Of a DNA stretch of 64,000 bases, positions 1-64,000 are shown one piece after another (the first letter of the stretch is position 1; every line of letters starts with the position of its first letter). The notes beneath the pieces are model-generated. The model was not told the origin of the DNA and did no database searches. It saw nothing but the letters and a program-made list of their open reading frames with translations. The stretch is from Poseidonia sp. GTDB lineage: Archaea; Thermoplasmatota; Poseidoniia; Poseidoniales; Poseidoniaceae. The translations under genes were made by a program, and so were the position numbers. The stretch covers positions 8,558-72,557 of the forward strand of contig JBMZJQ010000002.1 of the NCBI GenBank assembly GCA_049617635.1, given 5' to 3'.

Positions 1-3
1 ACA

Positions 4-540
4 TTGGAAGCGTTGTTGGCTCTACCGTGCACGCGAATGGAGTTGTTGATGGGTAAATGGCTCGCTGTAGCCACCATCACCGGGGCGGGCGTGTTGCTCC
101 AGATTGCTGGTTTGTTGTTCGCAATCGGTTATCTTGCCTCATCGAACATTCTCTCAACGCCGGAAGTATCCTTCCTTGCCCTTTTGTTGCTCTGCCTCGC
201 AGTGTTGTTGTTTGCAGTGATGGTTGTGGCCCTGGAGTTGGCCCTTGCCATGCGCTCGCACAGCGTCAAAGAAGCCGGTTCGATTCTTGGCCCTGCCGTG
301 CTGGTGATTTTGTTTCCAGCCTTGTTCACACAAGTGATCAATCTCGATGGAATAGAAGCATATTGGTTTGCAATTCCCGTGGTGAATGTTCTTCTTGCGC
401 TTCGTGAACTGTTGATGAACCGAATTGTGGTATCGCATATTCTTGTGTGGTCAATTTCGTCCACCGTGTATGCGTTGAGTGCTGCATACTACGCCTCTCG
501 GCAGTTCAAGCGAGAGGATTTGGTTACAAGCCTGTCCTAG
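4..540 (+). CDS. Membrane permease, C-terminal part (ABC-2-type-like); gene probably begins upstream of the window
   Basis: Open from the window edge and strongly hydrophobic, with several predicted TM helices. No catalytic motifs were recognised. Confidence 0.4.
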   Translation: MEALLALPCTRMELLMGKWLAVATITGAGVLLQIAGLLFAIGYLASSNILSTPEVSFLALLLLCLAVLLFAVMVVALELALAMRSHSVKEAGSILGPAVLVILFPALFTQVINLDGIEAYWFAIPVVNVLLALRELLMNRIVVSHILVWSISSTVYALSAAYYASRQFKREDLVTSLS

Positions 541-2035
541 CCTGGAAAGCAACGATGGCTTCTCGGACGATGGTGACGAGTAAATCGATTTCATCCGATG
601 TGATGTTGAAGTGGGGTGTAAAACGCAGGGCGTTGACGCCACCGTGAATCACGCCCAACCCTCTGCGCCGACACCAAGGTTCAACCGCATCAAAACCAAC
701 CACAGGAAATCCTGTGGGCTCCAATTCCATGCTACAAAGGAGGCCTGTGCCTTGGACCTTGGTGATGATCTCAGGAAACTCCTCTTGGAGGCGTGAAAAC
801 TTCAGAACCATCTCCTTCCCACGCTCACGGATGTTCTCTCTCAAGGCTGGTGTAATGCTTTCCAGAACCGTCGCAGCCGTCTCCAGCGCTCTTGGATTGG
901 TTGTCATGGTGTTTCCATAGATTCCCGTCACGTACAACGAGGCGGCCCGTTCGTTCATACCAAGAACGGAGAGGGGATATTGTCCAGCATTCAGGGCTTT
1001 CGACCATGTCTCCAAATCGGGGGCTTCGCAATCTTGGAATCCTTCGTAATCAATGACGGAGAGGGTACCTTGTCCGCGGATACCTGCTTGAATTGAATCA
1101 ACGAGCAACAACGAGCCGTGTTCTTTGGTCAACTTCCGCGCAGCATCGTAGAATTCTCGAGAAACGCATTGACCAGGATTGCCTTCACCTTGGACTGGCT
1201 CAATGGCCATCAATTCAATGAACACTCCGTTGGATTCTGCGTGGTGGAAGGCTGATTCAAGTGCTTCAACATCGTTCGCTGGGACCAAGATCAAATTGTC
1301 CCTTTGTTGGAAGCTAGCAAGCACCTGATCGTACTTTCCTTTGCAGGAGTGTGACATCTGCGCAGGACGATCGGTTCGACCGTGGAAACCTTGTTCGATG
1401 GCGAGCATTTTGATTTGGTGGCCTTCGTAGCGCCCACCTTTCTGCGTCATCAGTTTGGCATTGACATCCGCAATCCGTAGGCTCACCGTAACAGATTCAG
1501 AGCCGCTGTTCATGCAGATGAATTTTTGAAACGGGCACGAACCTCGTGTGTGCCCGAGTTCTTCTCGAAGTCTGTTGTCCAGCCTTTTCTGGGAAAACGA
1601 TGCGGTCATGACGTTTGCCATCACCCAATTGTCGGCCATAGAATCAATCACGTGTTGGGGTCCGTGGCCTGCGCCCAGCATACCGTATCCACCGTTGTCA
1701 TGGACGACGGCCCCATGGGAAGTAATGATCCATGGACCACGCGCAGCAAGAGCGACATAGGGATTGACCGTTGCAGGATTGTAGAAGTTCACATACCCCT
1801 CCTGCAAGTGCTCGATGAGTGTTGATTCGTCGGACCCTTTGTACACCGATGAAAATTCGTTGGAAAACGAGTCGAACCGATTGGCAGCTTCGGAAAGCGC
1901 AAGACGTAGCGAAGCATCTAATTCGTAAAAATGAGAAATTTCTTCTGAAGTGAGCCCCAACGTGTCCCGTCGTCCGACATATCCACGAATGCGTTCAAGC
2001 ACCGATAACCCGGGGTGGTCAATTGCCTTCTGCAT
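524..2035 (-). CDS. Class-III (PLP-dependent) aminotransferase with N-terminal extension
   Basis: AT-III-like motifs: CMNSGSESV and LLVDSIQAGI-RGQG (variants of NSGTEA / DEVQTG), a candidate PLP lysine in TWSKALNAG, and a C-terminal small domain. At 503 aa it is longer than typical family members. Confidence 0.75.
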   Translation of the reverse strand: MQKAIDHPGLSVLERIRGYVGRRDTLGLTSEEISHFYELDASLRLALSEAANRFDSFSNEFSSVYKGSDESTLIEHLQEGYVNFYNPATVNPYVALAARGPWIITSHGAVVHDNGGYGMLGAGHGPQHVIDSMADNWVMANVMTASFSQKRLDNRLREELGHTRGSCPFQKFICMNSGSESVTVSLRIADVNAKLMTQKGGRYEGHQIKMLAIEQGFHGRTDRPAQMSHSCKGKYDQVLASFQQRDNLILVPANDVEALESAFHHAESNGVFIELMAIEPVQGEGNPGQCVSREFYDAARKLTKEHGSLLLVDSIQAGIRGQGTLSVIDYEGFQDCEAPDLETWSKALNAGQYPLSVLGMNERAASLYVTGIYGNTMTTNPRALETAATVLESITPALRENIRERGKEMVLKFSRLQEEFPEIITKVQGTGLLCSMELEPTGFPVVGFDAVEPWCRRRGLGVIHGGVNALRFTPHFNITSDEIDLLVTIVREAIVAFQARTGL

Positions 2036-2135
2036 GCATGATTATGCGTGACGGAGCCCTTTGAACATTGGCACGAGGCGCTCACAACGACGCGAAAATG
2101 TGCCTGAAATATTACTAAGGTAATATCATACGAAT

Positions 2136-2145
2136 ACTTATATGA
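2136..2145 (+). promoter_or_regulatory. Candidate archaeal TATA box (CTTATATGAG), about 26 nt upstream of the RHH gene ATG; implies a leaderless operon transcript
   Basis: AT-rich TATA-like element in a GC-rich intergenic region. Its spacing to the ATG at 2166 matches the archaeal TATA-to-TSS distance. Confidence 0.35.
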
Positions 2146-2165
2146 GGTTGGTATGAGGCCATGGC

Positions 2166-2336
2166 ATGCCCAAAATCTCGTTGGACATGCCGTCTGAACT
2201 GGTGGAGGATCTCAAATTGCATGTTGGAGATGAGAAGAAATTTGTCAGCCTGGCAGATGCCATTCGAACGGCGTGCAGAAAACTGCTGGACCAACTGGAC
2301 GAAATTGACATGATGCACGGTAGGGGGAAGAACTGA
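2166..2336 (+). CDS. Small ribbon-helix-helix (CopG/NikR/Arc-like) DNA-binding protein, 56 aa, absent from the ORF track
   Basis: Translation MPKISLDMPSELVEDLKLHVGDEKKFVSLADAIRTACRKLLDQLDEIDMMHGRGKN shows an RHH pattern: an N-terminal beta-strand KISLDMP, then two helices. The stop TGA overlaps the FolE ATG by 1 nt (TGATG). Confidence 0.6.
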   Translation: MPKISLDMPSELVEDLKLHVGDEKKFVSLADAIRTACRKLLDQLDEIDMMHGRGKN

Positions 2337-2911
2337 TGGTGACCGAAGAAGAAGCACAACAAGCCATACGCACCATCCTTTCGTATATTGAAGGGGCAGG
2401 TGCCAGCAATAGAGAAGGGTTGGAAGACACCCCCCAACGCGTTGTCGAATCCTGGAAGGAATTGCATGCAGGCTATCAAATGGATGCAAGTGAACTTCTT
2501 CAAGCGACCTTCAACGGCGAAGGCTACGATGGCATCGTTTTGTTGCGAAATATCGAATTTACGTCGACCTGTGAACATCACCTCCTTCCTTTCAGCGGGC
2601 GGGGTCACATCGCCTACATTCCGGTGGAGCGTATTGTCGGCATCAGTAAGCTTGCCCGGATTTTGGACCTTCACGCTCGCCGATTGCAAAATCAGGAGCG
2701 AATAACCAAAGGGATTGCCGACGACCTTGAACGGGAACTTAAGCCGCTTGGCGCTGCCGTGATTTTGGAAGCATCGCACGGTTGTATGCAGTGCAGAGGT
2801 GTTGCAAAGCAAGAGGCCGTCATGACCACTTCGGCCATGCGAGGCGTGTTTTTCGATCGGCCCGAGGCTCGAAGCGAACTCATGCAATTGATTCAACAAC
2901 CACCACTGTGA
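2336..2911 (+). CDS. folE: GTP cyclohydrolase I (type IA)
   Basis: Canonical FolE motifs STCEHHLLPF and ASHGCMQCRGV; 191 aa. Confidence 0.9.
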   Translation: MVTEEEAQQAIRTILSYIEGAGASNREGLEDTPQRVVESWKELHAGYQMDASELLQATFNGEGYDGIVLLRNIEFTSTCEHHLLPFSGRGHIAYIPVERIVGISKLARILDLHARRLQNQERITKGIADDLERELKPLGAAVILEASHGCMQCRGVAKQEAVMTTSAMRGVFFDRPEARSELMQLIQQPPL

Positions 2912-2920
2912 GGGAACTGA

Positions 2921-3580
2921 ATGACCAACATGCCATGTGGATTGTCCGGTGATGTCGTCACCGACAACGCAAGTGATTTGGCAGCAGAATACAACATCGT
3001 CGAGATTTTCCACTCCGTTCAAGGTGAAGGTCATCGAAGTGGAATTCCACACGTGTTTATTCGTTTTGGAAAATGCAACCTTCGCTGTGAATGGTGTGAT
3101 ACCAATTTTGACGAATACACGACCATGTCCGCGCTTGACATTCTGGCTCGCGTGATGGAGTTTCCTTGCAGCAACATCATCTTCACCGGGGGTGAGCCCA
3201 TGTTGAACGACTTGTGGCCGCTGAGTCGTCTGCTTCGACGTCGAGGATATCACCTCTCAATTGAATCAAACGGCACCGTTGAAATTCCGGAGGGTTTACT
3301 CGATTGGATTTGCATTTCTCCAAAAGATCAGATGTATCCAAACGTGGCCGTCCGGCAACGCATTGGAAACGAACTCAAATGTGTGTATGTTGGTCAACCA
3401 CTCAGTCTCTACGATGGCCTCATCGAGGGATTTGACCACCTGTATCTCCAGCCGTGCTACGATGAAACACATTCGGTAGAGGAAAACGGACGCATGTTTG
3501 CACTCACTGAATCCGTGGTGAAGGCCAATCCGACGTGGAGGCTCTCGCTTCAAACACACAAATGGATGGGGATATTGTGA
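2921..3580 (+). CDS. queE: 7-carboxy-7-deazaguanine synthase (radical SAM)
   Basis: QueE-type Cys motif CNLRCEWCDT, FHSVQGEG and the GGEP motif. Confidence 0.9.
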   Translation: MTNMPCGLSGDVVTDNASDLAAEYNIVEIFHSVQGEGHRSGIPHVFIRFGKCNLRCEWCDTNFDEYTTMSALDILARVMEFPCSNIIFTGGEPMLNDLWPLSRLLRRRGYHLSIESNGTVEIPEGLLDWICISPKDQMYPNVAVRQRIGNELKCVYVGQPLSLYDGLIEGFDHLYLQPCYDETHSVEENGRMFALTESVVKANPTWRLSLQTHKWMGIL

Positions 3581-4740
3581 CGAGTAAACAGCGAGCCGTC
3601 ATGGCCTTGAGCGGAGGCATGGACTCGAGTTCCTTGTTGTTGCACCTCTTGAGAGAAGGTTACGAAGTAACGGCACTTTCGTTCAATTATGGACAGAAGC
3701 ATGTCGTTGAGTTGCAACGCGCCAGCGATTTGGTCAAGCACTTGGAAGAACACGGATTGCTTGTTCATCACCATGTGATTGACCTCCAAAGTGCGATGGG
3801 ACTTTTTGCAAGCGATTTGCTCGCAACTGGTGGACCCGTCCCTGAAGGCCACTATGAGGAAGACAACATGAAAGCAACCGTCGTTCCCAATCGTAACGCT
3901 ATCTTTTCTTCGTTGTTGTACGGCACTGCTCTTTCAATTGCAACAACGAACGACAGCAAGGTCTGCGTGGTGTTGGGGGTACACAGTGGGGACCACGCCA
4001 TTTACCCGGACTGTCGACCTGAGTTTTATTCAGCCCTCGAACATGCCTTCGCATTAGGGAATTGGGACAGCCATCTCATCTCGTTCGTCTTGCCCTATTT
4101 GGAAATGGACAAAACTTCCATCCTCAAAGACGCTGAGCAGTCCGTGGATCATCTCAAATTGGATTTTGATGCAGTGTTTTCTCGAACCCTCACCTCCTAC
4201 AGTCCGGATGGAGATGGCAAAAGCCACGGGCGAACCGGTTCTGATGTGGAGCGCATTCTTGCTTTCCATGCTCTTGGGCGACAAGACCCCATTGAATATG
4301 TTGAGCCTTGGGTCACCGTCTTGGAGCATGCTTTGAAGGTCGAGCGAGAGCACAAGGATGCAACCTACCGAGAGAAACTCACAGAACTACAATACCACGT
4401 GACACGAGAACAGGGTACGGAACGGGCGTTCACTGGAATCTACTGGGATGAAGAACGCCCTGGAACCTACACGTGCATTTGTTGCTCAACCTTGTTGTTC
4501 ACCTCGAGCATGAAATTTGAATCCGGTTGCGGGTGGCCTTCGTTCCATTCCGAACACAGTGAAGCGAATATCAAACGAATTGAGGACCGAAGTCACGGTA
4601 TGGTTCGTACCGAGGTTCGCTGCGATCGGTGTGACGCTCACCTCGGGCACGTGTTTAACGACGGTCCCGCGGCATACGGAGGCGAGCGCTACTGCATCAA
4701 CTCAGCATCCATGAACTTTCATCTGGAGGAAGACCAATGA
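3535..4740 (+). CDS. queC: 7-cyano-7-deazaguanine synthase QueC fused to a C-terminal methionine-R-sulfoxide reductase (MsrB) domain
   Basis: N-terminal PP-loop ALSGGMDSS, FNYGQKH and HSGDHAIYPDCR match QueC. The C-terminal approximately 130 aa has MsrB motifs: CxxC...CxxC zinc ribbon, GCGWPSF and catalytic RYCINSA. The true start may be the internal ATG at 3562. Confidence 0.85.
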   Translation: MEALASNTQMDGDIVTSKQRAVMALSGGMDSSSLLLHLLREGYEVTALSFNYGQKHVVELQRASDLVKHLEEHGLLVHHHVIDLQSAMGLFASDLLATGGPVPEGHYEEDNMKATVVPNRNAIFSSLLYGTALSIATTNDSKVCVVLGVHSGDHAIYPDCRPEFYSALEHAFALGNWDSHLISFVLPYLEMDKTSILKDAEQSVDHLKLDFDAVFSRTLTSYSPDGDGKSHGRTGSDVERILAFHALGRQDPIEYVEPWVTVLEHALKVEREHKDATYREKLTELQYHVTREQGTERAFTGIYWDEERPGTYTCICCSTLLFTSSMKFESGCGWPSFHSEHSEANIKRIEDRSHGMVRTEVRCDRCDAHLGHVFNDGPAAYGGERYCINSASMNFHLEEDQ

Positions 4741-5192
4741 CCACCACCATCAAGCGTTATGTTGAGACCGATACCGGCCACCGTGTGCCAAATCACAAGT
4801 CCAAATGCAAACATCTGCACGGCCACAGGTACCGGTTTGAAGCTGAAATTGAGGGCGATGTTGTCCAAGAAAGCGGTGTTTCGGATGAAGGGATGCTGAT
4901 GGATTTTGGCGATATCAGCAGCGTCTTGATGGAACATGTACACGATGTCATTGACCATGCATTTGTCCTTTACGAAGGCGATAGCGAAGCCAAACATGCA
5001 TGCGCTGCCATGGGTGAAGGACACCGAACCGTCATCGTACCCTTCATTCCGACCGCTGAGAACCTTGCCAAGTGGGCGTTTGAACAGGTCGAGCCGCACA
5101 TCAAAAGCGTCTATGGAAACCGGTTGCGTTTGGTCGCCATGCATTGCCGAGAGACGCCGAAATCAATCGCCAGTTGGCGACCGTTACGATAA
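4737..5192 (+). CDS. queD: 6-carboxy-5,6,7,8-tetrahydropterin synthase
   Basis: PTPS/QueD motifs (CxxxHGH: KCKHLHGHRY) and typical size. A 4-nt overlap with queC suggests coupling. Confidence 0.9.
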   Translation: MTTTIKRYVETDTGHRVPNHKSKCKHLHGHRYRFEAEIEGDVVQESGVSDEGMLMDFGDISSVLMEHVHDVIDHAFVLYEGDSEAKHACAAMGEGHRTVIVPFIPTAENLAKWAFEQVEPHIKSVYGNRLRLVAMHCRETPKSIASWRPLR

Positions 5193-6017
5193 CCTTCGTC
5201 GATGTTCCTTCTTCCAATTTGGATCGCCCTGACTAAATTGAAGGGCAGTGGTTGCTTCAACAAATGCGCCGATCAAGCGAGTCGATTCCTCATTGCTTGG
5301 CGTTCCTTTCAGGAGGGTTCGTTTCATGGTCTGTTCAACCGATGCCGTACGCTCATCGGGACCAGAGAGAGCATTTGACCATTGTTCGATGGAGGTCAAC
5401 AAGGCAGTTCGTACCGACGGCTCCATGCTCGTTTGAAGGGGAACAATATCAGGAAGGCCCGGATCTTTGCCCTGTTGGGACAGAACACGACTGCGATGAA
5501 TCTCGTACACCACAGCGTTTACTGCGTGGCTGAGATTGGCGATTGGGTAGCCTTCCCACGTTGGAAGCGTGATGAAGTAATCGCATGCAGCCAGATCTTC
5601 CGTGGAGAGTCCTTTGCCTTCCTCGCCGAAGACAATGGCAATTCTGCCACCGGCTTGCTCTTCCCTCTGAATCATGTCCCAAGGATACAAAAAATGACGG
5701 AAGAGGGTTTTGTCACCCACTTCGCGTTTTCCCGATGTACCCAATATTGCGCGACAATCTTCGGCGGCCTCACCAATGCTCGCAAACACGGATGCATCGT
5801 CAAGAACCCGTTGAGCATGCTTCGCACGAGCCCGTGTTTCCTCGTCGTCGGGTGAACACTTTGGATTGACCAATCGGAGGTCATCGAATCCATAATTCAG
5901 CATGGACCGGCAAATGGCACCCAAGTTCCCTGGATGGGTCACACCAACCAGCACGACCGCAACTTGAACCAGCCCGCTCGGTAACGGAATGTCTTGGCGC
6001 TCACCCATCAACCTCAC
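5184..6017 (-). CDS. SpoU/TrmH-family (SPOUT) RNA 2'-O-methyltransferase with C-terminal extension
   Basis: SPOUT motifs VVLVGVTHPGNLGAICRSM and IVFGEEGKGLS. It is the last gene of the r-protein operon. Confidence 0.75.
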   Translation of the reverse strand: MRLMGERQDIPLPSGLVQVAVVLVGVTHPGNLGAICRSMLNYGFDDLRLVNPKCSPDDEETRARAKHAQRVLDDASVFASIGEAAEDCRAILGTSGKREVGDKTLFRHFLYPWDMIQREEQAGGRIAIVFGEEGKGLSTEDLAACDYFITLPTWEGYPIANLSHAVNAVVYEIHRSRVLSQQGKDPGLPDIVPLQTSMEPSVRTALLTSIEQWSNALSGPDERTASVEQTMKRTLLKGTPSNEESTRLIGAFVEATTALQFSQGDPNWKKEHRRRLS

Positions 6018-6231
6018 CTGAGTCGTGTTCGAGGAATGCGACTATCCATCGCGGATCACACACCTGGTAGATGAAGAACAGAAAACCGCCATCCTCACGG
6101 TCCGGCATGACGATTGAACGTTTTTTCACGTTGTGTTGGTTTCGCAAAAAAAGGATGAGACGTTCCAACACGGCTGCATCATCCGAATGCACACTGACGG
6201 GTTGACGGTCCCAATCAACCCGAATCGACAC
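6001..6231 (-). CDS. Hypothetical 76-aa protein inside the r-protein operon
   Basis: ORF lying between S17e and the SpoU methyltransferase on the same strand, separated from them by short gaps or overlaps. No recognisable motif. Confidence 0.3.
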   Translation of the reverse strand: MSIRVDWDRQPVSVHSDDAAVLERLILFLRNQHNVKKRSIVMPDREDGGFLFFIYQVCDPRWIVAFLEHDSGEVDG

Positions 6232-6241
6232 ACCAACCCAC

Positions 6242-6442
6242 TCAATCGGTGCGGCGTTGTCGGTATCGTGTCACGTAACCGGCAATCCAGTTCCGCAATT
6301 TCTTGGACTCAACATCGGTGAGGTTTGACACCATTTCCTTGTTGTGGTCGAAGTCATCGGTGAATTTCTCACCGTGTTCCTCAACAAGACGAATGGCTCG
6401 GATTTTGATAAAACTTGGACGAATGTTTCCCATTTTTTTCAC
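6242..6442 (-). CDS. rps17e: 30S ribosomal protein S17e
   Basis: MGNIRPSFIKIRAIRLVEEHGEKFTDDFDHNKEMV...KKLRNWIAGYVTRY matches the S17e family. ATGA overlap with the L31e stop. Confidence 0.85.
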   Translation of the reverse strand: MKKMGNIRPSFIKIRAIRLVEEHGEKFTDDFDHNKEMVSNLTDVESKKLRNWIAGYVTRYRQRRTD

Positions 6443-6714
6443 TCCTTCATCAATTTCACTTCTACGGGGAAGTCAGGTTCATCGTGGCGGATCACCAAGA
6501 GGCGAACTTTGCGAGGAGGGTTTTCAATTCCACGCTTCCAGATGTGTTCATTGACTTCAGGGTCAATGTAGAGTTCTTCATCTTCACGAACCTTGAGATG
6601 ACGGATGACTTGTTCCCGGATGATCTGCATGGCGCGAGGAGCGCGCTTGAAGCGCGTGATGTTCCACGCATTGCGCAGGGGGACGATGAGTTCTGATTCA
6701 TTTGCACGTGCCAT
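6439..6714 (-). CDS. rpl31e: 50S ribosomal protein L31e
   Basis: FKRAPRAMQIIREQV...DPEVNEHIWKRGIENPPRKVRL matches L31e. Confidence 0.85.
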   Translation of the reverse strand: MARANESELIVPLRNAWNITRFKRAPRAMQIIREQVIRHLKVREDEELYIDPEVNEHIWKRGIENPPRKVRLLVIRHDEPDFPVEVKLMKE

Positions 6715-6725
6715 ACTTCAACACC

Positions 6726-6881
6726 TCATCGTTGCAACTTGCTTCGTCGCCATTGGTGCCTCTTGGGGTGAGACACGGTGTTTCGGTCGGTCTTGAGCAT
6801 GACCCACACAGGGACACGCCGGTTCTGCTTTCCTGCCTTCAAAAGGCGAATTTTCTTTGCTGCTGGCTTGTTTTTTGACAT
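6726..6881 (-). CDS. rpl39e: 50S ribosomal protein L39e
   Basis: [49 protein letters not shown] is near-identical to the L39e consensus. Start taken at the internal MSKNK. Confidence 0.85.
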
Positions 6882-6894
6882 TTCGAGCACCTTC

Positions 6895-7281
6895 TCAGAT
6901 TCTCCGGATGGACGCATTGCTGCGGCTCTTGGAATGTTGGGTGAGCAGTTGCTTCAAGGAAGCATCACTCATGGGTGCGGTGAATTCACCGGCTTGATGC
7001 ATGGCCACCAACTCAGACTTGATGCTGTGGGCACGCGCAGGCTCAACCAAAGCGATTCGGCTGAGTCGGGAACGGGCGTCTGGTGTCAAGCATCGGCGAA
7101 GCACGGCCTCGATATTCGCTGCATCTTGGGCTTGCTGTTGCGCCTGCTCTTCTGCTTGGAGTTGGTTGGCAGCTTGCTGATTGATTTGGTCTTGGATGGC
7201 TTGCAAGCGCTGTGCACGGATAGCAGTCAACTCGTCATCGGTTGCTGCTGCCATACTCGCCACGTCCTCATCCCCGGTCAA
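6895..7281 (-). CDS. PDCD5/TFAR19-like double-stranded DNA-binding protein (COG2118)
   Basis: Q/A-rich helical protein. Its position between S19e and L39e is conserved in euryarchaeal r-protein clusters. ATGA overlap with the S19e stop. Confidence 0.7.
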
Positions 7282-7769
7282 TACTTGCCAAGTCCAGGGT
7301 ATTGTGCTTCGGCCTCGGCACGCACCGAGTGAGCGATGTTGTCGACGAGTTTTTGTCCCGCTGCTGTGACTTGGCGGCCGGCGTAAAGCTGAACCTTGCC
7401 GTCCTCACCGTCGACTTCCTTGGTTGGCACTTTTTCGACGAGACCTGCCTCTTCGAGTTGTTGAAGCGCCGTACGGATGATGTGCCGGGAAGCAACGCCT
7501 GGGGTATTAGGCATGGCGCCGTTGTCCTTTTTGCCACCGAATGCTTGAGCGAGATGCGTCACACCGATCGGACCGTTGCGGGCAACCTTACGAAGGATGG
7601 CAGCGGTTCGGTGGTACCACCAATCACTTTGACTCGGAGGGCGCTCTCGGTCCACGGCGGTTTTGACGTATTCGCCCCACTCCGGCATGGAGATGGCATC
7701 GTTTTCGGCCATGGCAGCAGCCAGGGCTGGGTTGAAAATGTCAGCAGGAATATCGTAGACGGTCGTCAT
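7278..7769 (-). CDS. rps19e: 30S ribosomal protein S19e
   Basis: MTTVYDIPADIF...PEWGEYVKTA...WWYHRTAAILRK...GKKDNG matches S19e. Start placed at the internal ATG (MTTVYD), not the upstream ORF extension. Confidence 0.85.
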   Translation of the reverse strand: MTTVYDIPADIFNPALAAAMAENDAISMPEWGEYVKTAVDRERPPSQSDWWYHRTAAILRKVARNGPIGVTHLAQAFGGKKDNGAMPNTPGVASRHIIRTALQQLEEAGLVEKVPTKEVDGEDGKVQLYAGRQVTAAGQKLVDNIAHSVRAEAEAQYPGLGKY

Positions 7770-7802
7770 CGTGATGCACCAAGCAACATGGCGACCGTCC
7801 GC

Positions 7803-7816
7803 CCCTATATGAAAAG
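7803..7816 (-). promoter_or_regulatory. Candidate TATA element (TTCATATAGG on the minus strand) upstream of the S19e operon; could also serve the divergent plus gene
   Basis: The same decamer precedes the SRP RNA. It lies about 35-45 nt upstream of the S19e ATG. Confidence 0.35.
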
Positions 7817-7828
7817 AACGGGTCAGGC

Positions 7829-8770
7829 ATGCGTTTTCCTGTTGCAGAAACACCAGCCAATGGGGGGTGGATGCAAGCCTTCTTGAACACCCTTTTGGTG
7901 GGAAGAGCGATGAAGAAAGCCTTGGCGCAGAATCCAAACCTTCTGCGCACGCTCATCGGCCTCTCGCTGACCTTGATTTTCATGTTGTCCTACGCCGTTT
8001 ATGGAGCAACGGTATCACCTTCGGTTTACATCTATCAAACAGAGGCAACGGTCAGCGACTACAATGCCTCGACCGCCAGCGAATCCGTTGAGCGAAGTTA
8101 TGATGCCGAAGAAAACACAACCACATGGGCATGGCAAATTGTGGCCAACGACGCCAACCTCACATGGGTGAATGTGACAGCGACCGATCTTTCATCGGGT
8201 GCAGTGTTGAGAGTCACCAATGTTGCAAAACTCTACAGCCACGAATTGCTCGGAACCACCTACGACCTTAGCGACCCACTCAAACAGGACTTTTCGTGTG
8301 CAGAAGCGTGTGCCCATGCAACCAGTCACGAGCGTGTTTCTGAAGACGGTAGCCCCATCCAATTCCACGCCCTCACCTCGGTCGACCCGGCACGCAGGTC
8401 AAACGGCAGCGTGTTCGCTCAATCACTCGAAGAGGCTGAAAACAAAGCACGAGCAGCCATCGATTACACCCACAGTCCGTCCATTGTTCGCGTCGAAATC
8501 ATTGAACAGGGCAACCGAACCACCCAACCCGGTCTTGAAGCTGAAACGGTGAACGAGGCGTTTGCTACCGTCAGCGTTTTTTCAGTCGATGCGGCTACTG
8601 AATTCTTGTGGGCACTCGCTGCCGTCGTGGGTTGTTTTTCCATGGTCCTCATCCCATCGTTTACCGTGTACTTCGCTGCCCGGGCGAAAGAAAAGCGGGA
8701 CGAAGCAAAATTACAACAGGCCAATCAAGACGTTGAAAACTGGCTGGATTCTGAGGAGAAAAAATCCTAA
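7829..8770 (+). CDS. Hypothetical membrane-anchored extracellular protein (N-terminal signal anchor, C-terminal TM)
   Basis: Hydrophobic N-terminal segment LIGLSLTLIFML and a C-terminal TM followed by a charged tail. Several N-glycosylation sequons. The start could instead be at MKKALAQ (7910). Confidence 0.5.
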   Translation: MRFPVAETPANGGWMQAFLNTLLVGRAMKKALAQNPNLLRTLIGLSLTLIFMLSYAVYGATVSPSVYIYQTEATVSDYNASTASESVERSYDAEENTTTWAWQIVANDANLTWVNVTATDLSSGAVLRVTNVAKLYSHELLGTTYDLSDPLKQDFSCAEACAHATSHERVSEDGSPIQFHALTSVDPARRSNGSVFAQSLEEAENKARAAIDYTHSPSIVRVEIIEQGNRTTQPGLEAETVNEAFATVSVFSVDAATEFLWALAAVVGCFSMVLIPSFTVYFAARAKEKRDEAKLQQANQDVENWLDSEEKKS

Positions 8771-8823
8771 TCAGTGCGCCATTGTTCCTAAATAGATAGA
8801 CGGTCATTGTCGTTTCGAGCGAC

Positions 8824-11800
8824 ATGCTGGTTCGACGGAGTCTGGGTCTCGTGGTCTTGTTGTTGGCCATGTCCTTTTCTCATCCAGTCAACACCTTGTC
8901 TGACCTTGCCCAACCGCACACCAGTCCGAGCAATCCAACGGGTGTTGATGTGACGGTCACAGGTGTGGATGTTGCTTACACCAGCAATTCTGGCTCAGCG
9001 CTGTACAAGATGTTTTCATCAAACCATCCCATTCTCGGTTTCAATCGACCGGCAAATCTCTACGTCATTGACGGCATGCTCAACGTGTCATCGACGCTCA
9101 CCATCACCGTTGAAAACATTGGCGTTGCCGCTTCCGGCGTTATTGACATCAATGTGCTCCTTCTTCACAACGAATACTCCTACTTTGAATTCGTGAACAC
9201 CAGTGTGCAGATGGCACAGTTGTTTGGCGGAGATAGCAACACCGCAAGCGTCGCCATCACCCCGAGTTATGCCGGCAACCACACCCTCGTGGTCCGTGCA
9301 ACTTCGGCTGTATCCGATGATGTTCCGAGCAACGATGCATTGAGCGAAGGATTCACGGTTGGCTTTGATTACTTCAACTGCGACTCGAGTAGCGCATGGA
9401 CGTTTGGTTCGGGATGGAGCATGAGCACTGATACATCTCTATCTCAGGGGAGAAGTTGCCATGTAGGTAACGGTCAATCATCAACCTACAGCAACAACAT
9501 GATTGCAAGTCTAACCACGCCTGTCATGGATCTATCAGATGCCATCAGCAGTCCATTGCGAACAAACGGATTGAGTTTCTACTACACCGGAAGTTCAGCT
9601 GCCAATGACAAACTCACCATGTACGGAAGAAATGCCTTTGGCGCCTGGAGTGAAATCGGGTCGTTCAGCGGAACGATTGATCAAGTCTTTACAGACGGTG
9701 CGAATTGGAACACGTTTAGCATCAATGACAAGGGCGCAACCTCCCCGTTGGTCCCCGTCAGTTCAGATTTGTTCCACAGCACGTCGCAATTCAAGTACGA
9801 GTTTACATCCGACGCAAGCGGAACCGATATCGGGTTTTACATCGATGACATCGTCCTCGTCTACGACCAAAAGGTCCGGCCCATGGAATACAATGTCTCT
9901 GCGCAAGGCATCTCAACCAACGGCGCTGTTCCAGGAGAGTGGGGGAGCATCACACTGAAGGTCGTCAACACAGGAAACATTACCGAGACGTATCTCCCAG
10001 AGTTGACGGGTTTACCTGCTAGTTGGAACGCCTATTACACCAGACCGTCGGGAACAAGTTTCGATCCTCTTCAAGGGTTGGTCGTGTCACCGGGTGCACC
10101 GCAAGAATTCAACATCATGATTCAACCAGACCCGAACGCCACCGTTGGTTTTCAACAGATGTCGCTCAAGGTAACTTCAGCATCCTATGCCAGCGTTTCT
10201 GACACCCTCCCGGTTCAGTTCTTGGTCAAGGCTGACCGAATCCCTGTCATCCTGACGCCCCCTGTACGACCGAGTTGCCCACCGTCCTACACCTGTACGT
10301 TTGAGGTCGAGATGACCAACGAAGGCGGAGCAACCGATGTCTTCGACCTCGGCGTGGATACAACGAACGTTCCAAACGATTGGAGCATCGCTCTTGCATG
10401 GACGCAGGCTTCGTCGGTCCTGATACGACCCGGCGAGACCGTTGCAGCCCTGTTCACGTTGACGCCACCGTCAGGCGTGGCCCCCGACACTGTTGTCGGA
10501 TTTGATTTGACGCTGACTGCACAAAACGACTCCAGTCGAGTTGACATCAAGGAAATTGAAGTCTCAGCATCCATGATTTCAGACGCAGCCGTTGACATGG
10601 TTGAATCGCTGAAAACCGCAAGAATGATGGTTGATGCCGGTGAACTCATCACCCTCGAATACGAGATTTGGAACAACGCAACCCGTCAGGACATTTTCTC
10701 AATGCGAGTTCAAGTGGATGATCCAGGCAATTGGGTCGTCCATCAACCCACCCGTCCTAACGCCGTGTTGAACGCCGGTACATCCACGACATTCAAAATC
10801 ACCGTTGAGGTTCCAGCGACGGCCCAAGCAAACGACCGCGGACCTGTTATTACGCCCATCATTGAATCAGAGCGAAGTCGAATGGTCATTGAAGGCGACC
10901 CCTACGATGGATTGCGCGTGAGGACAACACACGACATCCAATTATCGCTCATCGATGCACCGACAAAACTAACGCCCGGCGTAGCCAACGAAATCCTTCT
11001 GCAGGTAAGCAACAACGGAAACGGACCATCAACCGTTATCGTTCAAGCCAACGATCTTCCAGAGACCTGGACGTGGTGGTTGACCGAAGACGGGGAAAAC
11101 CTCTCCGGGCCAATCTCCTTGACGGTATCTTACGACTTAGAACATGAGGCCAATATCTCCCTCTGGTTGCTCTTGCCGATGACGGAATCGGCCGGCGAAT
11201 TGCATACAATCGCTATATCAAGCCACCATGAAGGCGAAGGAGATGATGCCAATCCGGCAGACAACGCTGTTGAATTTGTTGCCACGACCGGAGCCGTGCG
11301 CCTTCCATCGGTGGCCTTGACGGACCAAAGTACCTCCACGATGGCAGGTGAATCGATGTTCGCTGAAGCGGTTGTCACCAATGCAGGAAACGCCTTCGAA
11401 AACCGACTGTCCGTCACTGCCAGCGTTTCATCATCGCCTCCTGTGGCCGGACTCATCGCCTTTTTCACCGTTGATGGTGGTGACAAGACAGTTGGTGCGC
11501 CTGCAACTCTTGCCGTCCCTCCCGGTGGTGTTCAAGCGCTCAGACTCGAGGTCTTGATTCCAGATGATGCTCCCCTCAACACACGCTTTGTCCTCCGGTT
11601 TGACTTCGATGGAGCCGTTGACGAAAACGGTCTACCGATGGAAATGATGGTGGAAGCCATGGTGCTGTTGGACCAGCGAAGAAGCATGGACGTTGATGTT
11701 GCGCGAGCCACCAACGATACCGTGGCCTACGGAACGACTGCTCGTGTTTGGGTGAACCACTCATCCACGTCGACCATGGCAGAGTCATACACATTAAGAG

Positions 11801-12348
11801 CCCAAGGTGAAGATGGGTGGCAACTCACCTGCGACAAACGTCTTCTCAACGAAACAGGTTCAACGTACGAGTTGCCCCCGGGCCATATCACTCCACAATT
11901 CAAACAACATTCATGCGAGGTTCTCCGCCTCAGTGGACCACTCACCGGTACGGTGGTGTACACCCTCGCAAATGCGGATGGGTCTCTCTACCAAACCCAC
12001 GAATTATCGTTCACGTTCGCATCTCCACCTGCTGATGAAAGCATGTCGACCACGATGCTGATTGGAGGTGGCGCAGGCCTTCTCGTCTTTGTAGTGACAC
12101 TTCTGATGCTGATGGGCCGGCGCCCTTCCGATAAAGAGAACCCGTTTGAGTCAGAACCGGTTCAATCAGCAGGGCCACCGATCTCCTCGGCACAATCAAC
12201 CCATGCAGACCCACAGGCCGAAGAAGTCGTTTCACAACCACACGCTCAGGCAACAGGGCCCCCTCTCCCACCTGAAGGATTGCCCCCCGGCTGGAGTGAG
12301 GAACAGTGGGCATATTATGGGCAGCAATACCTTGATGGAACGCTTTGA
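8824..12348 (+). CDS. Giant (1174 aa) cell-surface glycoprotein-like protein; S-layer or surface-adhesin candidate
   Basis: N-terminal signal peptide, a very long Thr/Ser/Val/Asn-rich beta-type sequence with dozens of NxS/T sequons, a single C-terminal TM (LLVFVVTLLMLM), and a Pro-rich cytoplasmic tail. Confidence 0.7.
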   Translation: MLVRRSLGLVVLLLAMSFSHPVNTLSDLAQPHTSPSNPTGVDVTVTGVDVAYTSNSGSALYKMFSSNHPILGFNRPANLYVIDGMLNVSSTLTITVENIGVAASGVIDINVLLLHNEYSYFEFVNTSVQMAQLFGGDSNTASVAITPSYAGNHTLVVRATSAVSDDVPSNDALSEGFTVGFDYFNCDSSSAWTFGSGWSMSTDTSLSQGRSCHVGNGQSSTYSNNMIASLTTPVMDLSDAISSPLRTNGLSFYYTGSSAANDKLTMYGRNAFGAWSEIGSFSGTIDQVFTDGANWNTFSINDKGATSPLVPVSSDLFHSTSQFKYEFTSDASGTDIGFYIDDIVLVYDQKVRPMEYNVSAQGISTNGAVPGEWGSITLKVVNTGNITETYLPELTGLPASWNAYYTRPSGTSFDPLQGLVVSPGAPQEFNIMIQPDPNATVGFQQMSLKVTSASYASVSDTLPVQFLVKADRIPVILTPPVRPSCPPSYTCTFEVEMTNEGGATDVFDLGVDTTNVPNDWSIALAWTQASSVLIRPGETVAALFTLTPPSGVAPDTVVGFDLTLTAQNDSSRVDIKEIEVSASMISDAAVDMVESLKTARMMVDAGELITLEYEIWNNATRQDIFSMRVQVDDPGNWVVHQPTRPNAVLNAGTSTTFKITVEVPATAQANDRGPVITPIIESERSRMVIEGDPYDGLRVRTTHDIQLSLIDAPTKLTPGVANEILLQVSNNGNGPSTVIVQANDLPETWTWWLTEDGENLSGPISLTVSYDLEHEANISLWLLLPMTESAGELHTIAISSHHEGEGDDANPADNAVEFVATTGAVRLPSVALTDQSTSTMAGESMFAEAVVTNAGNAFENRLSVTASVSSSPPVAGLIAFFTVDGGDKTVGAPATLAVPPGGVQALRLEVLIPDDAPLNTRFVLRFDFDGAVDENGLPMEMMVEAMVLLDQRRSMDVDVARATNDTVAYGTTARVWVNHSSTSTMAESYTLRAQGEDGWQLTCDKRLLNETGSTYELPPGHITPQFKQHSCEVLRLSGPLTGTVVYTLANADGSLYQTHELSFTFASPPADESMSTTMLIGGGAGLLVFVVTLLMLMGRRPSDKENPFESEPVQSAGPPISSAQSTHADPQAEEVVSQPHAQATGPPLPPEGLPPGWSEEQWAYYGQQYLDGTL

Positions 12349-12542
12349 TGAGGGTGTTCTGTGGAAGAATACCCCGCCTTGTGGTACGCTTTGTGGCTGA
12401 TGGTCGCCGTGTGTGGGGTTGGGACATGGTATCTGCGAAACTTCACGCAACGCGTTCATGCAACTCGCCTCATGGCACTCATGGGCACTGCCACGATGCT
12501 GACATTGGTCACGTGGACATGGTCTGAATTTTAGGTGGTAAC

Positions 12543-13049
12543 ATGGACCGCTTAGCAGGACTGTCGGGTCACCGTTTGGAACATCATTACCCGTGCCGTG
12601 TGCCGGTGTGGTGGGGGCGGACCGGTGATGTTGAGAAAGATCCTGGAATCATTGGCGTCAGTGGACGAAGGGTTGTCATACGAATTCCGAAACAATTCAA
12701 ACGATTGGAAGCCCTGTTTGCAAAATGGTTCCGTGCACCAAGGGAACTACGACGACCACTTGATACCATGAACAGCATGGTTTGGGAACTGTGTGACGGA
12801 TCTCGAACATTTGCAGAAATTTGCGCGGTACTCGATTCGACCTTTCAAGAAGCCATCGCGCCGGTGCTGGAACGAACAACAGCGGCTCTTCGACAATTTG
12901 AAGCCAACAATCTCATGCTCATCTTAGAGGAACCGCTGAACCAACGATGGCATGTAGGGCCAGGCAAGACACCAGAACATCAGGTTCTTGGAGAGTTATC
13001 AAAAGAACTCAACATTGATGCCACGCCCCTCAAAGGTGAAGCTGTTTGA
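12543..13049 (+). CDS. PqqD-family (RiPP-recognition-element-like) protein with N-terminal extension
   Basis: The central region VVIRIP...MVWELCDGSRTFAEICAVLDSTF...AALRQFEANNLM fits the PqqD winged-helix signature (WxLCDGxRT...EI). Confidence 0.5.
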   Translation: MDRLAGLSGHRLEHHYPCRVPVWWGRTGDVEKDPGIIGVSGRRVVIRIPKQFKRLEALFAKWFRAPRELRRPLDTMNSMVWELCDGSRTFAEICAVLDSTFQEAIAPVLERTTAALRQFEANNLMLILEEPLNQRWHVGPGKTPEHQVLGELSKELNIDATPLKGEAV

Positions 13050-13060
13050 CCAATATTCCG

Positions 13061-13798
13061 TCAATTGGGAGCCCAAACAAGCCGGAAACCCAACCCATCG
13101 GAGCGTTTCTCAAGAGGCGAAGATGAACGTGCCCCGTTTCTCGTCGAATCACTCTCGGTGAACCAAGACCCACCGCGGACTACCTTCCGCGAGGATGAAG
13201 AAACCAAGTATGGTTGTTGACCTCGAACATCGTTCAAATGAGGCACCCAGTCATCGCCACACCACTCGTTGACCAATCCGTTCATGTCAAAAAACCCCCA
13301 AGGATTCGGTTGCTTCAAACCAACTTCCCTCGTATGACCACCGGCGTTTCCGGCATGCCAACCGTAGTCGTCAAGTTCCACATCTTTGTCACCAAAGGCC
13401 CATCGTGTGGTACTGCCTGCTCTCGCGGTGTATTCCCATTCCACTTCCGAAGGCAGACGCCATGCACCTTCCAGTCCAAGACGCGTTTCGCCTTTTTCTC
13501 GTTCGTTCAGGCGGAGCAAAAAACGCTCAATATCATGAAAATTCACGCACTCGACAGGGCGAAGACCTGCACTCCAACCTTCTTGGAATTTTGAGGGATT
13601 TTCGCCCATAACGTCCATCCAATGGGCTTGTGTTACCAAGCGTTCACCCATAAAGAAGGGTTCTTCGATGGTGACCACTGCTGCAGGTTGCTCGACAGGC
13701 GATGCATCGTGCGCTGCGTTTCCGAAAAGAAATGTTCCCGGTTCCACCAGTCGGTAGGTCGCCCCCCAAGCATCGGTAAATGCAGGTGTGGCGTCCAC
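13061..13798 (-). CDS. Formylglycine-generating-enzyme (FGE/SUMF1/EgtB-type) family protein
   Basis: Motifs WRLPSEVEWEYTARAG, GNAGGHT, NPWGFFDMNGLVNEWC and RGGSWF are characteristic of the FGE-sulfatase fold. Confidence 0.75.
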   Translation of the reverse strand: MDATPAFTDAWGATYRLVEPGTFLFGNAAHDASPVEQPAAVVTIEEPFFMGERLVTQAHWMDVMGENPSKFQEGWSAGLRPVECVNFHDIERFLLRLNEREKGETRLGLEGAWRLPSEVEWEYTARAGSTTRWAFGDKDVELDDYGWHAGNAGGHTREVGLKQPNPWGFFDMNGLVNEWCGDDWVPHLNDVRGQQPYLVSSSSRKVVRGGSWFTESDSTRNGARSSSPLEKRSDGLGFRLVWAPN

Positions 13799-13813
13799 GA
13801 TGCACCCACTCGC

Positions 13814-14362
13814 TCAATCACGAAGTTTCCCAGCAGCATCAAGAACTGATTTGACCAAGGCGCTCAAGCGCTCCTGAAGAGCGGGATCGTTGAGTTGACC
13901 CTCCTCATCGAACGCTTCCTTGACATGCCCGATGGCCAGTTGTTCAGGAACAGGCCAACCGTGGAGCCAGCGAAGAGAGATTCGCATGTGATTGAGGGTG
14001 TTCGCGTTCGTCACTCCACCAAGCGTTGACATCAATCCGAACACTTTTCCGCCAACGTGTTTGTCGTACATCCAATCCATGGTGTTCTTCATCACACCTG
14101 ACATGGTACCGTGGTACTCGGGTGAGGACAGGAAAAACGCATCGCATTCGGTCAAAAGTTTCTGAAAAGCCTGAACATTCGGGTGGTTCCAACATCCCTC
14201 TTCGCCAACCAGAGGCAAGGGTTGTTCAGCCAAATCCCAAAACACAACCTCAGCTCCATGTTCTGCAGCGAGATTGAGTGCTGCGTTCACGAGCATGCCA
14301 GATTTTGATGTTGCTCGGTATTCTCCTGCGAGGCCCAAAATCTTCAGCGTTGAGGCGGTCAT
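13814..14362 (-). CDS. NAD(P)H-dependent FMN reductase (SsuE/flavodoxin-like)
   Basis: LKILGLAGEYRATSKSG...SPEYHGTMSGVMKNTMDW follows the FMN_red family pattern. Start placed at MTASTLK. Confidence 0.75.
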   Translation of the reverse strand: MTASTLKILGLAGEYRATSKSGMLVNAALNLAAEHGAEVVFWDLAEQPLPLVGEEGCWNHPNVQAFQKLLTECDAFFLSSPEYHGTMSGVMKNTMDWMYDKHVGGKVFGLMSTLGGVTNANTLNHMRISLRWLHGWPVPEQLAIGHVKEAFDEEGQLNDPALQERLSALVKSVLDAAGKLRD

Positions 14363-14408
14363 GTTTGTGCGGAGCGAATGGCGACCTTTGAATGTAGGCA
14401 TCTACCTC

Positions 14409-16808
14409 ATGTCCAACAAGAAGCAAGACTTATTCGGGTTTTCCTTCTCGTCACAATTCGGTGACACCATGAGTGGTGACGAGCAGTCTGATTCTCCTGC
14501 AGAAGCAGTTGAGGACGACCTGGATGACATCGCCCTCGCATCGGTGGATGATGCCATTGCAGCCGTTGAAAATGAGGACGTCCCAGAACCCGTTCCTGAA
14601 ACAAAAAAACCAGCGAGCAACATCATTCCAGAAATCGAGGAAATTGACGACCCGGAAGAAATGGTTCAAATCTTGCTCACCGTTGGTGAAGAGCGAAGTC
14701 GTCACGGCGATGTGAAGGGTGCATTGGCTGCCTTCAACAAAGCCATCGCACTGGATCCTTCAAGCGACATGGCATGGTTCAATCGAGGCGTTTTGTTGGA
14801 GGCTCAACAGGACGCACGTGGAGCCCGTCAATCCTTCCAAATATGCCTTGACCTCAACGAAAACCATGCCCCTGCGACGGCCAACATGGCCATTTTGCTG
14901 GAACGAATAGGTGACCTTGAGGGGGCCTACAACATGGCAGAGCGTGCCTTGAGTTTCTTCCCCGGCCACCCGGCATTGGTCGAATTGCAAGCACGCTGCA
15001 AAGACAGCGGGATCAGCGTCTCCATGGAATCGATGCAACCATCGGTGACCGTTACCCAAGAGGTCGACATGCAGGTCGTGGCCGATATCGCTGAAGAGGC
15101 AGGAATTGAGGACCCTGAAATGTTGTTGCAAGAAGCCGTGCATCACGACCATGATTCTGACGACTCGCTCTCTGTAGAGGAACTGAAAAGCGCAGCAGAA
15201 ATCGTTGTTGCCCAACAAGAAGCGATTACTGAAACCACAGCGCAGCCCATCGAGGACGAGGTTGTTGAACAACCGCAGGACGACGAAGAACCCGTTTCAG
15301 AAGATGTGCTTGACATGGATGCTCTTGTTGAGGAAGCGACGCAACTGCTCAAGGAAGGTGAACCAAAACAAGCGCTTGGCTTGTTGAAGCCTCATCTCAA
15401 GACCATCGCTGCTGAACATTCGGGAGCATGGCGAATCGCTGGAGGGGCAATGGCTCGACTGAATCTGGACAACCACGCCATTGCCGCCATGACGCACGCG
15501 CAGAATCTCGATCCCAGCCATGCTTCTGGCTGGTTCAATTTGGGGTCGATTCAACAACGTGACGGTCAAGCAAAAGCAGCACTTGAGTCTTACAAACGAG
15601 CAGTTGATGCCGATAATATGTACCTCAAAGCAGCAGAAAAAATGCTCAATCTCGCAGAGGAACAGGGCATGATTGAGCGATTTCTCGAGGCGGGACGATT
15701 GGTTTACGCCATTGAACCAACGCACGAGGCCGTTGAGAAACTTGCATCGATGCTTCTCGACCTTGCCAACGGCGAAAATCAGGTGCTCGAACAAGTAGGA
15801 GGACTGCCCCCAACCCTTCCCGCCGGACCCGAAATGGCCGCTGAGGCATTGGCATACCTTGGTGCGGAGCCTTCACCGAAAAGGGCGCTCGCTCTCTCGT
15901 TGAGCCTCCAACACGGCGATGCTGTCTTGATGTGGAAAGGCCTGATTCAATCGCAACCAGAACATGCCGAACATTGGACTGGACTGGCCCGTGCTTTGGA
16001 ACAGGCAGGTGATCTCGAAACCGCAGCAAAGTGTCACGCAAAAGCTGCCGCCATGGGTTCACCAACTCCAGATGGGGGCACTGACGATGGAGTAAGTGCT
16101 GAGGCACCTGCGGTGGCCCTCGAAGAAGAACCCCAACCTCAAGCCATGGACTTGGAAGATGCTTCATCAACCCTCGCTCCCATCGTTATCACCGAAAATC
16201 CCGTGGTAGAAACCGTTCCACAACCCGCTGTTGCACATGAGCAAGCATCGTTGTTGCTAACACCGGTTGAACAAGCTGTTCAACCAGAGGTGCAAGAGGC
16301 TCGCCCAGAAGTGGACCTTGCAAAAGCAGCACTCGATGCTGCCCAAGCGGTTTCTGCTAACATCCCTCAAACAACCGAATCCAAAGCGATTTCCAACCAA
16401 GACGTCGCTTGGTTCAATCAAGGTGTGCAACTGATTGATGACAAAAAGTATCGTGAAGCACTGTCGTGTTTTGACAAAGCCCTTCCCGCTTTTGCAGGTG
16501 ACGACGCCATGATCATCCGTATCCTCAACAACCGAGGAAACGCCTACTATTTCCTGGAGGATTACCCCAAGTGTGTGGAATCCTATCATCAAGCGATGTT
16601 GATCCGTCCAACCGAAGTTCGAGGAGAAACCCTGTACAACATGGGCACGGCTTACGCTGAAATGGAACGCTATCGTGATGCAATCAAGTGCTTTGAGCAA
16701 GCCATTCCCCGTGGCCTGAGTGAAGAAGCAAAGCGTCGTGCGAAAGACCAAATTCGCCGCTGCAACATCCTCCAGAAAGCCATCGACAAAAAACGGAAGA
16801 GGCGTTAA
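14409..16808 (+). CDS. Acidic TPR-repeat protein
   Basis: Multiple TPR-like units (AWFNRGVLLEAQQD..., WFNLGSIQQRDGQ..., YNMGTAYAEMERYRDAIKCFEQA) separated by very acidic low-complexity linkers. Start placed at MSNKKQ. Confidence 0.7.
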   Translation: MSNKKQDLFGFSFSSQFGDTMSGDEQSDSPAEAVEDDLDDIALASVDDAIAAVENEDVPEPVPETKKPASNIIPEIEEIDDPEEMVQILLTVGEERSRHGDVKGALAAFNKAIALDPSSDMAWFNRGVLLEAQQDARGARQSFQICLDLNENHAPATANMAILLERIGDLEGAYNMAERALSFFPGHPALVELQARCKDSGISVSMESMQPSVTVTQEVDMQVVADIAEEAGIEDPEMLLQEAVHHDHDSDDSLSVEELKSAAEIVVAQQEAITETTAQPIEDEVVEQPQDDEEPVSEDVLDMDALVEEATQLLKEGEPKQALGLLKPHLKTIAAEHSGAWRIAGGAMARLNLDNHAIAAMTHAQNLDPSHASGWFNLGSIQQRDGQAKAALESYKRAVDADNMYLKAAEKMLNLAEEQGMIERFLEAGRLVYAIEPTHEAVEKLASMLLDLANGENQVLEQVGGLPPTLPAGPEMAAEALAYLGAEPSPKRALALSLSLQHGDAVLMWKGLIQSQPEHAEHWTGLARALEQAGDLETAAKCHAKAAAMGSPTPDGGTDDGVSAEAPAVALEEEPQPQAMDLEDASSTLAPIVITENPVVETVPQPAVAHEQASLLLTPVEQAVQPEVQEARPEVDLAKAALDAAQAVSANIPQTTESKAISNQDVAWFNQGVQLIDDKKYREALSCFDKALPAFAGDDAMIIRILNNRGNAYYFLEDYPKCVESYHQAMLIRPTEVRGETLYNMGTAYAEMERYRDAIKCFEQAIPRGLSEEAKRRAKDQIRRCNILQKAIDKKRKRR

Positions 16809-16934
16809 TTCGGCCGCTGAAGTGGTCAAGTTCAAAAACGGTGGACTCCTCCCTGTGTCATGGACTGCGGAACATGTGAATCGGCTTCCCCACTTCAAGT
16901 GAACATCCCAGAAGTGGTGGATGTGGAATTGACG

Positions 16935-17240
16935 ATGACCGAGAAGGCAACCTCGATGCTTTCCGATGCCTTCGGTGACGACCGAAGCCATGCGCTTCTG
17001 GTCGGCGTTCTCAGCGGCGGCTGTTCGGGCTACATGTACGATTTGCAAATTGTTGAATCCACGGAAACACCGTGTCAAGAATTGAACATCAACGGATTCC
17101 GCGTGCTCGTTCCAACGGCGTCGAGCCACCTCCTGAACGGGATTGAAATCGACTACGTTGACCGATTGATGGGTGGGGGATTCAAGATCAACAACCCGAA
17201 TGCATCCGCTTCGTGCGGCTGTGGTGAATCCTTTTCCTGA
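16935..17240 (+). CDS. IscA/HesB-family Fe-S cluster insertion protein
   Basis: C-terminal CGCGESF motif together with an upstream Cys (GGCSGY). Confidence 0.8.
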   Translation: MTEKATSMLSDAFGDDRSHALLVGVLSGGCSGYMYDLQIVESTETPCQELNINGFRVLVPTASSHLLNGIEIDYVDRLMGGGFKINNPNASASCGCGESFS

Positions 17241-17249
17241 GGGCCCACC

Positions 17250-17903
17250 ATGGGCATGGTACAGCACGACGCTTACCTGCTGTTGCTCCAAGGCAGCGAA
17301 TGTTTGGGTTTTCTTGACGGGCTCAGCACCAACGCCGTCAACGGTTCGTGCACGACGGTGTTTACCGAACGTACGGCGAAGATCATCGATGTTTGCGACA
17401 TCATTGAACTTCCGAACGGTGTTGTCGTGGTGGGTTATGGACCAACACGAGAGCGAATGGTCGAGCACCTCCAATCTCGGTTGTTGGGCAGGAACATCAG
17501 CATGACCGATATTTCTCATCTCAACAACGTCTATGTCGGAACCGGTGAGGACTCACCACCACCCAACGCTACGGTTCATTCCAGTTTCTTCGGAACGATG
17601 CTCATCGTGCCCGTGGCAACGCCATACGAGTCGACATGGACAAAAGGCGAATGGGACGAACATCGTATTCAACATCGACTCCCGTTCTATGGTCATGAAA
17701 TCAGCGATCGAGTTCATCCACTGGCGTGCGGCCTTGATGAGCTTGTTCATCCAAACAAGGGCTGTTATGTTGGCCAGGAAGTGCTAACACGGATGCGGAG
17801 CAGAGGTAAACAGGGGCACCGCCTTACGGTCTTGGAAAATCCAGTCGACGACCCAACCACGCTCGGTCAAACGCACAGCATGTGCATCGTTCGAGTTCAG
17901 TAA
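17250..17903 (+). CDS. YgfZ/GcvT-like folate-binding protein (Fe-S cluster repair)
   Basis: C-terminal KGCYVGQE motif typical of the YgfZ / aminomethyltransferase-fold family. Immediately downstream of IscA. Confidence 0.7.
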   Translation: MGMVQHDAYLLLLQGSECLGFLDGLSTNAVNGSCTTVFTERTAKIIDVCDIIELPNGVVVVGYGPTRERMVEHLQSRLLGRNISMTDISHLNNVYVGTGEDSPPPNATVHSSFFGTMLIVPVATPYESTWTKGEWDEHRIQHRLPFYGHEISDRVHPLACGLDELVHPNKGCYVGQEVLTRMRSRGKQGHRLTVLENPVDDPTTLGQTHSMCIVRVQ

Positions 17904-18844
17904 CCCAAAACGTCCACGAGTTGTTTCTTGTAAAATTCTCCTGAACCTTGGAGGGAGGACAATTCGCCTTCGGTGAGTTCGAGTTCAAAAATCCGCTCGA
18001 CCCCGTTTGCACCGATGATGCAAGGAACACCGATGTAGACATTTTCCAAACCATACTGGCCGGTGAGAAGACAAGATGCGGGAAGCAATCGTCGTCGGTC
18101 GTTGAGCACTGATTCTGCCATGACGGCGGCAGCGGAACCAGGGGCGTAAAAGGCTGAACCACGCTCGAGCAATTTCACGATTTCACCGCCACCGCTTGCT
18201 GTTCGAGCACTGATGGCTTCAATGCGTTCTTCTGAAATCAACTGCGTGATCGGAATACCCCCGACCGTGGTGTAACGTGGCAGCGGCACCATGGTGTCAC
18301 CGTGACCACCCAGCACCATCGGTGAAACATCTTCTTCTGCGCACCCCAATTCCAGTGCGATGAAATGGGCCATTCGAGCGCTGTCCAGAACACCGGCTTG
18401 GCCGATGACACGTTCTGGCGGGAAACCCGTTACCTTCTGCATGTGGTAGGTCATCAAATCAAGGGGATTGGTGACGACAATGACCACCGAATTGGGTGCG
18501 TGTTCTTTGATTCCGGCTCCGACTTGCGACACGATGTCAGCGTTTTTCCCGATCAAATCTTCTCGCGTCATGCCAGGTTGGCGAGGAAATCCAGAGGTGA
18601 CAACGATCACGTCCGAATCAGCGATATCGTTGTAGTCTGCGGTTCCGGTGATGCTCCCGTCGTAGTTGAGCACCGATGCATTTTGTGACATGTCGAGCGC
18701 TTTTCCTTTGGCAAACCCTTCGAAAATGTCCAAGAGAACAATGTCTGCAATTTTCATCTGTGCGAGGACAAAAGCGCAGGTTGCACCTACATTTCCAGCA
18801 CCGATGACAGCAATTTTTCTTCGTCCGTTCGCCACATTGACCAC
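17897..18844 (-). CDS. mdh: Malate dehydrogenase (LDH-like MDH family)
   Basis: KIAVIGAGNVG Rossmann motif, VVTNPLD and GGHGDTMVP motifs. Start uncertain: likely GTG, since there is no in-frame ATG near the Rossmann motif. Confidence 0.85.
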   Translation of the reverse strand: MVNVANGRRKIAVIGAGNVGATCAFVLAQMKIADIVLLDIFEGFAKGKALDMSQNASVLNYDGSITGTADYNDIADSDVIVVTSGFPRQPGMTREDLIGKNADIVSQVGAGIKEHAPNSVVIVVTNPLDLMTYHMQKVTGFPPERVIGQAGVLDSARMAHFIALELGCAEEDVSPMVLGGHGDTMVPLPRYTTVGGIPITQLISEERIEAISARTASGGGEIVKLLERGSAFYAPGSAAAVMAESVLNDRRRLLPASCLLTGQYGLENVYIGVPCIIGANGVERIFELELTEGELSSLQGSGEFYKKQLVDVLGY

Positions 18845-19032
18845 CTTCTGTTGGTGACCTGCAGCATTCAGTCCATAAGGACAATGGTGGCCAAATGAGC
18901 TGAAGAAATGAGGGCTGGCTGAAGAAGGTCCAACGATGGCGGCCAATCAATCAAAGCGTCGCATCTAAAAACCTCCTTCCGGTGGGGCGAATTGCACCTC
19001 CAATTCGTTGGTGTGGCCTTGTGGGTGAAATC

Positions 19033-20202
19033 ATGAAAATTGGCGTACCAAAAGAACCTGAAGGCGAAACCCGCGTGGGCATCGTTCCCTCAAGCATGAA
19101 GAAACTCACTCGGGCTGGATTCGAAGTGATCATCGAAGCCGGTGCGGGTGTGCAAGCCAATTATGCCGACCAAGACTACGTTGATGCAGGAGCCACCATC
19201 GGTAGCCGCAACGAAGCGTTGGGTTGTGAAAACATCGTCTGTATTCGTTTCCCGGGCACAGACGGTATCGCTGCCGGCACCAACCTCGCTTGCGTTTCCG
19301 ATCCTTTTCGACATCCCGAATACGTCAAAGCCTGCGTTGATGCCAACATCACCCTCCTCTCGATGGATATGATTCCGCGCCGACTCTCGCGGGCGCAATC
19401 CATGGATGTGAACTCCAGCCAAGACAACCTTGCGGGCTACAAAGCAGTACTCCTCGGTGCTGCACAAGTACCCAAGGGCATCCCGATGATGACCACGTCT
19501 GCCGGAACCATTCGCCCAGCGAAAGTGGTGATCATGGGCAGCGGCGTTGCAGGTTTGCAAGCCATTGCAACGGCGAAGCGACTCGGTGCAGTCGTGTACG
19601 CTTCAGATGTACGCAAATCTGCTGCCGAACAAATTGAATCGGTTGGTGGTCGATTCATTGAGGTGGACGGCATGGATGATTTTGAAGATGAATCCGGGTA
19701 TGCGAAGCCACTCACGCCAGAGTTTATCCAAAAGGTGAACGACACGGTTTGTGGCGTTGCAAGTGATGCTGATATCATCGTCACCACGGCCCGTATTTTT
19801 GGCCGTCCTGCACCCATTACGGTTCCATCATCGGCCGTTGCTAATTTCAAATCAGGTGCCGTGGTTGTTGACATGAACGCTGATGTTGGAGGAAATTGCG
19901 AAGCGACCGTCCCCGGAGAGATCATCACCACTGAAAACGGTGTTATCGTTGTTGGAACCTCCAACCTTCCCGGCACCTTGGCCAACACTGCATCCATGTT
20001 GTACTCCAACAACTTGACCACCTTCTTCACTTCACTCGTCGACAAAGAATCTGGCGCCGTGGTGATTTCCGATGATGACGACATCCTTGTGGGTGCGCCT
20101 GAAGGTTCGGACTTCTATGTCAACGGTATGGGCGGTGTTCTGATTTGCAAGGACGGTGCCATCCATCCGAAACAAACGCGCCTTGCGGGGGTGGTTGAAT
20201 GA
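19033..20202 (+). CDS. pntAA: NAD(P) transhydrogenase subunit alpha part 1 (dI domain)
   Basis: AlaDH/PNT N- and C-domains: MKIGVPKEPEGETRV... and VIMGSGVAGLQA. Confidence 0.9.
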   Translation: MKIGVPKEPEGETRVGIVPSSMKKLTRAGFEVIIEAGAGVQANYADQDYVDAGATIGSRNEALGCENIVCIRFPGTDGIAAGTNLACVSDPFRHPEYVKACVDANITLLSMDMIPRRLSRAQSMDVNSSQDNLAGYKAVLLGAAQVPKGIPMMTTSAGTIRPAKVVIMGSGVAGLQAIATAKRLGAVVYASDVRKSAAEQIESVGGRFIEVDGMDDFEDESGYAKPLTPEFIQKVNDTVCGVASDADIIVTTARIFGRPAPITVPSSAVANFKSGAVVVDMNADVGGNCEATVPGEIITTENGVIVVGTSNLPGTLANTASMLYSNNLTTFFTSLVDKESGAVVISDDDDILVGAPEGSDFYVNGMGGVLICKDGAIHPKQTRLAGVVE

Positions 20203-20510
20203 TAACGGAAGCCTCGTTGATTGCAAACCTCACACTGTTTATGCTGGCCATTTTCCTTGGCTTCGAACTTATCACCAAGGTCCCTGCAACGCTGCACACT
20301 CCGTTGATGAGTGGTGCGAATGCTATTTCGGGAATCAGTGTTGTCGGTGCGCTCCTGGGTGCCAATGTGGCTTACCAGGGCGGAGACACACTTGTCTCAG
20401 GATTGTTGGCATTTGTTGCACTGGTGTTGGCGATGATCAACGTCGTTGGCGGATTTGCTGTGACCAACCGGATGCTCAACATGATCGCCGGCAAGAACAG
20501 GAGGGCTTGA
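20199..20510 (+). CDS. pntAB: NAD(P) transhydrogenase subunit alpha part 2 (membrane)
   Basis: Small 3-TM protein; 4-nt overlap with pntAA. Confidence 0.85.
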   Translation: MITEASLIANLTLFMLAIFLGFELITKVPATLHTPLMSGANAISGISVVGALLGANVAYQGGDTLVSGLLAFVALVLAMINVVGGFAVTNRMLNMIAGKNRRA

Positions 20511-20511
20511 C

Positions 20512-21930
20512 ATGGAAGCTTGGATCCCCCTCGGCTATTTGCTCTCAGCTGCATTGTTCATCTTCGGCTTGAAGAAATTGGGTCATCCTCGAACGGCTCC
20601 CCGCGGGAACCAATACGGCGCCATGGGTATGCTGGTGGCCGTTTTGACGACGATCGTTGACATGCAACTCGCATCGGGTGGCATGAACTGGGAACTCATC
20701 ATCGCCGGGCTTGTGGTTGGCTCTGTCATCGGTATCATCATGGCCATCAAGGTCGAAATGACCGGCATGCCTGAACTCGTTGCCTTGTTCAACGGATTTG
20801 GCGGTGCTGCCTCTGCTCTTGTGGCCCTTTCCGAGACATGGAAGTACATCGAGGGCTCGGCCATGGTGCCCGAGGGTTTGACACTCCAAGTCATCATGCT
20901 CGCAGCAGGCCTCTCCGCACTCGTCGGATGGATGACGCTCACCGGCTCCATTCTGGCCATGTTCAAACTCAAGGGAGGCATCGAGGTCTTCGGTAAGTGG
21001 TTCAGTACGCCAACATGGGGGCCATCTTGGCTGAACCCCGTCAAGGTCCTTCTTACGCTCAGCGTCCTCGCCCTCATTGTGGTGGCCATCGGTGACCCAA
21101 CCAACACGGATTACCTCTGGGCCATCATCGGGATTTCGTGCCTGCTCGGAATTGTCCTCGTACTGCCTATTGGCGGGGCCGATATGCCGGTTGTTGTCTC
21201 GTTGCTCAACTCGTTGTCGGGTATTGCTGCGGCATTTACTGGATTTATCATCAGCAACCCAGTTCTCATCGTGGCTGGTTCGCTCGTGGGTGCATCAGGA
21301 CTGATCCTCACCTTCATCATGTGCAAAGCCATGAATCGAACGCTACCAGATGTGTTGTTCAAATCCTTCGGCGGCACCACCAAGGAAAAGGTGACCCGCA
21401 CGAAGGTTGGTTCCGACCCTGACGAAGTCGCCATGATGGTTGATGGAGCACAAAAAGTCATCATCGTACCCGGCTACGGAATGGCTGTTTCACAGTGTCA
21501 ACACCAGGTGAAGGAGTTCGGAGATTTGCTTGCCGAGAAGTTTGACACCGAAGTCAAGTACGCCATTCACCCCGTTGCAGGACGTATGCCAGGTCACATG
21601 AACGTCTTGCTTGCTGAGGCCAACGTCCCATACGAACAACTCATTGAAATGGATGAGATCAACCCTGAATTCCCAGAATGCGATGTTGCTGTCATCATCG
21701 GTGCAAACGACACGTGCAACCCCGCAGCACGGACCGGTGAAGGCCCACTGGCTGGGATGCCCATCATCGACGCCGACCAAGCTCGCACGGTTGTGATCGT
21801 CAAGCGGTCTCTTTCAGTTGGCTATGCTGGCGTTGACAACGACCTCTTCTACATGGACAAAACCATGATGCTCTTTGGAGACGGTAAAGCCATGATGACG
21901 GGCCTGAACAACGCCATTAAGGAACTCTGA
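20512..21930 (+). CDS. pntB: NAD(P) transhydrogenase subunit beta
   Basis: Polytopic N-terminal domain plus a C-terminal NADP(H)-binding dIII domain (GYGMAVSQCQH...). Confidence 0.9.
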   Translation: MEAWIPLGYLLSAALFIFGLKKLGHPRTAPRGNQYGAMGMLVAVLTTIVDMQLASGGMNWELIIAGLVVGSVIGIIMAIKVEMTGMPELVALFNGFGGAASALVALSETWKYIEGSAMVPEGLTLQVIMLAAGLSALVGWMTLTGSILAMFKLKGGIEVFGKWFSTPTWGPSWLNPVKVLLTLSVLALIVVAIGDPTNTDYLWAIIGISCLLGIVLVLPIGGADMPVVVSLLNSLSGIAAAFTGFIISNPVLIVAGSLVGASGLILTFIMCKAMNRTLPDVLFKSFGGTTKEKVTRTKVGSDPDEVAMMVDGAQKVIIVPGYGMAVSQCQHQVKEFGDLLAEKFDTEVKYAIHPVAGRMPGHMNVLLAEANVPYEQLIEMDEINPEFPECDVAVIIGANDTCNPAARTGEGPLAGMPIIDADQARTVVIVKRSLSVGYAGVDNDLFYMDKTMMLFGDGKAMMTGLNNAIKEL

Positions 21931-22002
21931 TTGGAACAGAAACACACGGTCTTGAAGCAACATTCAAAGAGCGAGGGCAAGTGGAAAAGGCAAGGTGAGT
22001 TC

Positions 22003-22959
22003 ATGGAACGCAATTCACGCACCATTTCGTTGATGCTCATCCTCTCTGTGCTGCTCGTGGCACCGGTTTTGGGCAATCCGAACGGCCCACCTTGGGACAA
22101 CGGAGGGAACCTGGTCATAGACACCGGGTGCACATGCCACGGTGGTGGCGCTCCATCGACCGAAGTCGTGGTCTCCATTTCCGGCGTACCACGAGCCTAC
22201 AACGTGAGTGAATCCTACACCTTCACCATCAGCCTTCAACACGCCTCGTACGAAACCGGTGGGTTCCTCTTTTGGGACAACGGCATTGGAACGTTGACGC
22301 CAGGTGAAGGAAGTCAAAGCGTGGCCGATGAGCCAGGAGCACTCTCGCAATCCGAGCCCGGCAACAACTGGGTTGTAACGTGGACGGCCCCAGCCGAGGA
22401 CGTTGGACCGGCCAACTTCAAGTTGGTTGGCAACGCTGTCAACGGCAACGGTGCATTCGACGAAGGCGATATGTGGAACATCTTGACCTTCACCGTGAGC
22501 GAACCGGGTTCAACCGTTATCGCCACCACGGAGGACGTTGCCCTTCGCACCATCAGCGTGGGTGACTACGACGCGCTCTTTGTTGCAGAAGAAGACCCAG
22601 AAGCGGTTGAAGCAGAACGTCAAGAGGGCATCGCTCATGACTTCTTCGCCAATGGCAACCTCTACTATTGGACCACTCTCTCACTCATCATCGTCGCTGC
22701 TGTGATTCAAGGTGAATTCTACGAACGACGATTTGGTGGCGGCCCTACGCACCTTGACAAGAGTCTCGCTGTCCCGCAAGGCCTCCGCCGTGGCTTCCTC
22801 GCTGCTGTACTCGGACTCTTGTTGGCTTACCTCGTGGATGACGGCCAACCGTGGGGATATATCCTGGTGGTCGGCATGTTGACGCTGTGGTCTGCCTACG
22901 GTGTCTACCGAACCGTGGTTCAAGCCCGTGCCCCGAAGACCTACATCGATCTGGTATGA
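22003..22959 (+). CDS. Hypothetical secreted protein with C-terminal double-TM anchor
   Basis: Signal peptide ISLMLILSVLLVAPVLG, a beta-rich extracellular domain containing a CTCHGGG site, and two C-terminal TM helices. Confidence 0.5.
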   Translation: MERNSRTISLMLILSVLLVAPVLGNPNGPPWDNGGNLVIDTGCTCHGGGAPSTEVVVSISGVPRAYNVSESYTFTISLQHASYETGGFLFWDNGIGTLTPGEGSQSVADEPGALSQSEPGNNWVVTWTAPAEDVGPANFKLVGNAVNGNGAFDEGDMWNILTFTVSEPGSTVIATTEDVALRTISVGDYDALFVAEEDPEAVEAERQEGIAHDFFANGNLYYWTTLSLIIVAAVIQGEFYERRFGGGPTHLDKSLAVPQGLRRGFLAAVLGLLLAYLVDDGQPWGYILVVGMLTLWSAYGVYRTVVQARAPKTYIDLV

Positions 22960-22968
22960 GTTGGCAAC

Positions 22969-24237
22969 ATGGCAATTCTTCTCGAAGGAGATGAATACAC
23001 CAATCCTCAATCCCATTTGGATGAACTCACTGCACGAGTGACCGTCTTGTTTGTCAGTGTCCTCATGTTGACCGTGGTTTGGTCGTTTTTCGTGGACGAT
23101 GTCTTGGGAACCTTGTTGTCGACGCTGGACCCGTGTCGTACCGATTGTATGAACGTCTATGACCCCGCTCAATGGAGCGCTGTACGCTGGTCCGCATCGC
23201 TTCTCCTTTCGCTGTTTTCGGTTCTACCATTGATGCTCCATCACGTGCACCAGTTCGCTCGACCTGGCCTGCTCAAAGCGGAATTTACAGCCCTGCGCCG
23301 TTGGACCGTTTCGTCAGCCTGCCTTCTGGTCACTGCAGCCTACCTCTTGGTGGTCAAGTTCTTGCCTGAACTCTACATGGTCGGCTACGAGCAACATCTT
23401 GGTGCGGGTCTTCAGGGCCAATACAACGCAGTTCATTTGTTGATGTTTGCTCTTTACCTTGTTTGGGTGATTTGGCTTTTCTCGGGCACATGGTTGATGG
23501 TGCGTCTGATGGGGGCGGCTGGTTTGTTGACAAAGATGACAGCAGATTGGTGGCGTTGGCGTATCTATGGTCTTGGAGCTTTGCTGCTGATCGTTACCGT
23601 CCCATCTCATGCACATTCCATCGCGATGCCCTTGGTTCTGGCGTATGCCATGACCACGGAACTTGTTGGCCGCACGTGGTTCGAACATCAACCAACATCA
23701 AGAGGCCACATCGCTACACGTTTTGACGCAGAAGGCCGGCGACGAAGGTATGCGCTGGTGGATTGTTCTTGTGAGGGTGCAAACCAGCACCATGGATTCG
23801 CTGACGTTTCAGGATGTTCAACCGTTGATGCCACCAGTGTCTGCCGGTTCGGAGCCGACCGAGAGGCCATCATTGAGCACGCCATGCGTGCGGGAATCAC
23901 TGACGTGGTCATCACGGGGTGCGATACACTGGCATGTCCGAAAGAATTTGTCAACAACATCGCCGGACTTGGAGCACGACTTCACGGTTTGAATTTGATG
24001 CACCTGCAAAATCATCTTGTTGAACTTCCACAGCGTGCCCTGGATGTTGAACTCTCGATGGGCGCGCTCATCAACCAAAACACACCGAACAACGAACTCG
24101 TTCTTTCACGAATACTCGAAACACACGGGTATGTTCCAACGAGTATGAACGTCTTGCCACACCCCGACGAAGGTTGGGGGTCTTTTTCCTCAACCCGCGA
24201 ACAACACCTTCTCCCACCGCATCATTCCAGGGCCTAA
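22969..24237 (+). CDS. tatC: TatC-like Sec-independent translocase subunit with approximately 150-aa Cys-rich C-terminal extension
   Basis: N-terminal HLDELTARV resembles the TatC HLxELRxRL start, and there are 6 predicted TM helices. The cytoplasmic C-terminal domain carries 7 Cys. Confidence 0.55.
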   Translation: MAILLEGDEYTNPQSHLDELTARVTVLFVSVLMLTVVWSFFVDDVLGTLLSTLDPCRTDCMNVYDPAQWSAVRWSASLLLSLFSVLPLMLHHVHQFARPGLLKAEFTALRRWTVSSACLLVTAAYLLVVKFLPELYMVGYEQHLGAGLQGQYNAVHLLMFALYLVWVIWLFSGTWLMVRLMGAAGLLTKMTADWWRWRIYGLGALLLIVTVPSHAHSIAMPLVLAYAMTTELVGRTWFEHQPTSRGHIATRFDAEGRRRRYALVDCSCEGANQHHGFADVSGCSTVDATSVCRFGADREAIIEHAMRAGITDVVITGCDTLACPKEFVNNIAGLGARLHGLNLMHLQNHLVELPQRALDVELSMGALINQNTPNNELVLSRILETHGYVPTSMNVLPHPDEGWGSFSSTREQHLLPPHHSRA

Positions 24238-24299
24238 ACACAGCCAGTGCAAGCACATACCCGACGAAGTTTCAAACAGAAGTGGGGCGACCTCCCCCC

Positions 24300-26387
24300 A
24301 TGAAGCGGATGTTGGCTCTGGTACAGGCCTTCGTTTTCTTCAGTGCTGCCGCGTGGTTTTGGGTCAACGATGACACGGTTGAAGCATGGCTGGAGCAACA
24401 ACTCATCATCGAGGAAGACAGTGACATTCCGCTCGTAGGATTGCAACCTGCTGAACATTGGCTGGTGGTCGTGGTGGATTTCCCCGGCCATCCGGCTGGT
24501 GAAGCATGGGGAACCGATGAGGCAGAAAACCTCCTCCTACAAGCAGCCCAACCCTACATTGAGCAAGTCTCGGGTGGAGCATCGACGTTGTCGATTCATG
24601 TGCATCCGACGGTGGTCAGAGCCGGCAACGATCTCGCCGCCTACGGAGCAGACGATGCATCCAAGGACACCGATGCATCCGGTAATTTTCTTCCAGCAGC
24701 CCTGGCAGAAGAGGTCGTCTTGGCCATCAAAGACGAGGTGATTTGGGACGATTTTGACCTGAACGCAGATGGATTCGTCGACCGCTTGTTGATTCTTCAC
24801 AGCACCAAGGGACAGGAAGAATCGCCTGGAACAACCAACCGAATATGGAGTCATTTTACCGAGTTCGAAAGTGTCTTGGACTTGCCCAACGACAAAAAAG
24901 CAGGACACTACACCATGGCGAGTTTACAAACAGGTTCGAGTGGTGTTGGAACCATGTTGCACGAAATGCTCCATCAAATGGGTGCAGTGGACCTCTATCC
25001 CGTCCACGATGAAGGGGCCTATCAATCCTGGAAAGGGCCCGGAGATTGGGACATCATGGCCAGCGGGAATTGGAACGGCGGTGGACGCTGGCCTGCTTTA
25101 CCAACGGCGGCGTCACTCGAACTCATCAATGCACCCCGAATTGATGCGCTTGTGCTCGAATGGCCCGAACAGGCGAGCAAGCCGTGTATTGGACCGACCG
25201 TTGAATTCGAGGGCATGTCGGAAGGTGGGAGAGCCGTCAAAATTCAAATCGCACCGCGTGAGTTTGTCTTCATTGAGTACCGTTCAGATTCCGGATACGA
25301 CCAGCGATTACCGGGCCACGGTATTTTGGTCACCTACCAAGACCTGAGCGTTGGAAATTTCGAGCAGAATGAATTGAACACCAACCCGGAGTTGCCATGG
25401 TTGAAAGTAATCGAAGCAGACGGCACGAACGACCTGATCAACGGGGCCAATCAAGGCGAACAAAGCGATGTCTTTGGACACAACATGAGTTTTGGAGCAG
25501 ATGGCATTCATATTAGAACACACGATGGTTTACTGGTCCATTGGACCGCTACGGTCAAGGTCGCCAACGAGAGTGCAAGCGTCGTGTTTCACGCAGACGA
25601 CTGTTCACCCACCTTCACGGTCGATTTACCCGACCACGGAGCAACGCTGTTGGCCAACGATGACTTGACGGTGGAGATTGATGGTGCTGGAGATTGCACC
25701 GCTCAACTTGTGGCGACCGACGGTCGTCAAGTTGCGCTCGTTATGGAGAACGGGGAGGAGCGATTGCGTTTTGGTACCCCCGGCATGGCGAATACCCTTT
25801 CGAACATACAAGGTTCCATTACATGTGGAAATCGGACAGTTGACGTTGATTACACCGTTCACGTGATGAATCGGATACCAACACTTCAACCGTTTGAAGG
25901 GATAATTGAACCCTACGAAACGACCATGCTCACCGTGCCATTGGAATCCATGGGCGAGGGGGACCAGTCGCTCACCGTCATCATCGATGGACCGCTTGGC
26001 CGAGTGGCAGAGGCACCCAATGCCGTGAATTTGAACGATGAATTCATTGTCATCAACATCGTACCAAACGGATTGTTAACGGATAACATGCTGGTTCACG
26101 GCACCGTGACGTTGATGACCGAACAAGGAAACTCATGGTCGTTGGACGTCGAGTTGCAGGCCGTGGATTCAGAGGATGAGTGGAATCTTCTCTGGCTTCA
26201 ACCCAACATCGTCTTGGCTCTGCTCGCTTCCTTGATGGGTCTGTTTGCTCTCCTTGCCACCAGAACAAAAACGCCTCCAACACCATCAGAAGGCTCCGTT
26301 GCTACAGCACCACAGCACGTCGTAGATGCATGGGGGAGAGAACTCGATATCGAAGATTCAGGCGTTCCGTTTGATGTTCAAGAATGA
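24300..26387 (+). CDS. M6-family (immune-inhibitor-A-like) zinc metalloprotease, membrane anchored
   Basis: HEMLHQMG (HExxH) motif with a downstream DLYP. N-terminal signal, C-terminal TM (ALLASLMGLFALLA). Confidence 0.7.
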   Translation: MKRMLALVQAFVFFSAAAWFWVNDDTVEAWLEQQLIIEEDSDIPLVGLQPAEHWLVVVVDFPGHPAGEAWGTDEAENLLLQAAQPYIEQVSGGASTLSIHVHPTVVRAGNDLAAYGADDASKDTDASGNFLPAALAEEVVLAIKDEVIWDDFDLNADGFVDRLLILHSTKGQEESPGTTNRIWSHFTEFESVLDLPNDKKAGHYTMASLQTGSSGVGTMLHEMLHQMGAVDLYPVHDEGAYQSWKGPGDWDIMASGNWNGGGRWPALPTAASLELINAPRIDALVLEWPEQASKPCIGPTVEFEGMSEGGRAVKIQIAPREFVFIEYRSDSGYDQRLPGHGILVTYQDLSVGNFEQNELNTNPELPWLKVIEADGTNDLINGANQGEQSDVFGHNMSFGADGIHIRTHDGLLVHWTATVKVANESASVVFHADDCSPTFTVDLPDHGATLLANDDLTVEIDGAGDCTAQLVATDGRQVALVMENGEERLRFGTPGMANTLSNIQGSITCGNRTVDVDYTVHVMNRIPTLQPFEGIIEPYETTMLTVPLESMGEGDQSLTVIIDGPLGRVAEAPNAVNLNDEFIVINIVPNGLLTDNMLVHGTVTLMTEQGNSWSLDVELQAVDSEDEWNLLWLQPNIVLALLASLMGLFALLATRTKTPPTPSEGSVATAPQHVVDAWGRELDIEDSGVPFDVQE

Positions 26388-27443
26388 AAACATTGAGTTC
26401 ATTCTCAACGCACATAACCAACGTTTGTTGACACCTTCTGCCAGCCGGACTGAAAGACAAACCTCTTCCCAGGTTTCTGGTGCTTCAGACGCTGGTTGCA
26501 CGAGCCATGGTGCATGCTCGGCTTCAATCGAGGTTTCGTAAGCACGCCATCGACAGCCGTATTTGAATCCGGGTCGAAGAATGAGGCCACGATTCGCAAG
26601 GTCGCCGTAAAGTTCACTTTGAACGTTCAAGCCTTGGTTCAAGATGTAGTCTCGTTCCTCATCGCGCAAGTAACGACCTGAGAAGTGCTGAACGCCGAGC
26701 GCAGGAAGCGGCCATGTGCCTTCGTTTGCCACAAAGAAGCCAGTCTCCATGGGTGAGGCGTTTGTGGTGATCTTCTGCAGTGTTTCCATCTCTTGGTGAG
26801 ACAAGTTGGACAACACTCGCTGGTCGCCGGTTGGCTCTGCCAACGAGAGATGGTAGACCGTTGTGTCAAACTCGTCGTCGATGACACACAGTTCTGCGGT
26901 GTGGTTCGATGCTTCCACATCGCTCACCCAAGCCAACAATTCTTGCCAGTCCAACCCGTCGCTGGTGTGGTGCAACCGAATTTGACTGAAACCACCGTGC
27001 CTGGTCCATGTTTCGTGGCGCTCCCAACGAACGGCCCATGTTGCATCGTTGAGATGTGGGAACCGGTGCTGGAGGTGGACAGCGGGGACAACCAGTTCGC
27101 CACCGTTGCGCAAAACATCGAGGGCAATGGTTGCGAGTGCAAGTCGCGGGGTGGCCTTGACTTGTTCGTCAAACCATCCCGTTCCACCGGGGAGAGGTAC
27201 ATGGCGATACCAATGACAAAACATGACTTCTTCGGGTGTGAGGAGAATACCATCATCCACCCTATGTCCAAGAGCACTTTTTTGATGCAACCGCTGTGCT
27301 TGTGGATCGGGAAGAAACCAACCACCCTCCCGTGATTCAGGTGCAGGTATGGGCGTTGCTGGCGATTTGTTGGTTGAACGCGATTCACCGATTGGTCGGC
27401 TTGACCGAACGCGTGGCGTGTATTTGCGCTCACGTCCTGCCAT
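26358..27443 (-). CDS. endA: tRNA-splicing endonuclease, two-domain (alpha2-type) form
   Basis: C-terminal catalytic unit LRPGFKYGCRWRAYE (G-x-K-[FY]-G-x-[DR] motif). The N-terminal half is a degenerate repeat of the fold. Start uncertain. Confidence 0.75.
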   Translation of the reverse strand: MAGRERKYTPRVRSSRPIGESRSTNKSPATPIPAPESREGGWFLPDPQAQRLHQKSALGHRVDDGILLTPEEVMFCHWYRHVPLPGGTGWFDEQVKATPRLALATIALDVLRNGGELVVPAVHLQHRFPHLNDATWAVRWERHETWTRHGGFSQIRLHHTSDGLDWQELLAWVSDVEASNHTAELCVIDDEFDTTVYHLSLAEPTGDQRVLSNLSHQEMETLQKITTNASPMETGFFVANEGTWPLPALGVQHFSGRYLRDEERDYILNQGLNVQSELYGDLANRGLILRPGFKYGCRWRAYETSIEAEHAPWLVQPASEAPETWEEVCLSVRLAEGVNKRWLCALRMNSMFSFLNIKRNA

Positions 27444-27534
27444 GCTTTTCCGAAAGACGAGTCACATTTGAGTTCGTCGCTGAACCGATTGTCCTATGTG
27501 CTACCTTGCCTCCCGAAGAGATGGGGATGCGTCC

Positions 27535-28491
27535 ATGGTAGAGGGTTATCTTGGGACACTCACCACCGAGGAGAGGACGATGCTCCATTTGCTCAACCAA
27601 CAATTACCCAGTGGTGGTTGGGAAGCTCCGGCAACATTGACCCAAGCAGGAATTTCCGCCGCCGTTCACGTTCAACGAAAACACATCCCCCGCACCCTCA
27701 AACGAATGGAGTCCAACGGCGTCCTCAATGTCGCTCAACGTCACATCCCCGGTGGGAAGCAACGCAAACGAGTCTACACCCTCAGCGAATTGGGTAACGA
27801 ACAAGCAGCGGCACTGCGTGACCGTCTTTTCAACGAAACCGTCACCGCCGACGGAAACGAGGTGAAATTGGGTTCATTGTGGATTTCCCCCCAGCCAGTT
27901 CTCGAGTTGCTCTCCCATGTTGATGAGGGCATGGTCTACCATTCATCTGCCTTGATATCGCCGGTATCAAATCCGGAGGGCATGGTGTCCATCGACGGAC
28001 AATACGGCGAAGAATTGGTTCGCCGCATGTTTGCACGAGCATGGGAAGATGGAAAAATCACGAAGGATGAACAATCCCTGCTCAACGAAGTTGTCGAGTT
28101 TCTTGGCATGCACCCCGAACGTGCTCGGCGCCTCTCCAACGAAGCGAGAAAATCGCTAAAAATTCCACCACCGGAAGAGGTCTACTACGACATGATTTTG
28201 CAGGCTCTCGACGACGGAGAGATCATGCAAGAAGAAATTGATTTGTTAAACACGTTTCGCGTGGCGTTCGGTATCGACCAGGTGACCCACAATGCCCTGC
28301 TCGACAAAGCCCGTGCTGTTCCGGTCACTTCTGAGCACTACGACACATACGCCGCCATGGTGAAAACGGCTATGCAGGACAGTGTGATCACCGCAGACGA
28401 ACACGCCTTGCTTCGAACGCTGCGGGTCCAACTTGACATTTCTGAGGAAGAACACGAACGTATCCTCGCTGAATACACCAACGGGAGGTAA
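27535..28491 (+). CDS. Winged-helix transcriptional regulator with three TerB-like repeats
   Basis: N-terminal wHTH (LTQAGISAAVHVQRKHIPRTLKRMESNGVL). The C-terminus has three approximately 45-aa repeats of I[TM]xDE[QH]xLLxxxxxxxLGI... Confidence 0.5.
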   Translation: MVEGYLGTLTTEERTMLHLLNQQLPSGGWEAPATLTQAGISAAVHVQRKHIPRTLKRMESNGVLNVAQRHIPGGKQRKRVYTLSELGNEQAAALRDRLFNETVTADGNEVKLGSLWISPQPVLELLSHVDEGMVYHSSALISPVSNPEGMVSIDGQYGEELVRRMFARAWEDGKITKDEQSLLNEVVEFLGMHPERARRLSNEARKSLKIPPPEEVYYDMILQALDDGEIMQEEIDLLNTFRVAFGIDQVTHNALLDKARAVPVTSEHYDTYAAMVKTAMQDSVITADEHALLRTLRVQLDISEEEHERILAEYTNGR

Positions 28492-28495
28492 CACC

Positions 28496-29557
28496 ATGGG
28501 AATGACCGATGAAGAAGCGCAACTGCACGACACGCTGTCCGAACTCAAAACGCACCTGCGGTCAAACGATTCCTCCAAAATCATCCTCATTGGGGACGTG
28601 ATGATGGATTGTTACATCCACGGCTATGCGAACAACCTCAATTCCCGTGCACCTGTTCCTGTGTTGCGAGAAACATCTCGAGAGGAAGATGTCGGTGCAG
28701 CAGCTCACGTTGCGCGTGGCCTGCGCGCCATGGGAATGGAGAGTCACTTGTTCGGTGTCGTGGGGGACGACGCTGCTGGATTGAGCATCATCGAGTCGCT
28801 TGAGTCGGAGGGCGTAACAACCCACGGCATCGCTATCATCGAAGACAGAACGACCACGGTGAAAACACGGATGTTGGCCTCTCGTGAAAGCCTCATTCGA
28901 GAAGAGCAGTTGTTGCTTCGATGGGACATTGAAGACGATACGCCTGTTCCAGATGAAGCCTCAGAGGGGCTTTATGAGCAGGCCATCGCTGATTTGAGCG
29001 GTGCTTCTGCATTGATTGCATCGGACTATGGACAGGGTGTCATCACCGATCAAGGTGCAGAACGCTTGTTTGATGCTGCGAGAGCAGAAGGAATCCCCAT
29101 CATCGCTGACCCAAAGTTGACCGGTCTTCATCGTACCGAAGGTGTTGATTGGATTCTGTTCCAATCCCAAGGATTGGAATTAATGCGCCGAAGATTGGCA
29201 GCCACGACCGGTGCGGAAGCAGCCGAAAAATTGCTTCAACAGTACAACTGGAAACACCTGGTGGTGTTGTCGGGTGAAGCAGGTGTGACCATCTATTCCG
29301 CCGAACAAGAGACTGTCCATGCGCCATGCGGATTGGTCGACCTTCGCCAGATGATCGGACTCATCGATGCAGCCGCTGTCGCCATTGCGTTTTCGCTCTC
29401 ACGTGACCTCGATGTCCGTTCGACTGCACTGTTAGCCAACGCAGCCTGTGAATGCATCCTGGCGGCTCAACAGACGGATTCCTTCGTGCTGAACCGTGAT
29501 GACATCATTCATCGCGTTGGAGAGCATGTTTGGAACCTCCAAGTATCGAAACGGTGA
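28496..29557 (+). CDS. PfkB-family carbohydrate kinase (HldE/RfaE domain-I-like)
   Basis: ILIGDVMMDCYIHG...APVPV and a C-terminal anion-hole region VVLSGEAGV fit the ribokinase superfamily. Confidence 0.7.
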   Translation: MGMTDEEAQLHDTLSELKTHLRSNDSSKIILIGDVMMDCYIHGYANNLNSRAPVPVLRETSREEDVGAAAHVARGLRAMGMESHLFGVVGDDAAGLSIIESLESEGVTTHGIAIIEDRTTTVKTRMLASRESLIREEQLLLRWDIEDDTPVPDEASEGLYEQAIADLSGASALIASDYGQGVITDQGAERLFDAARAEGIPIIADPKLTGLHRTEGVDWILFQSQGLELMRRRLAATTGAEAAEKLLQQYNWKHLVVLSGEAGVTIYSAEQETVHAPCGLVDLRQMIGLIDAAAVAIAFSLSRDLDVRSTALLANAACECILAAQQTDSFVLNRDDIIHRVGEHVWNLQVSKR

Positions 29558-29566
29558 GGCATCTCC

Positions 29567-30061
29567 ATGAGTTCCTGGTTGTTTCCGACCACTGCGGACG
29601 TTGGCATGCGGGTGTTCGGCTCATCACTCGCCAACCTCCTGCAGGAGGCAGCCTACGGCATGCAAACCTATCTTCTCTCATCGGAAAGCAACCACTCCGT
29701 CGATGCACTGCTTCGGCACACGGGAGAATGGCGGGTACGGACTCAACACCAACCCCACGACCCGGCCTACCTCTTTCTGGCCTGGCTTGATGAAGTCCTC
29801 TACCGAGCAGAGGTGCACCAGCAGTGGTTGGTTGACACGGTCATCCGAGTGAACGAAGATGATACGGGGCTTGAAGCCGTGATTCAAGCCTCATGGGTGA
29901 GCGCAGGAGAGGTTGAACGGGAAATCGAAATCAAGGCTGTCACCACCCATCGACTCGTTGTTCGCGAAGTTATGGAAAGCGAGATGATTGCCAGTGAATG
30001 GGATGACGTCCCTTCGTTCGAAGGACCGGGCTGGTACGCTGACGTGGTGTTTGACATTTAG
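29567..30061 (+). CDS. Archease (RtcB tRNA-ligase cofactor)
   Basis: FPTTADVGMRVFGSSLANLLQEAAYGM matches the archease N-terminal signature (EHTAD[VI]G...G). Confidence 0.8.
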   Translation: MSSWLFPTTADVGMRVFGSSLANLLQEAAYGMQTYLLSSESNHSVDALLRHTGEWRVRTQHQPHDPAYLFLAWLDEVLYRAEVHQQWLVDTVIRVNEDDTGLEAVIQASWVSAGEVEREIEIKAVTTHRLVVREVMESEMIASEWDDVPSFEGPGWYADVVFDI

Positions 30062-30365
30062 GTGGGAGGGCCAAGGGTGGACGTGCGCCTCCTGCGGCCA
30101 AATCCGCAGGCATTCTCCATCCCGGATCCCCACAGCACCCATGGCCCCAGGTAGGGCTGCTCCGTTCCCGGCCTGACCTAGTCCCCCGGTTATTCACTTC
30201 CCGTTTCCTTCCGGAGACGGTTCATGACACCCGAGTCATGTGGGGGCGAGACATCAACGTCCGCCTACGGGAACCACAGGACCGCTTCCGCCGCCCCAAG
30301 GCGTTCAGCCCACCATAACGACGCTTTGTGGTACAGGGTACGCCGAGCTCCCCACCTATCCCACC
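30061..30365 (-). ncRNA. ffs: Signal recognition particle 7S RNA
   Basis: Minus-strand sequence has an Alu-domain 5' end GGUGGGAUAGGUGGGGAGCUCGGCGUACCCUGUACC and a helix-8-like CAGGCCGGGAACGGAGCAGC. The 5' GGUGGGA pairs perfectly with the 3' UCCCACC, giving about 305 nt. No protein-coding potential. Confidence 0.75.
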
Positions 30366-30382
30366 ACACCGTCTTGTTCAGC

Positions 30383-30392
30383 CTATATGAAG
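30383..30392 (-). promoter_or_regulatory. Candidate TATA box (TTCATATAGG) about 25 nt upstream of the SRP RNA 5' end
   Basis: AT-rich decamer at the expected archaeal spacing from the predicted mature 5' end. Identical to the decamer upstream of the S19e operon. Confidence 0.4.
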
Positions 30393-30408
30393 GCAACGAA
30401 GTGGGCGT

Positions 30409-30807
30409 TCAGGATTCTGAGGCGGCTTCTTCGTATTTGCTGGGGCATGATGTTTTGATCACGCGGGCATCCAACGTGTACACCTCTCCATCGAATTCCA
30501 ACACACCCTCGGCATAGACCGTTCGGTTGTCATCCAAGCCGTTGGAAACCGATGCATCAGCAAACACCACACGGATGGTGGATGTCGCACCCTCGAGGAC
30601 AAACGACATCGTGCCGTTGTCAATGGTGCCGTCTTGTACTTCACCTCGAACGGCAATCTCCCTGCCAACATGTTGGTCGGGCGAGGCCATGAGTTCGTCA
30701 ACTGTTTGCGTGGGAACAGGCGATTGAACAAGTAACGTGGCGAGCAAAGCAAGCGTAAGTACGCCCCCGATGACCAAGATACGGGTTCGCCTTGCCCACA
30801 TCGTCAA
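30409..30807 (-). CDS. CcmE-like haem chaperone (OB-fold), CxxxY variant
   Basis: N-terminal TM anchor, an OB-fold core (VRGEVQDG...MSFVLEG...TIRVVF...YAEGVL) and a C-terminal KTSCPSKY in place of the bacterial HxxxY. Confidence 0.55.
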   Translation of the reverse strand: MTMWARRTRILVIGGVLTLALLATLLVQSPVPTQTVDELMASPDQHVGREIAVRGEVQDGTIDNGTMSFVLEGATSTIRVVFADASVSNGLDDNRTVYAEGVLEFDGEVYTLDARVIKTSCPSKYEEAASES

Positions 30808-30825
30808 TCACCAACCTTCGGACCC

Positions 30826-31962
30826 TTAACAATCCTCGCCGCTCAAATCACGGCTTCCTCTTGCATCATCAAGACTGGACATGGAATGTTCCGCAAGGTG
30901 GCGATGCAAACCCGAAACCACGGATTTGGTAAGGCTCGGGCCTTCGAAAACAAAACCGCTGTAGGCTTGAAGCAAGGTCGCACCCGCCTCAATTTTTTCC
31001 CAAGCATCTCGACCTGAGGAGATGCCACCAACCCCGACGATGGGCCAATCTGGGCCTGCCAGTGCCCTCACCTCTTGAATCAAAGCCGTGGAACGGTCCT
31101 TCAGCGGCTTTCCACTCATGCCACCCGCTTGCTCGAACACACGTGCGTCCGATGAGGCACCAGCATCAGGCCGCTGAACCGTCGTGTTGCTGACCACCAT
31201 TCCGGAGGCACCTTCTGATTGAGATGTACGAACGATCATCGCCAGTTGTTGCGCCTCAAGGTCCGGGGCGATTTTGACGAGAAGCGGTTTTTCCGCCGCA
31301 CCATGCGCTTCTGCGCAAGACCGATTGACCTCGTTGCAGGCTTGTAAAATGCGTGTCAATCCCTCATCGTTTTGCAATTCGCGGAGTTGAGGGGTGTTGG
31401 GAGAAGAGACATTGATCACAAACACATCCGTGAATTCCCACAGCCGTTGCATTGAGGTGGCGTAATCCTCGTGGGCATCCTCGAGCGGGGTGATTTTGGA
31501 TTTCCCGAGATTCACCCAAAGCGGTACTGGCGGACGGCCGTGGCGAGAAAAATAGGCTTGCAAGCGTGCTTGAATGGCTTCGCTTCCTTCGTTGTTGAAC
31601 CCCATCCGATTCACCAACGCCTGTGCCTGATTGGCACGAAACATGCGAGGTTTTGGGTTTCCATCTTGGCGGTGCATGGTCACCCCGCCTATTTCGATAA
31701 ACGCAAGACCGAGGGCGGACCACCCGTTGAGCGCAACCGCATTCTTGTCCATGCCGGCGGCGAGGCCGAAGGGGTGGGCGTAGGTCTGACCGAACACCGT
31801 GACAGGAAGGCTACGTCGTGGTTTGTACAACGATTTCAACATCCATCGACCAGGTGGTGTGCTGGCGGCCAAACGAAGCATGGAGAGCGAGCGAAGATGG
31901 GCTTTTTCGGAATCTTGGAACCTCAACAACGGTCGCCCAAACAAGCGATAACCGAGGCCCAT
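30826..31962 (-). CDS. pyrD: Dihydroorotate dehydrogenase (quinone), class 2
   Basis: Aligns with E. coli PyrD from MGLGYRLF...EKAHLRSL. Contains GLAAGMDKN, NRMGFNN, INVSSPNT and a C-terminal GVGGISSG. The ORF stays open 507 nt further upstream (to 32469). Confidence 0.8.
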   Translation of the reverse strand: MGLGYRLFGRPLLRFQDSEKAHLRSLSMLRLAASTPPGRWMLKSLYKPRRSLPVTVFGQTYAHPFGLAAGMDKNAVALNGWSALGLAFIEIGGVTMHRQDGNPKPRMFRANQAQALVNRMGFNNEGSEAIQARLQAYFSRHGRPPVPLWVNLGKSKITPLEDAHEDYATSMQRLWEFTDVFVINVSSPNTPQLRELQNDEGLTRILQACNEVNRSCAEAHGAAEKPLLVKIAPDLEAQQLAMIVRTSQSEGASGMVVSNTTVQRPDAGASSDARVFEQAGGMSGKPLKDRSTALIQEVRALAGPDWPIVGVGGISSGRDAWEKIEAGATLLQAYSGFVFEGPSLTKSVVSGLHRHLAEHSMSSLDDARGSRDLSGEDC

Positions 31963-32536
31963 GAAGCGATGTCGTGCATACCATCCTTCAAGACTTGCCT
32001 TCGTTTGCAAGGTTTCATGCGAATCACGGACCCTCTCTGGCCTGCGGTCCGCGAGGTCGCTCGAATTTTGCTGCGAGAGGAACATCTCAGCGTCCATGCA
32101 CCCCAATGGCTCGAAACACAACTCAACGAATTGTCTCTCGCTATGGGTGATCACCTTCCATCTCGAATCCACTTTCCAACCTGCACCGTGATCCATGATG
32201 GTCCTGTTCGAATCGTACAAAACGAAACCGACCGCTGCCTGGTTGAAATTGGAGCGGTTGAACCCGCCATGGACGTGGTGTGGCTCCCTTTGGAGCATGA
32301 CGTTGCATGGCATGCTATTCACGAAACGGCGCTCGATTTGCTCAGGGCGGGTTACCCGGGTTGTCGGGACTGTGCAGGGCCTGAGGCAGAACAAAAATGG
32401 AACGAAGCCGTTCACCGGCGGAACTACAATTCTCGAGGCAAAAACCAACCATGAAATGAAACATTTCATGTGTGCGTGAAGCGCATTGTGGAAAGAAAGG
32501 AGGGTTCAAGTAGAGTCGTCGGTGCGCTTTCACATC

Positions 32537-35287
32537 ATGTCCATCGTCATCATTGCCGAGAAACCCAGTGTTGCCGAGGACCTTGCCAATGTCTTGGGTG
32601 TTGGAAAAAAGACGGACACGCACTGGCACAGCGAGGACCTGGTCATCACCTGGGCCGTAGGTCATCTCCTGGAACTCAAAATGATGGATGACTACGATGA
32701 AGCCTTCAAAAATTGGCGAAAAACCATCGAACGCCTCCCTTACATTCCCGAGGCGTTTGAATACAAACCGAAGGGTGGCCGAAATCGAACGCAACTCAAC
32801 GCCATCAAAAAATTGCTCAAGGACAAAGGCGTGACTGAAATTGTGAATGCCTGCGATGCTGCACGAGAGGGAGAACTCATTTTCCGGACCATCGTGCAAC
32901 ATGCGAAGGTGAAAACGCCAACCTCTCGAATGTGGATGCAATCCATGACCTATGATGCACTCCTCACGGCGTTTGAAGAACGCCAACCAGGTGAAACCTA
33001 CCAAAACCTATCCGACGCTGCGTATGCCCGTTCCCACGCCGACTGGGTCATCGGCATGAACGGTTCCAGAGTCGCCAACACCTTTTTGCCCCAAAATCGA
33101 CGGGAGCGTTCATCCAATTCGCTCGGCCGGGTTCAAACCGCGACGCTTGCCCTGGTGGTTGATCATGAATTGCAAGTGCTCTCGCATGTTCCGCTTCCGT
33201 ATTGGCAACTCAATGCGACGTTCAATGCAGGTGATGCCACATGGATGGCACGCTGGGAACGTGTGGGGCACAAGGACGACCCTGACCAACCCGAATTGAA
33301 GGCTCATCGTATCGTTGAACAATCCGAAAAAGAAGCCATTGAAGCGGTAATTGCTGCCGGTGGGCCGTTTGAAACCGAAGAAACAAATCGGACAAAAACC
33401 GAACAACCACCGCTCAATTTTGACCTCACAACCCTTCAGAAGCGGGCGAACAGTTTCTGGTCGTGGTCCGCCAAGCGAACCTTGAGTGTCGCTCAGGACC
33501 TGTATGACAAATTCAAACTCACCACCTACCCCAGAACAGACTCCAAGCACCTGCCCGAAGACATGCACGAGGCAGTTGCGAAAACACTGGACCAACTCAA
33601 AGCACAAAACGACTACCAGGAGCACGTCAATCGGCTCCAGGCCGAGGGGCTTTCCAATGTGAGCCGCAATTTCAACGATAGCAAGGTGTCCGACCACTAC
33701 GCCATTGTCCCCACCGGGCAAACCCCACCAGCATCGTTTGGCGGTGACCACGCAAAGCTCTACGACATGATTGTGCGCAATTTCTTGGCTTCATGGCATC
33801 CACCCGCCGAATGGACCGTGACGAAGCGAACGACCACAGCCTCAGGCCATCAATTCATCAAGGAGGTTGAATCGATTCAGACGGCAGGTTGGAGAGCGGT
33901 GATGACCAAGAAAGACAACGTGCCTGAAGGATGGGGGAATCTTCCGTCCAATCCCGCACCTTCCACGTTGCAGGAACACGAATTTACAGAGGAATTTTCC
34001 AAACCGAAGAACCGACTCAAAGAAGCCAGTCTTCTGCAGTTGATGGAGCATGCTGGCAAACACATCGACGATGATGAGCTGGCCGAGGCCATGAAAGACA
34101 AAGGCCTCGGTACACCCGCAACACGAGCCGACACCATTGAGAAATTGTTGACTCGAAATTACATTCGACGTTCGAGAAACGGCACCATCAGTGCCACACC
34201 TCATGGTATACGCATGATTGACATTCTCCAACGCATCCCTGTTGAAATGATCACTTCACCCGAACTTACTGGCGATATGGAAGCGTCCCTTCTCGCTGTT
34301 CAACGGGGTGAAGAAAGCATGGCCAGTTACATGGGCAAAGTGGTCGATTTGACCACCCAAATGGTCGAGAGAATTCGCACCCATGAGCGAAGCCAACTGT
34401 ACGCCAACGAACCCCCTCTCGGCGCCTGTCCAGCGTGCTCTGCCAACGTCGTCGAGACCACCTTATCCTACCAGTGTGAACTCAACGAGGGGCGAGACAA
34501 AGGATGTTCCTTTGTGTTCTGGAAAGACACCTCAGGTCGCTGGTTCGACCGCACCACCGCTACCCGTTTGCTCCAACAACGAACCATCGAAAACCTACAC
34601 GGTTTCTTCTCACAAGGAGGCGAAGGGTACGAAACGTCGGTGGAGCTAACCGATGACGGCAAAGTCAACGCCAAAGGTGCCTCAGCCGGAACGGCGAGTG
34701 AAAAGGACGAGGTCCTCTGTCCGTGTCCTGTTTGCGACCACGGAGACATCCGAATCACCTCGACCTCCTATGTGTGTGACCACGACGCTTGCACCTTCAG
34801 AGGCATGCAGAACGTGATGTGCAAGCGCCCGGTGACACCCGAAGAGGCAAAAGTCATTTTCACCCAAGGCCGCTCCGTGCTCCTTGAAGATTTTACTTCA
34901 AAACGCAACAAACCGTTCAATGCCTTTCTCGTTCTTGAAAAGAATCGTGTTTCGTTTGATTTCCCGCCACGCGAGGCAAGTGCGGATGCCAAGCGATTCC
35001 CGGTTGAGCCCGGTGTGGTTGGCGTATGTCCCACACACAGTGCCAACATCATTGAAACGGAAACGCACTACACCGTGGAAGATTCGGGGACAGGATGTAA
35101 AATTCACATCGAACGGTGCATCTCGAAGCGTGACATCACGCGGGATGAAGCAAAGGCATTGATTGAAACAAAGAATTTGGGTCCCTTTGACGATTTCACA
35201 TCGAAGAAAACCGGAAACCCCTTCGCTGCTTCTCTCTACCTTCGAAAGAACGAATCGGTTGCGTACAAATTTGCAAAACGCTCCTGA
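32537..35287 (+). CDS. topB: DNA topoisomerase III (type IA) with three C-terminal zinc ribbons
   Basis: Toprim N-terminus MSIVIIAEKPSVAEDLA, catalytic region and the TDSKHLPED area. C-terminal C4 clusters CPACS...C, CPCPVCDHG...C and CPTHS...C. Confidence 0.85.
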   Translation: MSIVIIAEKPSVAEDLANVLGVGKKTDTHWHSEDLVITWAVGHLLELKMMDDYDEAFKNWRKTIERLPYIPEAFEYKPKGGRNRTQLNAIKKLLKDKGVTEIVNACDAAREGELIFRTIVQHAKVKTPTSRMWMQSMTYDALLTAFEERQPGETYQNLSDAAYARSHADWVIGMNGSRVANTFLPQNRRERSSNSLGRVQTATLALVVDHELQVLSHVPLPYWQLNATFNAGDATWMARWERVGHKDDPDQPELKAHRIVEQSEKEAIEAVIAAGGPFETEETNRTKTEQPPLNFDLTTLQKRANSFWSWSAKRTLSVAQDLYDKFKLTTYPRTDSKHLPEDMHEAVAKTLDQLKAQNDYQEHVNRLQAEGLSNVSRNFNDSKVSDHYAIVPTGQTPPASFGGDHAKLYDMIVRNFLASWHPPAEWTVTKRTTTASGHQFIKEVESIQTAGWRAVMTKKDNVPEGWGNLPSNPAPSTLQEHEFTEEFSKPKNRLKEASLLQLMEHAGKHIDDDELAEAMKDKGLGTPATRADTIEKLLTRNYIRRSRNGTISATPHGIRMIDILQRIPVEMITSPELTGDMEASLLAVQRGEESMASYMGKVVDLTTQMVERIRTHERSQLYANEPPLGACPACSANVVETTLSYQCELNEGRDKGCSFVFWKDTSGRWFDRTTATRLLQQRTIENLHGFFSQGGEGYETSVELTDDGKVNAKGASAGTASEKDEVLCPCPVCDHGDIRITSTSYVCDHDACTFRGMQNVMCKRPVTPEEAKVIFTQGRSVLLEDFTSKRNKPFNAFLVLEKNRVSFDFPPREASADAKRFPVEPGVVGVCPTHSANIIETETHYTVEDSGTGCKIHIERCISKRDITRDEAKALIETKNLGPFDDFTSKKTGNPFAASLYLRKNESVAYKFAKRS

Positions 35288-35337
35288 AAGCGGTGAGGCG
35301 AAGGAAGGTTGAAACACAACCTCTCGAACCAGAAAAC

Positions 35338-36552
35338 ATGGAGCCTGTCGACTACGATGTCGTGATCGTTGGCGCCGGACCCATAGGCGGACGAGCCGCC
35401 ACACTCTTGGCGGAACAGGAGTTGAAGGTCCTCATGTTGGAAGAGCACGAGGAACTCGGGCGGCCGTTTCAGTGTGCAGGTTTGGTCACACCGTCAGCGA
35501 TGAACATCGTTCAAGCACATCACACCGTTCTCGAGGAAGTTGATGGCGCCCTCATTCATGGCCCAAGCGGAACCTTGGTACCGGTAGGCACCGAAGGCAC
35601 GCTTCGCACATACGTGGTGTGCAGGAAGCGATTTGACCAGTATGTCGTCCAGCAAGGGATGCTGGCAGGGTCGGAGTTGTGGTTAAACGCCACCCCGCAG
35701 GAAGCCGAGGTCACGGATGAGGGCGTTGACCTGAAGGTTCGTGTGGGTGACGACATTGTTTCGCTACGATGCAGTCTGTTGATTGGTGCTGATGGGGCCC
35801 ATAGTTGGGTACGGCGGAATTTCAAAATGGGGCGCCCCAAGGAAGTCATGATCGGTTTCCAAACCGAAGTCGTCGGTTATCAAGGCCGAGATCGCTGGCT
35901 TGAAATGTACAGCGGGACGTCCATCGCGCCAGGATTCTTTGCTTGGGTGATTCCCTCAGGGTTTGGAACCCATCGAGTTGGTTTGTGGTCAACAGCCGAC
36001 CGATTAGACGGCCGCAGCATCGAATCATGCTATCGAGATTTGCTTGAACATCCCTTGTGGAAGGAACGCTTTGCTGGCGTGCAAGAAGTGGCCTCCTATT
36101 GCGGTCCGGTCCCATCTGGCATGGTCAAACGACCGGTCAAAAATCGCGTGCTGTTGCTCGGTGACGCCGCCGGAATGGCCAAACCCACGACGGGAGGGGG
36201 TATCGGCCCTGGTTTCCATCAAATTCAATGCATTCTTGAGCCGTTGGTGGAGGCCATTCGGGCTGATGACCTCTCGGAGTCGTCTTTGCGTGCCATCACA
36301 AAAAAGCCGTGGGAGAAAATGAAGCGTGAGCAGGACAAGGCGAGAGCGTTACGGAACCTGCTGGTGAGTGATTGTGACGACGAAACATTGGACAGACACT
36401 TCAACGCCTTTGCCCATCCAGACACGCTCCAAATCATCAACGAAATCGGCGATATTGAACAGCCCGTTCCGCTCGGAATGGCCCTGCTGCGCCAAGTGCC
36501 AGCCTTCCGCCCACTGGCGTTGAAGGCTGGAGTCCGACTGTTGTTCACCTGA
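35338..36552 (+). CDS. Geranylgeranyl reductase family FAD-dependent oxidoreductase
   Basis: DVVIVGAGPIGGRAA Rossmann motif, CAGLV and GDAAGM motifs typical of GGR. Confidence 0.75.
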   Translation: MEPVDYDVVIVGAGPIGGRAATLLAEQELKVLMLEEHEELGRPFQCAGLVTPSAMNIVQAHHTVLEEVDGALIHGPSGTLVPVGTEGTLRTYVVCRKRFDQYVVQQGMLAGSELWLNATPQEAEVTDEGVDLKVRVGDDIVSLRCSLLIGADGAHSWVRRNFKMGRPKEVMIGFQTEVVGYQGRDRWLEMYSGTSIAPGFFAWVIPSGFGTHRVGLWSTADRLDGRSIESCYRDLLEHPLWKERFAGVQEVASYCGPVPSGMVKRPVKNRVLLLGDAAGMAKPTTGGGIGPGFHQIQCILEPLVEAIRADDLSESSLRAITKKPWEKMKREQDKARALRNLLVSDCDDETLDRHFNAFAHPDTLQIINEIGDIEQPVPLGMALLRQVPAFRPLALKAGVRLLFT

Positions 36553-36561
36553 GGGATTGAG

Positions 36562-37704
36562 ATGGAGACGCTCAAGGAAACCCATCGCATTCGTTACCCA
36601 CCGTTTGAAGCCCAGCGCTGGATACCCAATGCCTTGCCCATCGCCGAACAAATCCACGAACACGGCACCTTTGCATCCGTTGAAGAGGCCACGGAGCACG
36701 CAAAAAGCCTCGGTCCAGCCTTCCAACTTGGCTCGAATGAATCATGGTTGATGGAGCGCACGTATTCCTTCGGCGGAAACAACATTTTGCTGGACCATGA
36801 TGATTCCATCACCGAAAATGATGCCTTCGTTGACGTTGTGAGGCGTCAGCGACAAGGGTGGTATTTGATTCCAAATCCTATCCACAACATTCTACGCCGA
36901 TTCATCAACGGCGTCGTTATCGTGCTTCTGCTGAGTCTGTTTTACCTCTTCATTTCCCCCTTGCTTATGCTTGTAGGACTTCCTGTCTACGGCCTTGAAA
37001 CAGTACGATGGGGACTTCTCGACTATCCAGCACTCGCTGTTTTTGTCGTTCCTCTCATCTTTGCGCCGCTGTTGATTCGTGTTCTGGCGAACCTCATCGA
37101 ACTGACGCGACAAAACAAATTCCTCGCTACTCGACCTCCTCGTCCAACCCTCACGTTTGATGCAGACCCTGTCGCTGACCAGCCACTTCGAATGAAGGTC
37201 AGGTTCCCACAACACGCTCCGGAATGGAACCACATCGATGTGTTTTGGCGGGTTGGTGTGTTACCGCCATCACGAGAAGTTCTCTTGCAAGAGCTGGGTA
37301 GGGAACATCACCGACAACCTCCTCCCGGTTTGTCCACCGAACTGCCTCACCACTGGGTTGTGGGCTTGGATGATGGTACGGCCGGTGGAGAGGATGCACC
37401 CATGGAAATGCAAGAGGTCCGAGGTGGTCTCTACCTGCGTCCGATGCGAATCATGGCAAGCAGCAAAGGCCAACGATGCGAGGGTGATGGATTTGTGGAA
37501 CTTGAACCACCAACCGGTGTTTGGCCAGGGTCGGTCAACACAGATCTGTTACGTGTTCATTGGGAATGCATCGTTCGTATCGACCGTGCTCGGGGAGGAG
37601 CCTTGCTTTGGGTGGAGCCGTTACGTGTGGCCCACCCATCCTCATCGGTTCTGGTGGAGCCTCTTCCGCTTCACGATGGCAGGTCGGAATTGGATATCAC
37701 CTAA
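36562..37704 (+). CDS. Hypothetical membrane protein
   Basis: Three or four central TM helices flanked by soluble domains. No recognisable motifs. Confidence 0.45.
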   Translation: METLKETHRIRYPPFEAQRWIPNALPIAEQIHEHGTFASVEEATEHAKSLGPAFQLGSNESWLMERTYSFGGNNILLDHDDSITENDAFVDVVRRQRQGWYLIPNPIHNILRRFINGVVIVLLLSLFYLFISPLLMLVGLPVYGLETVRWGLLDYPALAVFVVPLIFAPLLIRVLANLIELTRQNKFLATRPPRPTLTFDADPVADQPLRMKVRFPQHAPEWNHIDVFWRVGVLPPSREVLLQELGREHHRQPPPGLSTELPHHWVVGLDDGTAGGEDAPMEMQEVRGGLYLRPMRIMASSKGQRCEGDGFVELEPPTGVWPGSVNTDLLRVHWECIVRIDRARGGALLWVEPLRVAHPSSSVLVEPLPLHDGRSELDIT

Positions 37705-37741
37705 TCAACACATTGAAGGACACCCATGAGAAGCAACAGGC

Positions 37742-40700
37742 ATGCTGAAGCAACGTTGGACGGCCGTCATGTTCGTGTGCATGATGGCGTTTGCTGGCTG
37801 CCTTGGAGCCACGGAACCTCCTGCGATTGAGGAGCCAGAAGGCCCGTCCACCTACAGCATCGCCTTCACTTGGGTCCTTCAACCTCAACAAATCCAGTTG
37901 GGAGAAGAAGCCGTGTATCTGTATGCTGTTCAGCAGGACGGAGAAGGTCTGTTTAGCCGAGAAATCTCCGTGTTGGATCCCTCGTTCAGACCCCTGGCGG
38001 TGACCTTGAGCGAACAAGCGAATGGCGACCAATTTTCCTTCGTACCCCAAACCGTTGGCGAGCACATCGTCTCGGTCAAGTTGGCCAACACCGGCACGTC
38101 TGAAATGGTCCCTGAACTGCAGCCTGTCGTCACTGTTCTCGATGTCCTCGCACCCGACGAACCCGCCCCCATCATCACCACCACCCCTCGATTGGTGCTC
38201 GAAGAACCAAACATTGTCTGGTTCGAAGGTTCGGTCACCCACACCACCGTTGAGTCGTGCACGATTGAATACACCATTTCAGACGGAAACGAGGGGCGAC
38301 TTACGCTTGATGAAAACAATGCGTGGAAGGTCCTTCTCGACTTTACAGAAGCCACGGAGTCCCACACCATTACGACGACGGCTACGTGCGGCTCGTTCAC
38401 GGTGCTAAGTGACGTTGTGACCACCCAAGTACTGATTGAAGGAGCAGGTGACGATGAGGACGGAGATGGTGTTCAGAACGTCAACGACCGGTGCCCGAAT
38501 GGCATCGGCGCCAACCAAGGATGGCAGAGCACACCAGCAACCGACGGTGACCAAGACGGTTGTCGAGACAACGATGAAGATGAAGACGATGACAACGATG
38601 GCATCATCGACACCTACGACGGCTGTCCGACATCCTACGGTTGGGTGAGCACGCCAAGTGCGGATTACGATTACGATGGATGCCACGATGCTGATGAAGA
38701 CACCGACGATGACAACGACGGCGTTGAAGATGAGGTGGATGATTGCCAAGTGGGTCGAAAAGGCTGGGCCTCCAACCGCTACAGTGACTGGGACAACGAC
38801 GGTTGTTCGGATTTGGACGAAGACGATAACGACGACAATGACGACCACCTCGACGTTGACGACCTCTGCCCGAAAGGAGTTGCATCTTGGGTATCCGATG
38901 CATCAAGTGATTGGGACAACGACGGTTGTCAGGATGCCACTGAGGATGAGGACGACGACAACGACAACGTGAACGACGTGAATGAAACCGGAGCTGTTCT
39001 GGACCTTTGCCCACAAACGCCACGAAATGCAACAGACGTGAATGAAGTAGGCTGCGCCGCCATCGAGCGAGACACCGACAACGACGGCGTCAACGATTTG
39101 GACGACCAGTGCGAAGGCACCCCCAGTGGTTTGAGCGTCAATTCGTTTGGATGCGCTGATCTGGACGGTGATGGTGTGTTTGCCAACGTGGACCTGTGTA
39201 CCAATTCTCCTGACCGATGGACGGTCGATGCACAAGGGTGTGCTGTGGTCCAGCGTCCCGTCGCATGGACCGATGCAAGCTCGCTCAACGGACCGATGCA
39301 AGTGGTTCCACAATTCTCATTCCCAACACTGAACGGTTCGTTTAACTTCAAAGACCGATGGACCGGTCACGACGTCTATTTCTTCATGTTCAAGTACACG
39401 GATTCTTCAGGGAACAACAACGGTGCAACTTGGGGCCAAAACCCAGGGAAGTTCATACGTAACCTCCCTGAAAACACACATCTGTTCTACGGCTCCTTTG
39501 ACAACTCCTATCACAACGATGTCGTACAACAACGAAACGCTGTCTTGGCTGGTTTAACGACCTCTGAGGAAGCCTACTGGGACGATCGCATCCACTACAT
39601 CGATATCGACGCAAGCAACCTCGGTGGAGGCCTCGGCTCGATGATTCAGAATTTCAACAATCCATTCTTCATGGGCATCGACCGATTCCAACTGTCGCGG
39701 GAAACCGGGTCGCTTTACGCATGGACTTCACAATCCAACGACCCTTACCACCTCTCGTACGAAGCCAACCAGTGGGTCGCTGAATTCCCAACCAAGGTGA
39801 GAGCACAGGACCCAGCCGTTCACGCAGTGAGCGTGATGGATTTTCAACGCCACACCGGTGGCTGGGGTGGAGGGCACTCATCGTTTACCAACGCTACCTT
39901 CCAGTTACCAAATAATCTGTCTTCGTACGACACCCTCGAAGTGTATCACGAACATGCATGCTACGAACGTAAAAATCGATATCAGAACGCCGACGGAAGT
40001 TATGGCGGATGCCACGAATGGGATTACCTCGCTTATCTCTATGTCTGCGATGCCAACAACAATTCGGTGTGCAATACAGAAATGGTTCGCTGGATCACCA
40101 CGTACGGGCGAGAAGGAATGTGGCTTACCGACATCTCCCCCTATTTGTTCATGCTCAATGACGGTGAAGAGCGCCGATTCAAATATGCAGGTGCCAATCG
40201 TGGAGACTTGACTGTGACCTTCCTGTTTAGCAATTGGGACAGTGGTACAAGAGCCATCAATGCAACTTACGCCTTCAGCGGCGGGCAATTTGACGGGACT
40301 TACAACAACGAATCCCGTTACAACCGTCAACTCAACTTCACCGTTCCTTCAGAAGCAACGGGTGTGAAGATTGTGGCCACCATTACGGGCCATGGATTCC
40401 AGAAAGACACGGCCAACTGTGCTGAGTTCTGTGACCACCAACACTACTACACGATGGGCACCCACCAAACCTACGAGTGGCATCCCATCGTGTACAGCAG
40501 CGAAGGTTGTGAGAACGAAGTCAACAACGGCGTGGTGGCCAATCAATACGGCTCATGGCCCTTTGGCCGTGCAGGATGGTGTGCGGGCCAAGACGTCAAA
40601 CAATGGACATACGATATCACGGATTGGGTGGACAACACCACCAGTAACCATCTGGTCTACCGTGGATACTACAACGGCGCCGAATACGTTCCATCCGACG

Positions 40701-40771
40701 GTATTGGCAACGGTGGCAGAAACATTCGTGCCGTGATCTGGATTGTCTTCTACGGGCCTACAACTGCATAG
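37742..40771 (+). CDS. Large secreted lipoprotein with tandem thrombospondin-type-3-like Ca-binding repeats
   Basis: Signal with lipobox-like FAGC. About 12 repeats of DxDxDGxxDxxDxCP (for example DTDNDGVNDLDDQCEG), followed by a Cys- and Trp-rich C-terminal globular domain of roughly 500 aa. Confidence 0.7.
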   Translation: MLKQRWTAVMFVCMMAFAGCLGATEPPAIEEPEGPSTYSIAFTWVLQPQQIQLGEEAVYLYAVQQDGEGLFSREISVLDPSFRPLAVTLSEQANGDQFSFVPQTVGEHIVSVKLANTGTSEMVPELQPVVTVLDVLAPDEPAPIITTTPRLVLEEPNIVWFEGSVTHTTVESCTIEYTISDGNEGRLTLDENNAWKVLLDFTEATESHTITTTATCGSFTVLSDVVTTQVLIEGAGDDEDGDGVQNVNDRCPNGIGANQGWQSTPATDGDQDGCRDNDEDEDDDNDGIIDTYDGCPTSYGWVSTPSADYDYDGCHDADEDTDDDNDGVEDEVDDCQVGRKGWASNRYSDWDNDGCSDLDEDDNDDNDDHLDVDDLCPKGVASWVSDASSDWDNDGCQDATEDEDDDNDNVNDVNETGAVLDLCPQTPRNATDVNEVGCAAIERDTDNDGVNDLDDQCEGTPSGLSVNSFGCADLDGDGVFANVDLCTNSPDRWTVDAQGCAVVQRPVAWTDASSLNGPMQVVPQFSFPTLNGSFNFKDRWTGHDVYFFMFKYTDSSGNNNGATWGQNPGKFIRNLPENTHLFYGSFDNSYHNDVVQQRNAVLAGLTTSEEAYWDDRIHYIDIDASNLGGGLGSMIQNFNNPFFMGIDRFQLSRETGSLYAWTSQSNDPYHLSYEANQWVAEFPTKVRAQDPAVHAVSVMDFQRHTGGWGGGHSSFTNATFQLPNNLSSYDTLEVYHEHACYERKNRYQNADGSYGGCHEWDYLAYLYVCDANNNSVCNTEMVRWITTYGREGMWLTDISPYLFMLNDGEERRFKYAGANRGDLTVTFLFSNWDSGTRAINATYAFSGGQFDGTYNNESRYNRQLNFTVPSEATGVKIVATITGHGFQKDTANCAEFCDHQHYYTMGTHQTYEWHPIVYSSEGCENEVNNGVVANQYGSWPFGRAGWCAGQDVKQWTYDITDWVDNTTSNHLVYRGYYNGAEYVPSDGIGNGGRNIRAVIWIVFYGPTTA
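38445..39250 (+). repeat. Tandem coding repeats (TSP3-like Asp-rich Ca-binding units) inside the large lipoprotein gene
   Basis: GAC/GAT-rich periodic nucleotide pattern encoding repeated DxDxDGxxDxxD units. Confidence 0.6.
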
Positions 40772-41939
40772 GTGTAGGGGAAGCAAGTTGCTCGGATTGA
40801 ACCAGCAGGGTTGTCTCGAGGTGGAGATAATCGCTGTCACGCCGTTGCGGTGTGAATCCTGCTCGTAGGATGGAGGATTGCAGTTCTGTTTCAGAAGCTT
40901 CCAGTTTGGTGGTTCCTGATGCAGAAACCACGTTTTCTTCCATCATGGTGGAACCTGCATCGTCTGCCCCCCCGAGCAAGGCCATTTGGGCGACGTGAAT
41001 ACCCATGGTTGGCCACGACGCTTGGATATGCTCGATGTTGTCCAAAAACAAACGTGAGACGGCAACATGGCGGAGATATTCAGAGGAGCCTGCCCCAAGG
41101 ACGTGTTTGTTTTGTCCACGGTTTCGACGGCCGAATGAATTGACTTCCAACTGGACTGGCCAAGCAATAAACGAAGTGAATCCGTTGTTGTGCTCTCCAA
41201 GGGAACGGTCTTGTAACTCACGCAACCGCATCATGTGTTCAATGCGTTGTTTGGCGTCTTCTCCAAATCCAATAACGTTGGTGGCACTGGTGGTCAAACC
41301 AAGCGATTGTGCTTCGCCCATCACTCGGAGCCAGTTGGCGGGTGCGCCTTTCTTTGGAGAGACATCTTTGCGAACGTCATCCACCAACATCTCTGCTCCA
41401 CCCCCAGGCAAGCCGTGCATCCCTGCTTCCTTCAGGTGAGCAAGCACGTCCAATGTGCTCATGTTGCACACTTCAGCCAAGCCTTCAATTTCTATTGGGC
41501 TAAAACAATCGAGGTCGATGGTCGGATGGTTGGTTCGAAGATGCTTCAAGAGGTCGGTGTACCATGCAAACGGCAACGATGGATTCACTCCACCCTGCAT
41601 CAAAATACGAGAGCCCCCGATGGCTTCCAATTCACGTACACGGCCGGAAATTTCCTCGTAGGTTTGCGTGTAGGTCTCGTCGTGACCTGGTGGGCGGTAG
41701 AACGAACAGAACTGGCAGTTGATCGTACAGACATTTGTGTAGTTGATGTTGCGATCGACAAGATACGTCACAAAACCTTCGGGATGCATGGCCATCCGTC
41801 GTTGGTGGGCAGCCTGCATCAAGGCATGAAGTGGGGCATTCTCATACAACTCCACGCCTTCGTCAACACGCAAGCGAAGGGAGGCGGCTGTGGAACGACT
41901 CCATGTGGCTTGCCGCTGGAGAATCTCTCGCCACTGCAT
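40758..41939 (-). CDS. Radical SAM enzyme of the MqnC/MqnE/CofH family
   Basis: CTINCQFC (Cx3Cx2C) near the N-terminus. Overall similarity pattern to the futalosine-pathway / F0-synthase radical SAM TIM-barrel enzymes. Confidence 0.7.
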   Translation of the reverse strand: MQWREILQRQATWSRSTAASLRLRVDEGVELYENAPLHALMQAAHQRRMAMHPEGFVTYLVDRNINYTNVCTINCQFCSFYRPPGHDETYTQTYEEISGRVRELEAIGGSRILMQGGVNPSLPFAWYTDLLKHLRTNHPTIDLDCFSPIEIEGLAEVCNMSTLDVLAHLKEAGMHGLPGGGAEMLVDDVRKDVSPKKGAPANWLRVMGEAQSLGLTTSATNVIGFGEDAKQRIEHMMRLRELQDRSLGEHNNGFTSFIAWPVQLEVNSFGRRNRGQNKHVLGAGSSEYLRHVAVSRLFLDNIEHIQASWPTMGIHVAQMALLGGADDAGSTMMEENVVSASGTTKLEASETELQSSILRAGFTPQRRDSDYLHLETTLLVQSEQLASPTPMQL

Positions 41940-41948
41940 CGGACCACC

Positions 41949-43322
41949 TCAAGGCAAAGGTGTGCCAACAATGCGTTCGATGTCTTCAACGGTTTTTGGA
42001 CAATCTTCGGTAAGAATCACGGGGCCGTCGTTGGTGATCAGCACATCATCTTCTATTCGAATCCCAATGTTGGCGTAGCGCTCCGGACAATCCACATCGG
42101 GGCGCCAAGCACCAAAGTAGAGCCCTGGTTCAATCGTCAGGCACATCCCTGGTTCGAGTGTTCGTGGCGTCCCACCCGGTTTGTAAACGCCAGCATCGTG
42201 CACGTCAAGCCCAATCCAGTGGCTGGTGTTGTGCATGTACCAGTTACGAAGTTCTCCATTCTCCATGTCAAGCGCGTCTTCGAGACTTTGCTCAATGACG
42301 CCCAATCGAATCAGGCCTTCTGCCAAGACTTTCCGAGCTGCTTCGTGTGGAGCGGTGTACGGCTGACCAACTTGACATGCTTCAATGGCAGCGTATTGGG
42401 CATCAAGCACCACCTGGTAAATTTCCTTCTGTGGTTCAGTAAACACACCCGAGATGGGCCAGGAACGGGTGATATCGCTGGCGTACCCTCGGTACTCGGC
42501 CCCGGCATCAATCAGAATGACTTCATCGTCCTTGCAAACATCCTGATTGGTTGTGTAGTGGAGGATGGTTGCATTTTCACCGCAGCCAACGATGGAAGGG
42601 TACGACCAGCCCGATGCACCGGCGTAGGAAAAGAACCCCTCGATGACCGATTGCAGTTGGAATTCAGTCACGCCGGTTCGACTGTGTCGCATGGCGAGTT
42701 CGTGGGCTATACTGGCCACCTTGCTCGCAAACACCATTTGTTCAATTTCTGATTCAGATTTACGAAGTCGTAATTCTGCAATCAATCCCGAGGGGTCCTC
42801 TACCGATACGGGACCGGAACCGAAGTGTTGACGTGCGCGGTCTCGGCGACGAACGGCTTGTTCGACAAGTGAGTCCACCTCGTCATGAATGCCCCCGCGG
42901 ACAAACACTCGGCGTGCATCAACAAGCCATTCACCGAGATGCTGAGCAAGGTGGTTGTGGTCATATGCTTCGTCAACGGCAAAGTTTGCGAGAGCACCTT
43001 CAACGCCTGGACGACGTCCTTCCCAGATTTCTTTGAGCGTGTCCTTGGGTTGGACGAAAAGTGAAGATATCCAGTTGCCATCGGTATTCCGAAGAACCAT
43101 GATCGATTCAGGTTCGGTCCAGCCCGTAAGATAGAGTAAATCACTTGACGTACGGTAACGGTACTCGACATCGTTGGAATGAACAGCGAAGGCAGGTGAA
43201 GAAAGAATCAACAGGTCATTGCTTCGAAATTGCGATGTGAGACGCTCTTGTCGCTCTCGAAACTCTTGGACACCGGTGGGTTTGGGTTGTTCAGGCAACC
43301 TCGCAAACGCTTCAGCGAACAT
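41949..43322 (-). CDS. pepP: Xaa-Pro aminopeptidase (M24B)
   Basis: HTSHWIGLDVHD, GMCLTIEPG and an N-terminal AMP_N-like domain. Confidence 0.8.
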   Translation of the reverse strand: MFAEAFARLPEQPKPTGVQEFRERQERLTSQFRSNDLLILSSPAFAVHSNDVEYRYRTSSDLLYLTGWTEPESIMVLRNTDGNWISSLFVQPKDTLKEIWEGRRPGVEGALANFAVDEAYDHNHLAQHLGEWLVDARRVFVRGGIHDEVDSLVEQAVRRRDRARQHFGSGPVSVEDPSGLIAELRLRKSESEIEQMVFASKVASIAHELAMRHSRTGVTEFQLQSVIEGFFSYAGASGWSYPSIVGCGENATILHYTTNQDVCKDDEVILIDAGAEYRGYASDITRSWPISGVFTEPQKEIYQVVLDAQYAAIEACQVGQPYTAPHEAARKVLAEGLIRLGVIEQSLEDALDMENGELRNWYMHNTSHWIGLDVHDAGVYKPGGTPRTLEPGMCLTIEPGLYFGAWRPDVDCPERYANIGIRIEDDVLITNDGPVILTEDCPKTVEDIERIVGTPLP

Positions 43323-43337
43323 GATGTATCCTCGCGC

Positions 43338-44897
43338 TTAGTCTTCTTGAATCGTTGCATTGTCACCCATCGGGTCGTCCATGTTTTCGAAGCCCGATTG
43401 CACCGTGACGTTCTGCCACTTTGGCAATTCAGAATCCGATGCCGATTGCGAGCGTTGCCAAAGCAAACCACCAGCGGCAACGAGGACAACCAACAAGCCG
43501 ATACCCAAAACAGAGGGTTGGACAGATGCAGATGCATCTTCGCTCGGATCGGTGATTTCAGCAAAAACCACAGCGCTGTCCGTGGCTCCGTCGTCATCAA
43601 ACACAATCAATTCAACTTCAAATACGCCGTCGGATGGGAAGTCTTCTCTGGTGAGTTCGGGAACACCACGAATGGATTGACTCCCATCAATCACCCAGAG
43701 ATACTCCACCGGTTCGTTGTCCATGCTCGCCAATCCACTGATGCTCCAGTTTTGTTCCGGTCCAAGTTTGATGGTCTGTTGGGGGCTCGTGGTGAGACCA
43801 TCAACGGTAAGGATGGCTTTTGGCTTGAGGTTTTCAACGCTAAATGTTTTGTTGACTTTGACCGTTTTACCCGACAGGTCAGTTGCCGTGACTTCAACGC
43901 CATACACGCCGGAGAATGATAGATTCAATCGTAGATGGTCGTTTGATTGTACTTCATCAGGAGTGGGTGCACGACTCGTCCCGTTTTCATGGGAGATTAC
44001 CCAAGTGTATGTCGCCGCTGCACCTTCGTATCCATCCTCAAACTCTGTGTGTACGTGAAACGGTTTCGATTCGCTGATGACATCGTCGATGACAAGGTCA
44101 ACCGTTGGAGATTGTGTATCGTGAAGCAGGTTCAATCGCACCTCACCTGAAGAGCGAAGCAGATTGTCGTCTACAGTGAGGTCAACTTGCCAAATCCCCT
44201 CATGAAGCCCGAGGGTCGTTGCGTTCATCATCACCGATAATTGAGTCGAGTCCAAGGTGTAGCCCAGTTGATGCGTGTCCGGTGCGGAAACACACACACC
44301 GAATGGTGCCTCACAGAACGAACCGAACACTTGAAGCAGTTCGGTTGATGATTGGGGCAGCGATAGTTCGGTTTCATACAAGAAGTTCCCTTCATCCGAA
44401 AGAAGGGTCGGCTGACCTTCCAGGGTCATCATCGTAGGATGGAGTTCACCGAGCAACACAGGACGATGGTGTTGGTCACCCAAGTAGACGACGGTGCTGA
44501 ACCGTTGCTCGATGTGCCCGCTATCTTCTGCTCTTAATTCGATATAACACGTGCATGAATGTGAAGCCCGTTCCACGACCAAGGTCCATGCAAATTCGCC
44601 TTCCGAGACGGGTGAAACCGATGTTAAGAACGGCCCACTCAACAAGGTAATGGGCGTTTGACCGCTGATGTTGACAATCGACCAGGTGGTGTTTCGCAGA
44701 GGGAGATTTGATGTGCCACTGAGATTGATTGTCCCATCAGAGAAGGTGGTGTTTTCATGGTGAAATACCACGACCAAAGGCGGCGCATCAGCTTCAAGGT
44801 GCGCTGCTTGCGATGAATTGGGAAAGAAACTGAACATCAGCACCATCAACACGATGATGACTGGCCTCCAGCGGCGAGGTTGAGGATTCATCTGCAT
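43338..44897 (-). CDS. Cell-surface protein with PKD/Ig-like domains and C-terminal TM anchor
   Basis: Signal anchor IIVLMVLMFSFF, beta-rich Ig-like segments (GVYGVEVTATDLSGKTV) and a C-terminal TM LLVVLVAAGGLLW. Confidence 0.55.
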   Translation of the reverse strand: MQMNPQPRRWRPVIIVLMVLMFSFFPNSSQAAHLEADAPPLVVVFHHENTTFSDGTINLSGTSNLPLRNTTWSIVNISGQTPITLLSGPFLTSVSPVSEGEFAWTLVVERASHSCTCYIELRAEDSGHIEQRFSTVVYLGDQHHRPVLLGELHPTMMTLEGQPTLLSDEGNFLYETELSLPQSSTELLQVFGSFCEAPFGVCVSAPDTHQLGYTLDSTQLSVMMNATTLGLHEGIWQVDLTVDDNLLRSSGEVRLNLLHDTQSPTVDLVIDDVISESKPFHVHTEFEDGYEGAAATYTWVISHENGTSRAPTPDEVQSNDHLRLNLSFSGVYGVEVTATDLSGKTVKVNKTFSVENLKPKAILTVDGLTTSPQQTIKLGPEQNWSISGLASMDNEPVEYLWVIDGSQSIRGVPELTREDFPSDGVFEVELIVFDDDGATDSAVVFAEITDPSEDASASVQPSVLGIGLLVVLVAAGGLLWQRSQSASDSELPKWQNVTVQSGFENMDDPMGDNATIQED

Positions 44898-44904
44898 CGC
44901 TGCC

Positions 44905-47900
44905 TCAATCACTGAACGGATCGCACAACTCACCTTGTCCGGGGTAGGATACAGGGTTGCGTGGGTTGGTGTCCCACTTGTACTCACAGAAATTCACGTG
45001 TCCGTCGCCATCGGTATCCACCATACGGTCTGCTCCGTCGTACGGATCAAACTGGAAGTGATACTCCCAACCCGTGGCCATACCATCGTCGTCGTGGTCC
45101 TGATAGTAGACTTCTGGCCCGTCGTTCCAATCGTCACCATCGGTGTCGTTGGAAATCGGGTTGGTTCCGTTTTGCATCTCCTCGTAATTGGTGTAATTCT
45201 CGAGGTTATCGTAAAACCGCTGACCGTCGGGCGTGTCGGGGTTGATATTGCACTCGGAGTTCGTGGAATCGTTGTATCCAGGGCAGTAGCGCTTGAGCAA
45301 TCCAGTTCGGTTGAGACCATCGTTGTCAGGGTCTTCAAAGCCATCGTCAATGCCGTCCAAGTCGCTGTCGGGCATGGACGGATCCATCACACCACGGGCG
45401 CCGTAAACACCGACTGTTTCGTTATCGACGAGACCAGATTCAAAAGCCAATTGCGAGTAATGGACTTCCCAACCGTCTGGCAACAGGTCGCCATCGGTAT
45501 CATCGTCAACAGGGTTGGTGTTCCAACGGTCGGGGGCTTCCATGCCGTTGGCGAGAGTGTCGTTGTCAATGTCAAACGTATCGTCTTTCATGGAGCCGAG
45601 CGAAGGGTCGAGTGCCCATCGACCGTTACAACCGTCACACAAGGTGTTGGTCGGCATTTGGAATCCCGTGAGGTTCATTTCGCTCACTTGGAATTTTGGT
45701 TCCAAGGCGAAGCCGCCGAGCCAATTCTGCCACACATATCCACCGGGCTGCATGGTGCAGGAACTGGTCTGCGTTGATTCACATCCAGGGCGGGACCATG
45801 TTGAAGTGGCCACCCACAAACTGTGGGAATTCGTGTTGTCCTCAGCAGACTTCACCTGCATCTCCCAGCCATCGAGCATGCCATCAGCATCGGTGTCGTT
45901 GAGGAGCGGATTGGTTGGGTTTTGGAACGGACGAGGTACAAAGAGCACTTCTTGACCGTCAATGAGGCCGTCATCATCGGTATCTGAATTGTTGGCGTGC
46001 GTGAGGAAGTTGTCTTCACCAGCGACGACTTCTTCACCGTCTTCCAGTCCATCGTTGTCGGTATCAAACATGCACGGGCTGGTCGAGTAGCTCTCGCCCT
46101 CCCACATGAAATTGTCACCGGCTTCTTCGAGGTCCGTCAAGCCATCAGAGTCCGTATCTGGATTCGAGGCGTTGGAGCCACCGAGGTTGCAGGTGGAGGA
46201 AAATTCTTGGTAATCCGAGAGCCCATCGGCGTCGGTGTCGTAAAGGCCGGGATCAGAAGTCACCCACGTTGGTTGAACACCACGGTTGACAACCAAAATT
46301 TCCCATCCCATGACCTCAACACCGTCCATCAAACCATCGTTGTCGGTATCGGGGTTCAACGGATCTGTGCTCCTACCGTCGAGGATACCGTCTCGGTCAC
46401 GATCGTTGGCTTTGTATTCCATCACGTTCGTGAAACGCTCTTCCTCCTCGACAATGTTCATCCAGCTGAACAACCGAGAGTCCACGGTTTGACCAACGAC
46501 GACGTTGATGGCATACACATAGCCGTCAACGGGCGCTCGCATAGGAATGACCTGCTGGTTTCCACCAGCGAGCGTGATTCGAGCAGATGCCACTTGCTGG
46601 TTTGCTTCGACCTGTTGGCCGAGCGTGACTTCAAGGCTGTGAACGAAGGCCGTGTTTTCGAGCGTGCTGTACATAACATCGCCGTCGCCATCCAAGTCAT
46701 AGCCGTCGTAATCAGGGTCTTGGTCTCGGTTCAGGGCGGAGCGTGGGTGGAGTCCATTGGAGGCTTCCCACTGGTCGGGCATGTCGTCTTGGTCAGTGTC
46801 CTCTAGCCAAGGTGAAGTGAAGTTTCCTTCGCCAAAGATTTGAGCAACTTGGTACTCCTCGAGATTGTTCATGCCGTCTTCGTCCCAGTCACCATAACCG
46901 TCTGAAGCGTTGGATGGATTCAATACGTAGGATGGATTTGGAGCCATACCCTCAATCGAATAACAGTATTCGAAGCCGTCGGGCATACCATCACCGTCGG
47001 TATCCCAATCGGATGGCCCGTTGAGGAGACCGTCGTTGTCCATGTCCATCATGAACCAACTTCGCTCAACGCCGAAGAACGGTCCAACCCGAGGAACTGG
47101 GTCAAGCAATTTCTCGTTGCATTGCTCACCCATGCCCATGTAAAGTGCAATGGTCTCGTTGGCCACTTCGACGATATCGTCAATCAGGTCGTTGTCAGAG
47201 TCACGAGCTGTTGGGTTTGTTCCAAACGATTCTTCTTCGAAGTTGGCGAGACCGTCATCGTCGGTGTCAAGAACCATGTCACAAGAATGACGGCCGTTCG
47301 AGGCCAAATCATCCCAATCAGCCATTCCGTTTTCGCCGTTAAATCGGTCCTCGAGGGCGTCCACCATGGCTTGGTCAAGCAGCAGGCAGTCCCAGTTGCC
47401 GTCGAGAGGATTGAACAGAATCACTTCACCACCGGGCGTTTGGACACCCATTGTGTACAACGACTCCCAACGATCGTTGAGTCCATCGTTGTCCGTGTCA
47501 GCGCGTTGGGGGTCGGTACCCAACTCGGCCTCTGCGGCGTTGGTCAAACCGTCACGGTCGGGGTCGCCATTGGGGCCTTGGCTTGGATCAGGCCATGATT
47601 CACTCTCGTTTTCCATGGATTCAGCCTCGGTATTTTCACTTTGGGTCGGGTCGAGCGTTTGATCCTCGGATTCCCCATTGTCCAACGGATTGAGGCCGTG
47701 GGCTACTTCCCAACCATCGCTTAAGCCATCGTTATCCGTATCCGGGTCGTTGACATCGGTACCGTATTGAGTCTCTTCCAACTTGTCAGAGAGACCATCG
47801 CCATCGCTGTCCATAGCTTCGGCCATCAACTCCGATTCACCACGAATATCCTCTTCCACTGCACTCTCGAATCCACCCACGTTTTCACTGGTTTGGAAAA

Positions 47901-48003
47901 ACCCGGAAACACCCACAAAGAGTGAACCAAAAATCAAGGTAGAAACGATTGCAACATACGCCATTTGGTTGTGGTTGAGGCTCATTGGACATACCCCGCA
48001 CAT
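44905..48003 (-). CDS. Giant (1032 aa) secreted protein made largely of TSP3-like Asp-rich Ca-binding repeats
   Basis: Signal peptide followed by dozens of D[TS]D[NG]DG[LM]xDGxE units along almost the whole length. Roughly 25% Asp. Confidence 0.7.
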   Translation of the reverse strand: MCGVCPMSLNHNQMAYVAIVSTLIFGSLFVGVSGFFQTSENVGGFESAVEEDIRGESELMAEAMDSDGDGLSDKLEETQYGTDVNDPDTDNDGLSDGWEVAHGLNPLDNGESEDQTLDPTQSENTEAESMENESESWPDPSQGPNGDPDRDGLTNAAEAELGTDPQRADTDNDGLNDRWESLYTMGVQTPGGEVILFNPLDGNWDCLLLDQAMVDALEDRFNGENGMADWDDLASNGRHSCDMVLDTDDDGLANFEEESFGTNPTARDSDNDLIDDIVEVANETIALYMGMGEQCNEKLLDPVPRVGPFFGVERSWFMMDMDNDGLLNGPSDWDTDGDGMPDGFEYCYSIEGMAPNPSYVLNPSNASDGYGDWDEDGMNNLEEYQVAQIFGEGNFTSPWLEDTDQDDMPDQWEASNGLHPRSALNRDQDPDYDGYDLDGDGDVMYSTLENTAFVHSLEVTLGQQVEANQQVASARITLAGGNQQVIPMRAPVDGYVYAINVVVGQTVDSRLFSWMNIVEEEERFTNVMEYKANDRDRDGILDGRSTDPLNPDTDNDGLMDGVEVMGWEILVVNRGVQPTWVTSDPGLYDTDADGLSDYQEFSSTCNLGGSNASNPDTDSDGLTDLEEAGDNFMWEGESYSTSPCMFDTDNDGLEDGEEVVAGEDNFLTHANNSDTDDDGLIDGQEVLFVPRPFQNPTNPLLNDTDADGMLDGWEMQVKSAEDNTNSHSLWVATSTWSRPGCESTQTSSCTMQPGGYVWQNWLGGFALEPKFQVSEMNLTGFQMPTNTLCDGCNGRWALDPSLGSMKDDTFDIDNDTLANGMEAPDRWNTNPVDDDTDGDLLPDGWEVHYSQLAFESGLVDNETVGVYGARGVMDPSMPDSDLDGIDDGFEDPDNDGLNRTGLLKRYCPGYNDSTNSECNINPDTPDGQRFYDNLENYTNYEEMQNGTNPISNDTDGDDWNDGPEVYYQDHDDDGMATGWEYHFQFDPYDGADRMVDTDGDGHVNFCEYKWDTNPRNPVSYPGQGELCDPFSD

Positions 48004-48099
48004 CTGTGCAACTTCACCGAGGCGTTGATTCGGTTATGAACCTTGACCATCCATGAGCAAGAATCCCCGCTCGAATGCTGTACAGTTCGGCGTTTGTGT

Positions 48100-49128
48100 T
48101 CAATAGTCCACAGACGGAAATATCACTTTCAGAACAACGCCGTTTTCAGACTTGGAAACGGACGCATGACCTTTGGAACCGTGGGCTCGCTCCCACATGG
48201 CCGTCACCACTCCACAGGCATACGGTAACAACGGACTCTGGATGTGAAAGATGCTTTCCTGGCCTCCATCCAACACCGTTGAGTCCACGGTCACTGAACC
48301 GAGTCCATGAGAGGTGATCCTGCCGTAAAAGTGGTCTTTCCAATCGTGCGTCACCTGAACATAAACGGGAACTTCAGATTGGTTGAACGCTGCCTTTGCT
48401 GCGTTGAAGACCGCTGAAAAAACATCCGGATGGTCAACTGTTCCATCCAGCACGCATTGACGTTCCAGTTCTGAAGTGCGTTGGGGTGGTCGACCAATCA
48501 ATTCGAAAAACAAACGATGCATGGTGGTCGTGTTGAGGAGAAAACTTCGCTCTTCGTTGAGAAAAAAACCGTACGGTCGAAGTTCAAAATCGGGGTGAAA
48601 ATTCAATGATGTGGGGGGTGGAGAGCGAGGGAAACTCCATGGCTCGGCATCGACAGGACGTGGAAGCGTCATCGGCTGCGCGTGCGGTTCAAAGGTGATG
48701 TTGATGAGATCTGTGTTGACTTGCCGCCAGTCAATCTTCCATCGCTTTCCAGACATGTGCTCTTTGTGAGCCAATGCGATACCAACGCATAACCCATCAT
48801 GGCAGGGAGCAGACACCGCTCCGTCATTGAACACCCCCCATCCCATGGCGATGGCTCGTTGTTCGAAGTTGGTCTGTATGCGGCGTTTCCCAAACCATTT
48901 TCCAGCACGAAAACGCTCGTTACCTCCGAGAATGGCTTCTTCAGCATCTGCTGCAGCATAAATCACCTTCCGGCCGATGGGGGATTCAAACGCAGCGTCC
49001 AAGGTGCGCAGAAATGTACCAAATTCAACCACGCCGAACAGCGAGCAAGGTTCCCCGTTGTCATCGATGAACCATCCATCCGAGCGAAAGTTAAACCCAA
49101 GGTAGCGGTTTTGAACCGGGTCATCCAT
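48100..49128 (-). CDS. Hypothetical protein (possibly V4R-like small-molecule-binding domain)
   Basis: Reasonable coding bias. A CHDGLCVG segment resembles V4R Cys spacing, but the assignment is weak. Confidence 0.45.
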   Translation of the reverse strand: MDDPVQNRYLGFNFRSDGWFIDDNGEPCSLFGVVEFGTFLRTLDAAFESPIGRKVIYAAADAEEAILGGNERFRAGKWFGKRRIQTNFEQRAIAMGWGVFNDGAVSAPCHDGLCVGIALAHKEHMSGKRWKIDWRQVNTDLINITFEPHAQPMTLPRPVDAEPWSFPRSPPPTSLNFHPDFELRPYGFFLNEERSFLLNTTTMHRLFFELIGRPPQRTSELERQCVLDGTVDHPDVFSAVFNAAKAAFNQSEVPVYVQVTHDWKDHFYGRITSHGLGSVTVDSTVLDGGQESIFHIQSPLLPYACGVVTAMWERAHGSKGHASVSKSENGVVLKVIFPSVDY

Positions 49129-49143
49129 GTGTACACGGCTCCG

Positions 49144-50457
49144 TCAACGAGGATATCCTGAACGCCCATCTTCATTGAAGCAATAGCGGATGATTTGGTG
49201 TTGTTCTTTGAGAGCATGCACGTCCATTTTAACGGTTGATGGGTCTTCTCCGTTCAGCAAAACACGGGCATAGAAACGGGCCACTTCAGCCATATCGTCT
49301 TGAGAAAATCCAACACGGGTCAGTTCCTGAACACCCAACCGTAGCCCCGATGGTGACATGGCCTTGGTGTCTCCCGGAAGCATGTTCATGTTGGTGATGA
49401 TGCCTGCTTGCTCAAGCAAGGCCGCAGCTTTTGCTCCAGCGCCGGAATCAAGAGCGCCGTGTCGGGTGAGCACTTGATGGGAGGCGGTGTAACCTCTGCT
49501 TTCAGCCAGGACATCGAAACCTTCGGCTGCCAACGCCTGAGCGAATGCCTGAGCGTTGGCCACCGTGTCCCGTGCATACGCTTCACCGTACTCTTTGAAT
49601 TCTGCAAGGGCCATCACTTTCCCTGCAACGTGATGAAGATGATAGGAGGAACACACACCTGGGAACATAGCGTTGTTGAGGCGTCGCTGAAACGTTTCAT
49701 CTTCCGAGGATGAAAGAAGGAAGCCACCTTGCGGACCAGGGAAGGTCTTGTGGCTTGAACCGGTCATAATGTCAGCGCCTTCCCGAAGTGGGTCTTGAAA
49801 TTGACCACCGGCGATCAAACCCAAGACATGCGCACCGTCGTACATCACCGAGGCACCGACTTCCTTGGCAGCGTCTGCCATTTCCCTCATCGGAGTGGGG
49901 AAAAGGAACACAGATTGACCAAACAAGGCCACGGTTGGCTCAACACTCCGAATGGTTTTGCAAGCAGCGTCAACATCTGGTTCCATTCGGTCCTCGTCCC
50001 ACGGATACGTCGTCAGGTCCAAATCGCGAAGACCGACCGCACCCATTCTGGCATGGGAGATGTGACCCCCATCGGCAGTGGATACCGCCGTGATTCGATC
50101 GCCGGGTTTCGCCAAGGCCTTCAATGCTCCAATGTTTGAAACCGTCCCTGACGTGGATTGAATATTGGCAAACGGTGCCGAAAACACATCTTGGGCCAAG
50201 GAAATTCCGAGCGCTTCAATGGTGTCAAAATCATCACACCCCTGGTAATATCGCTTTCCTGGCAAGCCTTCCGCATAACGACCGTGAAGGTCACTTGCGA
50301 CAATGTCTCGAACGAGGGGTGAAACGATGTTTTCAGAAGCGATCATGCCCAAACCGTTGCGGTACAATTCACCACTGGCTTTCACAGCGTTGAGTACCGT
50401 GGCTCCATGGTCACGGTTGGGGGCGGAAGGTTGCCATGCTCCGGGTGCGTTGGTCAC
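49144..50457 (-). CDS. glyA: Serine hydroxymethyltransferase
   Basis: MIASENIVSP, GSSHKTFPGPQGG (PLP-Lys region) and overall SHMT architecture. Confidence 0.9.
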   Translation of the reverse strand: MTNAPGAWQPSAPNRDHGATVLNAVKASGELYRNGLGMIASENIVSPLVRDIVASDLHGRYAEGLPGKRYYQGCDDFDTIEALGISLAQDVFSAPFANIQSTSGTVSNIGALKALAKPGDRITAVSTADGGHISHARMGAVGLRDLDLTTYPWDEDRMEPDVDAACKTIRSVEPTVALFGQSVFLFPTPMREMADAAKEVGASVMYDGAHVLGLIAGGQFQDPLREGADIMTGSSHKTFPGPQGGFLLSSSEDETFQRRLNNAMFPGVCSSYHLHHVAGKVMALAEFKEYGEAYARDTVANAQAFAQALAAEGFDVLAESRGYTASHQVLTRHGALDSGAGAKAAALLEQAGIITNMNMLPGDTKAMSPSGLRLGVQELTRVGFSQDDMAEVARFYARVLLNGEDPSTVKMDVHALKEQHQIIRYCFNEDGRSGYPR

Positions 50458-50517
50458 GCCGATACATGGGTGAAATCGGTCTTTGAAGTCTCGTAAGAGG
50501 CCTGCTGGGAACCAACA

Positions 50518-53514
50518 TCACATTCGTTCACTTCGAATGGTGTTGCGCGGTATGAACCGCTCTTGGACGATGTTCTCCTCACCCTTTGCAGCCGCATTCA
50601 GCGATTGAGGCTCTTTCTTTCTGATGTAATTTGTTCGCCCACGGTACGCAACGGGTCCGATTTCACGTTCCAACATAGGGCCACCCTCCTGATGCTCTTT
50701 TGGTCGCTTCAACCACCATGCTTTGCCGAGGGGGCGAACGCGAGGTGTACGCCCCTTTTCGAGCGATGTGGCGCGTCGACGCAAGCGTCCACGCACCTTC
50801 TTGTCGGATTCCTTCGGCAGGCGCTCAAACAGCCAGGCAGGGAACCCAATGTCAAGAACAACGCCGTTGACAGAAACCAAGATGCCACCCAACAACAGGT
50901 GGTTCCCAATTGGTATGTTTTCGGCACTTGGTTGAACCTTAAATCGCCGCATTCTCCTTGCGTATTTGATGAGGCCCCGTTGGTCCCGATGTTTGATTTG
51001 ATGCTCTTGTTGGCGGGAAAAGCGAACATAAGAAAAATGCATGAAAAGAAGTCCGCCCAATACCGACAACCCTTCCGAGGTGCCGACTTCTTGGTAGGTC
51101 AAAATACCCAGAACAAACCACATTGGAACGAGGACGAAGTACTGGAAGATACTTGAGAGAACACCGGGTGAGAAACGAGGGGGCATGGATCGTCGAGTTG
51201 CCTCGTGTGCCACGATCATAACGTTGGCGTTGATGGCCTCGTCCAAACCCCCCTTTTGGAGAAGCGGAGCATAGGGATTGACCGGAGCGGCATCCATCCA
51301 CTGCTTTGTTGCCTTTGCATCATCCAGAATCAACGAAACCTCGAGATGTTCCTTGCCTTTGCTTCCATAGCCGAAAATAACGGCGAGCGCCATCACACGT
51401 GGGTCTTGGCTGTCGCTCTTGATCAACTCATCAACCACGGTTTTCGCATCGTGCCATTGACCCGTATCAAGCAGGCTCAAAGCAACAGCAATTCGTGGAC
51501 GCACCCCCGTGGGGTCCGCTCTCACCAGTGTAAGAGCCAATTCGAGAGCCTCGTCGTAGCGTCGTTGAGCACGCAACAACGCCACCATTGACAGTTGACC
51601 GACCAGTGAAATTCTGTCGTTGTGAACCATCATGTCCTTTGGTTGTGGGCTCCAATAACGCATCATGTTCTGAAGCATTTGGAGATGGTCTATCACGGAA
51701 TTGTTCTCCCAATCCCAAAGGTCGTCCTCGGTGACTGAGCCATGCCATGGGTCCAACCATTCACAGATGAAGGAGAGAATTTCTGGTTCGTCGTAACCAT
51801 CTCGTTGTTGCAAACCGTGCAACGCCTCACGAGCTGCGTCGAGTCGACGCAATGCGATGTAACCTGTAGCGATAATCATCCGTGCTTCGTCGTTTTCCCC
51901 TCCTGATTGCGCCAGTAATTTACGGCTTTCTTCAATGGCTTGGGGCCACAAACCACGGAGGGCTTTTTCCCACATCGACGCCCTTGATTGTTCTTGACGA
52001 ATCAAGGCCTGATCGCCAGGGAAATCATGGGTTTGAACTCGAATAAGGAGGTCTATGTCTTCGTTGTAGGCTGCCGTTTCAACCAAATGTTGGAGGCGGT
52101 CACCACCTGCCAATTTGACCGCACCCTCCCGGCGTTCATCGGGATTTAGGTCGAACCGCAATTTTCGAAGGTGCCCGAACCGGCTGATGGAGAGGAGCCA
52201 TGCCAAAAGGAAAACGGCCTGACCAACAGCGATAAAGAGCCAAACGGTCAAAAGTCGCATTCCCTCATCGAAGTCGCGCGCCTCCAACCACGCCGTCATT
52301 GGCATCAAATCACCAAATTCCTTGTAGCACACGAGAATGAGTAACAACACTGTATAACCTGAAAACCCTGCAAACGCAAAGGTCAATTGACGTGCTTGAG
52401 CAGCCTTTTCCGCACGAATTTCACGGGGCGTGTCTAGGGTGACGCCGAACATGCCACCGAAGGTTTGTCCACCAAGGATCAAGTTGCGGGTCAATTCAAA
52501 AATAAAGGCCAATCCAACGATGGCGATGTTCAGCGTGAGATAGAGAGAAAGAAATTCAGGAAGGGCTTTGATGAATTCGAGTTGGAACAGGATTTCAGAA
52601 ATCAAATCGATTTCCAAATAGATGGAATAGCCAATAATGCCACCGTAGTTCAAAATCTCAGTGGCGTTGGCTGGGCTATTCAACATCACGTGAAGCACGG
52701 TCAAAATACCGTTCAGTGCAGTAATAGGCATGGTGAGGAGGAAGAGGACGAGGATAAACGAAAACAAACGCCCGATGAACCCGTTCTTTTCGGGGTCAAT
52801 CGGGTTCAACCGGCCTCTCGTTGTACGCCATTTACTGATCAAGAGCATGTTCCATGAAGCCCCCATGATGCGACCGTAAGCGAAGATGGTCGGCGCCATG
52901 AAGGTCAGCATCCCAAAGGCAATCCACGTTGGTGTCAGGGAGCCCTCAACTTGGTAACCGTAGGCGAGCACCATCGCCGTAACAATCAGCAGAATGGCCA
53001 GCGTAGTAACCGTGCGAATAACTTGGGCACTCGCCGAAGCTTTGGTCTCCCTTTTCTTGTTTGAAAGTTGGCTGTTGAGCGATTGCCAAGGGGAGATGAT
53101 GACAGGAATCAAAATCAAGAACGCCATGATGTACAGATTGATCCTGGAAAACACGGCAGCATTGAACAACAATTCCGCAATCAGAATCAAAACACCGGTG
53201 AGTCCCATCATGTACAGCATCACGCCAAAACCGACGCGTCCTTGTTTGAGCAATTTACGTGAATCCCTCAGCGTTCGTGTAATGCGATGGACTTCGTACA
53301 AATCGTCTTCGATTTCGAACGCGACTTGAAGATTCTTGAGTTGTTGTGGAATAAACCACTTGCGCACGAAGAACGCAATAAGAAGAGCAAGGAGCAAAGG
53401 TCCAATCAGATCCATGTTGAGGCCCTGGCTTGAGGAGACCGTGGCGGCAGAGGTCGTCGGCAAGCATAGCAGAAGCAATCCAATCGCAACGGCGATGTGG
53501 TGCCCGCTTCGCAT
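50518..53514 (-). CDS. Large (998 aa) polytopic membrane protein with an internal TPR-like soluble domain
   Basis: Signal, about 12 TM helices, a roughly 350-aa helical repeat (TPR-like) domain, 4 more TM helices and a basic C-terminal tail. No enzymatic motif recognised. Confidence 0.55.
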   Translation of the reverse strand: MRSGHHIAVAIGLLLLCLPTTSAATVSSSQGLNMDLIGPLLLALLIAFFVRKWFIPQQLKNLQVAFEIEDDLYEVHRITRTLRDSRKLLKQGRVGFGVMLYMMGLTGVLILIAELLFNAAVFSRINLYIMAFLILIPVIISPWQSLNSQLSNKKRETKASASAQVIRTVTTLAILLIVTAMVLAYGYQVEGSLTPTWIAFGMLTFMAPTIFAYGRIMGASWNMLLISKWRTTRGRLNPIDPEKNGFIGRLFSFILVLFLLTMPITALNGILTVLHVMLNSPANATEILNYGGIIGYSIYLEIDLISEILFQLEFIKALPEFLSLYLTLNIAIVGLAFIFELTRNLILGGQTFGGMFGVTLDTPREIRAEKAAQARQLTFAFAGFSGYTVLLLILVCYKEFGDLMPMTAWLEARDFDEGMRLLTVWLFIAVGQAVFLLAWLLSISRFGHLRKLRFDLNPDERREGAVKLAGGDRLQHLVETAAYNEDIDLLIRVQTHDFPGDQALIRQEQSRASMWEKALRGLWPQAIEESRKLLAQSGGENDEARMIIATGYIALRRLDAAREALHGLQQRDGYDEPEILSFICEWLDPWHGSVTEDDLWDWENNSVIDHLQMLQNMMRYWSPQPKDMMVHNDRISLVGQLSMVALLRAQRRYDEALELALTLVRADPTGVRPRIAVALSLLDTGQWHDAKTVVDELIKSDSQDPRVMALAVIFGYGSKGKEHLEVSLILDDAKATKQWMDAAPVNPYAPLLQKGGLDEAINANVMIVAHEATRRSMPPRFSPGVLSSIFQYFVLVPMWFVLGILTYQEVGTSEGLSVLGGLLFMHFSYVRFSRQQEHQIKHRDQRGLIKYARRMRRFKVQPSAENIPIGNHLLLGGILVSVNGVVLDIGFPAWLFERLPKESDKKVRGRLRRRATSLEKGRTPRVRPLGKAWWLKRPKEHQEGGPMLEREIGPVAYRGRTNYIRKKEPQSLNAAAKGEENIVQERFIPRNTIRSERM

Positions 53515-53553
53515 GGTTCCATGGCGTAGGAGAGGCTTGAAGAAATCTTTGCC

Positions 53554-54774
53554 TCAATGCCCCGAGAGCCGATGCCTTTTGAGGAAGGCTTCGATTCGGT
53601 CGAAGGCCACCTCAAGAACATCAATCGTTGGAAGATAGACCAAACGAACATGACCTTGTCCCAAGGCAGGAGAGAAACCGCTTCCATGGACGAGCAGAAC
53701 GTGTTCCTCTTCCAACAATTGAAGCACAAATTCCTTGTCGTTGTTCGACCATTGGTTGTCGGTCAGGCGCACAAACATGTAGAAGGCGCCTCCTGGCGAT
53801 TCAACTTCAAGTCCCTCAATGGCATGAATACGCTCGAGACAGTAATCACGCTGTTGCTTGACTTTCTCCATGTACGCATCCATCCATCCTCGGTCGCCCT
53901 TCAAGCCTGCGAGGTAGCCGAGTTGTGCTGGCGTCGAGGCACATAATCGCGAACGAAGGAGCCGCTCAAGGCCGTCTCGCACGAGGTTCATGCATCCGCT
54001 TGGGTCGTGAAGCGCCATGTAACCAATTCTCCAGCCGGGTGCGTAGTAGACTTTGGAAACACCGTTTAAGGCGATGACAGGTACGTCGGTGCTCCGGCTG
54101 GCAATCGAAACATGGGTTCCGGTAAAATCCAATCCATCGTAAATTTCGTCAGCAACGACGATGCAGTTCGGATAGTCGCGAGCGATGGAGAGCAAACGGT
54201 CAATTTCTTCGGGGCCGCATACCGTGCCACATGGATTGTTTGGGTTGATCAAGACAAGCAAACGAACATCATCGTCCATCTTTGATGCGATGTCCTCAAA
54301 ATCGGGTTGCCAAAGGTCATCACTGTGAAGTTTGTATTCAACGGTGGTCCCACCGTACATTTGCGGATACGCCATGTAGGGTGGGTAGTGGGGGCCCGGT
54401 GCGAGGACTTTGCTTCCTTCCTCCAGAACCGCTGCGAAGATCAGTTGCAACGCCTCAGTTACGCCATGACAAACATAGATGTCATCGGCCGATGCTTCCC
54501 AGCCTTTCCGCTGTTCATCTTCAGCAATGGCCTTGCGAAGTTCAGGTAGCCCATAGGAAGGAGAATATCCATTGCGGCCATCGTGCAGGGCTTGGGCGTA
54601 CGCATCAACCATGTGCTGTGGCGTTGGTAACCCAGGGTACGCAATAGGGTCGCCGATGTTCAGCTTGATGATTCGGTGGCCTTCAGCCTCGAGACGTGTA
54701 GCGGGAACCACCACATCTCGAATGGCATACTCGATTCGAGCCGCTCGCTGAGATACTGGAATGTCAGGCCGCAT
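53554..54774 (-). CDS. Class I/II PLP-dependent aminotransferase (alanine/aspartate aminotransferase-like)
   Basis: NIGDP, NPCGTV, SKVY (PLP-Lys in ALNGVSKVYYAPGWRIGY) and R at the C-terminal region. Confidence 0.85.
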   Translation of the reverse strand: MRPDIPVSQRAARIEYAIRDVVVPATRLEAEGHRIIKLNIGDPIAYPGLPTPQHMVDAYAQALHDGRNGYSPSYGLPELRKAIAEDEQRKGWEASADDIYVCHGVTEALQLIFAAVLEEGSKVLAPGPHYPPYMAYPQMYGGTTVEYKLHSDDLWQPDFEDIASKMDDDVRLLVLINPNNPCGTVCGPEEIDRLLSIARDYPNCIVVADEIYDGLDFTGTHVSIASRSTDVPVIALNGVSKVYYAPGWRIGYMALHDPSGCMNLVRDGLERLLRSRLCASTPAQLGYLAGLKGDRGWMDAYMEKVKQQRDYCLERIHAIEGLEVESPGGAFYMFVRLTDNQWSNNDKEFVLQLLEEEHVLLVHGSGFSPALGQGHVRLVYLPTIDVLEVAFDRIEAFLKRHRLSGH

Positions 54775-54786
54775 GCAAACACCGTG

Positions 54787-55260
54787 TTATTGGAGATCAT
54801 CTCGAGATGTACCGGCCATGTTGAGGACTTCATCAAAATGTTCTGACGAAACCGTTTGCACCGAGAGACGTTGGCCCCGTTGAAGCAAGGGCATTCCCTC
54901 GAGGTTCGGGTTCTGCCTCATGGCATCGAGCGACACCATCGGAAGTTCACACACGGGCTCAATATCCACCATGAACCAGCGTGGGGTATCTGGTGTTGAT
55001 TTTTCATCGAAGTACTTGCTCGAAGCATCCCAGGACGTGAAATCCGGATAGCCCTCACGAACCACACGTGCGACGCCGCCGACATGAGGAGGCTTGGTGT
55101 TTGAATGGTAAAACAAGATCAAATCGCCGACTTTCATACTGTCACGCATCGTGTTTCTTGCTTGATAATTTCGAACGCCGTCCCAATGCGTTTGGCCATC
55201 TGCCACCAGTTGGCTGTAGGGATACACATCCAATTCGGACTTCATCAGCCAGAAGTTCAT
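54787..55260 (-). CDS. EVE-domain (PUA-like) protein
   Basis: MNFWLMKSE...WDGVRNYQARNTMRDSMKVGDLILFYHS matches the EVE/Thp1 signature. Confidence 0.7.
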   Translation of the reverse strand: MNFWLMKSELDVYPYSQLVADGQTHWDGVRNYQARNTMRDSMKVGDLILFYHSNTKPPHVGGVARVVREGYPDFTSWDASSKYFDEKSTPDTPRWFMVDIEPVCELPMVSLDAMRQNPNLEGMPLLQRGQRLSVQTVSSEHFDEVLNMAGTSRDDLQ

Positions 55261-55298
55261 GATGCATCCCAAGAGGAAGGGGTCTATGGATTGCACGC

Positions 55299-58200
55299 CT
55301 ACCAAGCATCAACAACATCGTCAAGGAGTGCAGCCTCCATCACGTCTTCGGTGGCTTGGTGGGTTCGCAACAAACCGAGTTTCTTCGCCATGCTGTTGGT
55401 CCCGCTGACTGCACCAATGCCCATTTTTTCGAGGGTGACGAAAATGGCCGGGAGGAGAATCAACGCACTGGCAGCAGCCACCCAAAGAAGAATGAGAATA
55501 ACTGTGATGAACGGCTGAATTTCTGGAATCGGAATGTTGTATGCGGTGAACATACCCAATGAAGTCACCACCGCTGCCTCAAACAAGGACATGCCTGTCC
55601 CTACAGCAGCACTTCGGATGGCTTGAATGCCGCCACCGAGTTCACGGATTCGGTTGGCTATGTGAATGGAAAAGTCAACACCGACCCCGACGAGAATCGA
55701 TCCGATCATCACCGTGACGAGGGACAACGGCACGTCCATTTGCCACATGACCAACCATTGCAAAGCGACAGTGGCGATCACCGGAGACGTGGTCCATATG
55801 GAATACCGGATGTCCCTGAACACGATGGCCAGCGTGATCAGCGTCAAAATGATGGCAAATCCAAGCGAGGTCCACTGTGAACCTACAATCAATTCGTTGA
55901 CTTCGATGGCCGTGGCTGCAACACCCGTCAAATCCTCTGCAGATTCTCCGTGCGGGCCTTGGAAGGTTGAAGTCCGCTCGTTCACCGCATCCACGCTCTT
56001 TGACGTGTCAGCAACGGGAATGAACGGCATATCGACATAAATCAAGGAGCGGCTGAAGTCCTCGCTGACGAAAATTTCACGGGTTTCTTTGGTCAACGAT
56101 GCGTAAAACACATCGAGGAGGAAAATTTCACTTTGCTCTGAACCCGGCAGATTAAATTCGCCGGGGTCCGTCAGCAAATCCCAGAACGACGTATCAACGT
56201 TGATGCTTTGATTGAAAAACACGTCTGCAGTTGCTTTCACATCCTCGCATGCCTCTTGCTCCAGGCAGGGCACAAGTTGGAAAAGTTCGTTGACCTGTTC
56301 ACCTGAAACGGTGACCTGTACCCCAGATGCTTTCATCAAAAAGACCACCGAAACGGCTGTTGTGTTTTGTACCGAGTTGAGCGATGCTTCCAAAGAATCA
56401 ATTTTCTTGAGCAATTCCACGGGGTCGTCGTTGGTGTTATCCTCGTCGTTGAAGTCACCGCTGACGTTTGCATTCACGAGAATCATTCCGACTTGGCCAG
56501 CCTCAAACTCGCTGCTGTATTGTTTCATCTTCACGACGGGAGACTCCCCTTCAGGCGCCATACCAAGCAAGTCAATGTTCTCCTCAACGTTGGCTTGACC
56601 AACGGTTGCTGAGAGCAAGATGAGCAACAAGAACACGCCGATGACCGGTTTGTTGTGGCGAACGGGTACGTCCACCAACACATCAAACGCCTTCAACGGA
56701 GGGTGCTTTGGTTTTCGAAGGTCGAGGATGAGCGTGAGGTTCGGCACCATGAACATGGTGAGGATATACACGATGACGATGCCGCCTGAAAGCGCAATTC
56801 CAACGGTTTGGATGGGCGCCATCGGCGTGAACACCAGCGAAATGAATCCGATGACCGTGGTAACGGCTGAGAGGAACACGGCTTTCCCAGTTGAGGAGAG
56901 AGAGGCCCGCATTTTTTCTGATTTTGAACCCGATTCTTCCGCGTACCGATTGGTGATGTGCAACCCATACGATACGCCAAGCGCCAATAAGATCGGTCCA
57001 ACGATGATGACCGTCATGGTCACCTCATAGTTGGTGGCTCCTATTAGGCCTAATGTCCAAAACACAGCACACAACGTCGGCAATCCTGCGATAACAACCA
57101 CCTTGAATCCTTGGAGTGGGCGCATGCCCGTGATACCTGCTTGTAGCAAATCCGAGTGAAAGACGAACAGACCAATGGCGACAAGAACAACGGCCATGGG
57201 GAAAATTTCCCAGAACAAGCGGAAGGAAAATTCCGTCACGGCGTTGGTGATAGGAACCGGCCCGGTAAGAATCATGCTCAGTCCGAGATCTTCCCAATCG
57301 CACATGCCTTCGGACTCAATAGGGTCGCCGTTGGCGTCAAAACGACAAGCACGCTCGAGAGACGAAATGGCGTCAAGAACTTCCTGTGTATCGGCAATGA
57401 TGTCTTTGGCAGGCCGGTTTTCTGTCACGGCAACGGCCATAATGGCCCGGTCAAGTAAACCATCTGGCTCACCGTCTTCTCCCCCTTCGATGTCTCTGGC
57501 CAGTTTGTTCAACCCAGATGTTGGTTGACCGTTTTGGTCATACATTTCACCGATGACAAGGTCGATGGTGGTTTGGCTTGGTATCTCATACGAACCACCA
57601 AAACGGTCGTCGGTTTGAGCCGCAACATCGTTGAGGTTTTCAGCCAGCTCACGTGAGGGGCAATCATCCGTGGGGTCGCTGGAACAACCGAGTTCACCCA
57701 CTTCGGTGATGATCGCTTCGCGGATGCGAGGCGCACTGGAATTCACTTCCTTCAACACCGTTGAAAGGGAGAGAATGTAGATGACGTCATCGGATTCATC
57801 GGAGAGATAGGGATTGAGTATGTTTTCCACGTAACTGATTTCTTGGAGAATGCGCTGGTCAGTGATGTTGTATTTCGATGATTCAATGTAGACCACCATC
57901 ACGTTCGTCGACCAGTCTTCCTCAACCTTTCCAATCAACTCAGCCACTTGACTGCCGTCCGGAAGGTACACTTCGAGATCCCCGTTGACGTTCAAGGCAG
58001 GATTGTCCAAGTCGTCATCAAATCGAGTATCATCGAGAAAGCCCGATTGGGTCACGAAGTACACCGTGAGCAACAAGAACACCATAATGGTCGGAATTGG
58101 AAATTTTGTGATGGCGCCGGTAGCACCTGTCTTTTCCCACTCTCGCTTGAATCGCTTTGGTGCATCAAGGACTGCATCAAGCGTCTTCTTTGAATCAATG

Positions 58201-58328
58201 GTTTTCAACTGACTGGTTAACTGGTCACGCACGACTTTGCTGGTTTGTGCAACAGCATCCAAACGACGATTTCCCTTTGAGCCCCTGTCGGCTGTTGGGG
58301 CGGAGTCGGACTCGTCTGGCGAAATCAA
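55299..58328 (-). CDS. RND-superfamily exporter (MMPL-like; two 6-TM bundles with large periplasmic-type loops)
   Basis: Duplicated architecture of TM1, a large loop, and TM2-6 twice. Typical RND TM motifs, for example GIGVDFSIHIANR. Confidence 0.7.
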   Translation of the reverse strand: MISPDESDSAPTADRGSKGNRRLDAVAQTSKVVRDQLTSQLKTIDSKKTLDAVLDAPKRFKREWEKTGATGAITKFPIPTIMVFLLLTVYFVTQSGFLDDTRFDDDLDNPALNVNGDLEVYLPDGSQVAELIGKVEEDWSTNVMVVYIESSKYNITDQRILQEISYVENILNPYLSDESDDVIYILSLSTVLKEVNSSAPRIREAIITEVGELGCSSDPTDDCPSRELAENLNDVAAQTDDRFGGSYEIPSQTTIDLVIGEMYDQNGQPTSGLNKLARDIEGGEDGEPDGLLDRAIMAVAVTENRPAKDIIADTQEVLDAISSLERACRFDANGDPIESEGMCDWEDLGLSMILTGPVPITNAVTEFSFRLFWEIFPMAVVLVAIGLFVFHSDLLQAGITGMRPLQGFKVVVIAGLPTLCAVFWTLGLIGATNYEVTMTVIIVGPILLALGVSYGLHITNRYAEESGSKSEKMRASLSSTGKAVFLSAVTTVIGFISLVFTPMAPIQTVGIALSGGIVIVYILTMFMVPNLTLILDLRKPKHPPLKAFDVLVDVPVRHNKPVIGVFLLLILLSATVGQANVEENIDLLGMAPEGESPVVKMKQYSSEFEAGQVGMILVNANVSGDFNDEDNTNDDPVELLKKIDSLEASLNSVQNTTAVSVVFLMKASGVQVTVSGEQVNELFQLVPCLEQEACEDVKATADVFFNQSINVDTSFWDLLTDPGEFNLPGSEQSEIFLLDVFYASLTKETREIFVSEDFSRSLIYVDMPFIPVADTSKSVDAVNERTSTFQGPHGESAEDLTGVAATAIEVNELIVGSQWTSLGFAIILTLITLAIVFRDIRYSIWTTSPVIATVALQWLVMWQMDVPLSLVTVMIGSILVGVGVDFSIHIANRIRELGGGIQAIRSAAVGTGMSLFEAAVVTSLGMFTAYNIPIPEIQPFITVILILLWVAAASALILLPAIFVTLEKMGIGAVSGTNSMAKKLGLLRTHQATEDVMEAALLDDVVDAW

Positions 58329-58485
58329 GGGAGCACCTTGACGTAGGCGACGTGTGAGCCCTTCAAAGCCTTACCTTTCGTCGGTGTGATGTCATGCCCG
58401 ATTTGCGAGGATTTACGCCGACGGGTTGAAATGATGACCCACATCCCGCAGGTTGGACCCTCTTCATTGACCGAGGCGGGGCCAG

Positions 58486-60987
58486 GTGAGGCACATGCCA
58501 GCCCCAAAACTTCCCGAAAAACGATGGTCGATTGACCTCGAAAAGAGCATCCAAGAAGCCCATTACAGCGACGATGACGCTTATTCAGGCCGGTATGCAT
58601 TCAACCCAACAAGCGGCAAGGAACTGTTCGTCATCGACACACCTCCACCGTATCCATCGGGCACTTGGCACATCGGTGCGGTGGCCCAGTATTCGATGAT
58701 CGATGTCCTCGCACGAAGTCAACGGCTGCTCGGAAAGGAGGTGTATTTCCCTTGGGGTGTTGACCGAAACGGCATCAACATTGAGTTCACGGTCGAAAAA
58801 AACACCAAGCGGAAGATGAAAACCTACGACCGAGAGGAATTCCTCAATTTGTGCCGAACCACCATCGAGACCTACACACAAGCCATGCGTGACACGGCCA
58901 AGCGAGTTGGGCTTTCCTGCGACTTCTCTCGAGAGTACCTGACCGATGCACCCGATTACCGAAGCGTCACACAATCCATTTTTGTTGAACTGTTCAAGAA
59001 AGGCGACATCATCGAGGACCTACGACCCAATATCTACGACCCTGTTGAGGGAACCACCATCGCCGACGCTGAAGTGGAACGCCTGCCACGCAAAACCAAG
59101 TTGGTCGATGTTCGATGGACGTGCGAGGACGGAACCGAGTTGGTCATTTCCACCACCCGTCCCGAGATGATTTGTGCTTGCGGCGTCGTCGTCGTGCATC
59201 CTGACGATGAACGATACCGCCATCTCGTCGGCAAACGCGTTTCGCTTCCCATGCCGACGAGTGAACGTGCAGTCACCGTGGAGATTCAACAACACCCCTC
59301 GGTCAAATCCGACTTTGGTACGGGCGTGCTGATGGTCTGTTCCTTCGGTGACCAAAACGACGTGGCCGTTTTCAGAGAACTCGGATTGACGCCCTTCCAA
59401 GCCATTGACCTTGAAGGCCGAATGACCAACGTTGCCGGTCCGCTTGCCGGCCTCACCGTTCTCGAGGCCCGGGCAAAGGCCATTGAGATGCTGGAAGCAT
59501 CTGGACAACTGCTCCAAGCCGTTGAACGTGACCAGGATATCCCCGTGTCGGAACGTGGAAAAAACCCGGTCGAGATCATCCTGCTCAAGGAATGGTATGT
59601 ACGGCAGACGCACATCCAAGACCGTATGCGTGAACATATTGAGGACATCCAATTTCATCCAGTCCGAAATCGCCAATTCTTGTTGGACTGGATGGACAAC
59701 ATCAGCATTGACTGGCCTATCAGTCGTCGACGTTGGTACCACACCGAAATCCCAATTTGGTACAGTGAAGACCAACAGCGAGTCGTCGTACCTCCAGCAG
59801 GAACCTATGTTCAACCATGGAAGGATGCACCTCCTGCCCAAAGCCGTGTTTTGGACCGAGAAACACGAGAAGATCTGGGGCCCTATGAGGACCTTCATAA
59901 CGAATTGGGCACGCTCACCGGGGAAGAGAAAGTGTTCGACACATGGATGGATTCCTCCAATTCCAATCTCTTTGTCAGCGGCTACTTAAACCATCCAGAG
60001 GTGTTTGCCAATGCCTTCCCAACAGCCCTCCGCCCGCAAGGAAAGGAAATCGTTCGGACATGGCTGTACTATACCTTGCTGAAATCCACCTTGGTTTTGG
60101 ACCAGCCCGGCTTCCAGCACGTGTGGATTGACGGGTTGGGCATGGACCCTTGGGGTCGTAAAATGAGCAAGTCACTGGGCAACGGCATTGATGCAGATTC
60201 CGTCCTCGAGTGCGGTGCTGGCGGCCGAACCGGTTCTTGGAATGTCAAGGGACCCAACGGTTCCATCAAACTCCAAGCGAACAAAATCGGCAGCGAGTGT
60301 TTCAGGTTGTGGAAGGCTTGCGATGCACAGGTTGGTGACGACTTCCAAATCAACCCGGAAGAAATTGAAAAGAAGTACTTCGGCGTGCTTACGAAATTGT
60401 TCAATGTTGCCCGGTTTGCCTCGCAATTCGATGTTCCTGAGAACCTCGATACGCCACCAGCATCCCTTTCGGCAGAGGACCGTTGGATTCTTGCAGAATT
60501 CCAATCGATGATGAACACCGTGGAGCAGGCATGGACGAACCTCGACATTTACACCGCCACGCAAGCCCTCAAGACCTTTGGAACGGGACTTCTCCCAAGC
60601 CATTACCTTGAAATGGTGAAATCACGCTTGTACGACGGAGACCAAGCCGCTTCGTGGACGCTTCATCGTGTGGTTCGGGATTTCATGGCAGCCTTCAGTC
60701 CGGTTTGTCCGTTCTTTACGCACCACATTTCCAGCACCGTTTATGGCCACTCATCCGTTGACATCGACGCCTTCCCAGTCCATCCGTTGCCATCGGTGGC
60801 CCCAGATACTGACGAAGGGCAACGCCTGTGTGGCTTATCCCACGCATTGCAGGAGTTCAACGGCGAGGTATGGGGGGCCAAGAAAGAAGCTGGTCTTTCC
60901 CTGAATCAACCGATTGAGGGCATGGTCCTGCCCGAGAGCTTAACCGAATTCAGTGAGATCCTTACTCGCATGCACCAACTTGCTTGA
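58486..60987 (+). CDS. valS: Valyl-tRNA-synthetase-like class I aaRS with atypical HIGH motif
   Basis: PPPYPSG, CP1 editing-domain TTRPEM...FGTG, DWPISRRRWYHTEIPIWY, VFDTWMDSS and KMSKS all match ValRS. HIGH reads WHIGAV (second His is Ala). Only 833 aa. Confidence 0.65.
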   Translation: MRHMPAPKLPEKRWSIDLEKSIQEAHYSDDDAYSGRYAFNPTSGKELFVIDTPPPYPSGTWHIGAVAQYSMIDVLARSQRLLGKEVYFPWGVDRNGINIEFTVEKNTKRKMKTYDREEFLNLCRTTIETYTQAMRDTAKRVGLSCDFSREYLTDAPDYRSVTQSIFVELFKKGDIIEDLRPNIYDPVEGTTIADAEVERLPRKTKLVDVRWTCEDGTELVISTTRPEMICACGVVVVHPDDERYRHLVGKRVSLPMPTSERAVTVEIQQHPSVKSDFGTGVLMVCSFGDQNDVAVFRELGLTPFQAIDLEGRMTNVAGPLAGLTVLEARAKAIEMLEASGQLLQAVERDQDIPVSERGKNPVEIILLKEWYVRQTHIQDRMREHIEDIQFHPVRNRQFLLDWMDNISIDWPISRRRWYHTEIPIWYSEDQQRVVVPPAGTYVQPWKDAPPAQSRVLDRETREDLGPYEDLHNELGTLTGEEKVFDTWMDSSNSNLFVSGYLNHPEVFANAFPTALRPQGKEIVRTWLYYTLLKSTLVLDQPGFQHVWIDGLGMDPWGRKMSKSLGNGIDADSVLECGAGGRTGSWNVKGPNGSIKLQANKIGSECFRLWKACDAQVGDDFQINPEEIEKKYFGVLTKLFNVARFASQFDVPENLDTPPASLSAEDRWILAEFQSMMNTVEQAWTNLDIYTATQALKTFGTGLLPSHYLEMVKSRLYDGDQAASWTLHRVVRDFMAAFSPVCPFFTHHISSTVYGHSSVDIDAFPVHPLPSVAPDTDEGQRLCGLSHALQEFNGEVWGAKKEAGLSLNQPIEGMVLPESLTEFSEILTRMHQLA

Positions 60988-62121
60988 TCATTCCTCTTCC
61001 ACCGTCAACGTGGTTTGCTTGGAAGGGGGAACTTCGAGTTGACCCAAGCGAAAGCCGATCAAGCGCACGTGCTTGTTGGTATCGATGTTGGTAGCGAACA
61101 AATGCTGGGCAACTCGCCTGAACACAGAGGGGTCATCCATCGCCACAGGAATGCTCCTGCTGGCCGTATGGGTCTCAAATCCAGTGTAGCGGATTTTGAC
61201 TTCGGCCAGCCTTCCAGAAACGCCCAATGACGATGCGCGTTCCATCACGGTGTCCACCAAATCCACCAGGCGCTCAAGCACCAATTCGTGGTCGCTGCGA
61301 TCACGGTCAAAGGTGTGTTCCTTCCCGATTGATTTCCGGCTTCGCAACGCGCTGATGACATCGCTGCTTTCGCCTTCAACCACCGACATGAACCATCCTG
61401 CAAAACGGGCACCGGCGAGCCTCGCAAGGGAAAGTTCTCCCAAAGCCTGCAGTTCATCAGCCGTCGTGTACCCCCATTCTGCCAACTGCGTCGCTCGTTT
61501 GGGACCAATGCCGGGAATTTCGCGAAGTGAACGGCCCTCGAAAAACGGTTTGAGTTCATCGGGCATCACCCGAAACACCCCATTTGGTTTGTTGACTTCA
61601 CTGCTCATTTTGGCAACGATGCGGGTCGGGCCGATGCCAAACGAAGCTGTCAGGTTTAGCGATTCAAAAATTTCCTGCTGGAGGGTTTTCGCAAGCGCAA
61701 GGGCCCCGTCCCAGTCACCGTTGACGGCCTCGGTCACATCGAGGTACGCCTCATCGATACTCGCTTGTTCGAACAAGTTGGCTTTTCGACGCAAACACTT
61801 CATCACACGGCGGCTTGCACGGCTGTACAATCCCCGAGTCCCGCGAATGTAGATGGCCGGACCAAAAGGCGCAGCAGGGCATCGCCTCCATGCCTCGGAA
61901 ATGGGCATTGCCGAACGGATACCGTAGGTTCTAGCCTCATAGTTGCAGGTGGAAACGATACCCCTGCCTCGTCCCTGCTTTGGGTCCGAGCCAATGATCA
62001 ACGGAACGCTGTTGTCAAACCCGTGATGGAGCACTTCAACGGCGGCGAAAAACGCGTCGAGATCGCAATGGATGATGATGCGTGAAGCGTTCACGCCAAC
62101 CTCTGCTTCTCCGCCCACCAC
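60988..62121 (-). CDS. dinB: Y-family DNA polymerase IV (DinB/Dpo4-like)
   Basis: IIHCDLDAFFAAVE and SIDEAYLDVT are present; the catalytic D, D and E residues are intact. Little-finger domain at the C-terminus. Confidence 0.85.
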   Translation of the reverse strand: MVGGEAEVGVNASRIIIHCDLDAFFAAVEVLHHGFDNSVPLIIGSDPKQGRGRGIVSTCNYEARTYGIRSAMPISEAWRRCPAAPFGPAIYIRGTRGLYSRASRRVMKCLRRKANLFEQASIDEAYLDVTEAVNGDWDGALALAKTLQQEIFESLNLTASFGIGPTRIVAKMSSEVNKPNGVFRVMPDELKPFFEGRSLREIPGIGPKRATQLAEWGYTTADELQALGELSLARLAGARFAGWFMSVVEGESSDVISALRSRKSIGKEHTFDRDRSDHELVLERLVDLVDTVMERASSLGVSGRLAEVKIRYTGFETHTASRSIPVAMDDPSVFRRVAQHLFATNIDTNKHVRLIGFRLGQLEVPPSKQTTLTVEEE

Positions 62122-62219
62122 GGAGGTTTTTCACCGTCAAGGGTGCTTGAACTTGATGCTGAATTCACTTCAAGCAAGGGGTCTGGAGAACGATAGAAGA
62201 CCTCCCAGAGCGACCGTCC

Positions 62220-63005
62220 ATGATTGAAATGCATCGACACCTGGAACCAGCCGCTCTGCACCCTGTGCTCACGCCACCTCGAAACGGCATCGATGTAGGA
62301 CTGGTTCAGCCACAACGTGGCCAATTGTACCATCTTGCCGGACCTGGTCGTGCTGGAAGCAGCATGCGCCCTGTAGCCGAGCACTGGATTGCCCGTGCCT
62401 TGGCCGAGGGCGAGGTGGTGCACTGGGTCGACGGAGCATGCAGAATCGACCCTTCTCGCTTGATTCCCGCACTCGATGCACTTGACGCTGATACGGAAGC
62501 CTGTCTTTCACGCCTTTACTTGAGTCGTGGATTTACCCTGCATCAACTCGACCGGCAGTTGGAGCGACTCCCCAAAGAATTGGCCATCACGCGCTCACCT
62601 TTGGTGGTTGTCGATGGACTGTTGGCCATGCATGAAGACGACGCTGTTCGGCGTCTTGAATCACGGGTGTTGCTCCGCCGTCACATCGGCCTTTTGCAAC
62701 ACATCACTGCCCGACTGCACCTCGCCGTCATCGTCATCACGGAACGCCATGCAACATCCTCGCATCAACAGCGACTGATACGCCACGTCCATCGAGCATC
62801 ACACAACCATTTGTACGGGCACTGGCAAGGGCCACGCCGACGACGCAACCTCCACCTTTTTCACCCAAGAAGCGGGTTGCAAGGGATTTTTGCACCTCGG
62901 TTGGACGCAGCACAGGCGCGTTTTGCCATCCCCACGCCCCTCCTCAACAACCGGAAGAGCGCTCAATTGATTGGTTCGTTGCCGCTTCATCATGAGGAGA
63001 CGTGA
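62220..63005 (+). CDS. RadB/RecA-like protein with inactivated P-loop
   Basis: Aligns along its length with archaeal RadB: LVVVDGLLAMH matches the Walker B / hhhhD region, and LHLAVIVITERH matches the RadB beta-strand region. The Walker A is GPGRAGSS: no Lys and no Thr. Confidence 0.6.
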   Translation: MIEMHRHLEPAALHPVLTPPRNGIDVGLVQPQRGQLYHLAGPGRAGSSMRPVAEHWIARALAEGEVVHWVDGACRIDPSRLIPALDALDADTEACLSRLYLSRGFTLHQLDRQLERLPKELAITRSPLVVVDGLLAMHEDDAVRRLESRVLLRRHIGLLQHITARLHLAVIVITERHATSSHQQRLIRHVHRASHNHLYGHWQGPRRRRNLHLFHPRSGLQGIFAPRLDAAQARFAIPTPLLNNRKSAQLIGSLPLHHEET

Positions 63006-64000
63006 ACTCCTCCAGGGTGGGTTGCCGCCCACCCATTCGTATCTGTTCAGTGGTCCAACCAAACGGTGCAAGGATGGCCCAAATGGCCCGCTCGGCAAGC
63101 GCACCGTAATGCGATGCACACCCCCTCATCGACGGAGGAGACGATGCAAGTTCTTCGTTCAGAAGAACACGGTTGAGAGGTTCAACCGCTGTGCTGTTGA
63201 CGACAACATAGCGTATTTTCCCACCGGGTGGCACATGATGACCTTGCTCATGGGCCCGCATCAAGGCCCCATAGGTCAAGTTCTTCACGCGATAGTCACG
63301 AAGGGTTGAGGTCACGCGGCGAGTCACGATCAAATCCTCAAGGGGCACTGTTCGCTGTTCAAGACGTTGCAGTTCGGCTTTGTAGAGGCGCCAGACCCGG
63401 CGTTGTGCATCGCTTCCTGGAAGACCGTTGTGGTCCGTCCCCGAGGCGAGCACCTCAAGCGCGCGTTCTTGCAACGAAGCGACCCACGGGGGAGTTGAAT
63501 GCTGACGCATCTCAATACCGCGAACTTTGAATGTCCCGCCCCCGTAGGCCCAATATTTTGTCAACGAACCTGCGCCATGGATGCGACTTGGCAGAAAACC
63601 GATGAAATCGTAATGCTGTTCCAATTCGAGAGGAATGCCGACCAGCCGAGAAATCCGCTCAGCGAACGAGCGTGCATCGCGTTGCTGTTCTGCGGGTGAA
63701 CGGTGCAGACGATCAGCAAGCCAAACGCAGTCAACAATGGCATGCAAGACGTCCCACCCGTCGTTTTGCGCTTCCTCGATGGTCGTCAGCAAGATGTCAC
63801 GGGACCACGCACAAATCGCTTCATGGGCTTCGATGCGACCGAACCTTGCATTGCGATAGCCGGTGTAACCGAAACACGTGACAAGAAGCCATTTGAGCGC
63901 GTTTTGACGGAGGTCAAAGGCGTCTCCCTTGACGACACGTTGTTCCTTCAGCATCCGACGACGTTCAATGATTGGCGCCACAACCCGTCCGAGGAAACCG
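62944..64000 (-). CDS. Family-B DNA polymerase paralogue, C-terminal part (gene continues beyond the window), with mutated motifs B and C
   Basis: Collinear with the PolB palm and thumb. KWLLVTCFGYTGY corresponds to Kx3NSxYG (N and S lost), and VLHAIVDCVWL corresponds to YADTDG (first Asp lost). Downstream thumb similarity: LRDYRVKN and IRYVVV. No stop before the window edge. Confidence 0.7.
   Translation of the reverse strand, partial: GFLGRVVAPIIERRRMLKEQRVVKGDAFDLRQNALKWLLVTCFGYTGYRNARFGRIEAHEAICAWSRDILLTTIEEAQNDGWDVLHAIVDCVWLADRLHRSPAEQQRDARSFAERISRLVGIPLELEQHYDFIGFLPSRIHGAGSLTKYWAYGGGTFKVRGIEMRQHSTPPWVASLQERALEVLASGTDHNGLPGSDAQRRVWRLYKAELQRLEQRTVPLEDLIVTRRVTSTLRDYRVKNLTYGALMRAHEQGHHVPPGGKIRYVVVNSTAVEPLNRVLLNEELASSPPSMRGCASHYGALAERAIWAILAPFGWTTEQIRMGGRQPTLEEFTSPHDEAATNQSIERSSGC

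Follow-up and report, generated by a model that had tools for sequence, protein, structure and literature searches.

The preQ0 gene block and its first cistron

We analysed a window of 64,000 nt from Poseidonia sp. (GCA_049617635.1, contig JBMZJQ010000002.1, positions 8,558-72,557, forward strand). Its plus strand carries a co-directional series of cistrons in the order rhh-folE-queE-queC(msrB)-queD, with a TATA box and three candidate operator boxes in front. The enzyme families point to the synthesis of preQ0 (7-cyano-7-deazaguanine), from which the archaeal tRNA base archaeosine is made. In window coordinates the features are:

2108-2116, no strand: candidate operator box 1, AATATTACT (PWM 13.2 bits, best single site of the window)
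2119-2127, no strand: candidate operator box 2, GGTAATATC (PWM 10.6 bits, 11 bp past box 1)
2130-2138, no strand: candidate operator box 3, ACGAATACT (PWM 8.3 bits, 11 bp past box 2)
2138-2143, plus strand: TATA box TTATAT (conserved columns +6 to +11 of 75 aligned promoters)
2166-2336, plus strand: ribbon-helix-helix (RHH) protein, 56 aa, MPKISLDMP..., first cistron (ORF, homologues, AF2 model)
2336-2911, plus strand: FolE, GTP cyclohydrolase I (PF01227 6e-63; TIGR00063 198.6 bits, cut-off 181.6)
2921-3580, plus strand: QueE-like radical SAM enzyme, 7-carboxy-7-deazaguanine synthase (TIGR04508 1.3e-37; Radical_SAM 6e-10)
3577-4740 (other starts 3562, 3535), plus strand: QueC-MsrB fusion (Pfam QueC 7e-40, SelR 2e-50)
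4737-5192, plus strand: QueD, 6-carboxytetrahydropterin synthase (PF01242 5.6e-26)

All four preQ0 enzyme families occur in the window, namely Pfam GTP_cyclohydroI, Radical_SAM (with QueE as best NCBIfam match), QueC and PTPS. Three of the enzymes score below their NCBIfam cut-offs: QueE with 129.6 bits (TIGR04508, equivalog cut-off 240), QueC with 134.1 bits (TIGR00364, cut-off 150.3) and QueD with 82.5 bits (TIGR03367, cut-off 89.25). SGGxDS and C(x)8CxxCxxC were taken as the canonical QueC motifs (PMC13082051). The first is kept as SGGMDS; the zinc motif is absent from the window protein, all four cysteines being substituted (TSYSPDGDGKSHGRTGSDVERILAF in the window protein) in the alignment with a canonical QueC. 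As QueE, QueC and QueD remain under the equivalog cut-offs and QueC is without the zinc motif, the final product of the operon is an assumption.

The first-pass annotation described FolE, QueE, QueC and QueD as a tight block with overlaps of 1-4 nt. The co-directional block stands, and the arrangement is kept in 66-88 out of 89 Poseidoniales loci, but the overlaps hold only in part: FolE and QueE are separated by a 9-nt gap, and QueE and QueC overlap by 4 nt only with the start GTG 3577, where gene callers took ATG 3562 or GTG 3535. The QueC-MsrB stop and the QueD start share ATGA. The third enzyme gene had been read as QueC alone; it does have a QueC domain, and its fusion to MsrB, present in 69 out of the 89 loci, had been overlooked. 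The idea of a fast-evolving QueC was dropped in view of median identities among species of 61% (QueC) and 75% (MsrB). In the gene lists of the window we found neither tgtA/arcS nor ftsZ. No Rfam family, preQ1-I/II/III included, matched either strand of 1800-5400 at E ≤ 1, thus no preQ1 riboswitch lies there.

The short reading frame at 2166-2336 encodes a genuine RHH protein, the fold being predicted. Its homologues form 1360 clusters at 90% identity, and pN/pS is 0.13 against 89 orthologues, with synonymous sites saturated. The AF2 monomer model (pLDDT 86.9) has strand-helix-helix topology, with residues 1-9 extended and helices at 10-17 and 29-50. The best Foldseek matches are NikR and the RHH domain of ParD (TM about 0.55-0.6, E-values non-significant), and the top three matches of the family profile in the PDB are to ORF56 (E 0.016) and NikR (E 0.08-0.13). 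The window protein itself has no Pfam RHH_1 match at E ≤ 1; the relatives P0297, P0271 and P0264 exceed the RHH_1 threshold of 20.5 bits with 26.5, 22.0 and 20.9 bits. Two segments are invariant in the family, a non-canonical α1-α2 loop (HVGxxKKFV) and a C-terminal tail (DxIDxRHGR). The first-pass annotation was right that the stop of this 56-aa frame overlaps the FolE start: the TGA (2334-2336) shares its A with the ATG at 2336, giving TGATG, and the distance between the two lies between -8 and +9 nt in 81 out of 88 loci. The conservation of the small frame and its predicted fold are likewise borne out.

Tandem boxes at the operon promoter

A palindromic operator had been suggested near 2100-2165, and three tandem boxes are indeed found at 2108-2138. 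Their consensus, AGTAWTACT, is a 9-bp palindrome repeated at an 11-bp period. The column profile was built from 75 orthologous promoters; flanking columns that were not used in anchoring the alignment widen the box to the full 9-bp palindrome. In the window the pair of boxes 1 and 2 reaches 23.8 bits compared to 5.8 for the next unrelated site, and the three-box array reaches 32.1 bits, where 200 shuffled versions of the window gave 17.1 at most. Among 88 promoters a spacing of 11 nt occurs 143 times and one of 22 nt 79 times. The positions relative to the ATG are fixed at -56, -45 and -34, the last being a box start in 49 out of 88 promoters, and the array spans -57 to -28 in Poseidoniales. 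Palindromic 9-mers one helical turn apart are the classical layout of an RHH operator, and short repeats with about this spacing are what the promoter contains.

The scan for boxes covered 64 kb of the Poseidonia genome and some 1.5 Mb of loci centred on RHH genes in other genomes. Tandem boxes occur in 85 out of 89 Poseidoniales promoters, and 6 weak matches lie elsewhere in these loci (948 kb). Another 4 operator matches lie in the wider-family loci (524 kb), and no further site was found in the remainder of the 64-kb window.

The TATA-like element reported about 26 nt before the RHH ATG is confirmed as TTATAT, 28 nt before the ATG with its centre at about 25-26 nt. Box 3 occupies the BRE position, and its final T also opens the TATA box. 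The fixed distance between TATA box and ATG and the preference for C at -1 (37 out of 54) fit a leaderless start; judged from these promoter features, the rhh-folE-que transcript is probably leaderless.

The RHH family in Poseidoniales and other archaea

The linkage of RHH and FolE recurs in all 89 Poseidoniales loci, directly adjacent in 83 and with one membrane gene between them in 6; the flanks of the rhh-folE locus vary. The family as a whole is euryarchaeal, with members in Halobacteria, Archaeoglobi, Methanosarcinales and other groups, and it is sharply conserved: identity between archaeal classes is 54-70%. A search of IMG/VR gave no viral homologues.

In Archaeoglobus sulfaticallidus and the haloarchaeon Salinirubellus the RHH gene is followed by a TIGR00697 queuosine-precursor transporter (YhhQ, the preQ0 transporter), and another lineage has the order RHH-queC-DUF366-queE-queD. 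Among 88 wider-family loci the RHH gene precedes the transporter in 21 and que genes in 6, and follows que genes in 10; a convergent queC occurs in 2, and que genes within 5 kb in 3. In the Methanosarcina-type loci, which make up roughly one in four loci of the wider family, the RHH gene stands alone beside convergent methionine-synthase-like genes, with no que neighbour and no box detected.

Of 62 loci outside the matrix set, 20 have tandem boxes in front of the RHH gene, where 0.0007 are expected per promoter window. Archaeoglobus is among them, with the array upstream of the TATA box. Boxes are also found upstream of queD in L106, L131 and L155. In three saline-metagenome contigs of high GC content (0.50-0.58) they are present at the RHH gene as well as at queD. 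In these GC-rich loci and those of the L094/L176 type the boxes occupy -28 to -3 relative to the ATG. The boxes accompany the RHH gene whatever is downstream: the transporter, que genes or nothing.

These contexts support the earlier reading of an RHH-headed preQ0 operon, as by gene order other archaeal classes, too, link the family to preQ0 synthesis or to its transporter. The words repressor, dedicated and leaderless express inferences.

Proposed control of preQ0 supply

With a probability of roughly 0.7 we regard the RHH protein as a euryarchaeal transcription factor that controls preQ0 supply, a candidate autoregulated repressor acting through the boxes. The pairing of protein and boxes is proposed from their association. 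RHH dimers would bind the three AGTAWTACT-like boxes, which abut or overlap BRE and TATA box of the operon's only promoter, and cooperative occupancy would block TFB/TBP and repress the rhh-folE-queE-queC(msrB)-queD transcript. With the regulator encoded by its first cistron, the operon would be negatively autoregulated. Translation of FolE would follow from the stop/start overlap and a stretch rich in purines over the final codons of the RHH gene.

preQ0 or a neighbouring pathway metabolite may serve as co-repressor, with the α1-α2 loop and the C-terminal tail as candidate ligand surfaces. Such sensing is speculative since the protein is a 56-aa RHH without a recognisable ligand domain. We extend the idea only tentatively, and rather doubt it, to a protein sensor common to the euryarchaea: a bare RHH whose invariant loop and tail would hold preQ0 (or CDG) as co-repressor, so that both que synthesis and YhhQ salvage would be switched off, an archaeal counterpart of the preQ1 riboswitch with ancestry and box specificity common with aCcr1/CdrS.

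A site upstream of the TATA box can also serve activation in archaea, and in Poseidoniales (-57 to -28 from the ATG) and Archaeoglobus the array is placed in this way. The RHH protein could then bind the boxes and recruit TFB/TBP to a weak promoter in positive autoregulation. In Haloferax volcanii, CdrS sites lie mostly 41-110 nt upstream of transcription starts, and repression of cdrS lowers ftsZ1 (PMC8406309). We consider this unlikely: the proximal box sits at the BRE position and has one base in common with the TATA box, and positive feedback on a biosynthetic operon would be unusual. In the GC-rich saline-metagenome and L094/L176-type loci, moreover, the boxes cover the expected TATA/start region, which fits occlusion only.

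Somewhat less likely still is that the protein is the Poseidoniales counterpart of CdrS/aCcr1, a global factor of division timing for which the preQ0 operon is one of many targets or mere gene location. The resemblance to aCcr1 of Sulfolobales (NF053762, PMC9976878) is close: a 58-aa single-domain RHH that forms a dimer and represses through one or two 9-bp palindromic boxes (about AGTAATACN) per core promoter. When consensus and motif text are compared, AGTAWTACT differs little from the published box of aCcr1, A(T/G)G(A)TA(G)A(T/G)TACN. Overexpression of aCcr1 in Saccharolobus islandicus represses 17 genes, among them a tgt-like (queuine/archaeosine tRNA-ribosyltransferase) operon, which we regard as a partial precedent (PMC9976878). 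The haloarchaeal CdrS (NF058555, PMC7439475, PMC8406309) is also a small RHH protein with a symmetric DNA motif, encoded in the first cistron of an operon of two or more genes and co-transcribed with a functional partner, and its model is the best NCBIfam match of the window protein and its relatives; the aCcr1 model also matches relatives. The strong conservation of the window family across archaeal classes would suit a global role.

The scores argue against membership. The window protein reaches 15.1 bits and its relatives 14-36 bits with the CdrS model (cut-off 100), a metagenomic member (P0172) just 24.5; with the aCcr1 model (cut-off 60) the window protein has no match and the relatives reach at most 27.2 bits. 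CdrS is linked to ftsZ2, whereas the window family is never linked to ftsZ and neighbours the preQ0 pathway, not cell division: the tubulin signature GGG[TS]G[ST]G was absent from 180 sequences (1.59 Mb) around family members, and FtsZ Pfam families from the contexts listed. Haloarchaeal members (Salinirubellus, Halorubrum, Halomarina) are a protein separate from CdrS, as in haloarchaea the family occurs beside the precursor transporter. The gene for aCcr1, unlike that for the window protein, lies outside any que operon, and aCcr1 has viral homologues. Tandem boxes, finally, are almost confined to RHH and que promoters in the scanned loci. On scores and synteny we rejected membership in CdrS/aCcr1.

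That the boxes belong to the promoter itself or to another factor, with the RHH protein employed otherwise, for example as an antitoxin-like protein or enzyme adaptor, seems very improbable. Protein and boxes are tied by association, RHH proteins also act as antitoxins, and one family member has an NCBI ParD name. Against this, the boxes travel with the RHH gene regardless of the downstream genes, they have the layout of an RHH operator, and binding of nearly the same 9-mer by a related RHH protein was shown by EMSA (PMC9976878). A toxin-like partner is absent from every context examined; a type II toxin-antitoxin pair was rejected, the downstream genes being folE, yhhQ or que, with no toxin family in any context.

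As a proposed repressor the protein can be compared with further RHH regulators. MetJ and NikR use an RHH module to read short tandem or inverted repeats and repress one pathway in response to a related ligand, and NikR comes up among the best matches by both structure and profile; these regulators have extra sequence or a separate ligand domain, whereas the window protein is a bare 56 aa with only an extended loop and tail. CopG, Arc and omega-type repressors are encoded by the first gene of their own operon; several dimers bind cooperatively to short repeats that overlap the promoter with a period of about one helical turn, and no effector is needed. They serve plasmid or phage functions; the window protein is chromosomal, conserved across archaeal classes and, as proposed, tied to a tRNA-modification precursor pathway at an archaeal BRE/TATA promoter.

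We know of no regulation of archaeosine or preQ0 synthesis or salvage in archaea; the bacterial equivalents of the preQ0 genes are under preQ1 riboswitch control. The gene sets are the same, queCDEF-type operons and the yhhQ/COG1738 transporter (PMC5372724), but the bacterial control is RNA-based and ligand-proven, and the system of the window would be its protein-based functional analogue in archaea. The first-pass annotation held an RHH regulator of deazapurine genes to be undescribed, and apart from the aCcr1 precedent the literature searched held no description of such a regulator of preQ0/archaeosine supply. As relatives in other archaea adjoin the same pathway or the precursor transporter, this is probably the first time that a protein regulator of the archaeosine precursor pathway has been recognised.

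The analysis provides a candidate regulator, an operator sequence and a predicted regulon that comprises the regulator's own gene, que genes and the YhhQ transporter. Each of the three is conserved across marine Poseidoniales, Archaeoglobus and saline-metagenome loci, and the regulation of archaeosine supply thereby becomes directly testable. Many proteins annotated merely as CopG family, which resemble the cell-cycle regulators CdrS and aCcr1, are now set apart from them. If a preQ0 sensor does share kinship with aCcr1/CdrS, this would hint that archaeosine supply and the cell cycle have been connected in regulation since ancient times.

The RHH gene and the operon that it heads

The first-pass annotation had described a 56-aa ribbon-helix-helix (RHH) ORF whose stop overlaps the FolE start and which is followed by QueE, QueC and QueD; ORF and family assignments bear this arrangement out. 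The genes do form a tight co-directional block. An overlap of 1-4 nt at all junctions was also claimed, which does not hold for the FolE/QueE border, and the fusion of QueC to an MsrB domain had been overlooked.

Features of the gene cluster and its control region in the window
524-2035, - strand: class-III aminotransferase, divergent, upstream neighbour
2108-2116, 2119-2127, 2130-2138: the three palindromic boxes
2138-2143: TTATAT, 28 nt 5' of the RHH ATG
2166-2336, + strand: RHH ORF, 56 aa, MPKISLDMPSELVEDLKLHVGDEKKFVSLADAIRTACRKLLDQLDEIDMMHGRGKN, first cistron
2336-2911, + strand: FolE, GTP cyclohydrolase I; its ATG has one base in common with the RHH TGA stop
2921-3580, + strand: QueE-like radical-SAM gene, after a 9-nt gap
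3577 (or 3562/3535) to 4740, + strand: QueC fused to a complete MsrB domain
4737-5192, + strand: QueD, ATGA overlap with the preceding gene
5184-6017, - strand: TrmJ-like methyltransferase, convergent, downstream neighbour

As had been supposed, the small ORF is a genuine RHH gene, and it is conserved. Its homologues form 1360 clusters at 90% identity, assigned to Poseidoniales or to broader labels (Euryarchaeota, Thermoplasmatota, Methanobacteriota); public annotations are generic and read, where a name is given, "RHH domain-containing" or "CopG family". Compared with 89 orthologues the gene has a pN of 0.12 against a pS of 0.87, synonymous sites being saturated. A HMMER search run exhaustively over 1.84 billion representatives returned only 109 proteins at E<=0.001, and the family is therefore tightly bounded.

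The AlphaFold2 model (pLDDT 87) predicts an RHH fold with an extended N-terminus, a helix at residues 10-17, an 11-residue loop and a second helix at 29-50. The three best PDB matches of the family profile are the RHH proteins ORF56 and NikR, and the two best Foldseek matches are NikR and the RHH domain of ParD. Both sets of scores are weak, which a length of only 56 residues would lead one to expect, and the two agree. In a profile search the window protein misses Pfam RHH_1, which several close relatives pass. Conservation extends strikingly far, given the small size of the protein, beyond the DNA-reading strand to an HVGxxKKFV loop, an amphipathic extension of helix 2 and an RHGR tail, which could represent a dimer-dimer interface or a small-molecule pocket.

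At least 526 GTDB species-representative genomes contain a relative, and we examined the 80 best of these together with nine metagenomic loci. The linkage of the RHH gene to folE, which the first-pass annotation had suggested searching for, was found in all 89 loci: folE lies directly 3' in 83, and one gene intervenes in the other six. In 81 of 88 loci the FolE start lies between -8 and +9 nt from the RHH stop. Both queE and queC are present in 88 of the 89, and 66 have the complete order RHH-FolE-QueE-QueC-MsrB-QueD, most others stopping early or being without MsrB. Six low-GC loci with unfused QueC (L005-L009 and L059) have a membrane ORF of 249-279 aa between the RHH gene and folE (6171-7010 in L005-L009). 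The predicted protein is without Pfam or NCBIfam match; its ORF overlaps the RHH stop (ATGA) and is therefore a member of the same operon. The flanking genes of these loci, probably of the MGIIb group, are entirely different, and the RHH-que linkage is still kept.

QueC is joined to a complete MsrB domain (two CxxC pairs, catalytic RYCINS) in 69 of 89 loci. The Poseidoniales protein keeps SGGMDS, and the four cysteines that make up the hallmark C(x)8CxxCxxC zinc motif are all gone (TSYSPDGDGKSHGRTGSDVERILAF; window 3577-4740, L010 7397-8587), equally so in the unfused QueC of L005 (8086-8871). This motif is taken as defining canonical QueC in a 2026 preprint (PMC13082051). Because QueE, QueC and QueD of the window score below the NCBIfam equivalog cut-offs and QueC is without the zinc motif, preQ0 is assumed here to be the end product of the operon.

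The convergent downstream gene, a TrmJ-like SpoU tRNA 2'-O-methyltransferase, shares 9 nt with the 3' end of QueD and is followed by the ribosomal protein genes S17e, L31e, L39e and S19e. Further along the window (L178) are a tRNA-splicing endonuclease gene (15847-16932) and an archease gene (19056-19550).

A tandem operator at the RHH promoter

To describe the operator we aligned 88 distinct upstream regions of Poseidoniales RHH genes. TAWTAC cores (W is A or T) begin at -56, -45 and -34 from the RHH ATG, and columns outside the anchoring set widen each box to the 9-bp palindrome AGTAWTACT. A distance of 11 nt between boxes was counted 143 times, one of 22 nt 79 times and one of 33 nt 16 times; for most other distances the count is in single digits. 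The palindromic operator that had been suspected near 2100-2165 of the window thus corresponds to three boxes at 2108-2138, which together score 32.1 bits; 200 shuffles gave 17.1 at most, and the score of the next unrelated site within the 64 kb is negative. Of the 89 RHH promoters 85 carry the tandem motif, and the rest of 948 kb of Poseidoniales loci has six weak sites.

The proximal box continues into the conserved TTATAT. As the distance from TATA to ATG is fixed and C is preferred at -1, the aligned regions would fit a leaderless rhh-folE transcript.

The divergent aminotransferase (524-2069, - strand) has the control region 2036-2165 in common with the operon. Its start in related species, a conserved MFKG..., is found exactly 98-102 nt away from the RHH ATG. 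The box array thus occupies all the room that two divergent core promoters leave between them, and it might co-regulate the two genes. This N-terminus is cut off in the window and in L004, where codon 9 is an in-frame TAA and the aminotransferase ORF restarts at M12 (2035).

Relatives outside the Poseidoniales

A profile built from the most distant matches brings in 3744 proteins, with Methanosarcinales, Archaeoglobi and Halobacteria among the groups represented. The proteins are 54-87% identical among themselves and have 22 invariant columns (MPK..[VL][ED].P..L.D...HVG...KFV...A.R...RK.LD..D.ID...GR). The strongest evidence on function comes from the genes beside them. A Vut_1 gene directly follows or overlaps the RHH gene in Archaeoglobus sulfaticallidus and in the haloarchaeon Salinirubellus, and it matches TIGR00697, the queuosine precursor transporter yhhQ, with 197 and 152 bits (cut-off 51). 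The YhhQ/COG1738 family was shown to import preQ0 in E. coli and is predicted to do so in archaea (PMC5372724). In another lineage (L094/L095, L176) the RHH gene heads queC-DUF366-queE-queD.

Among 88 loci of this wider family, the RHH gene is followed by the transporter in 21 and by que genes in six; que genes precede it in ten, queC is convergent in two, and que genes lie within 5 kb in three. Another 23 are solitary RHH genes of the Methanosarcina type, and 23 contexts, many on short contigs, are uninformative.

Archaeoglobus has three of the same tandem boxes just 5' of its RHH gene, followed by a BRE/TATA-like element. Tandem boxes are found at this place also in the L094/L176 lineages and in many GC-rich saline-metagenome loci (GC 0.51-0.69). 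A box pair of at least 13 bits was found in 20 of 62 non-Methanosarcina promoters, all from loci left out of matrix building; the expectation is 0.0007 per promoter window. In three loci with a GC of 0.50-0.58, L155 and the saline-metagenome loci L106 and L131, the RHH gene has its own promoter downstream of queC, and a two-box dyad stands before it and also directly before queD. The dyad region faces a divergent transporter gene as well in L106 and L131. The box therefore follows the regulator across lineages and marks que promoters, which, judged from promoter sequences, has the look of a dedicated regulon.

Some further observations concern individual lineages. In the que operon of L094/L095 (5857-6414 and 7470-8195) DUF366 lies between queC and queE, and a sugar-1-phosphate nucleotidyltransferase gene follows queD; DUF366 has the same place in L176, whose contig ends within queD. 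In A. sulfaticallidus (L090) a TIGR04084 (AF0577-type) radical SAM/SPASM gene (3857-4918) is located directly 5' of RHH-yhhQ and co-directional; another pair of boxes, AATAATACC, is found upstream of the three-box array and at some distance from it. The Methanosarcina-type gene (L093, L096 and 21 similar loci) has several small TRAM-domain genes in a row on one side and, on the other, two convergent genes resembling methionine synthase (NF004712); AGTAWTACT boxes were not detected upstream of it.

Cell-cycle relatives and a potential mechanism

The best named matches of the family are the model of the haloarchaeal cell-cycle regulator CdrS and, for relatives, also that of the Sulfolobales regulator aCcr1. 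The published aCcr1-box, A(T/G)G(A)TA(G)A(T/G)TACN, a 9-bp palindrome bound in EMSA and said to be resembled by the CdrS motif (PMC9976878), is essentially the box at Poseidoniales RHH promoters. Both observations could be taken to mean that the window protein is a global cell-cycle regulator. This appears improbable, as every score falls far short of the curated cut-offs and no FtsZ signature was found in 180 sequences around family members. While published CdrS adjoins ftsZ2, haloarchaeal members of our family adjoin yhhQ. The family is thus, by sequence and context, distinct from CdrS and aCcr1, and on these grounds we treat it as a putative sister family which has kept the ancestral DNA specificity and is tied to preQ0 supply. 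The 17 genes that aCcr1 represses most strongly include a queuine/archaeosine tRNA-ribosyltransferase operon (SiRe_0018/0019; PMC9976878).

A hint towards the mechanism of the preQ0-linked regulator arises from the position of the boxes. Their layout is that of a classical RHH operator, with palindromic 9-mers one helical turn apart, and would place the RHH dimers on one DNA face. The array extends as far as the BRE position, which it includes, in Poseidoniales and Archaeoglobus. In GC-rich saline-metagenome and L094-type loci it spans -28 to -3 relative to the ATG, where a leaderless gene has its TATA/start region. Since occlusion is the one mechanism consistent with all box positions, we favor repression: bound RHH protein would keep out TBP/TFB or RNA polymerase. 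As the regulator is usually the first cistron, it would repress its own operon in negative autoregulation. A preQ0-type metabolite is an attractive candidate for the co-repressor because both synthesis and uptake genes appear to be controlled.

The first-pass annotation had stated that a dedicated RHH repressor of deazapurine biosynthesis is undescribed. This is in agreement with our full-text literature search, which returned no description of a protein regulator of the archaeosine/preQ0 pathway in archaea. RHH repressors that control their own genes from a tandem operator are a well-known kind; the predicted regulon and the family are new.

Follow-up and report, generated by a model that had tools for sequence, protein, structure and literature searches.

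In a stretch of 64,000 nucleotides of Poseidonia DNA (the window), the preQ0 operon encodes a QueC that lacks its four zinc-binding cysteines and is joined in frame to a methionine-R-sulfoxide reductase (MsrB). The explanation that we favor, with a probability of about 65%, is a lineage-specific fusion of operon neighbors that would retain two independent activities, the cysteine loss being unrelated to the fusion and ancestral in the clade to which this QueC belongs. A sequence-only reading of the same DNA had seen the fusion and the missing cysteines correctly; the meaning that it proposed for them is mostly wrong.

The operon order in the window is folE-queE-queC::msrB-queD (Table 1). It contains a single QueC-family gene, which shows the linkage to queD and queE expected of canonical QueC. 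The folE-queE-queC-queD linkage is common to all complete Poseidoniales loci; gene-context comparison placed queE at the same position in every one of them, and the SpoU-family methyltransferase gene adjoins the operon in most Poseidoniales loci. The best NCBIfam match of queE was TIGR04508 (queE_Cx14CxxC, E 1.3e-37, under cutoff). The start of queD overlaps the queC::msrB stop as ATGA. At the upstream end, the true start of queC::msrB is probably ATG 3562 or GTG 3577, rather than GTG 3535; GTG 3577 overlaps the queE stop (3578–3580) as GTGA. In translation, folE, gene 1 of the operon, keeps the CEHH and HGCM zinc-ligand motifs, and queD keeps the CxxxHGH zinc/catalytic motif defined in PMC10516641. 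FolE, QueD and MsrB of this operon all keep their zinc ligands, and on this ground zinc economy was rejected as the whole explanation of the cysteine loss.

Table 1. Features of the preQ0 operon and of the queC::msrB fusion (positions in the window)
Feature	Position	Strand	Evidence
folE, GTP cyclohydrolase I	2336..2911	+	Pfam PF01227 E 6e-63; NCBIfam FolE 223 bits vs cutoff 174
queE, radical-SAM 7-carboxy-7-deazaguanine synthase	2921..3580	+	Pfam Radical_SAM E 6e-10
queC::msrB fusion ORF, 401 aa from GTG 3535	3535..4740	+	ORF list, Pfam, NCBIfam, relatives
QueC domain: Rossmann core, C-terminal helical subdomain and clade-specific C-terminal helix DPIEYVEPWVTVLEHALKVE	3592..4350	+	Pfam, relatives, AF2
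PP-loop SGGMDS, ATP pyrophosphatase motif	3610..3627	+	alignment
YGQKHVVE, canonical QueC YxQxHxxE	3688..3711	+	alignment
VPNRN, canonical QueC VPxRN	3883..3897	+	alignment; motif from PMC13329287
YPDC, canonical QueC substrate-pocket motif	4003..4014	+	alignment; motif from PMC13329287
Former zinc-binding segment TLTSYSPDGDGKSHGRTGSDVER	4186..4254	+	alignment to relatives
MsrB (SelR) domain	4354..4722	+	TIGR00357; solved MsrB structures
MsrB CxxC pair 1, CICC	4474-4485	+	translation
MsrB resolving Cys in GCGWPSF	4528-4530	+	translation and alignments to solved MsrB structures
MsrB CxxC pair 2, CDRC	4621-4632	+	translation
MsrB catalytic Cys in RYCINS	4693-4695	+	translation and alignments to solved MsrB structures
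queD, 6-carboxytetrahydropterin synthase	4737..5192	+	Pfam PTPS E 5.6e-26
SpoU-family RNA methyltransferase gene, convergent	5184..6017	-	Pfam PF00588 E 2e-25

Both domains of the fusion protein were matched by family models. The QueC domain matched Pfam PF06508 (aa 20–245, E 7.3e-40, 137 bits, cutoff 22), and the MsrB domain matched Pfam SelR/MsrB PF01641 (aa 282–396, E 1.7e-50, 170 bits, cutoff 24.9) and NCBIfam TIGR00357 (177.7 bits, cutoff 113). Against the NCBIfam equivalog model TIGR00364 the QueC domain scored 134.1 bits, under the cutoff of 150.3, which counts against the explanation that we favor. No match to a GATase domain was found in the fusion in Pfam or NCBIfam. The MsrB domain was 40–56% identical to solved MsrB structures, and CICC and CDRC were invariant across 53 aligned fusion proteins. 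In a PDB fold search with the fusion the two domains were matched separately, with zero entries spanning both; the mean pLDDT of the AF2 model of the fusion was 76. The window protein is 100% identical to database cluster P0001, and 119 further fused clusters with 70–85% identity were found in the protein-cluster database on independent contigs of up to 902 kb, some of them named Poseidonia or Poseidoniales. The sequence-only reading had described a genuine fusion to a complete MsrB, and both points held: more than 120 protein clusters from Poseidoniales share the fused architecture, and the MsrB has two CxxC pairs, the catalytic cysteine of RYC and a score over the TIGR00357 cutoff.

The arrangement of queC and msrB was compared across 39 informative species genomes or loci of Poseidoniales, the Marine Group II archaea. 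A genome scan gave the operon order folE-queE-queC-msrB-queD, with msrB between queC and queD in 35 of the 39 loci, in both Poseidoniaceae and Thalassarchaeaceae. queC and msrB are fused in 23 loci and are separate adjacent genes in 12; in the other 4, msrB is missing from the operon and queC is followed directly by queD. At the five separate-gene junctions that were inspected, the queC stop and the msrB ATG overlap by 4 nt (ATGA) in four and by 8 nt in one. Fusion junctions are of two types: in the long one, DPxxY and QYxVTR always lie 30 residues apart, and the short type, ALKAQLRHYVMKENGTE, is paired with a more divergent MsrB. Fused junctions are without ~10–16 codons found around the stop and start of separate-gene loci, the length being fixed for each type. 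A single archaeal order thus shows the whole series (msrB absent, msrB separate but overlapping queC, and two kinds of fusion), which captures operon neighbors in the course of becoming a multidomain protein.

We propose that in the Poseidoniales preQ0 operon, which would provide the archaeosine precursor, queC and msrB started as overlapping neighbors, that loss of a short stop/start junction brought them into one reading frame, and that this welding took at least two forms, which differ in their junctions. On the joined chain, the N-terminal domain would act as an ATP-dependent preQ0 synthase that converts 7-carboxy-7-deazaguanine to 7-cyano-7-deazaguanine, and the C-terminal domain as a methionine-R-sulfoxide reductase of the zinc-containing, two-cysteine kind that thioredoxin recycles, each presumably independent of the other. 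A bifunctional enzyme had been suggested from the sequence; that part is plausible in the weak sense that two intact enzymes have been joined from adjacent genes, and a mechanistic tie of methionine repair to tRNA modification is conjectural.

The foremost alternative is that MsrB is tied functionally to preQ0/archaeosine synthesis and that the fusion was selected for proximity; for example, MsrB might repair oxidized Met of QueC (in SGGMDS and before VVPNRN) or of its partners in a sun-lit, oxidizing habitat. The persistence of msrB between queC and queD in both families and the two distinct junctions, which suggest recurrent fusion, could mean such a link rather than neutral compaction, and the Met in SGGMDS and that at position 103 are kept in 97% of the Cys-less clade. 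However, QueCs without an MsrB partner conserve these Met residues to the same degree. Four Poseidoniales loci have no operon msrB, and no msrB was found near Cys-less QueC outside this order, either at the bacterial loci compared or within a 4-kb range on viral contigs (0/80). In addition, the MsrB domain is generic and complete, as close to stand-alone enzymes as given above, and overlapping genes of a compact genome fuse readily without selection. We consider functional coupling unlikely.

We turn to the QueC domain itself. The motifs scored as kept (SGGxDS, YxQxHxxE, VPxRN, YPDC, the conserved Lys and the zinc-region Tyr) were those defined or mutated in PMC13329287, where the YxQxHxxE motif was defined and its Y35 reported as essential. 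With numbering from ATG 3562, K184 is the conserved Lys (E. coli K165), and Y213 (nt 4198–4200), after the first ligand position, is the essential Tyr (E. coli Y189). The PP-loop column is kept in 97–100% of Cys-containing and Cys-less relatives alike, and YxQxHxxE, VPxRN, YPDC, the Lys and the Tyr each show at least 94% conservation across the Cys-less clade. All positions with at least 85% conservation in four-Cys relatives are kept in the window QueC except the four Cys. Compared with 38 four-Cys relatives, it does not show the canonical C-x8-C-x2-C-x2-C zinc motif, the ligand columns being S (4195–4197), H (4225–4227), T (4234–4236) and D (4243–4245). The alignment agreed with what had been noticed first, namely a QueC devoid of the zinc cysteines with its PP-loop and core motifs in place. 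Residues flanking the former ligands do not vary among the 53 aligned fusion proteins, and AF2 modeled the former zinc segment with a pLDDT of 75–94. The C-terminal helix (residues 250–272, pLDDT about 88–95 in AF2) occurs in unfused relatives too.

Cys-less QueC is found well beyond the fusion. Among Poseidoniales, which made up the archaeal QueC sample, all QueCs are Cys-less whether msrB is fused, separate or absent. Unfused Cys-less QueC was found in marine Planctomycetota, in SAR406, and in one Flavobacteriales and one Thiotrichales assembly, the unfused representatives being placed by the genome scan and by gene context. The marine bacterial gene adjoins queD and leuS and is a chromosomal housekeeping gene. 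Similarly, 77 of the 79 best viral-contig matches were Cys-less, and folE, queD or queE lay within 4 kb in 46 of 80 viral contigs. Flavobacterium phage immuto was the only cultured phage found with a Cys-less QueC. Among 239 database matches, [ST]-x-[TS]-D was present at the ligand columns in all 238 readable motifs, one of which retains a Cys in the second, variable column; clade-wide the columns read [ST]-x-[TS]-[DS]. In a neighbor-joining tree the Cys-less QueCs formed one clade, sister to the four-Cys proteins, with fused and unfused members interleaved. Judged by their sequences, Cys-less QueCs are a large, previously undescribed lineage of ocean microbes and phages. The cysteine loss would be ancestral in this clade of Poseidoniales, marine Planctomycetota, SAR406, other aquatic bacteria and very many phages, in which C-x8-C-x2-C-x2-C would have become [ST]...x-G-x-[TS]-G-x-[DS]. 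Because the second ligand position varies freely, the C-terminal subdomain of QueC is probably held by a polar, hydrogen-bonded turn instead of a metal.

Since every other canonical QueC motif is kept, Cys-less QueC very likely still makes preQ0, a prediction that draws on motif conservation and operon context and runs against the literature in which zinc is required. A 2026 survey of the QueC family describes the zinc motif as a hallmark of QueC and zinc as needed for function (PMC13329287), and the anti-phage activity of the homologue QatC dropped severely when its four Cys were mutated (PMC13639016); the motif is kept in the defense relatives QatC and Cap9 as well (PMC13329287, PMC13639016). 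This described requirement can also be taken to mean that the function has changed, and that the zinc-less clade stops at the amide (ADG), like QueC*, a QueC homologue of some phages for which ADG synthesis has been proposed (PMC10516641), or uses another substrate. The TIGR00364 score under cutoff and the predominance of phage sequences in the clade are consistent with a changed function. However, all canonical substrate and ATP motifs are kept, the window gene is the queC-family member of its folE-queE-queC-queD operon and belongs to an order of archaea that needs preQ0 for archaeosine, and the marine bacterial gene sits beside queD and leuS as a housekeeping gene would. A change of function thus appears very unlikely.

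Less probable still is structural compensation, in which the MsrB zinc ribbon packs at the lost QueC zinc site and takes over its structural role. This was one of the two meanings offered by the sequence-only reading, and all that speaks for it is the co-occurrence of a missing zinc site with a zinc-containing partner in this one protein. Cys-less QueC occurs unfused; therefore the MsrB zinc ribbon does not compensate for the lost site, and the proposal is refuted. Poseidoniales with a separate or absent msrB, Planctomycetota and SAR406 all have unfused QueC with the identical Cys-less motif, which recurs in 77 of the 79 viral matches and in phage immuto. The segment that took the place of the zinc site also shows strong conservation of its own and was modeled with confidence, and a long helix, seen in unfused relatives also, lies between the two domains. 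The cysteines are in fact routinely absent throughout the Cys-less lineage, Poseidoniales included, which is the finding that the sequence-only reading had itself named as telling against its interpretation. The other such finding that it had named, an assembly or sequencing frameshift that joins queC and msrB artificially, is conceivable in that the 4-nt overlap of related genomes puts the genes in different frames and a single-base error could alter one assembly, but it is excluded for practical purposes by the identical protein and the other fused clusters on independent contigs (more than 120 non-identical clusters, which stem from numerous samples and different assemblers, some of the contigs being 0.1–0.9 Mb long), and by junctions that are not plain read-through, having lost ~10–16 codons to a fixed length per type.

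Fusion of operon neighbors with independent activities, in a clade that had already lost the cysteines, is thus the reading that we retain, and the Poseidoniales series cautions against inferring function from gene fusions. The suggestion that a QueC-MsrB fusion had not been described was upheld, as no paper reporting one was found. The literature searched held nothing relevant on QueC-MsrB fusion, zinc-independent QueC, or MsrB or archaeosine in Poseidoniales, and no PF01641, SelR, MsrB or Poseidoni entries occur in the supplement to the 2026 survey of the family. Poseidoniales are among the most abundant surface-ocean archaea, and annotation of their archaeosine pathway may be affected. Fusion proteins carry just the name 'MsrB' at NCBI and just the name 'QueC' at JGI, and reconstruction of the pathway may be wrong because of these single-domain names and the miss by TIGR00364.

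A Cys-less clade with all catalytic motifs is a natural test of the purpose of the zinc site in QueC. A more far-reaching claim, that a functional, metal-free lineage of canonical QueC has spread among ocean plankton such as Marine Group II archaea, Planctomycetota and SAR406, and among their phages, and that the MsrB welding is possibly a real partnership, seems to us rather doubtful, if somewhat less so than functional coupling taken by itself. If QueC is functional without metal, the 'hallmark' zinc site would be dispensable for preQ0 synthesis. Were the claim true, the spread of the Cys-less form would possibly save zinc in zinc-poor surface water, and repeated welding of MsrB might mean oxidative protection of the pathway and not neutral compaction.

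Compared with canonical QueC, the window QueC has the same fold (Foldseek matches to 3BL5 and 2PG3, probability 1.0), the same SGGxDS, YxQxHxxE, VPxRN and YPDC motifs, Lys and C-terminal-subdomain Tyr, and the same partners, queD and queE. It differs in having S/x/T/D for the four zinc Cys and an extra C-terminal helix (DPxxY...W..VL..A), in falling under the NCBIfam equivalog cutoff, and in being joined to MsrB. The MsrB domain resembles zinc-containing MsrB (50–56% identity to E. coli 6SYM and Methanothermobacter 2K8D) in its two CxxC pairs, the resolving Cys of GCGWPSF, the catalytic Cys of RYCINS and a score over the TIGR00357 cutoff. MsrB otherwise stands alone or, as in PilB, is fused to MsrA or thioredoxin, whereas this one is carried on the C-terminus of QueC and encoded within a preQ0 operon. 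A fusion of QueC to another enzyme has been described in the 7-deazaguanine context as Gat-QueC, in some archaea and in phage 9g (PMC5699537, PMC10516641). In both cases a QueC domain is joined to a second enzyme; that of Gat-QueC is a GATase, which lies N-terminally and feeds into the same chemistry, whereas the partner here is a C-terminal, functionally unrelated MsrB. With regard to zinc, FolE2 (GTP cyclohydrolase IB) is cited in PMC5699537, and queC is reported in a Zur regulon in PMC6103462. In FolE2, as in the window QueC, the ligands for zinc are missing from an enzyme of this pathway family whose step otherwise requires the metal. FolE2, however, is a non-homologous or paralogous backup switched on by Zur, whereas in the window the orthologous QueC itself has lost the site, as the only QueC-family gene of its operon.

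The queC::msrB reading frame is the third gene of a compact operon, and its product matched Pfam QueC (PF06508, aa 20-245, E 7e-40) followed by SelR/MsrB (PF01641, aa 282-396, E 2e-50). The NCBIfam MsrB model TIGR00357 scored 177.7 bits, exceeding its cutoff of 113, and the QueC model TIGR00364 scored 134.1 bits, slightly under its cutoff of 150.3. Because the queE stop lies within GTGA 3577-3580, GTG 3577 or ATG 3562 is a likelier start of the fusion than GTG 3535; at the other end, the stop of queC::msrB and the start of queD share ATGA 4737-4740. These 4-nt overlaps between successive operon genes agree with translational coupling and with fusion coming about easily, and the same ATGA links unfused queC and msrB elsewhere. 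Two further ORFs in the window (7829-8770 and 8824-12348) encode products resembling typical Marine Group II secreted or surface proteins.

Genes and reading frames of the window discussed in the text
Feature	Position	Strand	Length	Remark
folE	2336-2911			first gene of the operon
queE	2921-3580			second gene of the operon
queC::msrB	3535-4740	+	401 aa	fusion ORF
queD	4737-5192			after queC::msrB in the operon
SpoU methylase gene	5184-6017	-		convergent to the operon
ORF	7829-8770	+	313 aa	hydrophobic termini
ORF	8824-12348	+	1174 aa	Thr-, Ser-, Val-rich; hydrophobic termini

The sequence-only reading had described a QueC lacking its zinc-binding cysteines, and this was borne out when the window domain was aligned with the 150 closest representatives of clusters built at 50% identity. 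The four ligand columns, all Cys in 38 full-length relatives whose segment reads T-C-Y ... C-G-x-C-G-x-C-x-E-R, hold S, H, T and D in the window protein. Aside from these cysteines, the domain keeps all residues that are at least 85% conserved in the four-Cys group; SGGxDS, YGQxHxxE, VPNRN, H-x-G-D-H, YPDC-R, the conserved Lys, the Tyr directly after the first ligand and E-R..AF after the last are all retained. The same motifs define the canonical signature in a 2026 QueC family survey, where mutagenesis showed that Y35, R99 and Y131 of the signature motifs, and likewise Y189 within the zinc region, are essential (PMC13329287); the zinc motif is a hallmark both there and in the QatC structure paper (PMC13639016). 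The N-terminal domain counts as a canonical QueC by its predicted function and by most of the features that define the enzyme. The former zinc segment is near-invariant among fused clusters (R-T-x-T-S-Y-x-P-D-x-x-G-x-S-x-G-x-T-G-S-D-x-E-R), and the Cys-free C-terminal subdomain was well modelled by AF2 (pLDDT 75-94 across residues 201-240). A long helix (residues 250-272), which unfused relatives have too, leads from QueC into MsrB. The C-terminal domain is a full MsrB member, complete as claimed, with CICC, CDRC, the resolving Cys in GCGWPSF and the catalytic Cys in RYCINS, at 40-56% identity to solved MsrB structures. A PDB fold search matched QueC and MsrB separately and found no entry covering the two together.

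All scanned Poseidoniales QueCs were Cys-less (all four ligands replaced), whether msrB was fused, separate or absent. Unfused Cys-less QueCs (~255-285 aa) also occurred in marine Pirellulaceae, Planctomycetaceae and other Planctomycetota (10 full-length loci), and in a SAR406 genome, a Flavobacteriales MAG and a Thiotrichales genome; two of the bacterial genes had an ordinary chromosomal setting beside queD, leuS and TonB/T9SS genes (Tara and other marine assemblies). Among the best-matching IMG/VR contigs, 77 of 79 with a readable motif were Cys-less, mostly T-S-Y...S-D-Y-K-S-A-S-S-V-E-R; folE, queD or queE lay within 4 kb of the viral QueC in 46 of the 80 best loci, and msrB in none (0/80). 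In cultured phages the Cys-less type was found only in Flavobacterium phage immuto from the Baltic (vB_FspM_immuto_3-5A, MW353176.1; locus L161, 3914-4795; TSY...SDYKSASSVER). The immuto gene has a thioredoxin-domain gene and tRNA genes as neighbours and no annotated folE, queD or queE within 4 kb. Of 239 database matches, all 238 readable ones carried [ST]-x-[TS]-D at the ligand columns, and the second position was so variable (S, H, D, N, P, E, K, Y, A, Q, R, T; C once) that it cannot be a metal ligand. In a rough neighbour-joining tree of the QueC domain, without support values, the Cys-less sequences formed one clade, with four-Cys members of the same long subfamily as nearest neighbours (protein P0124, locus L046).

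Since Cys-less QueCs without a fused MsrB occur in Poseidoniales, marine bacteria and viruses, the proposal that the MsrB zinc ribbon substitutes for the lost QueC site is refuted. The cysteines are routinely absent throughout this lineage, and in these sequences the zinc site has been lost irrespective of MsrB. The initial observation stood, and its interpretation only in part; more noteworthy than the fusion is a large clade of QueCs that are canonical apart from having no zinc motif.

Other relatives varied differently. Proteins P0218, P0227, P0233, P0238, P0242 and P0265 have three Cys and an Asp at the fourth ligand position (C-G-x-C-[GS]-[STA]-D-x-E-R); this may mark an evolutionary step between forms with and without zinc, or a Cys3Asp zinc site. 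Several close relatives of the window QueC (3562-4350), namely P0123, P0126, P0140 and P0144, Cys-less and four-Cys forms among them, are split by inteins (PF14890, in some cases with LAGLIDADG) after residue ~145-150, and P0130 has an N-terminal HNH endonuclease domain, which suggests that phages or mobile elements carry this subfamily.

The fusion itself is real. Among 5.8 billion proteins searched there were an exact copy and another 119 fused clusters (70-85% identity). They come from assemblies in ENA, JGI, NCBI and Logan and lie on contigs as long as 902 kb, which excludes a sequencing or assembly artefact; the organisms named were Poseidonia sp. or Poseidoniales. One genome per GTDB species was scanned, and the window operon proteins were then compared with 80 loci by tblastn. 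In Poseidoniales the shared gene order is folE-queE-queC-msrB-queD, and spoU is convergent: among 39 informative loci, queC and msrB were in one frame in 23 and separate neighbours in 12, and queD directly followed queC, with no msrB, in 4 (L001, L004, L006, L013). In five separate-gene loci inspected, the queC stop and msrB ATG overlapped by 4 nt (ATGA) in four and by 8 nt in one. Fused proteins fell into two junction classes. The long junction spans exactly 30 residues from QueC DPxxY to MsrB QYxVTR (11 loci plus the window protein; locus L007 is a variant outside this count), and in the short one (11 loci) the QueC terminal helix passes directly into a more divergent MsrB (ALKAQLRHYVMKENGTE). 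Fused and unfused Poseidoniales were interleaved in the rough QueC-domain tree described above. In the simplest history, the ancestor would have had msrB between queC and queD, the overlapping stop/start junction would have been lost at least twice to give fusions, and msrB would now and then have been lost from the operon. We conclude that the fusion is an ordinary joining of operon neighbours restricted to one archaeal order. Locus L029 (NZFX01000056.1, labelled Phycisphaerae bacterium MED703) carries a Poseidoniales-type folE-queE-queC::msrB-queD-spoU with a short junction; the contig is probably archaeal and was wrongly binned into a bacterial MAG. In L009 (Poseidoniaceae MAG FRAM_WSC20) the queE match at 5378-5986 is broken into four short pieces upstream of an intact fusion gene, which suggests assembly-error frameshifts or a decaying queE.

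We favour, at a probability of roughly 0.65, two independent activities. QueC would still turn CDG into preQ0 for archaeosine, with a Ser/Thr/Asp hydrogen-bonded turn in place of the metal; MsrB would be an ordinary zinc-containing, thioredoxin-dependent enzyme, and all that fusion would secure is co-expression and 1:1 stoichiometry. A real functional coupling, for instance a tethered MsrB repairing oxidised methionines in a sunlit, oxidising habitat, is unlikely, though msrB's conserved place in the operon and the existence of two junction types leave it some weight. A changed QueC chemistry, for example halting at the amide as proposed for the phage homologue QueC* (PMC10516641), is highly improbable given the retained canonical motifs and the operon context. 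The distribution of the Cys-less clade, in ocean plankton and aquatic phages, is suggestive of zinc economy. FolE (CEHH, HGCM), QueD (CxxxHGH, as defined in PMC10516641) and MsrB (two CxxC) of the same operon keep their zinc ligands, so any saving would be confined to one structural site.

We found no publication on a Cys-less canonical QueC or, in line with the sequence-only reading, on a QueC-MsrB fusion. The fusion proteins are plentiful in public databases and inconsistently named, 'MsrB' by NCBI and 'QueC' by JGI, the former probably because the TIGR00364 score misses its cutoff and the MsrB score clears its own; in Poseidoniales annotations the QueC function is thereby probably masked. 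Gat-QueC, the QueC fusion named in reviews (PMC5699537, PMC10516641), differs in partner and logic, and the defence paralogues QatC and Cap9 still carry the zinc motif (PMC13329287, PMC13639016). Compared with canonical QueC, the window domain falls short on a single defining feature (the zinc motif) and a single curated threshold (TIGR00364); the Cys-less clade represents a new form of a familiar enzyme and lends itself readily to experiment.

Follow-up and report, generated by a model that had tools for sequence, protein, structure and literature searches.

The locus at the right-hand end of the window (the whole stretch of 64,000 nucleotides that was analysed) is very probably the form that the known archaeal PolB2 mutasome module takes in Poseidoniales (Marine Group II), with DinB most likely an independent neighbour. 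The module itself is not new: PolB2, iRadA and PPB2 have been described before as a translesion mutasome of archaea. The association of these three proteins was published in 2014 (Makarova et al., PMC4104785), and a 2025 study (Timinskas et al., PMC11791011) that included Poseidoniales loci modelled the triad as a heteropentameric mutasome and listed the adjacency of DinB (IMS) in a supplementary table. The organism is a Poseidoniales (Marine Group II) archaeon, its named homologues all being Poseidonia, Poseidoniales or Thermoplasmatota. The features of the locus are:

60988..62121, minus strand: dinB, a Y-family DNA polymerase IV homologue of 377 aa (ORF, Pfam, NCBIfam, 4irc alignment)
62122..62219: dinB-iRadA intergenic region, 98 nt (ORF coordinates)
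62142..62158, no strand assigned: DinB-proximal conserved element GGTGCTTGAACTTGATG (conservation across loci)
62164..62184, plus strand: iRadA promoter box TTCACTTCAA-N4-GGGGTCT (recurrence of the composite pattern)
62220..63005, plus strand: iRadA, an inactivated RadA/Rad51-core paralogue of 261 aa (Pfam Rad51, AF2 model)
62944..63005, no strand assigned: iRadA/polB2 3'-end antisense overlap, 62 nt (ORF coordinates)
62944..>64000, minus strand, continuing past the window: polB2, 351 C-terminal codons out of the 827-aa gene (Pfam, NCBIfam, contig L001)
L001 13201..13470, minus strand, ca. 1.4 kb past the window end: PPB2, 89 aa (precomputed PF26485, N-terminal motif)

ORF calls and profile searches find the three genes of the preliminary description and all the features it assigned to them where it had placed them, including the 98-nt spacing of the divergent DinB and RadB-like genes and the convergent overlap, given there as about 60 nt and measured as 62 nt. 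The full-length 827-aa polB2 was read from contig L001, which is 99.8% identical to the window; on it the start of PPB2 overlaps that of polB2 by 8 nt. PPB2 and polB2 form a minus-strand operon, with iRadA convergent and overlapping polB2 at its 3' end, and dinB divergent from iRadA. A genome scan with the PolB2 alignment retained 80 loci, all of them from Poseidoniales, so that comparison across the archaea rests on the published Table S1 (PMC11791011); our synteny counts refer to the 69 Poseidoniales species loci whose flanks are long enough.

The PolB fragment in the window, which contains LKWLLVTCFGYTGY and LHAIVDCVW, matches Pfam DNA_pol_B (2.5e-10) and the NCBIfam PRK05761 subfamily (2.2e-66), and PolB2 aligns by BLASTP with Sulfolobus islandicus Dpo2 (3e-30). 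Motif B has VT in place of NS, and motif C lacks the first Asp of DTD; PolB2 keeps the Asp of motif A (LDFASLFPS, with SLFPS carrying Phe where Tyr is expected) and the second, metal-binding Asp of motif C. The aligned motifs of PolB2 and Dpo2 are ADRGG/ADKGG, LDFASLFPS/VDFSSMYPS, KWLLVTCFGY/KWILVASFGY and VLHAIVD/VLHSIID, and LHAIVDC falls on YADTDG of Thermococcus PolB and on HSIIDS of Dpo2. D396, K514 (the motif B Lys) and D568 are unchanged across 13 homologues of 50-100% identity, and both H564 and D568 of HxxxD are invariant in the homologue alignment. This HxxxD is the PolC signature of the PolB2 group, in which YxDTD is changed and the second Asp retained (PMC8764526). Judged from these alignments, the VTCFGY and HAIVDC substitutions are a signature of the PolB2/Dpo2 family and no proof of inactivation. 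Since both metal-binding Asp residues are kept and the motifs are shared with an active Dpo2, PolB2 is not shown to be dead: the substitutions pointed out earlier are real, but their reading as inactivating does not hold. Dpo2 of S. islandicus has robust polymerase activity, acts as a translesion extender, and incorporates nucleotides as actively as the replicase Dpo1 (PMC8764526). Evidently, verdicts of an "inactivated polymerase" that are drawn from motif loss can mislead, as the PolB2 case shows. The exonuclease motifs are another matter, as Exo I reads LAIDFTP directly from the sequence, without Glu, and Exo II aligns as YGGDQRLFPWL with YNGDNFDFAYL of Thermococcus PolB; at the level of these motifs, the exonuclease active site is lost. 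PolB2 ends in a PIP-like QPTLEEF (Qx[ST]LxxF).

The iRadA ORF matches Pfam Rad51 over residues 62-177 only (9.1e-6) and NCBIfam RadB (7.5e-4), and lacks an N-terminal HhH domain. As described earlier, its Walker A at residues 41-48 reads GPGRAGSS, without Lys; across the family this position holds K, S, R, A or G. Foldseek matches the AF2 model (pLDDT 81) best to PDB cores of RAD51, RadA and Dmc1 (E about 1e-11). By model and alignment, iRadA has the RadA/Rad51 ATPase-core fold, with ATPase residues that are not conserved and a Walker A Lys under no constraint. The proposed check of folds by profile and structure thus turned out positive: Pfam and NCBIfam recover DinB, Rad51-core and PolB, and AF2/Foldseek back the iRadA core. 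Residues 229-261 at the C-terminus are modelled as disordered (pLDDT <50). Overlap with polB2 is found in 65 of 75 loci, most commonly of 62 nt, and these 62 nt encode the poorly conserved C-terminal tails of iRadA and PolB2. The homologues fall into 64 clusters, every one with a source name being from Poseidoniales/Thermoplasmatota. BLASTP detects no similarity with the iRadA of S. islandicus, so that the case for orthology is made by fold, context and the literature, in which iRadA groups were already described as mutually unalignable (Makarova et al., PMC4104785).

An inactive recombinase paralogue as partner, together with the RmuC and NUDIX genes nearby, could also speak for a mainly non-catalytic role of PolB2-iRadA-PPB2 in processing stalled forks or regulating replication, which was the original proposal for the "inactivated" PolB2 (Makarova et al. 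2014, PMC4104785). We regard this as quite improbable, given active-site residues that are invariant over the whole identity range of the homologues and the experimental activity and genetics that exist for Dpo2 (PMC8764526).

The conserved third partner of the module is PPB2, not DinB. Of 76 loci, 75 have the N-terminus MGR[ST]VPxWR (MGRSVPPWR in L001), R3 and R9 being invariant, and the AF2 model consists of three helices. Local Pfam and NCBIfam scans gave no match to PPB2, so that its identity rests on the precomputed PF26485, the N-terminal motif and the gene context.

DinB is a regular polymerase IV: it matches Pfam IMS (3.8e-38), IMS_C (1.5e-20) and also HHH_5, and scores 267.8 bits with NCBIfam DNA polymerase IV NF002677 (cutoff 256) versus 45 bits with the UmuC model (cutoff 431). 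In an alignment to E. coli Pol IV (4irc; E 3.6e-46), IIHCDLDAFF and SIDEAYLDV of DinB fall on the motifs that carry the catalytic D, D and E, and these residues are retained, as had been noted. The convergent iRadA, on the strand opposite to polB2, is present in all 69 Poseidoniales loci. DinB adjoins iRadA in 50 of them, so that the expected conservation of the neighbourhood was borne out for the RadB-like and PolB genes but only partly for DinB. In all 50 DinB loci the whole 11-gene block is collinear, including ValRS, MMPL and 2-Hacid_dh; RmuC and NUDIX genes lie within the same block as the triad. In the 19 loci without DinB the triad sits in at least four other contexts, ten of these loci being beside a class II photolyase; the triad is thus conserved across at least five genomic contexts. 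As 19 of the 69 triads are without DinB, and DinB always comes within the collinear block, it is a neighbour rather than a core subunit. The published Table S1 lists IMS in 46 of 95 group 3b neighbourhoods, next to 2-Hacid_dh in 45 and tRNA-synt_1 in 42, and in 10 of 1728 PolB2 neighbourhoods outside this group; DinB is absent from about 99% of the operons there. Most likely, DinB is an inserter polymerase in its own right that may cooperate and that owes its location to clade-specific synteny. The lesion-bypass or mutagenic complex proposed earlier accordingly stands as a translesion module with an inactive recombinase paralogue, without DinB as a core member.

These data also bear on the model of the preliminary description, in which PolB2 and iRadA are dead scaffolds, a permuted ImuA/ImuB, and DinB is the sole active polymerase. 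The replaced motif B and DTD residues, the degenerate exonuclease motifs and the missing Walker A Lys beside an intact DinB would fit it. We nevertheless hold it to be very improbable: the same substitutions are found in the active Dpo2, the metal-ligand Asp residues and motif B Lys of PolB2 are invariant, the triad does without DinB in over a quarter of the loci, and damage-induced mutagenesis in Sulfolobus requires PolB2 (PMC8764526). The bacterial ImuA-ImuB-DnaE2 (ImuC) system does resemble the locus in that a RecA-like protein whose ATPase site is degenerate is encoded beside translesion polymerase genes. However, ImuB is a dead Y-family protein and the C-family DnaE2 synthesises, whereas DinB is intact and hence not ImuB-like, and no C-family polymerase, DnaE2 included, is found in the locus or its 20-kb extension; the analogy fails. 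The accompanying view that function and partners of inactivated PolB paralogues had yet to be settled is outdated (PMC4104785, 2014; PMC8764526, 2022; PMC11791011, 2025).

The intergenic region between dinB and iRadA holds two elements. The DinB-proximal one, GGTGCTTGAACTTGATG, lies upstream of DinB and ends 20 nt from its start codon. Of 52 DinB-positive loci, 47 have it next to the DinB start, whereas only 1 of 24 DinB-negative loci has it anywhere at all; its distance from the RI[IV]HxDxD motif is 65 nt in 8 of the 11 loci that allow it to be measured. It is probably the own promoter or a regulatory element of DinB; that it is DinB coding sequence was ruled out by an in-frame stop and the fixed distance to the start. 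The iRadA promoter box is situated upstream of the ATG of iRadA at a distance of 38 nt, and the same architecture precedes PPB2-PolB2 (the triad box sequence is also given as TTCACTTTCACTTTCA). In 1.3 Mb of loci the composite pattern has 39 matches upstream of iRadA, 30 upstream of PPB2 and 4 elsewhere; the 64-kb window has a single copy. As the DinB element follows DinB and the triad box follows iRadA and PPB2, the evidence points to two back-to-back promoters more than to one operator. Further copies of the intergenic motifs in the 64-kb window do not exceed chance, and no wider regulon is visible there. A scan for sigma-70 promoters and intrinsic terminators gave chance-level matches only, from models that do not apply to archaea.

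A rather doubtful alternative is that DinB is an integral fourth partner, the Y-family inserter and PolB2 extender forming a unit that is co-regulated from the 98-nt region and perhaps physically coupled. The divergent DinB-iRadA pair is maintained in 50 species-level loci, the two intergenic elements make a near-palindrome TTGAACT...AGTTCAA in the clade of the window, and a Q-x-T-L peptide occurs at the C-termini of both DinB and PolB2. The class II photolyase in the neighbouring position in other clades suggests a damage-gene neighbourhood, and Dpo4/Dpo2 switching aids abasic-site bypass in vitro in Sulfolobus (PMC8721586). Against this, DinB is no better conserved as a neighbour than the housekeeping genes of the collinear block (50 of 50 loci), the triad relocates without it, the two elements track different genes, and IMS is rare next to PolB2 outside group 3b. 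Moreover, Sulfolobus dpo4 shows no damage induction and is dispensable for targeted mutagenesis (PMC8764526).

The three protein families are identical to those of the archaeal PolB2 mutasome (Makarova 2014; Feng 2022; Timinskas 2025), and the order PPB2-PolB2-iRadA is that of Sulfolobus (group 3a) and the published Poseidoniales group 3b. Shared as well are the HxxxD PolC signature, the replaced exonuclease motifs, the D(K/R)GG motif, the MGR[ST] arm of PPB2 with R3/R9, and an iRadA without N-terminal domain or conserved Walker A Lys. In the described systems the D(K/R) motif follows the iRadA-binding loop; here ADRGG follows DGVLVPWKKNRPEDTK, a stretch invariant among the homologues that may be its equivalent. 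Unlike in most described PolB2 operons, the Poseidoniales iRadA is on the opposite strand, its 3' end overlapping polB2; no orc1/cdc6, SRAP or DUF72 gene is seen among the Poseidoniales neighbours, the gene next door is DinB, or a class II photolyase in other clades, and the PIP-like motif is on PolB2 instead of iRadA. The Pol V mutasome of E. coli (UmuD'2C-RecA-ATP) likewise combines an error-prone polymerase, a subunit of the recombinase family and small accessories on a sliding clamp, but with a catalytic Y-family UmuC and an active RecA in place of a B-family polymerase and a dedicated inactive RadA paralogue; no UmuD-like (S24 peptidase) gene is among the called neighbours, and DinB scores as Pol IV, not UmuC. 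Eukaryotic bypass by a Y-family inserter and the extender Pol zeta also pairs a Y-family polymerase with an exonuclease-deficient B-family extender, and Dpo2 was explicitly compared with Pol zeta by Feng et al. (PMC8764526). Scaffolds of Rev1 or Rev7 type have no counterpart here, and cooperation of DinB with PolB2 in Poseidoniales is only presumed.

Judging by what has been published on the orthologues, PolB2 and iRadA would assemble with a PPB2 trimer into a heteropentamer, as in the MG-II model EHR76801/76800/76802 (pLDDT 87, ranking score 0.866), of which EHR76801 and EHR76800 fall in locus L064 of our set; the PolB2 mutasome complex is known from prediction, even for Sulfolobus (PMC13324097). 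The complex would load on PCNA, here probably via the C-terminal Qx[ST]LxxF of PolB2, and would extend primer ends once a nucleotide has been placed opposite the lesion, the outcome being damage tolerance paid for in mutations. Marine Group II are uncultured inhabitants of sunlit surface water, and it is probably through a conserved PolB2 mutasome, with DinB or CPD photolyase at its flank, that they cope with UV lesions and produce mutations.

The tandem ACTTTC box of the Poseidoniales triad (2 x ANTTTC) resembles the Sulfolobus damage-response element ANTTTC, and its occurrence in every Poseidoniales clade, at a constant spacing upstream of both iRadA and PPB2-PolB2, appears to be without earlier report. 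No Orc1/Cdc6 was found by Pfam among the 31 window proteins and the five right-hand neighbours on L001, nor among the precomputed Pfam labels of L001. We consider it unlikely, though worth stating, that the box is the counterpart of the element bound by Orc1-2 in Sulfolobales, which would imply a damage cis-code conserved between Thermoproteota and Thermoplasmatota and a PolB2 module acting as a UV-induced mutagenic bypass unit. If true, the triad with DinB or photolyase would be a sunlight- or UV-induced unit of this kind in the most abundant archaea of the surface ocean. The shared promoter box offers a concrete handle on damage-responsive regulation outside Sulfolobales. The ancestral form of the box, TTCAyTTTCACTTTCA, is present in all clades.

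The genes at the right-hand end of the window belong to a system that is already known, this lineage included: the triad of PolB2, an inactivated RadA paralogue (iRadA) and the small protein PPB2. The window ends within polB2, and was extended with contigs encoding an identical RadA-like protein, found by exact-protein look-up. On one of these, contig L001 (99.8% identical to window positions 62000-64000), polB2 is complete at 827 aa and its start overlaps the PPB2 gene by 8 nt. The features are:

60988..62121, (-): dinB, 377 aa; Pfam IMS, IMS_C and HHH_5; above the NCBIfam Pol IV cutoff
62142-62158: DinB-proximal element GGTGYTTSAASTTGATG, ending 20 nt before the DinB start codon
62164-62184: iRadA box, TTCAsTTyCA-N4-7-GGGTCT, 38 nt before the iRadA ATG
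62220..63005, (+): iRadA, 261 aa; Pfam Rad51, 9.1e-6
62944..>64000, (-): polB2, C-terminal 351 codons; DNA_pol_B; NCBIfam subfamily PRK05761, 2.2e-66
L001 13201-13470, (-): PPB2, 89 aa; PF26485/DUF8156; N-terminus MGRSVPPWR
L001 13511-13530, (-): PPB2 box of the same architecture as the iRadA box, 41 nt before the PPB2 ATG

The preliminary description was accurate as to the three reading frames, the 62-nt overlap of iRadA and polB2, the 98-nt spacer between the divergent DinB and iRadA genes, and the motifs GPGRAGSS, VTCFGY and HAIVDC, and profile searches confirmed a DinB, a RadA-like protein and a B-family polymerase. The DinB does keep its catalytic residues: in the alignment with E. coli Pol IV, IIHCDLDAFF and SIDEAYLDV fall on the catalytic motifs. 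On the DinB side follow ValRS, an MMPL transporter and an EVE-domain protein; beyond PPB2 on L001 lie a 2-hydroxyacid dehydrogenase, a 384-aa protein, a metallo-beta-lactamase-fold protein, RmuC, NUDIX and AlaRS. Names attached to homologues place the source in the Poseidoniales (Marine Group II archaea); consistent with an archaeal source, the window also encodes a tRNA-splicing endonuclease at another position.

The polymerase had been taken for an inactivated one. Aligned with Thermococcus PolB it has VTCFG for NSxYG and HAIVDC for YADTDG and has lost Exo II, while retaining the Asp of motif A (LDFASLFPS) and the Lys of motif B. An HxxxD of this kind is what marks the PolB2/Dpo2 group (PMC8764526). 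According to Feng et al. (2022, PMC8764526), Dpo2 of S. islandicus and S. solfataricus, which is without the first Asp, equals the replicase in nucleotide incorporation, has no exonuclease activity, and extends mismatches and lesions; dpo2 is the sole damage-induced polymerase gene there and is needed for targeted mutagenesis. The full-length PolB2 matches S. islandicus Dpo2, whose sequence was taken from a published supplement, at 3e-30 (BLASTP), with the following aligned motifs (window lineage first):

ADRGG; ADKGG
LDFASLFPS; VDFSSMYPS
KWLLVTCFGYTGY; KWILVASFGYLGY
VLHAIVD; VLHSIID

Since the supposedly inactivating positions carry the residues of an active Dpo2, and D396, K514 and D568 are invariant in 13 homologues (50-100% identity), the reading of PolB2 as inactivated is unsupported. 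A Qx[ST]LxxF motif is also conserved close to the C-terminus of PolB2 orthologues (QPTLEEF in the window copy, 62944-63030) and is likely a PIP box. The conserved C-terminus of the DinB orthologues, RQTTLFEEE (window copy KQTTLTVEEE, 60988-61020), looks closer to the bacterial QxxLF clamp motif; both peptides may bind PCNA.

The conserved association of PolB2 with inactivated RadA paralogues and a ~90-aa arCOG07300 protein was reported by Makarova, Krupovic and Koonin (2014), who proposed a damage-related complex of these proteins (PMC4104785). Timinskas, Timinskas and Venclovas (2025) introduced the names iRadA and PPB2 for the partners, surveyed 1823 operons, modelled a heteropentameric PolB2:iRadA:PPB2(3) mutasome, and defined its MGRT arm with Arg3/Arg9, its D(K/R) motif and a contact resembling RadA oligomerisation (PMC11791011). 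Poseidoniales operons make up much of their group 3b (PPB2-PolB2-iRadA), and the MG-II chromosome proteins EHR76801, EHR76800 and EHR76802 were modelled as a complex with pLDDT 87 and ranking score 0.866 (PMC11791011). The PolB2 and iRadA of that model are encoded in one of our homologous loci, L064, where DinB adjoins as well. Their Supplementary Table S1 lists IMS (PF00817) in 46, 2-Hacid_dh_C in 45, tRNA-synt_1 in 42 and Lactamase_B in 32 of the 95 group 3b neighbourhoods, against IMS in only 10/1728 outside the group; the text does not discuss these counts (PMC11791011). A 2026 review describes the PolB2 complex as still without experimental verification (PMC13324097). The earlier proposal of a new mutasome, with a dead polymerase and a dead RadB-like protein beside a live DinB, was partly right about the kind of system; it erred on the roles, on the missing partner (PPB2) and on the novelty. 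The remaining new points are modest: clade-specific DinB and photolyase neighbours, a uniformly convergent, overlapping iRadA, and a shared ACTTTC-type box.

Scanning a single genome for each species gave 174 relatives, of which the best 80, all Poseidoniales, were kept; context was counted in the 69 of these loci whose sequence extends 2.5 kb or more downstream of polB2. The convergent arrangement held throughout, iRadA lying on the opposite strand and converging on polB2 in 69/69, and the 3' ends overlap in 65 of the 75 measurable loci from the same best 80, most commonly by 62 nt. The adjacency of DinB to iRadA held in part, in 50/69 loci of this set, all collinear (NUDIX-(RmuC)-MBL-unknown-2Hacid-PPB2-PolB2-iRadA-DinB-ValRS-MMPL). 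In the other 19 the triad stands in at least four other contexts with none of the block genes. The triad, kept in all 69 loci, is therefore the conserved unit, and DinB as a neighbour is no better conserved than ValRS. Directly upstream of PPB2 and on the same strand, 10 of the 19 DinB-negative loci carry a class II CPD photolyase (657 aa; TIGR00591, 9.7e-74; Pfam DNA_photolyase; e.g. 3528-5501 (+) on homologous contig L055). The repeated presence of UV-damage genes, DinB or photolyase, beside the triad is suggestive, not decisive.

Two separate conserved elements occupy the 98-nt region, which we read as two back-to-back promoters. The element GGTGYTTSAASTTGATG stands beside DinB in 47/52 DinB-positive loci and is present in 1/24 DinB-negative ones (from the best 80 of 174), and so travels with DinB. 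Within the 64-kb window the composite iRadA box has a single match; across 1.3 Mb of loci, 39 matches lie upstream of iRadA, 30 upstream of PPB2 and 4 elsewhere. TTCAyTTTCACTTTCA-type boxes are found at both promoters in every clade, the DinB-negative ones included, and a loose tandem ANTTTC precedes PPB2 in 71/76 loci, other matches being at shuffled expectation. As a photolyase gene nearby has a promoter with a classical TATATA box, the ACTTTC-type box is not the generic promoter. In S. islandicus, Orc1-2 binds the damage-response element 5'-ANTTTC-3' and dpo2 induction is Orc1-2-dependent; the ACTTTC of the Poseidoniales box fits this element, a resemblance that falls short of demonstrated homology. 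The window proteins scanned included no Orc1/Cdc6, and we found no mention of the box in MGII in the literature examined. Probably iRadA and PPB2-polB2 share their regulation; DinB may or may not do so.

Homologues of iRadA form 64 clusters, and every source-named one is from Poseidoniales or Thermoplasmatota. The Walker A Lys position may be K, S, R, A or G in the family and is thus not under constraint. The AF2 model (mean pLDDT 81, core mostly >90) best matches the ATPase cores of RAD51, RadA and Dmc1 in the PDB (E ~1e-11), without the N-terminal domain. The otherwise disordered C-terminal tail (62940-63005) keeps hGxLxLHH in the window's clade (e.g. VGSLPLHHEE), encoded antisense to the PolB2 tail. 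PPB2 begins with MGR[ST]VPxWR in 75 of 76 loci from the best 80 of 174 relatives, R3 and R9 being invariant, and is predicted to fold into three helices preceded by an N-terminal arm. Our local Pfam-A scan gave it no family at E <= 0.01; PF26485 (DUF8156) comes from precomputed annotation, and its model may be missing from the local copy.

Our analysis establishes what the proteins are, which motifs they retain, their folds, the gene context and the cis-elements. Judging from the orthologues, PolB2 and iRadA would assemble with a PPB2 trimer into a complex that binds PCNA, here likely through the PolB2 Qx[ST]LxxF, and would extend termini opposite lesions once another polymerase, possibly DinB, has inserted. 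More speculatively, the convergent 3' overlap may couple the iRadA and polB2 transcripts or make them interfere.

Some further observations concern the surroundings. The 384-aa protein (L001:14620-15774, (+)) is 62-89% identical across the syntenic block and had no family match in Pfam and NCBIfam searches. At L001:16566-18553 (+), RmuC (2.3e-83) and the NUDIX hydrolase also form part of this conserved block, a few kb away from the PolB2 module; part of the clade is without RmuC there. Contig L037 (NZEQ01000045.1), from a MAG labelled 'Verrucomicrobiales bacterium', carries the Poseidoniales PolB2-iRadA-DinB-ValRS-MMPL block (PolB2 identity 70%) and is probably mis-binned archaeal DNA. Window positions 3535-4740 (+) encode a 401-aa fusion of QueC (7-cyano-7-deazaguanine synthase) and SelR/MsrB (methionine sulfoxide reductase B), an unusual domain pairing.
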